This document shows positions 1 to 64,000 of a stretch of 64,000 bases of DNA, in pieces. Under the pieces are notes generated by a model. That model saw only the letters and a list, made by a program, of their open reading frames with translations. It did not search any database and was not told the DNA's origin. The position numbers were made by a program, and so were the translations under genes. Within the stretch, counting starts at the first letter, position 1. Every line of letters begins with the position of its first letter. The DNA is taken from contig NIVC01002599.1 of the NCBI GenBank assembly GCA_002269645.1, positions 1 to 64,000 on the forward strand, given 5' to 3'. Source of the DNA: Macrostomum lignano. Taxonomy: Eukaryota.

Positions 1-141
1 GCGCGATTTGGAGGTGGGGTGGGTGTCAACCCTCCTCGCCTCTCATTGGCTGGCGCCCCGATCACTAGGTGATCGATACCCGTATCGATATCGGCGACTC
101 GAACCCGCGACCCTCCCAGCCGCAGGCGCACCTACCGATAT

Positions 142-203
142 TAGATCCCAATAAATCAATCAGATCCCAAATCAATCAGATCCCAAATCAATCAGATCCC
201 AAG
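142..203 (+). repeat. 16-bp subterminal tandem repeat (gatcccaaatcaatca), about 3-4 copies; mirrored at about 8557-8620
   Basis: Read directly: agatcccaataaatcaatcagatcccaaatcaatcagatcccaaatcaatcagatccc. Confidence 0.9.
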
Positions 204-2529
204 CGCACCCTCCCGAGCCGCAGGCGCCCATGCAGCAGGCGCCATGCCGCAGGCACCCCGAGTGTACACTCTCCCGATATGTGTGTACACCGATATGTAG
301 TCATCGATACGGGCCTCTTCCCCTCTCTCACCTACATCTCAACTAGCGAAATCGAACCCAGGTCGCGCCCATACTAGGACACTACACGGTTGTGGGGTAT
401 AGGGAGCGAGAAGTTTCAACCCTAACGCTGACGCAGCCCTGTACAGTGAGAGTGTACGGGCAGAGAGGGGTGGGGCGGACAGAGAACCAGCCACTAGGTT
501 GTTATACTGTTGAAGCATAGGGAGCGAGAAGTTTTAACCCCGATGCTGACGCAGCCCTGTACACTGAGCGTGTACGGGCAGAGGGTGGGTGGAAAGAGAT
601 GTGAATAACACAGCCTGCTGCAGGAGCCGGATAGAGAGGCGCATGCTAGGACAGAGAGGTAGTGTGAGTCACACACACCCCACAGAGAAAGCCATACAGA
701 GGATAGAGAGCTCCCTCCCCAGTTGCAGGGGACAGAGAGGCAGGCAGGGTATGCAGGGGCATGCGAACCGTCAAGGGGCCACGCGAGGATAGAGTGGAGG
801 AGCAGAGATGTGTTTGGACAGAGAGCCAGCCACGTGTGCGTAGTGTGAGGGAACAGAAACATATGGAGCAGGAGGGAGATAGGAAGCAAACGCGCAGGGT
901 AAGGGAGCCATGCAGCAGGGAGCAGTGTACAGTGAGACACGGGCAGGGGTGGAGCCGTGCGTGGACAGAGCTGAACGGCACGGTCAGCTGCAGGAATAGG
1001 ATGATAGAGAGGCGCGGAGGGGGACAGAGAGCAGTGTGCAGGGTAGGCAGCCACGCAGGCTGGGGAACAGAGAGGCGCGTGTCAGCCAGTTACAGCCCGG
1101 GACAGAGAAGTATGAAGGGGGGCCTGGGACAGAGAAGTATGAAGGGGGGCCTGGGACAGAGTTGCGAGCAAGGCACAGAGAGAGGTAGGGTCCGGTAGCT
1201 ATGTATAGGCAGGGACCCACGCGAGGGCAGGACAGGGCAAAGCATGCAAATTACATGCAAGGGCAGTGAGGTGTGCGCGGAGGGAGACAGAGAGCAGTGT
1301 GTAGGGGTAGGTAACAGCAAACTTTAGTAGAGGCGCGTGCGGGGACGGAGAAACCAGTCTGAGCGTACAGAGACGTTACAGAGAGGTACACAAACAGAGA
1401 CCAAAGCGGGCAGAGCACGTGTAGGGACAGAGACGTGAGGGAGAATAGACCAAAACACGCTATGTATTTTCAAAAGTTGGTTTTAGTGCAGCATATTTAA
1501 TAGCGGGTAGTATAATAGTATGTACATAGTAGGTATAATGGTAGTAATAATAGTAAGTATATTAGCCCAAAAGGTAGGCTAAAACAGGCTAAACTGTGTG
1601 TACGCATCCTCATCACCCCACAAGCCCCCTCTCCCGCCAGACTCACTCTTCCATACCCTCCTGTATTGCTGTATGAAGGAAAATATAGTGTAAAAATACA
1701 GATCTTAACCGTCAGACCGCTGAAATCAGGGCACACTAGAGGGGTTTCGGGGTCTGCATGCTCTATGTAAGCTGTTTCAATTATGTTTTGAAAAAACTAG
1801 GGGCTTAAATACAACGTTTTATTCAAAAAGTAGGTTATTTTAATGAAATAGCTGACACAATCATTGTCGAGAGTAGAAATTTTTATAAGAAACCAGGCAT
1901 TTTAGCAAAAATAAACCTTCAAACCACATAAAATTGAATAAAAAGCAGACATTTTCAATTATAAACCGCAAGTATTTTAATAGAAAAGTAAGCAAACAAG
2001 GCACAAAACCAGCAAATTTTACCTTTTTATTTTAATGTTACTGATAAGGTAGAGAGTAGAAACTTGTGAGCTGTACGGAGTTAGAAAGTATTAACCATTA
2101 TGTATCGTATGAATTATTAGTTCAGTACCAGCCATTGGTCAAGCGAGCATTTATGAAGTTATTACGAGTGATGAAGGGATAGAGAGCTATATACAGGAAG
2201 ACAGTATCCTTCTAAACCACCACGAACAGATTGCTAATAGAGATAAGCTTTGTCTGTGTGCAGTATGAGTAAGCGAAGGCGGGGCAAATACTTTTCCACA
2301 TGCCGGACAGAACAGTATTGTGCTAGGATTTCTCTCGAAATCACGGTACGTTACTAGTTTTTATCACACCATCCAGATGCGTCAACTAGTCAGCAGTAGT
2401 CATTTATATGTTATTAGAACTTACAAACCCAGGTCAAGTAAATATTACAAAGAGTATATTACGTACACACGCCAACTCCGAATACCAAGCCATACTAGTC
2501 TACTTGCAGTGCTCCTGGAGGGAAGGGAC

Positions 2530-2660
2530 GGCGGGGTGTACACCGGCAGGGTGGGCGTCCAGCGAGTGTACATCTGACAGGATGGGTGTTCAGCAAGTGT
2601 ACATCTGACAGGGTGGGCGTTCAGCAAGTGTACCTTCAGCGTCGAGTAGGTGTACACCCG
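2530..2660 (+). repeat. About 29-bp tandem repeat, 3 copies, inside the arm; mirrored at about 6100-6230
   Basis: Copies of gtgtacatctgacagggtgggcgttcagcaa with variants. Confidence 0.85.
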
Positions 2661-4417
2661 TCAGTGGGGAACTCCACCCCTCCCACCAATGTCGTGTGCA
2701 TGCGGTTAGTCAGTATAGTGGTGGGGTAGACGGTGCAGGAAGGAAACCCAGATGCTGACGCTGCCCTGTACAGCGAGCAACCAGCCCCCTGTAGCAGGAG
2801 GGGGACAGAGAGTGCGTGGAGGCAGTAGGAGATAGAGGACGCTACCCGGCATGTCGCAGCACGCGGCGCGGGACAGAGGCAGTGTGTAAGTCACCCCCGC
2901 GGAGAGAGCTCCCCTGGCAGGAGGCGCGGGACAGAGAGGCGGTGAATCACACCCCACGGAGAGAGCCGTACAACGAGCTTCCCCACCCGAGTCCGGTAAA
3001 TATTACAGAGTATTACGTGCACACACCAGCCCTGAATACCAAGCCATACTAGTCTATCTGCAGTGCTCCCAGAGGGAAGGGATGGTCAGGAGTTACACAC
3101 CAAGAATGCATTCATACAAAGAGTACACAACTCGAGCCCAGACACCAAGTCACAGTCTACTTACAGTAGAGATGGTAGATTAATAGCAAGATTATATTAC
3201 AATTAGACCTCTAGCACATGAGGAGTGAAATTCAATAATAATTGAATTCAATAATAATACAACATTTAGACGTAGTAATTTAATTACAAAATACCACTAA
3301 CACTGAGCCAACGAATTGTAGGTTACAAAGGAGTTGCCACTCATATGGAAAGCCAGTATAATGCAGGTGTGTATTATTAAAACATAGACAAAAACGATGC
3401 AGACGTATATACACACTATTGATTTTGTACATGTACATTTCGGCATATTACCACACATCGCGGGCACATATTATATATCGGGGGATAGGTTAAAATACAC
3501 ACATCGTAGATGTAGAAGCAGACACAATGCAGGAAAATTATGATACGAGTGTACATATTAGTGCGTAAAAGTATCATATTATGACACCCTGTAGCACATA
3601 TTGACATAATGCAGGGGAAAATATTGACAGAAATAGTACACAATTGTAGAGGTAACAACCAGCCAACTAGTAAGGGCATCCAGCACTTGTTCAGGTTTTT
3701 TTTATTTCGAGACGAGTGTCATGCCCCCGCAAGAGATCTTATCAGAAATTTGTTGAACTCCACTGCAACTCTCCCCAGAGCCTCCAAATGGGAGTTTTAA
3801 CACTTGAGGGGATCCCGCTCAATGTACAGTGCGGACGGAGAGGGGTAACAGAAAGCGCTGCATCAGACCGCGGAGCTGCATTCCTCCCCGAGGTAGGCGC
3901 GTCAGCTCCCACTCCTCATTTAACCATCAAGTAAACTAAAGAAGTCAAGCAGAAAGCCTTACAATCACCCGCAACCAGCACAAGTAAGAGTACTTTCCAC
4001 TAGAGAGCCATAGTGCAAGATTCGCGAGCCAAGTTGAAGAAGCACACCAAATTACACTAAAGACATATGTATTAAAAAGCATACCGGCACCTCTACAAAA
4101 ACACAGTATGTACCGATTAAAGTTGCTTTTGGTGCAGTGTATTTAATAAAAAGCAGGTACCTAACACAAAAGTAGGCATCAATGCAGTGCACGGGCTAAA
4201 CTGTATTTACAAACGCAGGGCAACGAACTACACACAATGTAGCGCATAGACATAATTGTACACATAAATGTACGCAATTTCCGGTATATAGGACCAAATG
4301 TACGCAAATGTACACAATGTACACAAACACACACACACTCAGGCGTATTCACAGCAAGAGCTTCCTGCATGGCGCCATCGCCTGCGGCGATCGTGCTGCA
4401 GGATGCGCTGCAGGATG

Positions 4418-7400
4418 CGCCTGAGTGTGTGTGTGTTTGTGTACATTGTGTACATTTGCGTACATTTGGTCCTATATACCGGAAATTGCGTACATTTATG
4501 TGTACAATTATGTCTATGCGCTACATTGTGTGTAGTTCGTTGCCCTGCGTTTGTAAATACAGTTTAGCCCGTGCACTGCATTGATGCCTACTTTTGTGTT
4601 AGGTACCTGCTTTTTATTAAATACACTGCACCAAAAGCAACTTTAATCGGTACATACTGTGTTTTTGTAGAGGTGCCGGTATGCTTTTTAATACATATGT
4701 CTTTAGTGTAATTTGGTGTGCTTCTTCAACTTGGCTCGCGAATCTTGCACTATGGCTCTCTAGTGGAAAGTACTCTTACTTGTGCTGGTTGCGGGTGATT
4801 GTAAGGCTTTCTGCTTGACTTCTTTAGTTTACTTGATGGTTAAATGAGGAGTGGGAGCTGACGCGCCTACCTCGGGGGAGGAATGCAGCTCCGCGGTCTG
4901 ATGCAGCGCTTTCTGTTACCCCTCTCCGTCCGCACTGTACATTGAGCGGGATCCCCTCAAGTGTTAAAACTCCATTTGGAGGCTCTGGGAGAGTTGCAGT
5001 GGAGTTCAACAAATTTCTGATAAGATCTCTTGCGGGGGCATGACACTCGTCTCGAAATAAAAAAAACCTGAACAAGTGCTGGATGCCCTTACTAGTTGGC
5101 TGGTTGTTACCTCTACAATTGTGTACTATTTCTGTCAATATTTTCCCCTGCATTATGTCAATATGTGCTACAGGGTGTCATAATATGATACTTTTACGCA
5201 CTAATATGTACACTCGTATCATAATTTTCCTGCATTGTGTCTGCTTCTACATCTACGATGTGTGTATTTTAACCTATCCCCGATATATAATATGTGCCCG
5301 CGATGTGTGGTAATATGCCGAAATGTACATGTACAAAATCAATAGTGTGTATATACGTCTGCATCGTTTTTGTCTATGTTTTAATAATACACACCTGCAT
5401 TATACTGGCTTTCCATATGAGTGGCAACTCCTTTGTAACCTACAATTCGTTGGCTCAGTGTTAGTGGTATTTTGTAATTAAATTACTACGTCTAAATGTT
5501 GTATTATTATTGAATTCAATTATTATTGAATTTCACTCCTCATGTGCTAGAGAGGTCTAATTGTAATATAATCTTGCTATTAATCTACCATCTCTACTGT
5601 AAGTAGACTGTGACTTGGTGTCTGGGCTCGAGTTGTGTACTCTTTGTATGAATGCATTCTTGGTGTGTAACTCCTGACCATCCCTTCCCTCTGGGAGCAC
5701 TGCAGATAGACTAGTATGGCTTGGTATTCAGGGCTGGTGTGTGCACGTAATACTCTGTAATATTTACCGGACTCGGGTGGGGAAGCTCGTTGTACGGCTC
5801 TCTCCGTGGGGTGTGATTCACCGCCTCTCTGTCCCGCGCCTCCTGCCAGGGGAGCTCTCTCCGCGGGGGTGACTTACACACTGCCTCTGTCCCGCGCCGC
5901 GTGCTGCGACATGCCGGGTAGCGTCCTCTATCTCCTACTGCCTCCACGCACTCTCTGTCCCCCTCCTGCTACAGGGGGCTGGTTGCTCGCTGTACAGGGC
6001 AGCGTCAGCATCTGGGTTTCCTTCCTGCACCGTCTACCCCACCACTATACTGACTAACCGCATGCACACGACATTGGTGGGAGGGGTGGAGTTCCCCACT
6101 GACGGGTGTACACCTACTCGACGCTGAAGGTACACTTGCTGAACGCCCACCCTGTCAGATGTACACTTGCTGAACACCCATCCTGTCAGATGTACACTCG
6201 CTGGACGCCCACCCTGCCGGGTGTACACCCGCCGTCCCTTCCCTCCAGGAGCACTGCAAGTAGACTAGTATGGCTTGGTATTCGGAGTTGGCGTGTGTAC
6301 GTAATATACTCTTTGTAATATTTACTTGACCTGGGTTTGTAAGTTCTAATAACATATAAATGACTACTGCTGACTAGTTGACGCATCTGGATGGTGTGAT
6401 AAAAACTAGTAACGTACCGTGATTTCGAGAGAAATCCTAGCACAATACTGTTCTGTCCGGCATGTGGAAAAGTATTTGCCCCGCCTTCGCTTACTCATAC
6501 TGCACACAGACAAAGCTTATCTCTATTAGCAATCTGTTCGTGGTGGTTTAGAAGGATACTGTCTTCCTGTATATAGCTCTCTATCCCTTCATCACTCGTA
6601 ATAACTTCATAAATGCTCGCTTGACCAATGGCTGGTACTGAACTAATAATTCATACGATACATAATGGTTAATACTTTCTAACTCCGTACAGCTCACAAG
6701 TTTCTACTCTCTACCTTATCAGTAACATTAAAATAAAAAGGTAAAATTTGCTGGTTTTGTGCCTTGTTTGCTTACTTTTCTATTAAAATACTTGCGGTTT
6801 ATAATTGAAAATGTCTGCTTTTTATTCAATTTTATGTGGTTTGAAGGTTTATTTTTGCTAAAATGCCTGGTTTCTTATAAAAATTTCTACTCTCGACAAT
6901 GATTGTGTCAGCTATTTCATTAAAATAACCTACTTTTGAATAAAACGTTGTATTTAAGCCCTAGTTTTTTCAAAACATAATTGAAACAGCTTACATAGAG
7001 CATGCAGACCCCGAAACCCCTCTAGTGTGCCCTGATTTCAGCGGTCTGACGGTTAAGATCTGTATTTTTACACTATATTTTCCTTCATACAGCAATACAG
7101 GAGGGTATGGAAGAGTGAGTCTGGCGGGAGAGGGGCTTGTGGGGTGATGAGGATGCGTACACACAGTTTAGCCTGTTTTAGCCTACCTTTTGGGCTAATA
7201 TACTTACTATTATTACTACCATTATACCTACTATGTACATACTATTATACTACCCGCTATTAAATATGCTGCACTAAAACCAACTTTTGAAAATACATAG
7301 CGTGTTTTGGTCTATTCTCCCTCACGTCTCTGTCCCTACACGTGCTCTGCCCGCTTTGGTCTCTGTTTGTGTACCTCTCTGTAACGTCTCTGTACGCTCA

Positions 7401-8759
7401 GACTGGTTTCTCCGTCCCCGCACGCGCCTCTACTAAAGTTTGCTGTTACCTACCCCTACACACTGCTCTCTGTCTCCCTCCGCGCACACCTCACTGCCCT
7501 TGCATGTAATTTGCATGCCTTGCATGCCCTGTCCTGCCCTCGCGTGGGTCCCTGCCTATACATAGCTACCGGACCCTACCTCTCTCTGTGCCTTGCTCGC
7601 AACTCTGTCCCAGGCCCCCTTCATACTTCTCTGTCCCAGGCCCCCTTCATACTTCTCTGTCCCGGGCTGTAACTGGCTGACACGCGCCTCTCTGTTCCCC
7701 AGCCTGCGTGGCTGCCTACCCTGCACACTGCTCTCTGTCCCCCTCCGCGCCTCTCTATCATCTATTCCTGCAGCTGACCGTGCCGTTCAGCTCTGTCCAC
7801 GCACGGCTCCACCCCTGCCCGTGTCTCACTGTACACTGCTCCCTGCTGCATGGCTCCCTTACCCTGCGCGTTTGCTTCCTATCTCCCTCCTGCTCCATAT
7901 GTTTCTGTTCCCTCACACTACGCACACGTGGCTGGCTCTCTGTCCAAACACATCTCTGCTCCTCCACTCTATCCTCGCGTGGCCCCTTGACGGTTCGCAT
8001 GCCCCTGCATACCCTGCCTGCCTCTCTGTCCCTGCAACTGGGAGGGAGCTCTCTATCCTCTGTATGGCTTTCTCTGTGGGGTGTGTGTGACTCACACTAC
8101 CTCTCTGTCCTAGCATGCGCCTCTCTATCCGGCTCCTGCAGCAGGCTGTGTTATTCACATCTCTTTCCACCCACCCTCTGCCCGTACACGCTCAGTGTAC
8201 AGGGCTGCGTCAGCATCGGGGTTAAAACTTCTCGCTCCCTATGCTTCAACAGTATAACAACCTAGTGGCTGGTTCTCTGTCCGCCCCACCCTCTCTGCCG
8301 TACACTCTCACTGTACAGGGCTGCGTCAGCGTTAGGGTTGAAACTTCTCGCTCCCTATACCCCACAACCGTGTAGTGTCCTAGTATGGGCGCGACCTGGG
8401 TTCGATTTCGCTAGTTGAGATGTAGGTGAGAGAGGGGAAGAGGCCCGTATCGATGACTACATATCGGTGTACACACATATCGGGAGAGTGTACACTCGGG
8501 GTGCCTGCGGCATGGGCGCCTGCTGCATGGGCGCCTGCGGCTCGGGAGGGTGCGCTTGGGATCTGATTGATTTGGGATCTGATTGATTTGGGATCTGATT
8601 GATTTATTGGGATCTAATATCGGTAGGTGCGCCTGCGGCTGGGGAGGGTCGCGGGTTCGAGTCGCCGATATCGATACGGGTATCGATCACCTAGTGATCG
8701 GGGCGCCAGCCAATGAGAGGCGAGGAGGGTTGACACCCACCCCACCTCCAAAATCGCGC
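4418..8759 (-). repeat. Right arm of the giant inverted repeat; the true end may be about 8781-8783
   Basis: Mirror of 1-4345. Pairing starts at cgcctgagtgtgtgtgtgtttgt (4418), the complement of acaaacacacacacactcaggcg ending at 4345. Confidence 0.97.
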
Positions 8760-9888
8760 CTTACGGAATCCCTTAGTAGTGGGAACTGCTGCTTCCCTTA
8801 GACTGGCCCCCGCTGTGAACCCCCGCCTTTCAATGCTTGTTGCAGTACAATGCTTTTTTGCTTTTCCCCCTTAATTTGTTTCAAGCTCAGACAATTTTCA
8901 CTATACCTGCTACCGACTGATTCCTGCAGGGCAACCTGCTTGACAAGAGTCACAGACAAATGCGAATTACGGATGAAAAATCTTTTTTAAGATTAAAAAT
9001 TTATTGTTTTTGTGTTTGTTTCTTAAAATTTCCATGAACTTTGGGGGTCCAACCCCCTGTAAATGAGTGTATATGCTTGACAAGGACTTTTACTAGTTAA
9101 ATCTGCCTCGGGACGCTTTTATTCAACCCTTCACGTTTCCATTGGCAACAAAAGTTTCTGGATAAAATTCCTTCTCACACGCTGATCAAACAGTGCTTGC
9201 CGTGGAGAAGCCTATCTATCTGCTGGTACGTCGGCTGATCGAAGCCCAGTCAAGCAGGACAGCAATAAGACCCTGTCACAGCCCATGCAGTCTGAATCCG
9301 GTCGATTGTTTAATCAGTTTGAACCTATATGGAACAGTTGCAGTTGTAATTGCAATTGGCAAACGTGAGAGTCATTTCTAAGAAAATCGAGTCTAACGTC
9401 CTTCTATTTCAGCAGTTGAAAGACGCAATTTTTGCTTTCATATTCCATCTTTATCGAGAATGGAAGTTTTAAATTTTTGGCACTAAATTAACAATTTCTT
9501 ACCGATTGTGGACTTAAAATTTGCAAGTATTTCGATAAAAGCTAAATTTGAAAGTTGACCAATTTAAATTTTGAAAATGCATCGATTGAAGATTGGAAAC
9601 TGTGAGTGTTTTTTTTCCTGTGTTTATATGTTTCTCATCACGGATTTTTCGTCACTTTTTACATCAGTTATGCGATTTGATTGCTCACTTGATGGCAGTG
9701 TGAACAAGTCCTCAGTGTTGTTATCCAATGAATGCTGTAATCATGTAGGAATTACTGAGAGGTCAAGGCTCATGGGGGTTTTCTGAAATGCTGTGACTCA
9801 TGTGGGTTAAAAGTTACATGCAGTTTATTCAAAAAATTTTACTCCTCTGTTTGTTGCCTCCCCAGCGGGGGGGGGGCAGATGGCTAGT

Positions 9889-10060
9889 CCACTATACTAA
9901 AATGGTTTGTCCGTATCCAGGTAGGTAGGTAGCTATGTAATTGATTTCAGAAAAAACGGTTCAACGGATTTTAATGAAACTTACTCCTCTCGATCAGAAA
10001 ATTTCCTGCGAAATTCATTTTTAGCAAGATGGCAAGTTTTTTGCTTTTTTAAAGCACAGA
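9889..10060 (+). mobile_element. Possible non-autonomous Helitron/DINE-1-like fragment; 3' end not identified
   Basis: ctatactaaaatggtttgtccgtatcc followed by a short (aggt)n run and aaaacggttcaacggattttaatgaaactt resembles the 5' end and core motif of such elements. This rests on recall of the motif only. Confidence 0.3.
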
Positions 10061-11338
10061 ATTTCCAATATCTCACCTTCTGGACTAGTGAATTCCAGAT
10101 GGAGCAAGCGTGTGGTTTTTTCAATATTGATGCATATGGTTATCAAGATATTATTGTCTTTGTTTGTCAAGAAGGCGCTTGCCAGACAATCGTTATCACA
10201 CACTGGAACCGCTGATTATTTATCCATTGTTCAAAATTTCTATGGTAATTTACGTTAAGGCAATGACATTCAAGCAATGACCAGTCATTGTTTGAAATTA
10301 ACAATAAAGCAATTTACCGGGATATCATTCTAGAAAACGAACCAGTCTATGAGCGTAAAATAAAAGTCTATGGTTGTAAGTAGGGGGCTTCGCCCCCACA
10401 CCCCCATTCCCCCTTCCCACTCCTGATGGGGAGGGGGAATTTGATCCTGATGAACAAATTGACCAATGAATTTAGCTGGAAGTGAGAAAACATGGTAATG
10501 GCCAACCCCCCTATTGCGTTCTAAGTTCTTTAGCGTAATTTTTCTAGACGCTGTTTTGTCTATGGTGAAACATGGCTCTGTATTTAAACTGTACATAGAG
10601 AACTTGGATCATCCATCTCGGTCAAAAGACATGATTGCTTTATTTGAAATACCGAAGTCGCTGCAATCTAATTATGACAAGCAGGCGGGGCTTTTTTCTT
10701 CTTCAGCAGCCCCCGAGAGGAAAATGGCATCTTGCTGGTTAAAAGCAGCTGTGAGCCGGGCAGGACAAGGGCAGAATGGCAATTTCTCTCTTCTCTCTCC
10801 TCTCTCTAGTCCAGAGGAAACAATGGCTTAGAATAAAATTCAGCCCCATGCAGTCCAGTTGCCGGGCTGCGAGGAGGGGAGGATGGCGCCACGACTAGGT
10901 GCGGAAAAGCTCTCTGAAGAGCGGATAGGAGCGGGAAACGGGAGCCACTAGAAGAATATTGGGGGGGGGGGTGAACGCACTGACACGCTGCCCATGTGCC
11001 GGCCGTCTCCGTTGTCTCCCAGGCGATTCCAGGCTCCTCTCTATGTTATATAGGAGGCACATTTGCCAAGTAGTTGAAGGCTATGAAAATCCAACTCACC
11101 CTTTGCTCCTCACGAATTTGAGTCCGCGCTGATTGGTCAGGGTGATAAGTGGAGCAGATCGCATTATCCACCCGTTCTTGTCCCAAGCCCTAGCTATATC
11201 TCCAGGGCAATTGGGGATTCGGACTGGAAGGTCATCCAGGTCAGAGTGAGCTACCGGATATTCTGCAGAGCTGCTTTGCCATACGAACTTCAAACTGGCT
11301 GAGCCGCCTGCCCAGCAGCAGCCGCAGCGGCCACCAAC

Positions 11339-13585
11339 ATGCGAGGAGCTCCTAGAAGCCGTGGGCCGTCGCCGCGCCTACCAGGCCGGCTTTCTCTGCC
11401 TGATGGCGCTGGCGGCGGCCCTGCCGGCTATGCAGACCCTGTCAGTCAACTTCACTTTACTGCGCAGGCCGTTCGTGTGCGCGTCAGCGGCTGCTGATGA
11501 CCCGGATATCCGGAATAGCTCCGGTGCAGCAACGGCTTACAACTTCACTGCTGGAGTCATGGACGCCTGCACAGCAAACTGGACTGGCACAAGTTGCCAA
11601 CGGTTGGTCTTTAGCGATCGTCAGATGACAGAAACGGCGCTAGAAACATTTCAGCTCGTGTGCGACCGAGACTACCTAGCAACGGTTGTCAAGGTGATGT
11701 TTATGCTCGGCTTTCTGGCCGGCAGCACCTGCTACGGCCTGCTGTCGGACCGGTGCGGCCGCCGGGGCGCCTTCGCCGCGGCCTGCGCGAACCTCGCCGT
11801 CGCAGGCTCGGTGGGCGCAGTCTCCAAGGACGTCATCACCTACGCCGCCCTCCGCTGCCTGGCCGGCTTCGCCTCGGCCGGCCTGCTCAGCGTCAGCTAC
11901 ACCTGGCACGCCGAGACTCTGCACAATGGCGACCGGTTTCTGCTCAGCCTGCTGATGAAGAATGGCTGGAGTCTGGGCCTTCTCGCCCTGGCCGGGGCGG
12001 CCATGTGGACTCGCGACTGGCGAACCACGGAGCTTCTGGCGTCGGCACCTGCGCTGCTGCTGCTGCCCCCCGCGTGGCTGTTCGCCGCCGAGTCGCCGCG
12101 CTGGCTGCTGATGCGCGGTCGGGCAGCAGCCGCCGAGGCGGCACTGCGCCGGATCGCCCGCGTCAACCGGTCGGCCGGCCGGCTGCAGCGCCTGTTGGAA
12201 CAGCGCCCGGTACAGCGGCAAGAGGAGCAACAGGTGGAACAGTCCGAGCAGCCGCTCGCAGCCAGGTTGGGGAGCGGGGTCTGAAGCGTTAAATAAGTTT
12301 TATTATTGCTCCCCATAAGTTTCTTATCTACTCTACTGTACTGTACACTACTCTATTCTACTCTAACCTAATCTACTCTACGCTACTCTACTCAAATTTT
12401 TCTTTAGACGAACTACTCTACTGTACTCTACTATTATACTCTACTCTACTCAAGTTTACCTTTCTCGTCTCTTTTCGGGTCTTTCAGCCTCGTCCATTCT
12501 ATCCACTCCTCAAGAGTCATATCAATTCATAATTGCGTCTTATTGTATAATGATAGGCTCTTTTAATGACAACAAAAGTTATGGCAATCTGGCTTTTCCA
12601 ATTTTCAGAAGCCTGACAGCCCCAGACGAACCGAATCAGCCTGCAGAACAGAGCGAACAGACAGCGCCGAAGCAAAAGTCTCCAGCTAACGCCACGGCAG
12701 CGCTGCCGCTGCTCAGCCTGCTGCGCCGACCGCCGCTGCGCCAGCTGGCCCTGACGGTCTGGTGCACCTTCGCCGTGGTCAGCGCCGGCTACTACGGCCT
12801 GGCGCTCGGCTGGTCCGACCTGCTCGTCCAGCGCAGTGGTGGCGGAGGCGAAACCGGCGCTTTCGCTGGTGCGGCGATGGCCGCCGGAGCCGAGGTGGTC
12901 GCCCGTCTGGCCGGCATGGCAGCGGGCGGCTGCTGCGGCCGGGTATCGCTGCTTCTGGCCGCCAACGGAGTCGGCGCTGTGGCGCTGCTTGCGCTAGCGG
13001 CCGGCGCGCCCGGGTTCGCCGGTCGGCTGGCCGCGGCGCTGTTCGGCCGGTTCGGCCTCCTGCTGGCCTTCGAGGCGGCCTGGCTGCACGCCAGCGAAGC
13101 TTTCCCGACGCCGGCCAGGAACTCCTGCGTCGGCGTCGCTTCGACCTCCGCCAGAGTCGGCGGCGTAGTCGCCGCTCAGCTGGGCCTCCTGGCCGGAGTC
13201 TGGCGGCCGCTGCCGCCGCTGCTGTGTGGCCTCCTGGCCGCGGCCGGCTGCTGCCTGGCGCTGTTCCTGCCAGAGACGCGGCAGAGCCGGCCGCCGGACA
13301 GCCTGGAGGAGGCCGAGCAGCTGTGCGCAGGCAGCCGAATTGTCGATCGACTTTACGCCGCCGGAGCAGCCGGCGCTGACGCTTGTCGTCGGCTTTGTCG
13401 AAGTCGAAGTCAGCCGCGTCAACCGGCTGGCGAGGCAGTCGTCAAGGAGGGTGTGGCGGCGGATGCGACAGCGCAGTTGACGGGCAGCGCCGGTTCCAAG
13501 GCTGCGGGCACGGGCGCCGGCTTGAAGGTCCCGAAGCTTCGCCTGAACTCCGGCTCAGATCTTGGCGGCGCTGGCGGAACAGCTA

Positions 13586-13623
<38 letters not shown>

Positions 13624-13755
13624 TCAAATGACGACTCGAGCCGACGCGTCTCCGACTTCGGGGAGGATTTCAGCGACCTGTCGGATTCGTCCTCGGTGTC
13701 CCATCTGGCGACGCGCGGCTCCAGCGATCCCCTAGAGATTGAGATCGAGCCGTAG
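11339..13755 (+). CDS. SLC22-family (organic cation/anion) MFS transporter; exons about 11339-12265 and 12609-13755; start uncertain
   Basis: Motifs: EELLEAVG...YQ N-terminus, ETFQLVCDR, YGLLSDRCGRR, AESPRWLL, SEAFPTPARN, LFLPET. The intron 12266-12608 is GT-AG and joins in frame (ag+a = Arg). The ATG at 11339 is one base out of frame with the rest. Confidence 0.9.
12325..12460 (+). repeat. Degenerate (CTACT)n low-complexity tract in the SLC22 intron
   Basis: Read directly from the sequence. Confidence 0.8.
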
Positions 13756-13811
13756 ACTTAGTTTTGGGTCGTTATTTGAAAAGATGCTTGGACTAGTAAT
13801 AAAAGTCATCA

Positions 13812-14522
13812 GGGAAGTGATGGAGTGTGTTGGTGAGTAATTGAGTGTGTTGGTGAGTGATTGAGTGCGTTGGTGAGTGATTGAGTGTGTTGGGAAGTGA
13901 TGGAGTGTTTTGGTGAGTGATTGAGTGTGTTGGGAAGTGATGGAGTGTGTTGGTGAGTGATTGAGTGTGTTGGTGAGTGATTGAGTGCCGTTGGTGAGTG
14001 ATTGAGTGCGTTGGTGAGTGATTGAGTGTGTTGGGAAGTGATGGAGTGTGTTGGTGAGTGATTGAGTGCGTTGGTGAGTGATTGAGTGCGTTGGTGAGTG
14101 ACTGAGTGTGTTGGTGAGTGACTGAGTGTGTTGGTGAGTGATTGAGTGCGTTGGTGAGTGATTGAATGTGTTGGGAAGTGATGGAGTGTGTTGGTGAGTG
14201 ATTGAGTGCCGTTGGTGAGTGATTGAGTGCGTTGGTGAGTGACTGAGTGTGTTGGTGAGTGATTGAGTGCGTTGGTGAGTGATTGAGTGCATTGGTGAGT
14301 GATTGAGTGCGTTGGTGAGTGACTGAGTGTGTTGGTGAGTGACTGAGTGTGTTGGTGAGTGATTGAATGTGTTGGGAAGTGATGGAGTGTGTTGGTGAGT
14401 GATTGAGTGTGTTGGTGAGTGATTGAGTGTGTTGGTGAGTGATTGAGTGTGTTGGGAAGTGATGGAGTGTGTTGGTGAGTGATTGAGTATATTGGGAAGT
14501 GATGGAGTGTGTTGGAGAGTGA
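13812..14522 (+). repeat. 20/21-bp tandem array (gagtgtgttggtgagtgatt), about 34 copies
   Basis: Read directly. It generates the spurious HSITHQ-type ORFs. Confidence 0.95.
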
Positions 14523-14824
14523 TTTTAAAAAAGTGTAATTCAAAACTTTTTTGCGATTTAGCTGCCACAAAATTAGCTGATCTTCAATCGTCGTAACGAA
14601 TTGACTGGAAAATTCACCGTGTGTAGCTCGTAGTTAGTTTTTTAACGGTTTAAGCTTTGTTTTTACCTTTTTCTAAGTTCCAATCTTTAAAATCTGTAAA
14701 TTTCTGCTTGTCTCAATCAGTTTTCATACGTTTAAGAAAATTGTGTCTTATGGTCCTCGAAAAAACAAATTACACTCTGAGAAACAGCTGATGATACTGA
14801 AAAGCATTGCCTGGTTTGTTTTCA

Positions 14825-15015
14825 CCGCGGTTTACCGGTTTACTAGTTTTACTAGTTCACCGTTTCACTGGTTTACTTGTTCACTGGTTTACTTGTTCAC
14901 TGGTTCAGTAGTTTACCAGTTCTCCGGTTTACAAGTTCACCGGTTCACCGGTTGATTGGTTCACTGGTTTACTAGTTCACCGGTTTACTGGTTCACTGGT
15001 TTACTTGTTCACTGA
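14825..15015 (+). repeat. Degenerate array of about 15-16 bp (gtttactggttcactg-like)
   Basis: Read directly from the sequence. Confidence 0.75.
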
Positions 15016-15574
15016 ATCCATGCATGGTTCACTGACTCGCCGGATTCTTTTTCTCAGGTGAGGCTGAATCTCATGCACAATCACAGCGGTTGCTAGCAGG
15101 GACTAACCTTGTTTTAATTGGTGAGAGCGGTACCCGTAAACATGCTAAGCCAAACGGCATTTTATTGTTTCATCGAGTAGACGCCGCGATTGAGTCCCGT
15201 ATTTTCCAAGCAATTTGCAATCTTTGCTTTAAGCCGTTTTTGTCTTTTTAAAATGAACGAGGTATGAAATGAAGATGGATCGAGGACAAAAGTGCATGAA
15301 CTGGATGTACTTTTTAATTCGAAGTCAACAGCCATCCGGCTCTAGGCTGTTGCTCTAAAATCATTTTTATTCAGCTTTGATTTCTCAACGGATTGGAGTC
15401 TAATAGAGAGAGAAAGCAAAATTCAATTAGGCGCTGGCTAGAAAATCTTGTACTGGTCGGGCAGCGGGGAAAATACTCTGCAGTGGAGTCCATAAAATGA
15501 CAAAACATCCATTATGCATCCCAGCTAGGTAAAAAATATATATACTGATAAAAATTTATACAGAGGCGCCCTAG

Positions 15575-16240
15575 TGACCTGGTGCGGAGTTGTCTTAGGG
15601 GTAAAGACTCACTGGGCCAACACCCACCATCCCATCTGGTGCGGACCTGTCTTAGGGGTAGAGAGACATTGCAGCCACTCACTGAGCCAACACCCACCAC
15701 CCCATCTGGTGCGGACCTGTCTTAGGGGTAGAGAGACATTGAGCCACTCACTGGGCCAACACCCACCACCCCATCTGGTGCGGACCTGTCTTAGGGGTAG
15801 AGAGACATTGCAGCCACTCACTGGGCCAACACCCACCACCCCATCTGGTGCGGACCAGTCTTAGGGGTAGAGAGACATTGCAGCCACTCACTGGGCCAAC
15901 ACCCACCACCCCATCTGGTGCGGATCTGTTTTGGGGGTAGAGGGACATTGCAGCCACTCACTGGGCCAACACCCACCACCCCATCTGGTGCGGATCTGTT
16001 TTGGGGGGTAGAGAGACATTGCAGCCACTCACTGGGCCAACACCCACAACCCCATCTGGTGCGGACCTGTCTTAGGGGTAGAGAGACATTGCAGCCACTC
16101 ACTGGGCCAACACCCCCCACCCCATCTGGAGCGGACGTGTCTTGGGTAGAGGGACATTGCAGCCACTCACTGGGCCAACACCCACCACCCCATCTGGTGC
16201 GGACCTGTCTTGGGTAGAGAGACATTGCAGCCACTCACTG
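15575..16240 (+). repeat. 70-bp minisatellite, about 9 copies
   Basis: Unit: ccccatctggtgcggacctgtcttaggggtagagagacattgcagccactcactgggccaacacccacca. Confidence 0.95.
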
Positions 16241-16702
16241 CAGCCGACGCTAGGAGAATGTTATTTAGTTGGAATCCAGCTTCTCTATGACAAACTTACA
16301 GTGCAGTACAGTAAGTACAGTACAAAACTGGACTGGAAAAAATTGCAGCAGGCCACAGAGTCAGTTTACATAAATAGTCAAGTACAATACGAAAATAAAT
16401 ACAATGCGAATATAAGTACAATACAAGGTCTACTTGTATCAAATGCTACAATATTTTCACTAGAGTAGGCTGTTCAATCTAAACTAGAATAAATAGTGTG
16501 GTGAGGCGGGAATACGAGTATACATGCGTTAGTATCAGATTACTTTCTCGTAGCAGAAAGCAGCCGTGAAAACAGTTTTTACGCTGTCGTATACATGCAC
16601 AGTAGAGTAGCTTAAAAGCCAACAATGTTTGAAAAATATAATAAAAAGCAATTTATAACAATAAAATAGCATTATGAGCATTTCTGCATCAATTCAGCGT
16701 TT

Positions 16703-17850
16703 AGATCACCTGTAACTAGATCATCTGTCACTGGATCACCTGTCACTAGATCACCTGTCACTAGATCACCTGTCACTAGATCACTTGTCACTATATCACT
16801 TGTCACTGGATCACCTGTCACTGGATCACCTGTCACTAGATCACCTGTCACTGGATCACCTGTCACTGGATCACCTGTCACTAGATCACCTGTCACTAGA
16901 TCACCTGTCACTAGATCACTTGTCACTATATCACTTGTCACTGGATCACCTGTCACTGGATCACCTGTCACTAGATCACCTGTCACTGGATCACCTGTCA
17001 CTGGATCAAACCTGTCACTGGATCAAACATGTCACTGGATCACCTGTCACTGGATCAAACCTGTCACTGGATCACCTGTCACTGGATCAAACCTGTCACT
17101 GGATCAAACCTGTCACTAGATCACCTGTCACTGGATCACCTGTCACTGGATCACCTGTCACTGGATCAAACCTGTCACTGGATCACCTGTCACTAGATCA
17201 CCTGTCACTGGATCACCTGTCACTGGATCATCTGTCACTGGATCAAACCTGTCACTGGATCAAACCTGTCACTGGATCAAACCTGTCACTGGATCATCTG
17301 TCACTGGATCAAACCTGTCACTGGATCACCTGTCACTAGATCACCTGTCACTAGATCACCTGTCACTAGATCACCTGTCACTAGATCACCTGTCACTAGA
17401 TCACCTGTCACTGGATCACCTGTCACTAGATCACCTGTCACTAGATCACCTGTCACTAGATCACCTGTCACTAGATCACCTGTCACTGGATCACCTGTCA
17501 CTGGATCAAACCTGTCACTGGATCAAACCTGTCACTGGATCATCTGTCACTGAATCAAACATGTCACTGGATCAAACCTGTCACTGGATCAAACCTGTCA
17601 CTGGATCATCTGTCACTGAATCAAACATGTCACTGGATCAAACCTCTCAGTAGATCACCTGTCACTGGATCAAACCTGTCACTGGATCATCTGTCACTGG
17701 ATCAAACCTGTCACTGGATCACCTGTCACTGGATCAAACCTGTCACTGGATCAAACCTGTCACTGGATCATCTGTCACTGGATCACCTGTCACTGGATCA
17801 AACCTCTCAGTAGATCACCTGTCACCCGATCACCTGTATTTCCTGTCACT
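16703..17850 (+). repeat. 15-bp tandem array (gatcacctgtcactg/a) with a 16-bp variant, about 75 copies
   Basis: Read directly from the sequence. Confidence 0.95.
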
Positions 17851-17999
17851 GGAAACTAGACTACCTATCACTTGTTCATCGGGAGATCAGATCGCAATTA
17901 TTACTAGCCGCCGTTCTCACAAATTAAAATGAAAATTCCAACAGCTGGACTTCTAAACCAGTTCTACAGTGCACCGCCAACCCCTATCCGACAGCTGAT

Positions 18000-29125
<11,126 letters not shown>

Positions 29126-29980
29126 GCCGAACTTTTGTCGATCGATCTGGCGATCTCTATCTAGCTCGGTTACTATTTGAAGAGACTCTCTCTACGTGCT
29201 GAAGCTGCTGTCCTTTGTGTGCTTGCACTTACTCCCAGGCCATGGCTCAGGCTGAGCAGGGGGAGGCTGAGAGAGGGGGCGAAAATGAAGCGGAAGCAAG
29301 AAGCGAAAATCGGTGCGCACTGCTGCTTCATTCGCGGGCAGGAGGGCAGCAAATCGGTCGGGACGCGGAGCTCTGGATGTAGCAACTGGACGGGGAACTG
29401 GCTGAGCCTGACACATTCCCCAGTCAGCCACACTCATTCAGGCTGATTGTTCAGCAAGTCATTAGTTTTAAAAAGTGCTTAATTAACCATCTGGCGTCAG
29501 AAAAAGATGAGATGAGATGTTTAAACGTATTCCAGAGTCTGTGAGACCTTTTGAGGTCAACTACTCGTATGTCAGTGTGTTCAATAAGATCAATCACATC
29601 AATGCATACAATCAGATCAATGAAATCTATGACATCAATGAGATGAAACGTGACCTGACCTGAGTCACGAACTTGAGAAACCCAAGTAGAAATTAGTAAG
29701 AAAACCTTTAGTCACTCAGTTTCCACTCCAGATAGCTAATATAATTCTAGAAGTCCATAGCCTGGAGCTGGGGTTGGGCTTACACCAACTCAGAAGCAGC
29801 CACAGCCAATGGTTTTTTTGCTGATCGCGAGGCAGGCGCTGCCGGACTGTAGAAGAGCCGCGCCCAAGATTTCTTGATTCGCTGTACCTTTGGCAAACCT
29901 AACCTAGCCTGCATGCCCTTCTGCCACCCAGTTACCGGCTGACTGGCTTCCATTCTTGAGAGTCCCCGCTAAGCCGAATA

Positions 29981-29982
29981 GC

Positions 29983-30054
<72 letters not shown>

Positions 30055-30226
30055 GGGAGAGGGGGGAGAGGAAGAGAGGGAGAGAGGAAGAGAGGGAGAG
30101 AGGAAGAGAGGGAGAGGGAGGGGAAGAGAGGGAGAGAGAGAGGGAGAAAGATGGAGAGAGAGGGGAAGAGAGGGAGGGAGGGAGAGAGGGAGAGAGGGAG
30201 AGAGAGAGAGGGGGAGAGAGACAGAG
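29981..30226 (+). repeat. GA-rich polypurine tract
   Basis: Read directly from the sequence. Confidence 0.95.
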
Positions 30227-32313
30227 ATTTGGCTACTGGTTTCAAGCCTTTGTCTGGCCTCTTTGTCAGGCCAAAAAATTGCGTACAATGCAATGCAAGT
30301 TTGTCTTTCAAGTATGATTTATAACAGTCTGGTAAAATCGATGAGCGGATGTTGATATCAGGGATGTAAATCTAATGAACTGTTCTATCTACGAGCTAGC
30401 TCTACCTTGTCCCAGAGGCTTCAACCAGTCATTTTAATCGAAAGGATATTTAGTGTGTTAAAAAGTGTTTTTATTCAAGGTAAACAATTAAATGAAATGC
30501 AGATATCGAAGTGGGAGCACAAAAGTCAATGTTGCAAGTACGAACGCGAAGTGTAAATAAAAGAGAGAGGGAGAGAGAAAGGGAGAGATAGGGAGAGAGA
30601 CAGAGCAGACAGAGAGGTTGAAGCTAAGGATTTTCAGTAGACATTATTAATAATATTAGCAATAAGGATAAACATAATTATAAGCACGATGGACTGCAGT
30701 ACATAAGAATACTCGTATGTGTGTTGCTTCTTCATTTCCTGGTCACGCTTTTCTCATATCAATAAACAATATCTAATAGACCTTTGTTGTGCACCGAAGC
30801 AGACCAACTAAAAAGGATCAAGCATTGTTGATCTTTATTAGTGCTTCGGTCCATTTGTATTTTTTTCATTTACGGTGCCGCCTTTGCAGTCAAAGAGAGC
30901 GCGCATCAATGCAGCTGTTTGCGGACCGTTTTCTAGAGCTATTTTTAGCGCGTGCTAAAATTGAACGGAGAGAATTTTCATCAAGTAAAAATGTAATTGT
31001 TTTTTATATTGAAATTATTCAGTATCATATTGTTTTATCTAATTAAACCGTTTCATAAATCTCATTTGATATCATTGATCTCATTGATACCATTAATCGC
31101 GTTGAAATCATTGATCTCATAGAGCTCATCCATCTCATTGGTAGAATTGATCTAAAAAATCTTATTGATTTCAATGATCCCATTTAACTCATCGATCTCA
31201 TTGCTATCATTGATCTCATTGATCTCACTGATCGTTTTGACGTCATTATTTTGATTTACCGAATTTTCTCTCTCTGTTCTGGAGCTGCCACTGTCTCGTG
31301 GTATTTCTTAAACTTTTCGTTTGCAATAGCTACATGTACGTTCAATTAGACTAACATATTTATTTTGCTCATACGTACAGTCCCTAATTATATTGATCGC
31401 ACCACTTTCATTCTTCACTGATCGCCCCACCCCACATTACGCTCACGTGTATTGTACGCTTTCACTCAGCTCATTAAATATATCGACCCAGAGCATCTCG
31501 CTCAAGAGGCCTTTTTCGTTTTTCATCGTTTCAATAGCGCAGCATATAGTTTGTCTTTCATCTCGAGTTATTCTAGCAACCACTCTCTGTATATTTAATT
31601 GATTTATTAACCGATAAATTGATTGACTGACTGATTTCTGCTAATCATCGGAAAGAAAATAATGCAAATTACACGTAGATCTAATTGGTCTCCAATTGGG
31701 GGGAGGCATATATTTAGCACAGATAAACCCGAACCAAATAAAAAGTTTGTGTCGAACTTGAAGGGCAAAAATTAAGAGCACAGGCGGTGATAAACTCGAT
31801 GAGAAGAACGTTTGCACAATTGCAGTTCTGCTGGTTTAATAGCTCGATTATATATAGGAAAATATATATCAACAATTATGGCTGAAAAAAGAAACAAAGG
31901 TTAAAAATTTCCCAAGAAAAGAAAGAAACTGCGGAATGGACGGATAAGTTGACAAAGGTTCCATTTTGGGTAAAGTTATGTGTCTATCAGAAACAGGCTA
32001 CAGTCTTGAAATCATGCAAAAATATAATATTGGATTATTTTCCTTTTATCATGCACAATCAAAAGGAAAAAACTTAAAAAATTGCACTACGAAAATGGGG
32101 AGAGTCTACAACGGAATTATTTTCTAACAGTGATAAACGTGTAGCTTGAGTTTATCTAAAAAATTATTTCTCAATTTCAATTTCAATTTTCAATCTGCTT
32201 TAAAGTTTCAAAGAAAGTTTGCTAACGATTTTTTAAAGGGAATAAGACTCTTGAAATCTAAGCACAAAAACCTCGTTTGCACTACTGACAGTAGCTAGTA
32301 GACGAGTAGTAAA

Positions 32314-33964
32314 TCAAAGGATGCTATCCCAGTTAAAGTCGTCTTCAACAACATCTTGGCCAGCATCGTGAGCCGGCCGGTGCGGCTGCTGCTGGCTTGG
32401 CGGCTGATGGTGGCCCCAGCGTGGCGGCAGCGGCGGCGGCGGCTGCGATCGAGCGGTCGCTTGGGCCTGACGCCGCTGCACATCGCTGCCGACAGTCGGC
32501 AGCGGGATGACGGCTGCCGTCGCTGCCGCTGGTCCGGCGCCACCCAGGCCGCCTTGATAGACGTTGGACTCGGCAGCGGCGGGCGGGCGCGAGCCGGAGC
32601 GGCAGTGATCCCACAGGTCGTGCAGGGCGCTGTCCGACAGCTGGAAGCTGTCCTTCAACTGTGGCAGCATTCGCTGCACAAAGTCCAGAGTTGAAGCTGA
32701 CAGGTCAGGTGGTTGGCAGGGCGCGCTAACGCCGCTGCCGCTGCTGCCGCCGCTGCCGCCGCTGCCACCGCTGCTGCCGCCGCCAGCCTCGATGCTAGCG
32801 AAAGCGCCGCTGCTGCCACCAGAGGAGGATTCGCCGAGCAGGGAGCGGCAGATTGTCTGCAGAGAAGCGCTCAGACTGAGCTGGTCTGTTGTGCCAGCCG
32901 ACGGTGGCGACAGTGGCGGTGGCGGCGGAGTCAGACAGGGTGACGGATCCGGCCGGTTGGCAAACTGCATTGTTGCTGACGGCGCTGGCAGCTGCTGGGG
33001 CGCCTGAGCACCGGCCGACTCGGGAGCGAAGGCGGCTCCAAGCACCTGGTCGCTCTGGCTACCCATGAGTGCGGCCAAAGCGCCAACGGTGCTGTCTGTC
33101 AGAATTCCGTCTTGGCCAGAGACACCGCTGGCCGCTAGTGGGGCCTGTTGCGGTGCCTCGCTCATGAAGCTGGCAAATCCCGGGGAGGAAGTGTTGCCGT
33201 TTTTAACGGCGCCAAGATCGACAACTCCATGCTGAGGATGTTGGTCGCCAGAGTCTGTCACAGTTATGGTTGGCATCCGCGTGGCTGAACTGGCCTGCGT
33301 GCTTTCGGGTCGGAATCCTTCTCTTAGACTCCAATAGCAGCCTTTACCCAGGTCGCCCTTGTCTCTTGGTACTTTGATGAAGCATTTGTTAAGAGACAGA
33401 TTGTGCCGGATAGAATTCTAAAAGTTTATAAATATTTATTTTGTGTGGCTTCTGTATGCGAAACATGAATAGTTTTCTTTACAAATCTACTTGATCAAAT
33501 TTTAATCGAATATGGAATCAAGTTGTGATCGTTTTCAGAAAATTGCAAATTCAGTTTTTCAATTAATAAAAACGTATTTATGTGTTGCGTCAGTAGAACA
33601 TTCAAAAAAGCAAAAAAATCAGTTATGTAAAAATTCAGTCAAAATATAACAATATACCTACCTTCCAACCATTTCGAGCATCCTTATAATATGGAAAGTT
33701 GTCAGTGATCCATTTATATATTTGACGCAATGACATTCGCTTCGACCTGGTGCTTGAAATAGCAAATTTAATTAAAGTAGAATAGCTGTGGGATGGCTTC
33801 CCAGTCTCTCGCTCGATTGGTCGAAAATCCTCAAAGTGTTTCGAGCTTGATGGATTTGTGAGCGACAAGCTTGATTCCAGGAGCTCATTTTTTGCAGGAG
33901 CGATGTTTACATCGACTGCAGATAGCCAGTCCATTGTAGTTAGACTGTTATCACACTCTGCCAT
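32314..33964 (-). CDS. FoxJ2/3: Forkhead transcription factor, FoxJ2/3 class, 468 aa; exons 33964-33662 and 33417-32314
   Basis: N-terminal SLTTMDWL motif. Forkhead domain [10 protein letters not shown]...[12 protein letters not shown]...GWK|[18 protein letters not shown]...GKGCYW. The C-terminal DDFNWDSIL is typical of FOXJ2/3. The intron is GT-AG, phase 0. Confidence 0.9.
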
Positions 33965-36656
33965 TTTTAAAGCTTATCACACGGTCTTTTAACGTAAAAG
34001 AATGTGTGAAATAAATAAGAACCACCAATCATCAATAAAATGAGCGCTTAAACAGAAGTCAAATATTCATTCAAACAGTCGTTTCCCATAACAGTAAAAA
34101 AATCTAGCTGCAAAAAAACTTAAAGCAGTTTTAAAGCTTAAAGAAAAAATATTATGTGAAGTTATGAATAAATTACTTTTTATTGTATATATTTTGTTAT
34201 AAACCACTATTTTTTGCTTGTACCGGTTTTTTTCCGTTTTCCGTAAACGTTAATGAAAATTTGCTTTTGATTCTCAGTCAAAAGCAGGCAGTCAGTCATG
34301 AGTCATGACATGCAGTAGTCATGCAGCAGGGCCTAGCACCTTTTTTATAAATATGTAAAAATGATATTGGTTTAATAATAATAGGCCAATAGACCTATAT
34401 AGGCTAAAATATAGCCAGGGTCATGGTAGAGCCTTAGGGTAGGCCTAGGCCTACTACACCTTCCTATCCTAGGCCCTACACAGCCCTAGGCCCTATTGGC
34501 TAGGGCCTACATTTTTCCCAGGACCCAGGCATGCTGCATAATGCAGTAGCCAGTAGCCTCATAGCCTATGGTGTAGTAGGGGGTCAATTTTTTGGCAAAG
34601 GCCTACTATGTAAGCTTTTGAGTATAGGCGAATAGGCCTAGGTAGGGAGGGGCCAAGGGCTAAAGTTAATAAGTCTAGGCCTACCCTAGCTTTGTTGAAA
34701 AGATAATTTAAATGAAAATGGCATAGCCATAGGCATCTAGATTAAAGTTTATACTAGAAAAACAAATTTACTCATGATATATGGTAATATGCTGGATATT
34801 ATCAGAAAAGTGTTGGAACAACAAAGGACTTTTTTGCATTGCAACAATATAAGACTTTTTTGCATTAGGCCCCCTACAACATTTAAGTTTTTTGTATACC
34901 AATGGCTATGCCATATGCCGGGTTTATAGGCCCTAGCTCAATTTTTTGGCAGACTTTGTAGGCCTATACCCGATACTTTATCTTTATGCCAACCATTTTT
35001 TATATCAATTTTATGTCAGAATTTTCTATTATACCATGTATATTTCTATTTTCTAGTAGACCTACCACTATTTCTATAAGGATTTAATTTAGCTTAGGAA
35101 CTAGGAAGATTCTCCAAGATATATTATTAGTTTCTGTTAAAATAATAGTTCTAGATAGTTTTTGCTAATTTAGCTTATGCATGTAGCATTAAAAAGTAGT
35201 TACTTCTTAGCTGACAAGTAACAATGTGAATGCCCAAGCGGTAGTAGATTGTGACTTGTGAGTGTGCCTCATGCCACAGGCCAACAACTCCATGACTACA
35301 TCTACAAGTCATATGCATTTGTTTTGCAATGTGCATACTGCTAGTGCTATTATATAATATGTAATATATGTATATACATTAATATTGCTTTGCATAGTAA
35401 TGTTCTCACATTAGTCACATGATAAAAAAGTAATTTGCAGCATTGTTATAACATAAGAATGGTACAACAAGGATGGTACTAGAAAAATATCAATCTCAGG
35501 ATAATCCCATAATCCCAAGATTTGATATTTCCTAATCCTGGGATCTTGGGATTGACAGAATCTGGGATTTTGTGATCCTTGACCCCTACTTTAAACCACT
35601 TTTTAACAACAAAATAACATGTTATGCCATATAATATGTGATATCAAAACTCTATTGTTAAAGTTTCTAAATCAATATAGAAACTTAATAGCTCCCCTTT
35701 GAAAATGGAAACATTTATCTTAATTTTAGTCTCTATTACCTAATTACAATATAGATATGGCATTAAAATCTCTATTGTTTAAGTATTATATTCTAGTTTT
35801 AGGGACTTATTAAGAGTTCCTCTCACTTTGAAACTGGCAATATTCTGAATTTATCTCTGCCTATATCAGATCAATAGTTCCAATGGTTTTTCAAGTCTCA
35901 GTTAAGTGGTATTACTAAGATATGGGAACTAGAGGAAATGTGTTCTTATATCTATATGCTTTTTCTAAAAACCTCTGTATCCATAACTTCCTATAGCCAT
36001 ATCCATAGCTAAGGTGGAACTCTAACAACAACAAAGTATGCAAGGTCATGGAGCAAGGTATATCAGATAGTGTGCTGCAGAGCCTGAAAACAGACTAAGT
36101 CTGCCCAATTGGCAGTGTTGAGCAAGTGCCCCAGTGTTGCATAGTAGACAGTCCATGTATTGACAAGTTTGGGCAGGACCTTGCCTAAATAGGCCCTGCA
36201 AGGTGAGCAGCAGAATGTTTTGAATGGGTTTTGGGGGGGGGCAATAGCCCTTGGCCCAGATCAAGTGGCTGCCAATTGGAGTCACCACTGGCACAGGATA
36301 ATGGATAGGCCTTGCAGCTTGGCCCAATCATACAGGGCCTTGGTCCCAATGCTCTTGCCAGTTTGAATATTTATACAACAGTAGTTATTATATGAGTATT
36401 CATATATCTATGAATATAGTCTGGATATCAAAGAATCCTAATAGTGATAAAATCATGGATATGTTCAAATAAACCATGAATTATAGAAAGGAATTCTAAA
36501 ATGTGTAAGTTAAACAAGCTAGGTGCCAATTTGGCATCTATCCAAATTCAGGATGCCAAAATTAGTTTGTCATCACAAGCTATAGTGCAAAAAACCTAGA
36601 TGCTAATAGTCTTATGTTAACAGCTTAAAATTTTGACCTACAGAATTGCCAGCAAA

Positions 36657-37193
36657 ATGTCGGACAACAGTGCCAGTGCAGGCGACGCCATTAGCAGTTT
36701 TGATCAGCTTCGCCAAGAATGCGAGCTGACTGTGCAGTCTGTGTGCGACAGTCTGGCCAACCGCCTGCCTGCTGATTGCGATTTAGCCAAGATGCAATCA
36801 GCTGTGCTGGCAGATTTCACCGAGTTTTTAGCCAACATAACCGCTGGCGAGTCAGTTGAAGCTGGCTGCGCTAAGCTCGATGAGGCCAATGCCCGGCCGC
36901 TTCCCGACGGCCGGTTGGCATGGCGACCGCCGCTGGATCTGCCTGGACCGGATCGGCCCAGGGCTATCTGTCGAGACGCCACCTATGCCGACCTGCTGGC
37001 CTATCACGACTGGCTGCGTCAGCACTGCGCCAGCCTGCTTAATGAGTGCCGCGATTTGCGCGCTAATCTACGCGCCGAATTGGCGCAAGCCGATGCTAAC
37101 GTGATTGAATTGGAGGCGCAAGCCGAGGTGCTTAGCTGTCTGGCTGGGTCAGCTGATCAATTCAATCTGGATCCCCGGCTGCTCCCTGAGTGA
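36657..37193 (+). CDS. Probable PMF1/Nnf1 (MIS12 kinetochore complex) subunit, 178 aa, single exon
   Basis: Size, a KLD...AWRPP segment and a C-terminal coiled coil resemble Nnf1/PMF1, where I recall an AWRP motif. The assignment rests on motif recall. Confidence 0.6.
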   Translation: MSDNSASAGDAISSFDQLRQECELTVQSVCDSLANRLPADCDLAKMQSAVLADFTEFLANITAGESVEAGCAKLDEANARPLPDGRLAWRPPLDLPGPDRPRAICRDATYADLLAYHDWLRQHCASLLNECRDLRANLRAELAQADANVIELEAQAEVLSCLAGSADQFNLDPRLLPE

Positions 37194-37249
37194 CAATGCC
37201 AACTAGAATTTGTTCGTTTGTTTATTACCTTTGATCCTGCCGCTACTTC

Positions 37250-37595
37250 CTGTCTATCAGCGTTTAGACCTTGCCGCTACTCCCTACCTTATCGATCCTT
37301 TGATCTTGCCGCTACTCCCTATCTTATCGATCCTTTGATCTTGCCGCTACTCCCTATCTTATCGATCCTTTGATCTTGCCGCTACTCCCTATCTTATCGA
37401 TCCTTTGATCTTGCCGCTACTCCCTATCCTATCGATCCTTTGATCTTGCCGCCACTCCCTATCCTATCGATACTTTAATCTTGCCGCTACTCCCTATCCT
37501 ATCGATCCTTTGATCTTGCCGCCACTCCCTATCCTATCGATACTTTAATCTTGCCGCTACTCCCTATCCTATCGATCCTTTGATCTTGCCGCTAT
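37250..37595 (+). repeat. 35-bp array (tcgatcctttgatcttgccgctactccctatctta), about 9-10 copies
   Basis: Read directly from the sequence. Confidence 0.93.
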
Positions 37596-37967
37596 TATTA
37601 TGTCACAGTATTGTTTACCTTTGGATCCCTTAATCAGCGGCTCATATACAATCTAACCCTGATTGTGTACCTGTCCTCCTGGTGTCAGTTAAAGCTTATT
37701 AATTTATTACCGCAAGCGTTTTTTTTCGCGTTAATTGCTTTGTGTGCTAGTTAAGATGTTTTGCATTTTGCATCGCACTAGCGAGAAAAAATTTTTTTTC
37801 AGCTTGTTCAATTTCTATTCATTTTTGCTACAGTTTTTGTTATCAACAACCGTTTATTTTCCGTTCATACATAAGTAACTTTTCTCAGCAGTTATTCTTT
37901 TTGCATCAATTGCACTGATTGAAAAATAAGTTACTTTTTGTTTAAACATACTTCTAGCTACCACCGC

Positions 37968-38685
37968 TCTCCCAGATCCTCAGTTGCTGGGCCAGCCTCC
38001 CAGATCCTGAGTTGCTGGGCCACCAGCTTTCCAGATCCTGAGTTGCTGGGCCACCAGCCTTCCAGATCCTCAGTTGCTAGGCCAGCCTCCCAGATCCTCA
38101 GTTGCTGGGCCAGCCTCCCAGATCCTCAATTTCTGGGCCACCAGCCTCCTAGATCCTCAGTTGCTGGGCCACCAGCCTCCCAGATCCTCAATTTCTGGGC
38201 CACCAGCCTCCTAGATCCTCAGTTGCTGGGCCACCAGCCTCCCAGATCCTCAATTTCTGGGCCACCAGCCTCCCAGATCCTCAGTTGCTGGGCCACCAGC
38301 CTCCCAGATCCTCAGTTGCTGGGCCAGCCTCCAACATCCTCAGTTGCTGGGCCAGCCTCCCAGATCCCCAGTTGCTGGGCCAGCCTCCCAAATCCTCAGT
38401 TGCTGGGCCAGCCTCCCAGATCCTCAGTTGCTGGGCCAGCCTCCCAGATCCTCAGTTGCTGGGCCAGTCTCCCAGATCCTCAGTTGCTGGGCCAGCCTCC
38501 CAGATTCTCAGTTGCTGGGCCAGCCTCCCAGATTCTCAGTTGCTGGGCCAGCCTCCCAGATCCTGAGTTGCTGGGCCAGCCTCCCAGATTCTCAGTTGCT
38601 GGGCCAGCCTCCCAGATTCTCAGTTGCTGGGCCAGCCTCCCAGATCCTTAGTTGCTGGGCCAGCCTCCCAGATCCTCAGCTGCTG
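37968..38685 (+). repeat. 28/31-bp array (cctcccagatcctcagttgctgggccag), about 24 copies
   Basis: Read directly. It ends about 100 bp before the RPL24 ATG. Confidence 0.93.
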
Positions 38686-38785
38686 GACTACCCCACCCCA
38701 GATCGCCCCCAGTTTAACCTTGTTGCCAATCTGCCAATCGAACGGTCTCGCGCAACCCGCCATTGCAGCTCAAAGCATCTCAAGC

Positions 38786-39268
38786 ATGAAGCTCGAACTG
38801 TGCAGCTTCTCCGGCTTCAAGGTTTACCCCGGCCGCGGCCGCTGGCTGATCCGCACGGACGGCAAGACCTTCCACTTCCTGAACTCGAAGTGCGAGCGCT
38901 CCCACTTCCAGAAGAAGAACCCGCGCGAGGTCAGCTGGACTGTGCTGTACAGGCGCAAGCACAAGAAGGGCCAGGTAGAGGAGGCCGCCAAGAAGAAGTC
39001 GCGCAAGTCGCACAAGGCCATCCGCGCTGTGGCCGGCCTGTCCATGGCCGACCTCATGGCCAAGCGGAACCAGAAGCCGGAGTTCCGCAAGGCCCAGCGC
39101 GAACAGGCGGTCCGCAACGCCAAGGAGAAGGCCAAGGCAAAGGAAGCCGAGAAGAAGGCGCAGAAGCAGGCCGAGGCCAAGCAGGCTCGGGCTGGCGGCG
39201 CCGGCCAGAAGCAGAAGGCAGCCAAGGTGGTGAAGCCGAGCGCGCCGCGAGTTGGCGGCAAGCGCTAA
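38786..39268 (+). CDS. RPL24: 60S ribosomal protein L24 (eL24), intronless CDS
   Basis: [18 protein letters not shown]...FLNSKCER...[20 protein letters not shown] and the C-terminus APRVGGKR. Confidence 0.97.
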
Positions 39269-39904
39269 TAGCAAGCAGACTGGCAGTACAATAGCATAAC
39301 AATTCGAGGCTGGATTTGACATTGCGACATTTCTGATTATTGTCTATAATAAATTCAGAAATACACGATGACACACTGGGCAGTGTCAACTGCCTGCGAT
39401 AGATGGCCGACTTTCGTATTGAAAGCTTGCTTTGGAAAGAAAAAAAAAGATATTGGCTTCTGGTTTTTATTACAATGCGTCATATTTATATAGTAGCCAG
39501 AAATAAGCTAATCTGTACCGAATTTAAATTTACGCAAAATGGGGACATTGTAAAGCAATAATTGGGCATCAGAATTCATTATGCAACCAATTGTGTCAAC
39601 TGACGCCTGCATCAGCGCGCACTTTCTACTACTTGAAGTAGCAAAAGGCACAAGAGCTCACTAGTTTAGAATCCCTGCGTGATCTCAACCAGTGGCTTGT
39701 CCAAAATGCGAGTAGCAAGTAGCATAAGTCTACATGTGCAGTACAGTTATCACGGACAGCTAGATTAGAGGGACGCTGCACTCAATTTTTAGTAGCCTAA
39801 TTTGTCTATGGCCAAACCCCATTCAGCGCTATGCGTTCGTTCCTTACCGGCCTCCAGCTTATTTCTAAGAAAACCTTCTCGAGCTGCGCGTTTGGATTAT
39901 TGGA

Positions 39905-40020
39905 TTGTGCGCGCTTATACCAGTGCGCGCTTATACTATTGCGCACTTATGCCACTGCGCGCTTATACCAGTGCACACATACCAGTGCGCGCTTTCGTTA
40001 GTGCGCGCTTATACACAGCT
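39905..40020 (+). repeat. Short degenerate array of about 16 bp (gtgcgcgcttatacca)
   Basis: Read directly from the sequence. Confidence 0.75.
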
Positions 40021-40279
40021 ATGTAGTTGAGTGCGCTTGCACTGGTTATGAAGGTGCCTCGATGATGATTCTCCACTCATATTTAGCCCACATTCGACAT
40101 TAATATTCTCCTCATCATCACTGGGACAAACGGCCATGTATTTCTCTTATCCAAACCAGGTTATTTATCTCGCAAATGTATTTAATTAACACCTGAAAAA
40201 GTTGAGATCTAAAATTTTCTTTCGTGTCATAGTTATTGGTAACTCGATCCCTTCATTAGAAATGCTTTGCTTTATAACA

Positions 40280-40901
40280 AAGGGGGTTGCAGCCTAGATA
40301 GGGGATTGTAGCCTTAGATAGGGGATTGTAGCCTTGTATAGGGGATTGTAGCCTTGTATAGGGGATTGTAGCCTTAGATAGGGGATTGTAGCCTTGTATA
40401 GGGGATTGTAGCCTTGTATAGGGGATTGTAGCCTTGTATAGGGGATTGTAGCCTTAGATAAGGGATTGTAGCCTTAGATAGGGGATTGTAGCCTTAGATA
40501 GGGGATTGTAGCCTTGTATAGGGGATTGTAGCCTTGTATAGGGGATTGTAGCCTTGTATAGGGGATTGTAGCCTTAGATAGGGGATTGTAGCCTTGTATA
40601 GGGGATTGTAGCCTTGTATAGGGGATTGTAGCCTTGTATAGGGGATTGTAGCCTTAGATAAGGGATTGTAGCCTTAGATAGGGGATTGTAGCCTTAGATA
40701 GGGGGTTGTAGCCTTAGATAAGGGATTGTAGCCTTAGATAGGGGATTGTAGCCTTAGATAGGGGGTTGTAGCCTTAGATAAGGGATTGTAGCCTTAGAAA
40801 GGGGATTGTAGCCTTAGATAGGGGATTGTAGCCTTAGATAGGGGATTGTAGCCTTAGAAAGGGGATTGTAGCCTTAGATAGGGGATTGTAGTTTAGTATA
40901 A
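40280..40901 (+). repeat. 20-bp array (ggggattgtagccttagata), about 31 copies, abutting the SINE head
   Basis: Read directly from the sequence. Confidence 0.95.
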
Positions 40902-41182
40902 GGGGTTGTAGCCTAGTGGTTAGAGCGTCTGATTCACGACTTTAAGGTCGGGGGTTCGATTCCCGTTCCCCCAGGAAAAATTTGTGTCCTTGAGGAAGAC
41001 ACTTAACTCTTGCTTCAGTTCACCCAGCTGTAAAATGGGTGCCAGCATTAGCTGGGGTAATTGAGGGCGTGTGGCGACCCCCCAGTCCTTGGACTGAACA
41101 GCCGTACGCAGCCTTCCGATGCGCCGCGCAATAGCTGCGGCTGAGCTGTCGGTTGGCCCATTAAAGGCAGGTGAAATCAATA
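40902..41182 (+). mobile_element. tRNA-derived SINE family 1, copy B
   Basis: ggggttgtagcctagtggttagagcgtctgattcacgactttaaggtcgggggttcgattccc, then the same body as 25363-25650. Confidence 0.85.
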
Positions 41183-42095
41183 ATTATTTATAACGAAAAC
41201 AAAATGATTTGATCGATTATTTTAGATTGTGTTGCTAGGCGGCCACAATAATCAAAAGTTCGTAATGCCCTTGGCACAATGTCTGCGTTCCGGAAAATTC
41301 GGAATCAAAATTCATTCGATTTATGACGGCAATTTATGACCTTCGTGGCCGCAATCGCTTGATGAAGACTGAAATTCATTAAAATTCTGATTCCGTTATC
41401 AGAGTTTTGGATGGCCAAGCAAATCTCTTGAAGGGATTACAGTATCTGTAAGCTGCTGCCGCTAAGACTGTTAATCTGACTCACTAGAAGGGCTCTGACC
41501 TGCCTCCTCTCCTTAAATCCCGCGCGCAGCGCTTGTAATTAATGTCTCCCCTCTCGACTGGAAATGCCGGTCCAAATAAACAGTCCGCTTCACTTTGCAT
41601 TTCCCCCCTATGGCTGTAGGCAAAGGCTTCAATATATTGCATATTATATACTGCCTGCCTGCAATACTAGTATTCAGGGCGGGACACTGCGAAGCTCTGA
41701 TTTCAAGGAAAACACGGCAGCAAATAGAGGGGAGGATGGGGGGTAAGTGGGGTGGGGGGAAGGAAAGGAAAGGAGCGATCGGTGAAAAATGCGAATACAT
41801 TTAGCATAGGCCTTCGCCGCACCGGTTCAGCGCTGCGGAGAGATTGAGATACAGCATAAGGCATAGCATAGAATATAACGGTTCGCATTGAACAAAAATA
41901 GAGGCAGGAAGATGGCTTAAGCAAATTTTCCATTGGCCCATGGCCCATATTGGATCGTATTGATTGCACAGTCACCTCGCCTCTGTAGCGCAGCTGCAGC
42001 ATGCATATACACTAGCCCGGCAAGCCTGCCTGCACACTGACTGTCCTGAATACCGCTTCATCGGCCAGTCTTTCTTTGTCAAGCAAATCTGCACA

Positions 42096-45000
42096 ATGCT
42101 GCTGTTGAGGGCCCTCATTCTGGCTTTGCCAGCTGCTGCGGCTCTGGCGACCTCTGACTCCAGCTGCAGCCAGGCGGCAGTCCCGGCCGACTGCTCTAGG
42201 AGGGACCTGCGCCGCTGCGGCCGTCCGATAGCCAGCCGGTGCCAGTCGGCATCGCCGAGCATGCCCCGGCCTCGGTGGTGCCGTTGCTGCATCGACTGCG
42301 ACACCGCTAGACTTGGCGCCAATGCCGGCGCCACCAAAGGCGACAAGACCAGCTCGCGGCGCCAACTGCGACGGCGACTGCGTCGACTTGTGCGACGTCT
42401 CGGCGCTAATCGCGACGCAGCTGACGGTCGGCGGCTGCCAGCAGCCCGGCGCGACCGGATGATGGAGCAGCTGCTGGATCTGGAGCTGCGCCTGCTCAGC
42501 CTGAGAAAACGCAGGCGCAAAAGTGCAAAAAGAGGCCGAAAGAAAAACACAAGGAATGCAGCAGCAGCTGAGACTGCAGTCTCAGCAGGCAAAAGCAAAA
42601 TTGGAGGCGGCCGCGGTGCCTGGAGCCCTGGCAGTCTGGAGCAGCAATATTTTGTTGACAGACCGGCCTCTCAAACAGGTGTGGCCAACTCAGCTGAGAA
42701 CGGTACTGTGGCCAGCTCAGGCCGGATTCTGGCTTTGATGAGCTATCTGGAGGGGCAGAGGACGGATAAAGTGAAAGGTAGGTGGCTTGGTGTGTACTAT
42801 AGGTTCCGGGTTCGATGCACGAGCAAAACTATTAAAGTACTTTCAAAAGCCCAAAACTTGGTAACCTGAAATTTCATAATTCCTAGTCTACACGGAGTAC
42901 TTTATTATAACAACCGTTTGGGGTTGCTGGGGTTGCAAATTTCTGAATCGCCCAAGTGGTTTCACATTCACACGCTCACACAGGGTGAACAGCGGCCCTG
43001 ACTTTTTAATTGTCAGGCATTTACACTCTGTGTGCCCTGGGGGTTGGCCCTCATGGCTGTGAATCGCACGTCAACCCATGGGTCAATTTTTCGTTCACAA
43101 GCCCCAAGTGAATGAGTGTTTGCGCACGGAATCGAACCAAGGGATCGCGGCCCGAGAGTCAGGCGCCTTTGCCGCGAGCTGCTCTGCATTTCGAACCTAT
43201 CGAGCTACTCTCGTAATTAAAAAATGCAAAATGAAACAGTCTTCAGTGTAGAGAGTTAAGTGTTGAAACGCTCATCAACTGCTACACCTGTGTAGTTCGG
43301 ATTTTAACCTCGAGTTGAAAAAATTGCGCAGCGACTCTGGCAATTTTAACGCACTGCAAATTTCGAACCATATTTATAGTTACGCGTGCAGTCGGCGGCA
43401 GTGCAGAGCGCGCAGTTGCGTCAATCAGGGTTTGCCATGCAATTTGGCCTGGCCAGACTATTTGCATAGCAACTAGGTCTGTCACCAAATCTATGTGAAC
43501 CATTAATTAGATCTAGGCACAGTTTAGATTAGCAAACCATAAACTGGCCTGCGAAACAAGGACTGTCAGCTACAGCTGACCTGCCCAAAGTGCCATTAGG
43601 GGGGGAAAGTGAAGTTCAGTTCCTGATTAAGTGTAGTTGGGAATTTTTGTAGTGCTTCCCGTAATAAATTTGAACAGGAAATCTTGAGGAAAAGTTCCAA
43701 AGTTTAAAAACCTAACCTATTGACTCAAGAAGACAGAGACAGAATGGATGGAATTCTAGCAAAATTTATCAAAGACATGACACAAGCCAGGTTGCAACTG
43801 CCCTGAAGGCTTCACATTTTTTTCTTTGAAAATATAAAAATCTGCCCCCTCTCGTGCACATTTACTAATAGTAATACAATAAAAAAATAATATTCAAACC
43901 CCATATTCGAGCTGTCAACCGTTCGCAATGCTAAGCAAAAAAGCAAAGCATTCAAAACGAAACAAATGCGGGTCCCGGTCGCATCTTTTAGGCTTGAAAA
44001 TTTCTATACACCTCCTGTGTATATAGCTATAGGGTATATTTTTATTGTGCACTAAACAACAGGAAGAGAGCAATGATGCCAGTTCGCTGAGGCGAAAGAC
44101 TGACTCCCTCTTTGCCTTTCTCTCTCACTGTACGAGCCAGCTGTTATTCACCCCCATTGTGTTGTAAATAAGCCTATTGAGCGTCTCATTGAAAGGCAAC
44201 AATAAGGTTGCTCATCGAGTCCATGCAGATATAAGAGGCGAACGCAGTGCAATAAAAATGTGCAAAGACAGCGCAGCAGGCTGCAACACTGGAAGCGCCA
44301 AAGGCACGCAGGCCGGCCACCGCCATGATTCCCGCCGCGCTAGTCGAAGCCGTCCAACGGGACAGCGTCGATGCTCTGCGCCGCCTGCTGACCTCCACGC
44401 CGCCGTCGCCCGACACTCTGTCGGCTGCCCTGGCGCTGGCCGCCGCCCTGCCCTGCCAGCTGGAAACGGCGGCCGTCTTGCTGGAATTCGGCGCCAACCC
44501 GGAGCGCGCCTTGGCCCTGGTAGCCGCCTGCGATCAGGACAGGCGCGACTGTCCGGAATTGGCGCGCCTATTGGTGGCGCGCGGCGCCAGCGTCAACCAG
44601 GTCAGCCGGCCGGACGGCAAGCCGGCGCTGCTGCTGGCGGTGCGGCGCGGCCACGCGGGCCTGACGCGCCAGCTGATTGAGGTTCGAGCCGACGTCAACC
44701 TGGCTGAGCCGAATCTCCGCTGGACGCCGCTGCTGGCTGCCGTCAGCATCGACCGGGCGGATCTGGCCAAGCTGCTCCTGGATGCCCGCGCCGACCCCAA
44801 CGCCATGAGCTCGGACGGCACTGCGCTGGCAATGGCCGCCTGCCGCGGCCATCCCGGCCTCGTCCGCCTCCTGCTCGATCGCCGAGCCGATCCGAATCTC
44901 TGCGCACCCGTTGACCCGGATGCGAAACCGGATGCGGACCAGGACGCTGATCCGGACGATCTGGACAGCTACAGCCCGCTGGCCTACGCTGCCTGCAACG

Positions 45001-48000
45001 GGCACCGCGAGTGCGTGGAGCTCCTGCTGCGAGCCGGTGCGCGGCCCGACGCCCCGACAAGCGCGCTGGGCCGCACGCCGCTCATCCTGGCCGCCCTGAA
45101 CGGCCACGCCGGCGTCGCTGCCGCCCTGCTGGCCGCCGGCGCCAACCCGAATCTGGCCGAACCGCTCCACCGCTGGACGCCGCTAGTAACGGCGGTGCAC
45201 ACCGACGCCGTCGAGGTTGTAAATGTCCTCCTGGCCGACCGGCGGACCGACGTCAACTGGCTGACCGACGACGGCACCGCTCTGGCCAAGGCGGCCGAGG
45301 CTGGCAACGTTGCCTTGGTGACGCGCTTGCTGTCGGCCGGGGCAGACGCCGACAAAGCCGACGAGGTGGACGGGCACACGCCGCTGATGTGGGCGGCCCA
45401 GTCCGGCCACGCTGGAGCCATCGAGCGCCTACTGAGCCGCGGTGCCCGGCCGGAGCGCGAGAACTCGGCCGGCCAGTCGGCCATCCTGCTGGCCGCCTGC
45501 AACGGCCATGCCGCGGCTCTGGAGCAGCTGCTGAGGCGCTCGGAAAGCAGCGCCGCGAAGCAGCAGGCGGTCAACGCCGCCATGCAGGCCGTGGCTGACG
45601 ACGCTGGCAGGCAGCTGGAGCCGGGCGTGGCTCGGCGCATTCGCAACCTGCTGGAGACGGCTCGGGAAGAGTGAGTGCTCGGTTTGTTTGCTTTTAGCTC
45701 TGCCCATAGATACGGGTCCGCGAGAATTGTGCGATGAGCTTAATCTACAGAGGGGGCACCAGCTACAGAGGGGGCACCAGCTACAGTAGGGCTGGCTAGA
45801 AAAGTCCAGGACGCTGGCTGCTTACCGACAACCTATTTTACGAGTAGAAGATAAGATTAGGCAGGAAAATCTCATAAATTCCGGGGTGAGTTCTCATGCT
45901 CTCATAGAAAGGCTTGACTAGAATGATTTTCCACTCGCAATCTTGGTGCCTAAATAAAGCTAAACAAGTCTCATTTAAATAGTCCAGACTCAGTATTATG
46001 TTCACTTGAAGTACATTTTCGGATTCAGATTGACTTCTTTTCGCGTCATAGATTTTATTTTAAATACGCTCGTAATTCTTCACCATTTCAGAGTGGTGGA
46101 GAACCAGAGCAACAATCTGGTTGGCGGTCTGGTCTCGCCAAAGTCGGGCCGCTCTGTCAGGGACAGCAGCGGAGTTCCTGGGCCAGCCGCCGCCGCTTCC
46201 GCCGCTGTCGCCGCCCCTGCAGCCCCTCCCGTAGTGAGCGGCACCATGACCCGACTGATCAGCAGCCAGACGGTGCTGCCACAGTGAGTTCTCAAAGAGG
46301 GTAGCTGAGATGCCAAAACTCTCAAAGAGGGTAGCTGAGATGCCAAAACTCTCAAAGAGGGTAGTTGAGATGCCAAAACTCTCAAAGAGGGTAGCTGAGA
46401 TGCCAAAACTCTCAAAGAGGGTAGCTGAGATGCCAAAACTCTCAAAGAGGGTAGCTGAGATGCCAAAACTCTCAAAGAGGGTAGCTGAGATGCCAAAACT
46501 CTCAAAGAGGGTAGCTGAGATGCCAAAACTCTCAAAGAGGGTAGCTGAGATGCCAAAACTCTCAAAGAGGGTAGCTGAGATGCCAAAACTCTCAAAGAGG
46601 GTAGCTGAGATGCCAAAACTCTCAAGGAGGGTAGCTGAGATGCCAAAACTCTCAAAGAGGGTTGCTGAGATGCCAAAACTCTCAAAGAGGGTAGCTGAGA
46701 TGCCAAAACTCTCAAAGAGGGTTGCTGAGATGCCAAAACTCTCAAAGAGGGTAGCTGAGATGCCAAAACTCTCAAAGAGGGTAGCTGAGATGCCAAAACT
46801 CTCAAAGAGGGTAGCTGAGATGCCAAAACTCTCAAAGAGGGTAGCTGAGATGCCAAAACTCTCAAAGAGGGTAGCTGAGATGCCAAAACTCTCAAAGAGG
46901 GTAGCTGAGATGCCAAAACTCTCAAAGAGGGTAGCTGAGATGCCAAAACTCTCAAAGAGGGTAGCTGAGATGCCAAAACTCTCAAAGAGGGTAGCTGAGA
47001 TGCCAAAACTCTCAAAGAGGGTAGCTGAGATGCCAAAACTCTCAAAGAGGGTAGCTGAGATGCCAAAACTCTCAAAGAGGGTAGCTGAGATGCCAAAACT
47101 CTCAAAGAGGGTAGCTGAGATGCCAAAACTCTCAAAGAGGGTAGCTGAGATGCCAAAACTCTCAAAGAGGGTTGCTGAGATGCCAAAACTCTCAAGGAGG
47201 GTAGCTGAGATGCCAAAACTCTCAAAGAGGGTTGCTGAGATGCCAAAACTCTCAAAGAGGGTAGCTGAGATGCCAAAACTCTCAAAGAGGGTAGCTGAGA
47301 TGCCAAAACTCTCAAAGAGGGTAGCTGAGATGCCAAAACTCTCAAAGAGGGTAGCTGAGATGCCAAAACTCTCAAAGAGGGTAGCTGAGATGCCAAAACT
47401 CTCAAAGAGGGTAGCTGAGATGCCAAAACTCTCAAAGAGGGTAGCTGAGATGCCAAAACTCTCAAAGAGGGTAGCTGAGATGCCAAAACTCTCAAAGAGG
47501 GTAGCTGAGATGCCAAAACTCTCAAAGAGGGTAGCTGAGATGCCAAAACTCTCAAAGAGGGTAGCTGAGATGCCAAAACTCTCAAAGAGGGTAGCTGAGA
47601 TGCCAAAACTCTCAAAGAGGGTAGCTGAGATGCCAAAACTCTCAAAGAGGGTAGCTGAGATGCCAAAACTCTCAAAGAGGGTAGCTGAGATGCCAAAACT
47701 CTCAAAGAGGGTAGTTGAGATGCCAAAACTCTCAAAGAGGGTAGCTGAGATGCCAAAACTCTCAAAGAGGGTAGCTGAGATGCCAAAACTCTCAAAGAGG
47801 GTAGCTGAGATGCCAAAACTCTCAAAGAGGGTTGCTGAGATGCCAAAACTCTCAAAGAGGGTAGCTGAGATGCCAAAACTCTCAAAGAGGGTAGCTGAGA
47901 TGCCAAAACTCTCAAAGAGGGTAGCTGAGATGCCAAAACTCTCAAAGAGGGTAGCTGAGATGCCAAAACTCTCAAAGAGGGTAGCTGAGATGCCAAAACT

Positions 48001-51000
48001 CTCAAAGAGGGTAGCTGAGATGCCAAACTCTCAAAGAGGGTAGCTGAGATGCCAAAACTCTCAAGGAGGGTAGCTGAGATGCCAAAACTCTCAAGGAGGG
48101 TAGCTGAGATGCCAAAACTCTCAAAGAGGGTTGCTGAGATGCCAAAACTCTCAAAGAGGGTAGCTGAGATGCCAAAACTCTCAAAGAGGGTAGCTGAGAT
48201 GCCAAAACTCGTAGAAAAAGTACAAAGATCTTTCACTCGCAATTGCTAAAACCTAAGTTCCGATTTTTTATCGCCATTTTCATCCCCAGCGGCTTCCTGC
48301 AGAGCCTGGACATCCGCCGCGACACCCTTCGGTACCTGAGCCAAGGTCATTTCGGCTGCGTCTACCAAGCCCAGCGCGCTGACGGTCACTACGTGGTGCT
48401 CAAAGTGGTGTCCGCTCCATTTCGGCCCAACCAGCCTGACCAGGCTAGCTCAGTCTCCGAGGCCAACCGGCGCGAGGTCGAACTGATGCAGGCGATGAGG
48501 CACCGGAACATTGTGCAGTTCTACACCGCCCAGCTGGTGCCCGGCTCGCTCGTCATCTGCATGGAGTACATCCACGGCGAGAACCTCCGGCTGTACAGGC
48601 AGCGCCTCGGCAGCCTGGCAGAGTCATTGATCGTCAATTACCTGAGCCAGATCTGCCACGGCCTGAACTATGTGCACAGCCAGAATGTCTGTCATCGCGA
48701 TGTCAAGTGCGAGAACATCATGCTGCAGCTGTCCACCGGCCTGGTGAAGATCATTGACTTCGGCTTGTCAAAGAAGATTCACGCCACTGAAGTGTACCAT
48801 TCAGGAGTTGGCACCCTGCTGTGGATGGCCCCGGAGGTGCTGCTATTTGCCGAGGATCCGACACGTCGTCGGCGGCGCTACGACCCGAAGGCCGCCGATG
48901 TGTACTCGCTCGGCTGCAGCCTGCACGAGCTGTGCACCGGGGTGCCGCCGCTGTACAGCGAGGAGGGCCCGGGCTTCCTCAAGTGCCTGTACCACGCCAA
49001 GCGGACCGATGAGCCGCTGCCGAGGACGCCCTGCTGCGCTGCGGCATGAGCCAGAGCCTCCGCTCCTTCTATGCGGCCTGCGTAGCCAAGAATCCATTGG
49101 CCAGGCCGACCCTGCCGCAGCTGCTGGCGCATCCCCTCATTGTTGGAGCCGCCTACTGACTCCTCTATTTAATGTATTGTTGCCGACTGACGGACCTTGG
49201 CGTTCACGAGTTCTATTAGAAATTCTGTTATTCAGACTGTACGGCTTTTTATTGAGAAATTTATTCCAGCTGCAGATGCTAAAATATACAGCTCGAATTT
49301 ATTGTTGGCTTGCTATCTTATAACTGATAGAATTCAATGGAGAGTGACAGTATTATCAGATATTTACAGTACTATCAACAGTACTATCAACAGACTATCT
49401 ACAGTGCTATCTACAGTACTATCTACAGTACTATCAACAGACTATCTACAGTGCTATCTACAGTACTATCTACAGTACTATCAACAGACTATCTACAGTA
49501 CTATCTATACAGTACTATCTACAGTACTATCTACAGTACTATCAACAGACTATCTACAGTGCTATCTACAGTACTATCTACAGTACTATCAACAGACTAT
49601 CTACAGTACTATCTATACAGTACTATCTACAGTACTATCTACAGTGCTATCTACAGTACTATCTACAGTGCTATCTACAGTACTATCTACAGTGCTATCT
49701 ACAGTACTATCAACAGACTATCTACAGTGCTATCTATACAGTACTATCTACAGTACTATCAACAGACTATCTACAGTACTATCTATACAGTACTATCTAC
49801 AGTACTATCTACAGTACTATCTACAGTACTATCTACAGTGCTATCTACAGTACTATCTACAGTGCTATCTACAGTACTATCAACAGACTATCTACAGTGC
49901 TATCTATACAGTACTATCTACAGTACTATCTACAGTACTATCTACAGTGCTATCTACAGTACTATCTACAGTACTATCTACAGTACTGTCTACAGTACTA
50001 TCTACAGTATTATCTACAGTGCTATTTACAGCACTATCTACAGTAATATTTACAGCAGTATACATCGACTATGATTATGATCAATTATGATATCTGCGGG
50101 CAGAGCAGCCCCGGCAGTTCGTGCAGTTCACAGCCATGAGGGCCAACCCCCAAGGCACAGAGAGTGTACATGCCTGACGGTTAGAAAGTCAGGGCCACTG
50201 TACACCCCGTGTGTGAGTTCCTATTATGATTTATTTTTAAAAAACTTAAATTTACTGCCAAGGCATAATAAAAGTTGCCGCCGAATCTCCACGCAGCCAC
50301 CTGCCGTTCGGTGACCTGCAGCTGGGACAAGGGCCAGCTGTGCCTGGTAAACATCCAGGACCTGCCAATCTGCAGCTGCGTCACCAACGATCGCTGCCTC
50401 GCAGAACGGCGCAGACTTCGTCAACGCCGACGCAACGGACGTCGCCGATCGGGAAGGCGTCGAGGTCGTCGGCGGCCGCGTCGCAACGGTTTGGACGGCC
50501 GGTCGAATGTCACGACGACGGAGTCGACGCCGCTGATGAAGCGGCAGTTCTTTGGCCGGGTCTGCGCCCTGCTGAGCGGCCTGCCTGCCGAGCGCAGCTA
50601 CACCAGCCTCTGCCACATGCAGGCCGCCGCCTGCGCCAGCGACTCGCAGGTGAGCAGTCAGGGCGGCTGGATTCTCGAGAGTCAATTTGAGAACAGCACT
50701 GATTCTGTTTGAGAACAGCACAGATTCTGTTTGAGAACAGCACAGATTCTGTTTGAGAACAGCACTGATTCTGTTTGAGAACAGCACTGATTCTGTTTGA
50801 GAACAGCACTGATTCTGTTTGAGAACAGCACAGATTCTGTTTGAGAACAGCACTGATTCTGTTTGAGAACAGGCCTAAATATGCTTATAAAGAGCAATAA
50901 ATCTGTTGAAAACAGTTTTTTAAGCCTAGATTAAAATCCCCCAAGGGAGAATCGCCCCAAAGCACAGGTGAGAATCGCCCCAAAGCACAGGTGAGAATCG

Positions 51001-51877
51001 CCCCAAAGCACAGGTGAGAATCGCCCCAAAGCACAGGCAGAATCGCCCCAAAGCACAGGTGAGAATCACCCCAAAGCACAGTGAGAATCGCCTCAAAGCA
51101 CAGGTGAGAATCACCCCAAAGCACAGGTGAGAATCGCCCCAAAACACAGGTGAGAATCACCCCAAAGCACAGGTGAGAATCGCCCCAAAGCACAGGTGAG
51201 AATCGCCCCAAAGCACAGGTGAGAATCACCCCAAAACACAGGTGAGAATCGCCTCAAAGCACAGGTGAGAATCACCCCAAAGCACAGGTGCGAATCGCCT
51301 CAAAGCACAGGCAGAATCGCCTCAAAGCACAGGTGAGAATCACCCCAAAGCACAGGTGAGAATCGCCTCAAAGCACAGGTGAGAATCACCCCAAAGCACA
51401 GGTGAGAATCGCCTCAAAGCACAGGTGAGAATCGCCCCAAAGCACAGGTGAGAATCACCCCAAAGCACAGGTGAGAATCGCCCCAAAACACAGGCAGAAT
51501 CGCCCCAAAGCACAGGTGAGAATCGCCCCAAAGCACAGGTGAGAATCACCCCAAAGCACAAATGAGAATCACCCCAAAGCACAGGTGAGAATCACTCAAA
51601 GCCCATGTGAGAATCCTTCTGTCACTGCAAGAAAATCAAATTACAGTCTCAGCCAAGACAATTCACATTCAACCCAAAACTGAAAACAACTCCAATTAAG
51701 GTTCTGCGCCTGTCCAATGGCGCCTGCTCCAATCACGACCCGGAGTCGGAGGCCCTGGAGACTCTCACTAATCAAACGTGCGCCAGATGCCAGGCGCGCG
51801 GTTGGCGCGGCAGAGGCTGCAAAAAATGGCGCCGCAAATGCCGGAGGCCGCCGGTTCTGTCAAGTGACGAATTCTGA
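42096..51877 (+). CDS. Secreted follistatin (FOLN+Kazal)-domain protein, about 403 aa; proposed exons 42096-42777, 50297-50649, 51701-51877
   Basis: Exon 1 has a signal-peptide-like MLLLRALILALPAAAALA and a phase-1 donor g|gtaggt. Exon 2 has a phase-1 acceptor and TCRSVTC...C...PICSC...C...RVCA...SYTSLCHMQAAAC. Exon 3 completes the Kazal motif (VLRLSNGAC). The total of 1212 nt is in frame. The exon 2-3 join is well supported; the exon 1-2 join is inferred. Confidence 0.6.
42962..43186 (-). mobile_element. tRNA-derived SINE family 2, copy A
   Basis: The minus strand reads gcagagcagctcgcggcaaagg...ggttcgattccgtgcgc...cacagccatgagggccaacccc...gtcagggccgctgttcaccctgtgtgag. This is shared with the copies at 50100 and 55541. 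Confidence 0.8.
44325..49159 (+). CDS. Ankyrin-repeat Ser/Thr kinase (STE11/MAP3K-like catalytic domain), about 802 aa; exons 44325-45670, 46092-46283, 48290-49159; frameshift near 49020
   Basis: About 10 ankyrin repeats (TPLLAAV, GHxxxVxLLL). A donor ga|gtgagt overlaps the apparent stop at 45672, and the phase-2 joins fit. Kinase motifs: QGHFGCVY, VVLK, HRDVKCEN, IIDFG, GTLLWMAPE, DVYSLG. Subdomain XI (CVAKNPLARPTLPQLLAHP) lies in the next frame. The total is 2409 nt if one base is restored. Confidence 0.85.
46290..48210 (+). repeat. Highly homogeneous 30-bp intronic array (ctcaaagagggtagctgagatgccaaaact), about 64 copies
   Basis: Read directly. It fills almost all of intron 46284-48289. 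Confidence 0.98.
49355..50062 (+). repeat. 12-bp array (tacagtactatc) with variants
   Basis: Read directly from the sequence. Confidence 0.95.
50100..50218 (+). mobile_element. SINE family 2, copy B, internally deleted
   Basis: It keeps the 5' gcagagcagc and the 3' body cacagccatgagggcc...gtcagggcc but lacks the B-box region. Confidence 0.7.
50688..50872 (+). repeat. 22-bp intronic array (gagaacagcactgattctgttt), about 8 copies
   Basis: Read directly from the sequence. Confidence 0.93.
50947..51600 (+). repeat. 23-bp intronic array (gagaatcgccccaaagcacaggt), about 28 copies
   Basis: Period measured at 50947, 50970 and 50993. Confidence 0.95.
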
Positions 51878-52659
51878 GCAGTTCTGACTGCATCCTGGAG
51901 TCTGGTTGGCATCAAAAGTGAATAAAATTCTTATTTGTTGTGAAGTTTCTTTTCCTGTTGTGTGCAGTTAAACAAAACTAATTAAAATAATTATTTTTCG
52001 CCCTAGTAGAAATGTAGCAAAGGCCGAGATGCACTAGCGAGATAGGAATTGTTAGCACTTAAATTAAAAAATTGTCTGTGGTTGAAACCCCAATTATTGC
52101 AATACAATATTCTACATGTAATGTAAAAACTTTAAAAATTCGAATTCCCTAACTCGCTAGACGCTAGTGCAGTTTGAGTTTGAAATGAAATTAAGTTGGC
52201 CTTCAAATAAACTTCCCTTTCTCTTACTACCTGACTGGAATGAGGAAATCCTTTAGCAGGCTATTGATGATTGCCAATGAAAGAGATGAGAGAGAAGAGA
52301 GAAGAGAGCTGAGACGAGAGACAAGCCTTGAGCGGGCCTGGATTGCTATTGTGAAGTTTCAAAGTACCCGAGGGCTGGCCGGAGTTTAGAGCGTGAATTA
52401 AAGTCGGTCACAGTCATTATTTAATATTTATCTATCTATTTATTTATTTATTCATTTATTTTTTCACATAAGTCGACAACTCTCAGCCACAGATCTCTGA
52501 AACACTGCATGAATGGGCAAATTTTTTAGTTACTGATGATACTACTTACATTTGGGCGTCTGTTTAGAGTTTTGTCGTGATAGATTTGCGTTTCAAAAAG
52601 TTACTCAGCAGTCAAGCGAAATCTGCGTTCGGGAGTTTAAATATTGACTGCCGGCCATA

Positions 52660-53242
52660 GGTTAGGGTGGTTTAGGCTAGAGCTATGTTAAAGTTTAGGT
52701 TAGAGTTTATTTTAGGGTTTAGGTTAGGGTTTAGGTTAGGTTTTGAGTCAGAATTTAAGTTAGGGTTACAGTTTAGGTTAAGGTTAGAGTTTAGGTCAGG
52801 GTTACAGTTTAGGTTAAGGTTAGAGTTTAGGTCAGGGTTACAGTTTAGGTTAAGGTTAGAGTTTAGGTCAGGGTTACAGTTTAGGTTAAGGTTAGAGTTT
52901 AGGTCAGGGTTACAGTTTAGGTTAAGGTTAGAGTTTAGGTCAGGGTTACAGTTTAGGTTAAGGTTAGAGTTTAGGTCAGGGTTACAGTTTAGGTTAAGGT
53001 TAGAGTTTAGGTCAGGGTTACAGTTTAGGTTAGGGTTAGGTTGGGGTTAGGGTTAGGGTTTTGGTTAGGGTTAGTGTTTAGGTTAGAGTTTAGGTTAGGG
53101 TTTAGGTTAGGTTTAAAGTTTAGGTTAGGGTTTAGGTTAGGGTTAGAGTTTAGGTTAGGGTTTAGGTTAGGTTTAAAGTTTAGGTTAGGGTTTAGGTTAG
53201 GGTTAGAGTTTAGGTTAGGGTTTAGGTTGGAGCTTAGGTTGG
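52660..53242 (+). repeat. Interstitial degenerate telomere-like (TTAGGG-derived) array with a 36-bp higher-order unit
   Basis: The unit gggttacagtttaggttaaggttagagtttaggtca occurs about 7-8 times. Canonical ttagggttaggg is present near 53030-53060. Confidence 0.85.
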
Positions 53243-53767
53243 GCCCATGGTCGGCAGTCAATTTGGGGTAGTTGATTTTTTGACAAATCGATTTTTCCGA
53301 GCTTTGGTGACGACTTCTTGTCAGGAACTATTAGCTTTGTAACTGAGGTAGAGGATGATTGCATCTAGCTGCAGTGTTTCTAGATCTGTGCTTTGAATCC
53401 ACTAATTTCACCGAAAGAATATAGCTGTCTAAATTTAGTGAAACTCGCAACATTTTTTGTTAAAAATTGCCTAACAACTTCTATAGCATAACAGCAGCCC
53501 GTTTCCACCCCAGTTGCAAACCCTAGCAAACATGCAGCTGTGCATCACCCACATAATCTTTCTATTTTAAAACAAATCGCCAAGTTTTTGTGTAAATTCA
53601 TGTTCGCTTGTGATTTTTTTGTTTCGCCTTGTTGTAGGAAAGCAAACAAAAATATAAGAAACAGCAGCAACAACATCTTTGAACCATCTTTTTGTTGCAT
53701 GAGACATCTGCAAAACTTTTTTTGTTTCATGTTGTCCTTCTAAACAGTTGGAGTGAAAGCATGGAGG

Positions 53768-54211
53768 AGTCAGTCAGTCAGTCAGTCAGTCAGTCAGTCA
53801 GTCAGTCAGTCAGTCAGTCAGTCAGTCAGTCAGTCAGTCAGTCAGTCAGTCAGTCAGTCAGTCAGTCAGTCAGTCAGTCAGTCAGTCAGTCAGTCAGTCA
53901 GTCAGTCAGTCAGTCAGTCAGTCAGTCAGTCAGTCAGTCAGTCAGTCAGTCAGTCAGTCAGTCAGTCAGTCAGTCAGTCAGTCAGTCAGTCAGTCAGTCA
54001 GTCAGTCAGTCAGTCAGTCAGTCAGTCAGTCAGTCAGTCAGTCAGTCAGTCAGTCAGTCAGTCAGTCAGTCAGTCAGTCAGTCAGTCAGTCAGTCAGTCA
54101 GTCAGTCAGTCAGTCAGTCAGTCAGTCAGTCAGTCAGTCAGTCAGTCAGTCAGTCAGTCAGTCAGTCAGTCAGTCAGTCAGTCAGTCAGTCAGTTAGTCA
54201 GTCAGTCAGTC
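53768..54211 (+). repeat. (GTCA)n microsatellite, about 110 copies
   Basis: Read directly from the sequence. Confidence 0.98.
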
Positions 54212-54467
54212 ATCTACCTAATTTCTACAAAAAGCAAGTGCAGCGTTTGAGTGAGTTGTTCGGCGTTCAGTTTTGTTGTTGTAAAAAGCATCATCTAACA
54301 CGAGAAACGAAAATATTGAACGCATCATTTAGGCTTGTTGAGGTGTTGAAACTTGTTATATTTTACACACAAAAGGATCAGCTTGGCCAACAGTAACCAA
54401 TTATTAACCAATCGTATTGTTTTCTCTATAATAAAGGGTTTTCAGTCATTTAGTATATTTATCCAAT

Positions 54468-54862
54468 TCAGACCAGGGCCATAGCTGGGCACATCTGCAC
54501 GGCTACCTTAGGCAGGGTGCCAGTCTTTCCCAGGGACTCCAGGCACCAGCTGTTGGCGCAGCCCAGAAGGTCAACTTCCTGCAATTTTTTAAATATTGGC
54601 GATTTTAATTAAACAAATTCTATTCAAATAGCAGAGCATCATTGCTCAGATCTGTGCTCACCTTGCCCTCGCCGTGGAAGCAATAGTTGCAGACGAACAG
54701 GCAGCGCTGCCAGCCGGACATCTCGGCGAAGTGCTCCGTCTCAATGCCCTCGGGTACGCCGCCGGCTGAACCACCACCCGAACGGACGGTGAAGGCCTGG
54801 CAGCCGATGGCAGCGGCCAGGAGCAGGCAGGCGATGGCGGACAGGCAGGGGAGCTGGCTCAT
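54468..54862 (-). CDS. Secreted six-cysteine neuropeptide precursor, eclosion-hormone-like framework, 103 aa; exons 54862-54662 and 54578-54468
   Basis: Signal peptide MSQLPCLSAIACLLLAAAIGCQA. The phase-0 GT-AG intron (aag|gtgagc...ttgcag|gaa) gives WQRCLFVCNYCFHGEGK-EVDLLGCANSWCLESLGKTGTLPKVAVQMCPAMALV. Confidence 0.75.
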
Positions 54863-55540
54863 GCTGATGCGCTTGGCGAGAGTCTTGCGATTAGCGGTAA
54901 AAATGCTTTGCTTGCAATAGCGACTCGGTCCGGGAGCTGAGCGATCGACACTGTGAGCTGGCCGTCCAGCCGGCGCCGGTGCTGCTCCTTTTAAGCGGCC
55001 ACTTCCCCACCCCCATCCATGATTTCTTGGTCACGAGTCGGTATAGCGATGCTCCGCTGAGCAGGAAGTGGAGCAGGTCTTGGGGCAATTTTTTGGGTCC
55101 TGATTGCTCTCTTCCTATAAGCTGCAGCCTCCTCAGTTGCCCCGGGGCTGGGCATGTATAATTGCATCGGTATCTTTGAAGCAACTGAGCTACGCCGAGC
55201 TTTTTCGAGCATACTCTCGAAAGCAATTTATAAACCGCTTTCGGCTGGATAAATTTGGAAATGCAGATTTCTCATAATTACAATTATTCCCTTCCCTGAC
55301 GGAATTGCCTCAGGTCAGGTTGGTGAGGCAGGTCTTCTAGAACGGAAGGTTTTTTGTTTCCTGCAATTTTCTTGCTAGTTTTTTCAAAGAGCGAGTGGCA
55401 GCTATAAATATACACTGTGACTCACTTCAGTCTCAAGTATTGAGCTGTTCTTGAATTGGAAGATGACACGATATGGCACTGCACAATATACACGCTATTA
55501 CAGATTATAGGTAAATTTAAACTTCATGTAGCGGGAGGTG

Positions 55541-55750
55541 GCAAAGCAGCTCAGTGTGGTCAACGGTCTGACTCTCGCTCTGCGACCCCAGGTTTGATCC
55601 CGTGCGCAAGCACATTGATTCGGGGTTGAACTCGGTTGTCGTGCGGTTCACAGCCATGAGGACCAATCCCCAAGGCACAGAGAGTGTACATGCCTGACGA
55701 ATAAAAAAGTCAGGGCCGCTGTTCACCCTGTGTGAGCGTGTGTGTGAGTG
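55541..55750 (+). mobile_element. SINE family 2, copy C
   Basis: tRNA-like head gcagctcagtgtggtcaa...ggtttgatccc and the same 3' body as copies A and B. Confidence 0.8.
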
Positions 55751-56132
55751 CGTGCCTGCGTACAGTATTGGCGCGCTTGTGTGCTCAGGAGTCACGATGA
55801 CGTTGTGTGACCATGTCGCCAAAGGCGTTTTGCCAGGATGCCTGCAAGCCTTCTTTATTAATGTTACGCGGTACTGTATTATACATTACTTCATTTATTA
55901 GCGACCGCAATGTTTATCGGTTATTTTGTCGGATATACAGTACATACGCACACCCGCGCACAGATTCTTCGGAAGTCTTGGCCACAGACATTTTGCAGAA
56001 TTAGCTGCAATCTGAGAATTCTCGTTCGCTCATTCATAGGCAAGAAAGCAGAGCAAGCCTGGCAGCGCTGATTCCATAACTCAAAAATCTGTTGGAACAG
56101 CTGTCTGCAGCTCCTCAAAGTACACTTAAATT

Positions 56133-56585
56133 ATGAACAATAGCGCTTGCAGCGCTGACTGGCAGCTAGCGGCTTGTAGGCGGCCTCGTAGGCCCTGCAC
56201 AGATTCCAGCGTGAACTGGAAGGACTGCGTGCATCGCTGGAAACGAAGCCGAGACAAATGGCGATTCGAGGCTGTCGGCCTGCAAAAGCAACTGTACGAG
56301 CTGACGGGCAGCGCGCAGCACTGGAGTCGTCAGGCGAGCGCGGCCCAGTCCCAGCTGGCCCAGGCGCGAGGCGCTCTGAACGGCTGGCGGGCTGACACCT
56401 ACCGCGGCAGGGAATCGGCCGGCCAGTGGAAGGCTCAAGCAATCGGCTGGCGCGAGGAGGCCCGGCGTTGGAAGCTGAACTGCGGTGAGCTGATGGACCG
56501 AAAGGACGACAGGCAGATTGGCCTGATGTGCCGGGCCAGGCAAACACAGCGCGCCGAGCTGCTGCGCCACCAGTTTAGCGGGTGA
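56133..56585 (+). CDS. Hypothetical 150-aa coiled-coil protein with Trp in heptad register
   Basis: The ORF is GC-rich and gene-like. Eight of its nine Trp residues fall in one heptad position. An in-frame stop lies just upstream of the ATG. Confidence 0.6.
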   Translation: MNNSACSADWQLAACRRPRRPCTDSSVNWKDCVHRWKRSRDKWRFEAVGLQKQLYELTGSAQHWSRQASAAQSQLAQARGALNGWRADTYRGRESAGQWKAQAIGWREEARRWKLNCGELMDRKDDRQIGLMCRARQTQRAELLRHQFSG

Positions 56586-56854
56586 TGTCAATCTACTGTT
56601 CGCCGCTTTCATAATGGATTGTGTCAAACGCATTGAGCTGTCGAAAGCGGAGAAATATTCGTGTGATGCTTTTTTCATCAAGACTATCGAAAATAAAGTC
56701 ATTTTTATTTTAACCGCAGGTGCTTAGGTTTTTTTCTGAAAAAATTCAAAAAAAGCCTTCAACGACTTTGTTATTTTATGTTTGTGCATAAATCGAACTA
56801 GGAAGAAATTTAATATCTACCCAGCTGGCCCTGTCGACGAGTTCTCGTTTTAAC

Positions 56855-57780
56855 TGTTATTACACCCGTACTTAGCCGTAAGACATAGGCGAAGTTGCTG
56901 CATTGCGTATTAGCTTTATGGTAGACAACGCATGCATGTTTGCATTGATGTGTTCCTAATTGCTACCAAGACTTTCTTAGTAATCAAGGAACAATCACTT
57001 CTATATGTAGCTACTGCTATAGGCAACCCAGTAATCCAATGAAGCTAGGTATCTCTTATACCTTGATTCCTGGTCAGTTGTTCGCTTCTTGAGTCTTGTT
57101 CTCTTTCTTAATTAGTCTCGTTTCTTATCTTCCGGAAGCTTAGACGTCTTGAATTAGTTGTTCTGGTTTTGGTTCCTCTTGTACTTCCAATGAAGTCGTC
57201 TCCGACCGGTATCTGTGCCTCAAATCAGAAGCTTCAAATCAACAATGGGGATCCCTGCGCCACGCTGCGGTTTCAAATAAGCCTTCTCCTTCTAGCAGTG
57301 TCTTAATACACTCTAGGTATAGCTCCGGTAATCAATGATAGTCCTCTGGTGACTATCAGGGTAGTCCCGGAGACTACAAACAATGGAGTCGCAATTAGAC
57401 TCAGTCACAACAATAATATCGAGTCGACTCTAACACGGTGCAAATGAGTAAGGCTTACCGCAAGAACTCAGCCGAGTCTCGGTTGACTTGGTCTGAAGGA
57501 AGTTCCTCGCCGACTTCCTCTTCGGAGCTCTTCTTCCCTCTGGAAGGTTCTCTGTAGCCTCTGTTGTTGCTCCGGTCCACTTGTCGGACCACTTGTATTT
57601 ATAGGCAATTTTGCTAACTATAATTATAGCAACATGACTCATGTGTTTCACCATAAATAGTAACATGATTCATTTTGGGTTATAAATAGTATCATGATTC
57701 ACTCCTTTGCTATAAATAGTATCATGATTCATAGTTAACGTTTCGGTGCGCATGTGTGCTTTGTTCTACTTACAGTAACA
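56855..57780. mobile_element. Possible solo-LTR-like remnant
   Basis: It has tgttatt...agtaaca (TG...CA) ends and TATA-like motifs. The flanks (ttaac and ttcta) do not form a TSD, so support is weak. Confidence 0.2.
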
Positions 57781-58817
57781 TTCTATGAATAAACTACATT
57801 AACAATTTTTATGATTTTTGTGGGAAGTAGAATAACACTACACCATATGCATACTTGTATATTAGTACCGCGGTCCTGCGCTGAACGCTCTCTTAACACT
57901 GCATATCCCTCTACTATATCAAGCACGCAATCGAATCGGAACTACATGTAAGCTCATACAGCAAAATTTTGATGTTCATGCATGAATGTACGTTACAGAA
58001 GTAAATTTCACACACGTTGCAGATGTTGAAGGCAATTAAATACGCATGCACATAAATGCATTACTGCATGTACACGTGTTGTACTATTCACGCATAAAAA
58101 GCTTACACTTAGCCTTGACTTGACTAGATCAGAATAAAAAGTTGTACATATAGTTTGTGTGCAGAGCCACCTGATCCGCTCAAACAAACTACAGGCATCA
58201 ACAGCATCATGATATGTAAATCAATGCACATGTAGTCGTTTTTATAGCGAGTTACAGTTGCTCAGTAATTGGGTGGTGCTTAAAAATCTATCGTATTCTG
58301 ACTATAATATCTTATTTCCTGCAAGCGAGTTGCGGATTACAAAAGGGATGCCACCCCACCCCAGTCACATGGCAATCACACCGGAGTAATCACATTGAGA
58401 AGATAAAACTGTACAAAGTTTAGTAAAATATGTCAAGTTTTATTTTTAAGCCAGGTCAGGACATTTTGCAATTTATAACTTTGATACAGAATATTAGCAC
58501 TTACTTTTATGTGTTGTTTTGAACTTTTTCCTATAAATGTTGACGCGCGTGTCAGTTTCTATGAAACAGTATTTTTTGACCTGACAGTTGTCTAGACTAC
58601 ACTCAAACTCATCAGCCTTGTTAGGAATATACATAGTAGTAGGGCTGATTAAATAATATCTATCATACTTGAAACAGGCCTATTAGTAATTAGTAACCAT
58701 TAAGGCTGTCTACTGCTATATTCTAACTAACTACTGCTGCTAGGGTGTTTGGTTTCAATTTTTAAGCTCTATTTGCCATTGCCAGTTAGGTATGATAACT
58801 CATCATGTGATGCTCAT

Positions 58818-60071
58818 CAGTGATGGGCACGGCTAAATTTATTTTTAGTGCCACTAATTAGTGCTGTCACTAACTGATAGAAGAAAAAAATTTGCAATCG
58901 CTAATTAGTGGGCACTATTTCCACTTTTAATTTAGCACAATTAGCACTGCTAATTTTGAAATGCACTAGGGGGGGGCCTAATTAATAAATGAATTTAATA
59001 TAAACTGCCGTTTCACATGTATTTATGCATTTTTGCACATTTTTAACTCACACATTTTAAATGAATAAGCTAATAATGCTATGGCTAATATTTTGTTCAT
59101 GGGTGGCAGGAGCTTGCAGTACCGGGGGCATGTGCCCCCCTAGAAAATGAGTCCACATGGTAATTTTTAGTGTTTTTTCTGATTATAGGTCCTAATTAGC
59201 AGCTTATAAAGGTACCTGTGCCCCCTTGCCCTGTGCCAGGTGCCCCCCTCAAATATTAGGCTCTGTTGCCCCTGAATTTGTTTTTATTATTGATATATCA
59301 ATAATTGATATAATTGATATTGATATATCAATATTATATCAATCCTAATAAAAAATCCTCTAGCCACTGAATTGTTAGAGCAATAGTTGGTAGAAAGAGT
59401 TCCTAAATTACAATGCTGTTTGCCAGGGCCATGTCCTTATACTCAAGAAAGAAAGCAAGATCATCAACTTGAAATGGTGGTATGGGTCACAGGATTTATT
59501 AACCCCACTATCACCCTATTGATATAGCCTGTCATTTTGCATCATTGCTTAGAATATCAACTGAGTTGAACATTGAATTCTTTGATTAAATAATTAAATG
59601 AAATGAAATAGCCTAAATCAATAACTTTTTGCTAACAAAATAAAAGTAGTAAAAAAACTTGTCATTGAAGTGAAAAGTAAAAAAGTTTGTCATTGAACTT
59701 TTAAAATTCAATGATAAAAAACAAAATTAATTGGTGATAGCAAAAGCAAAAAAAGAAATTCAAATTTTGTTTCACTTTTCTAAGAAAAATAAAAACATTA
59801 GATTTAATTTTGGTAGATTTATGTAATCTTTAACTTATTACTCAAATAGGGTCTCATTTGAAGTATTAAACAGTCAATAACCATCTAGTTTTATAGTAAA
59901 AAAATTAATTTAGCATAACATAGGCCTAATTAGTGATTCTAAAAAAATATTAGCAGCATTTTGATAGTGTGCGCTAATTGGAATTTCAATTTAGTGGAAT
60001 TAGCGGCATTAACAAAATGTTAGCAGCACTTTAGTGGAATTCAAATTTAGCAGTGCTAGTGCCTATCACTG
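58818..60071. mobile_element. Non-autonomous hAT DNA transposon
   Basis: The terminal inverted repeats (TIRs) cagtgatgggcac and gtgcctatcactg match at 12 of 13 bases. A perfect 8-bp TSD atgctcat lies at 58810-58817 and 60072-60079. Confidence 0.9.
59098..59274. mobile_element. Small hAT-like MITE nested in the hAT element
   Basis: A GC-rich island with gggggca/tgccccc motifs, imperfect TIRs, and a near-TSD attttgtt/aatttgtt (7 of 8). Confidence 0.5.
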
Positions 60072-63000
60072 ATGCTCATAATAGTGCCAACTTAGCTAGG
60101 GCCTAAGTCGTAAGATAATCAGATCACTAGGCCTAGAGCCTACCAAAATAAAGCTTGCTCTTTGAATTGTGACTGTTTTTTAGACCAAGGCATCAGGCGG
60201 CAAGGCCTGGCCTTAGCCTATGTTAGGGCCTATGTACAAAATTAAATTAAGCTTATAAAGAGTTTGAACGATAATTCCTAACCTAATTTTAATATTATAT
60301 CTAATATGAGGGTCTACTTTTTTTACTGTAGATATGCCCTACTATAGCAGTGATAGTCATTATCACAATACTTCTAAAATGTTGGCATAATGAAAATATT
60401 CATTTTTGGAAAGTTTCATGTCAATAACTAAAAAAATGTGTATACAATGAGTTTAACAAACAATTCTGCAGGAAGCCCTACTTTTTTATAGTCCGTTTTC
60501 ATAAAGTATTAGGCCTAATATTAAGCTTAACCCATAGTCTGGATCATGCTTGGTGCATACCCAAACAAAAATCAAATAATTAGACCTACAAATGCATGCC
60601 CATTTTCAAAACTATGCTGGTGTTGCAAGAATAAATGACCTTTTTACATTGTGACAATAAATCACCTTTTTTGAATTGTATAATTATCAATCCTTTTTGG
60701 CAGATAATTTGGTTAATTTTTTCTGTTGTTTCAACAATACTATTTCTAGTAGAAAATTGATACATGCAAAAATTTGTTTCAGTGCTTCATTACAAGCTTA
60801 AAAACCTAGAAAGCTTGAAATTTATGTTTAGAAATTATGAACTTTTTTCATTTATTTTTTCTTTTTCACAGTAACTCCACATAATTCTATAAAGTGTACA
60901 CCAGGTAGGCACATACACTATTTTCTTAGGAGTGATGCACACCAACTGTGCATATCTACTTTTGGCATGCAAGGCCAATTTATGTAATGTTGTTACAAAT
61001 ATAAAATTGGCCTATAAAAAATATATATTTAAATAGCCTATGGCTACACTATAGTTTTATCTCAACAATAATAGCAACAACAATAATAAGGCACATTGCT
61101 AAGCAATGGTCATTATTGAAGATAGCATCTAGTATAGATTAACCTCCATTAATGTAGGCCATAGTCTAGAAGGTAGAAAGTAGCTTTTATGCCAGAAAAT
61201 TCTAGCATATTTTTGTTCTCACTGACAATCTTGGCATATACTTGGTATATAAAATTTTCAAGTTCAATATAAAGTATACACAGTTGGCATGTAAAAAATT
61301 TGAGTTCATGGTTAATGTAATTGTGTAGTTAAATATCAACCAACAAAAGCTCTTTTAAAAATGATTAGAAACTAAAAAAGAAAATATGAACACAATTTAT
61401 AAGAAAAACAAAATCAAAGCAAAAAATATATCTGTTTTTAATAAAAAAACAGCCATTTTAAAGTTCAGTAATTTTTTTTTCTAATAACATATATTCTCTA
61501 AAAAATGGCATTCAAACAGCTCTAGGCTTGGTGTACATTTTTTAAATTTTATATTGGCATAAAATTAAAAAACATAAACTTTCATTCTGGAAATTTTCAT
61601 GAAAAGAATTTTTATAAGATAAAATGATTTTCATTTCATGTTGTAGAACATTTATTTAACTATTTAATTTAACTATTTTCCATGATATTTCAGATATCTT
61701 GGAAGATATCTGCTAAGTTTTGACTCAGTCTTGACTTGCTAAGTTTTGCAAATAAGTGTCAAGTTTTGTTAAATAATCAAGTTATATTACTATATAATAG
61801 GGCCTACAAATTATAAATATATGCATTATCAACTTGCTCAACTTACTCAACTTGACCAAAACCCAAGTTTGTCTAGGGTCTAATTCAGACCTTGGCTACA
61901 ATAATGTTGCTAAAGAAACAAAGTATAATGTTAGATCAGTTTTCTTAGCATAGGCTCTTTGATTCTAAACTTAAGGCAATAATAATATTTGTTTGGCTGT
62001 TTATCCTAGTATTTTTTAGTAGGTAGTACATAGATATATAGTGGCATATCCAGCTATAGCCTTGGTACCAAGGCCCTATTGGAATAAGTGTAGAAACCTG
62101 TAGATACGCAACATGGGGTCTAAAATTGAAGCTCAAAAATGCAACATGACACAGAACATGTTAACTTTTGCACTGAACATAGGCATAGTGCTAATTTGAT
62201 AATGAGGCATTTAGCCTTAATAAGACAATCATAGTTACTCTTGCTGTTTACCTATTGCACTATGACATTACTTGGCTTGACTCTAGCCGCAACATGACAT
62301 TGGAAAATTCTAAAATTGTAATTGTCCATTTATTCCAATAGGGTACCAGGGGTCTTGTATTGTGAACAATAGTATATCTTGTCATATATACTGTTATATG
62401 CATACATATTGCAAATAGAAATGTAAATATTGACTTGTAGTTGATATATACTATACTATTTTGTACTTTATTTACCCTAGCCTAAGGGCAAATAGTTAAA
62501 ATATTTATTACTATTTATATCCCAATTTATTCTATTCTATTGGAAGAGGATTTATTCTATCTCTATATAAAAAGACAATATAAAATTAGACTTATTTAGA
62601 CACAGCTAAGAGATAAGGGAATATATTTTTCTTGGTTAGAATATATAGCAATATTTTTATATCGCTTATAAGAACCACTTTGCAGCTCATTTTGAATGGA
62701 TTCTGGAATAAAAAATAAGCAATATATTAGTGTATAGTAATATAACAAGTCATAAAATAGAAAAAATCCTATGGTTCTCATCCTGTGGGCTGTGACCTGC
62801 AGTGGGGTTGCGTGACCATTTTTGGAGGGTTGCAGCACCAAGAAACGTGTGAGTATGTCATACTTAGACTTGCTTTTTAAAGAACCAAAATATTAGTGTT
62901 GTTTATTTTTCAATGCCTAATTACTCATAAATCTTGTAGTCTTAGGTCAATGAGTTAGTGATATATTTATTTTCAGTTTGTAAGTTTGTCATTTTTTTAA

Positions 63001-63134
63001 TAAATTACCTTCACAATGGATAAGATTGACAGAATTCACATAAGATAGATAAGATAAGATAAGATAAGGCATAAGATAGATTAGTGGTATTGGCATTGAT
63101 AAAGGCTGGCTTTTGTATTTTTAAAGACAGGCAT

Positions 63135-63300
63135 TTGCATTGGTAATGGCTGGTATTTGCATTGGTAATGGCTGGTATTTGCATTGGTAATGGCTGGTAT
63201 TTGCATTGGTAATGGCTGGTATTTACATTGGTAATGGCTGGTATTTGTATTTGTAATGGCAAGCATTTGCATTGGTTATGGCTGGTATTTGCATTTGTAA
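63135..63300 (+). repeat. 22-bp array (ttgcattggtaatggctggtat), about 7 copies
   Basis: Read directly from the sequence. Confidence 0.9.
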
Positions 63301-63443
63301 GACTGACATTGGAATCAGATTGGTGGCATTGGCATTAGCAATGGCTGCATTGACATTTATTGGCAATTGCTTCTAAAAAAACTGGGTGCCAGAATGATGG
63401 AGCCTTGCCGCATGACAGACCCGTATCGCTCAATTTCAGGTAA

Positions 63444-63922
<479 letters not shown>

Positions 63923-64000
63923 GTGAGAGAAGCGGAATTTGTTAATATAAGCAGAAACTTAAAAACTGACAGAAAAGGCTGTCGCTGTCAGGAGCTTCAG

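Follow-up and report, generated by a model that had tools for sequence, protein, structure and literature searches.

The contig C2599 belongs to a 764-Mb eukaryotic assembly, and its first 64,000 nucleotides (the window) open with a long inverted repeat folded around a short central sequence. This locus raises the question of whether that centre is a functional hairpin end, as was first proposed, a remnant of the event that produced the palindrome, or a product of sequencing. The element is a dispersed, gene-less palindrome of approximately 8.8 kb with two arms of approximately 4.37 kb each, the main parts of which are localised in the window as follows:

1..4345, + strand: left arm; the contig begins inside this arm, and the tip and left target duplication missing here are present in contig C4529
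4346..4417, no strand assigned: unique central spacer; a weak imperfect hairpin with its apex at 4377-4391 and a 12-bp tandem repeat at 4395-4418
4418..8780, + strand: right arm, 4363 bp; no ATG frame exceeds 109 codons, and none of 30 Polinton ORFs gives a tblastn match
4418..4560, + strand: innermost part of the arm, with a (GT)n tract and GTACA repeats; together with its mirror at 4203-4345 it forms the zone in which symmetry breaks in 13 other copies

In the window, pairing of the two arms begins at 4345/4418 and reaches the very start of the sequence; 4330 positions match, one is substituted, and there are 21 small indels, 19 of which involve one base. The first-pass annotation had placed the end of perfect pairing at 4345/4418, which is correct, and outward the perfect stretch extends to 3886/4877. 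Its description of the spacer also holds: positions 4346-4350 pair with 4413-4417 through two G-T wobbles, 4360-4369 pair with 4397-4406 with a single mismatch, the apex lies where it had been placed, and the tandem duplication is recovered by TRF as a 12-bp repeat at 4395-4420.

A long-read fold-back or an assembly artefact at the contig start would be the simplest explanation of such a structure. The left arm is cut off by the start of the window contig, and C2232 starts at an equal distance within its arm; single-base indels are also numerous in the window copy, whose centre is too short and too symmetric. Used as a query, however, the centre returned 61 candidates, and the same centre is found at about 40 scored places with their own flanks and 6-bp duplications, in agreement with the earlier claim of a biological symmetry centre rather than an adapter. 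Ten close copies share 99.2-99.5% identity with the window arm over about 4.4 kb (C660 in pieces) before passing into unrelated flanks, and whole palindromes sit deep in large contigs, where the left and right flanks are unlike each other. The spacer is also present in short-read contigs of all four runs (4/4). The embedded palindromes and the short-read contigs rule out a read fold-back or adapter origin of the centre, and an artefactual palindrome is extremely improbable.

For the palindrome itself the artefact explanation is thus refuted, while it stands for the length of the window spacer, where no more than a few bases of the copy are affected. Among the 43 copies examined, 41 have a spacer match; the spacer is 75 bp long in 35 of these, 26 of them identical in sequence, 77 bp in three, 74 bp in two and 72 bp in the window contig only. 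C303 carries a further spacer variant and C176 has lost the spacer. Contig C4529, which represents the same locus as the window (1094 bp of shared right flank with no mismatch and 14 gaps), has a 75-bp spacer, and the three bases absent from the window, two after 4368 and one after 4392, are present in the short-read contigs of 4/4 runs. The 72-bp length probably reflects an error in the consensus, and without these three bases the window copy looks more symmetric than the rest of the family.

This bears on the hairpin described in the first-pass annotation, whose self-complementarity is real, while its extent is modest and partly dependent on the probable consensus error. Folded as single-stranded DNA, the 72-bp spacer gives z-scores of -2.5 (2/200 shuffles) and -2.3 (17/500), and the 75-bp spacer -1.9 on the + strand (20/500) and -1.0 on the - strand (76/500), with a folding energy of -19.3 kcal/mol; three of the 58 arm windows reach z <= -2. 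The self-reverse-complement score of the 72-bp form is reached by 4/2000 shuffles and that of the 75-bp form, in which the left half can be aligned with the right half in reverse complement, by 25/2000. Weak and decayed as a palindrome, the 75-bp spacer has a GC content of 63% and an apex displaced by about 3 nt from the axis of the arms. Its best match among the coding elements covers 50 bp at 70% in the subterminal repeats of C493 and C691 and is not significant (E 0.33), and against Rfam it stays below the gathering score, the best model being mir-3149 (45.7 bits versus 100). No RNA data set is recorded as containing the sequence.

A selected function of the centre can be envisaged in one form. 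The spacer would be the hairpin end of a half-genome of 4.4 kb whose other end is protein-primed; the hairpin end itself would be covalently closed, mismatched and present in flip and flop forms, and the palindrome would be the dimer junction of this half-genome. The top and bottom strands would give two complementary imperfect hairpins, the spacer is nearly gap-free in 31/31 loci with substitutions below the median, and four loci (C1494, C2267, C382 and C56b) consist of one arm and the spacer only. The conservation is, however, unexceptional. Projected on one copy, the 31 loci place the spacer tenth of 59 windows in substitutions per site, with seven variable columns against a median of eight, in a set of copies found with the centre as the query, a bias which favours the spacer; special conservation was not found in this ranking. 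Some palindromes carry the spacer off-centre, and these retain both ends and the target duplication, as does at least one palindrome that has lost the spacer, C176. The half elements C1494, C2267 and C382 show, by eye, no 6-bp duplication at the centre-side junction, and a second arm is absent from the next 10 kb.

The orientation of the spacer likewise argues against this form. In a perfect palindrome it can be defined by outside markers alone, and relative to the flanks the spacer is inverted in none of six repeatedly assembled loci (13 contigs; five locus groups by contig comparison, the sixth by eye over 90 bases), the contigs of a locus agreeing on which flank lies to which side of it. 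Flip and flop isomers, for which a test had been suggested, were not observed among these loci, the data being consensus contigs, in which rare inversions would be hidden. Arm markers approximately 1.0 and 3.0 kb from the centre occur on opposite arms in two same-locus contig pairs, reflecting either mis-phasing or real exchange. Outside the spacer, at distances of 26 and 67 bp, two putative A/G markers are found on its 3' side in 10/10 young contigs other than the window and are too close to the spacer to serve as a test of inversion; the former occurs in 1/5 short-read runs and the latter in 0/5, two of these runs following other subfamilies. The proposed analogy with the telomeres of poxviruses, ASFV and parvoviruses is not supported, since the centre is GC-rich, internal to a chromosomal insertion with host flanks and present in one orientation, and the element is without a resolvase. 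A functional hairpin end is quite improbable, and the two strands of the predicted hairpin would be flip and flop in a limited sense only. The centre looks like a scar rather than a device, so that little is gained from the telomere proposal as long as no free hairpin forms come to light.

The preferred reading is that the spacer is likely an old fold-back junction, a scar which escapes copying from arm to arm. The surrounding sequence behaves as a likely fragile site or rearrangement hot spot. Among 34 distinct spacer-bearing loci, arm colinearity is unbroken in 16, first breaks at most approximately 140 bp from the spacer in 13 and breaks farther out in five, so that 13 of the 18 first breaks are close to the centre; C625 was counted as colinear because only its GT tract differs. 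With the 33-bp indel of C1300 left out, 13 of 17 first breaks near the centre have a probability of 7e-17 under a uniform-break model, the statistic taking only the innermost break per locus, which favours the centre. The breaks occur on both sides of the spacer and vary in sequence. Such breaks would be explicable by hairpin or cruciform extrusion (PMC7999016) and could alternatively derive from slippage within the GT and GTACA repeats next to the spacer. The fragility of palindromes falls as the spacer lengthens (PMC7999016).

The ends of the element are more informative with regard to its origin. It starts with 5'-ACTACT and finishes with AGTAGT-3' at position 8780 of the window, i.e. (ACT)2//(AGT)2, and the right end comprises:

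8754..8780, + strand: variable 27-bp tip ending in AGTAGT-3'; mosaic between loci and matched within a locus
8781..8786, + strand: the 6-bp target site duplication, right-hand copy; its left-hand counterpart is visible in C4529

A 6-bp target site duplication is present in 37/39 distinct loci with both ends recovered, or 22/26 when counted by contig; eight contigs were removed to obtain the 39-locus set, namely C201, in which the flanks too are inverted, and seven that represent loci already counted, the window among them. The 27-bp tips occur in 28 versions in these 39 loci, about 10 differences apart, and comparison of the versions suggests that they are apparently built from a few recurring modules. 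Despite this diversity between loci, the two tips of one locus are identical in 33/39 loci, where chance identity is 0.02, and one base apart in a further four. The two loci with unlike tips (10 and 14 differences) are polymerase-coding elements. Substitutions private to one copy are present on both arms in 7/14 copies, with up to 27 of them in a copy. Matched tips would also result from conversion between the arms in the chromosome, consensus calling may inflate the arm identity within a copy, and either conversion or consensus smoothing may mimic part of the end-matching signal.

Elements with the same ends, including C493, C691, C1052, C211, C173, C1131 and others, code for a protein-primed polymerase of family B (pPolB, PF03175). 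The same tips are found on palindromes and on polymerase elements, which also have a subterminal motif and the 6-bp duplications in common; for a 13-base word from the subterminal region there are 317 occurrences and for a control five, some of the 317 lying away from element ends. Between whole polymerase elements and the palindrome the common part is limited to the outer ~350 bp, at ~82% identity. A longer match is found in two chimeric elements:

4580..8780, + strand: part of the arm matching one end of the pPolB-coding chimeras C428 and C4851 at 99.5-99.6% identity

In C428 and C4851, 4.2 kb of the arm is joined to the 3' part of a polymerase gene, 163 bp from the spacer, a junction indicating that palindromes and polymerase elements recombine. 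As parents of the arm the two chimeras were rejected, since the polymerase gene begins mid-frame at the junction, and they are read as recombinants. For the inner ~4 kb of the arm no parent was found. Neither pPolB nor a retroviral-like integrase was identified in the arm, which has no long frame and no tblastn match to the 30 Polinton ORFs, and tblastn with the gene-rich Polintons of this genome, most of whose ORFs lack Pfam names, recovered no capsid, ATPase or protease. A short member of the family, C190, has a Tc1/mariner-like frame, which is read as a candidate nested insertion.

Matches to integrase or capsid are absent from the nearest coding relatives as well. An integrase-coding element with the tip of the palindrome family was found at 0/10 loci sampled from 2318 candidates, and an integrase-plus-capsid partner with ACTACT ends at none of these 10 loci, the end-motif survey for such a partner covering the first 100 of the 317 matches. 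Six gene-rich Polintons with visible ends (C2506, C318, C10, C291, C110 and one nested in C106) start with AGTAGT, and the helper polymerase matches the three gene-rich Polinton polymerases tested at about 25% over short stretches. The want of a same-ended integrase partner among the 10 sampled loci, together with the long gene-less inverted repeats and small loop, would also suit a non-autonomous element of foldback type that belongs to an ordinary family of cut-and-paste transposases and is kept symmetric by chromosomal gene conversion around a neutral centre. This is nevertheless improbable, as the tips, subterminal motif and 6-bp duplications are common to protein-primed polymerase elements, and a 6-bp target site duplication with (NNN)2 ends is a mark of Polintons (PMC8097293). 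By sequence comparison the element appears to belong to a Polinton-related family, an assignment which is firmer than the replication steps considered below.

Polintons have been described with 6-bp target site duplications, a short terminal tandem repeat and a racket-like single-strand intermediate (PMC4196379, PMC4046053), their replication via a folded single strand being a model drawn from sequence in these sources. The matched variable tips and the private substitutions on both arms fit this racket or panhandle model, in which a displaced strand pairs its ends and one of them serves as the template for the other. The enzyme of the polymerase-only elements would start protein-primed strand displacement at either end and release a single strand, whose arms would pair over their full length with the spacer as the loop of a 4.4-kb hairpin racket. 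Copying from the duplex end would make one arm from the other, which would account for tips and copy-specific changes matching at both ends. The innermost ~35 bp on each side would escape copying and keep old asymmetric changes, giving rise to the bulged hairpin. The double-stranded form would then be inserted by a Polinton integrase, whose donor was not among the sampled loci, and arms are deleted or rearranged at a centre whose fragility is the presumed cause. The 75-bp imperfect spacer would make the long palindrome more tolerable. Taken together, a snap-back palindrome with Polinton-type ends, copied and inserted in trans by Polinton enzymes and with a decayed junction at its centre, is the probable explanation of this element. 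A bolder version, which is unlikely, holds that the family is a heritable satellite, a gene-less hairpin replicon existing as an extrachromosomal duplex of 4.4 kb that is protein-primed at one end and closed with mismatches at the other, and whose strands would be the flip and flop forms. It would be copied by integrase-less, polymerase-only mini-Polintons, with which modular tips are swapped, and inserted by a gene-rich third partner.

The snap-back palindrome can be compared with several known systems. In common with Polintons/Mavericks it has terminal inverted repeats, ends made of a doubled trinucleotide, a target site duplication of 6 bp and linked pPolB elements (PMC8097293, PMC4196379, PMC6431247), while their genes are absent here. 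Intact vertebrate Polintons have inverted repeats of 46-1447 bp, in contrast to ~4.37 kb here, and their common ends, (AGT)2//(ACT)2, are reversed in this element (PMC8097293). Non-autonomous Polintons are named in the literature (PMC5499653). Palindromic ones were not found in the titles and abstract openings searched, and the portion of a nematode Polinton preprint covered contains neither 'palindrom' nor 'non-autonomous'. Kapitonov and Jurka (2006) reportedly described a zebrafish non-autonomous Polinton with multi-kb repeats.

The snapback subgenomes of AAV are alike in having a genome end duplicated in inverted orientation around a loop, in their dependence on a helper and in the occurrence of symmetric and asymmetric forms; template switching has been proposed for them, and they have the potential to form double-stranded RNA (PMC8235507). 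AAV has Rep-nicked hairpin ITRs and many new junctions, whereas the element here is integrated and heritable, with Polinton-type ends and one fixed, old junction. Poxvirus hairpin telomeres, which are resolved from concatemer junctions, resemble it in that a long inverted repeat could form an incompletely paired hairpin at its centre, as at a concatemer junction; they are AT-rich genome ends with two isomers, a resolution site and a viral resolvase (PMC8956199). The spacer here is, by contrast, GC-rich, internal, dispensable in some copies and of one orientation per locus. Foldback transposons and long quasi-palindromes also have long gene-less inverted arms, a central spacer and centre-proximal rearrangements (PMC7999016 for the quasi-palindromes). 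The ends and target site duplication nevertheless tie the present element to pPolB-coding elements, and its arms are mostly unique sequence rather than tandem arrays.

The centre of the palindrome is less special than first proposed, and the tips and the helper arrangement are the better leads. With an imperfect spacer of 75 bp between their arms, palindromes of several kilobases persist in the chromosomes and yet break at the centre, and this young family of dozens of copies, in which the variable tips differ between loci in concert at the two ends, offers a natural record of the end-to-end copying which the racket model supposes.

The terminal 27 bp of the palindromic element, the gene-less family of ~8.8 kb (window 8754-8780; both ends, 39 loci), are a mosaic of a small set of recurring modules. 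Across the same loci the tips generally agree at the left and right end of one locus, while between loci they diverge at ~10 bases of the 27 bp, even where arm identity is 99.6%. These tip sequences are common to the palindromic and the polymerase-only elements, Polinton-like elements with the same ends. The latter are abundant, measure 9-10 kb, carry inverted repeats at most ~0.9-1.2 kb long and code for a protein-primed polymerase which is distant from those of the gene-rich Polintons. No match to an integrase or capsid was found in them, and several of their reading frames are broken in the assembly. A second polymerase family has 5'-ACTACG ends and 6-bp duplications, with a PC4-like gene in two members and inverted duplications of polymerase sequence in C157. 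The members of the two families, as stretches (L) of assembly contigs (C), are:

L081 (C493), L083, L078/L079, L142/L143, L144/L145, L146/L147 and L161: polymerase-only elements
L138/L139 (C2757), L140/L141 (C1263) and L148/L149 (C157): second polymerase family

Gene-rich Polintons are also found nested within other elements, and several members are reduced:

L091:6993 to L155:9112 (C106): gene-rich Polinton within a palindromic member, with its own AGTAGT ends and 6-bp duplication
L162-L165 (C271): gene-rich Polinton within a polymerase-only member, recognised by gene order
L105:4785-9093 (C1), L170 (C168), L158 (C251) and L157 (C190): reduced members, 1.1-4.3 kb

One tip of the C1 member is cut to ~20 bp, the 6-bp duplication being present nonetheless, while the C190 member contains a Tc1/mariner-like frame. 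The inverted repeat of C201 (L112) extends past the element into the flanking DNA, and C261 (L153/L154) holds a second, partial copy in tandem, ending in the same flank. Other genes and repeats comprise:

L120:5574-7562 and 7744-9540: frame with MACPF/stonustoxin-like and fibronectin domains and adjoining GTPase frame, beside the C2506 Polinton
window 12327-63300: abundant tandem arrays of 4- to 70-bp units, in the rest of the window
window 52716-53228: telomere-like repeats
window 42969-55742: short inverted repeats

The window's contig (C2599) and C2232 start at nearly the same point, just inside the arm tip, suggesting that palindromic elements break the assembly. Contigs of sequencing run X1 differ from the arm by clustered A>G changes:

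window 4445, 5196, 5204, 5223 and 5224: A>G differences of run X1

A comparable cluster lies on contig C1009, close to one end. The run X1 cluster was found in none of the arm copies examined, nor in three further runs. Run X1 is, at a guess, RNA, and A-to-I editing of a hairpin transcript may possibly be the source of its A>G cluster.
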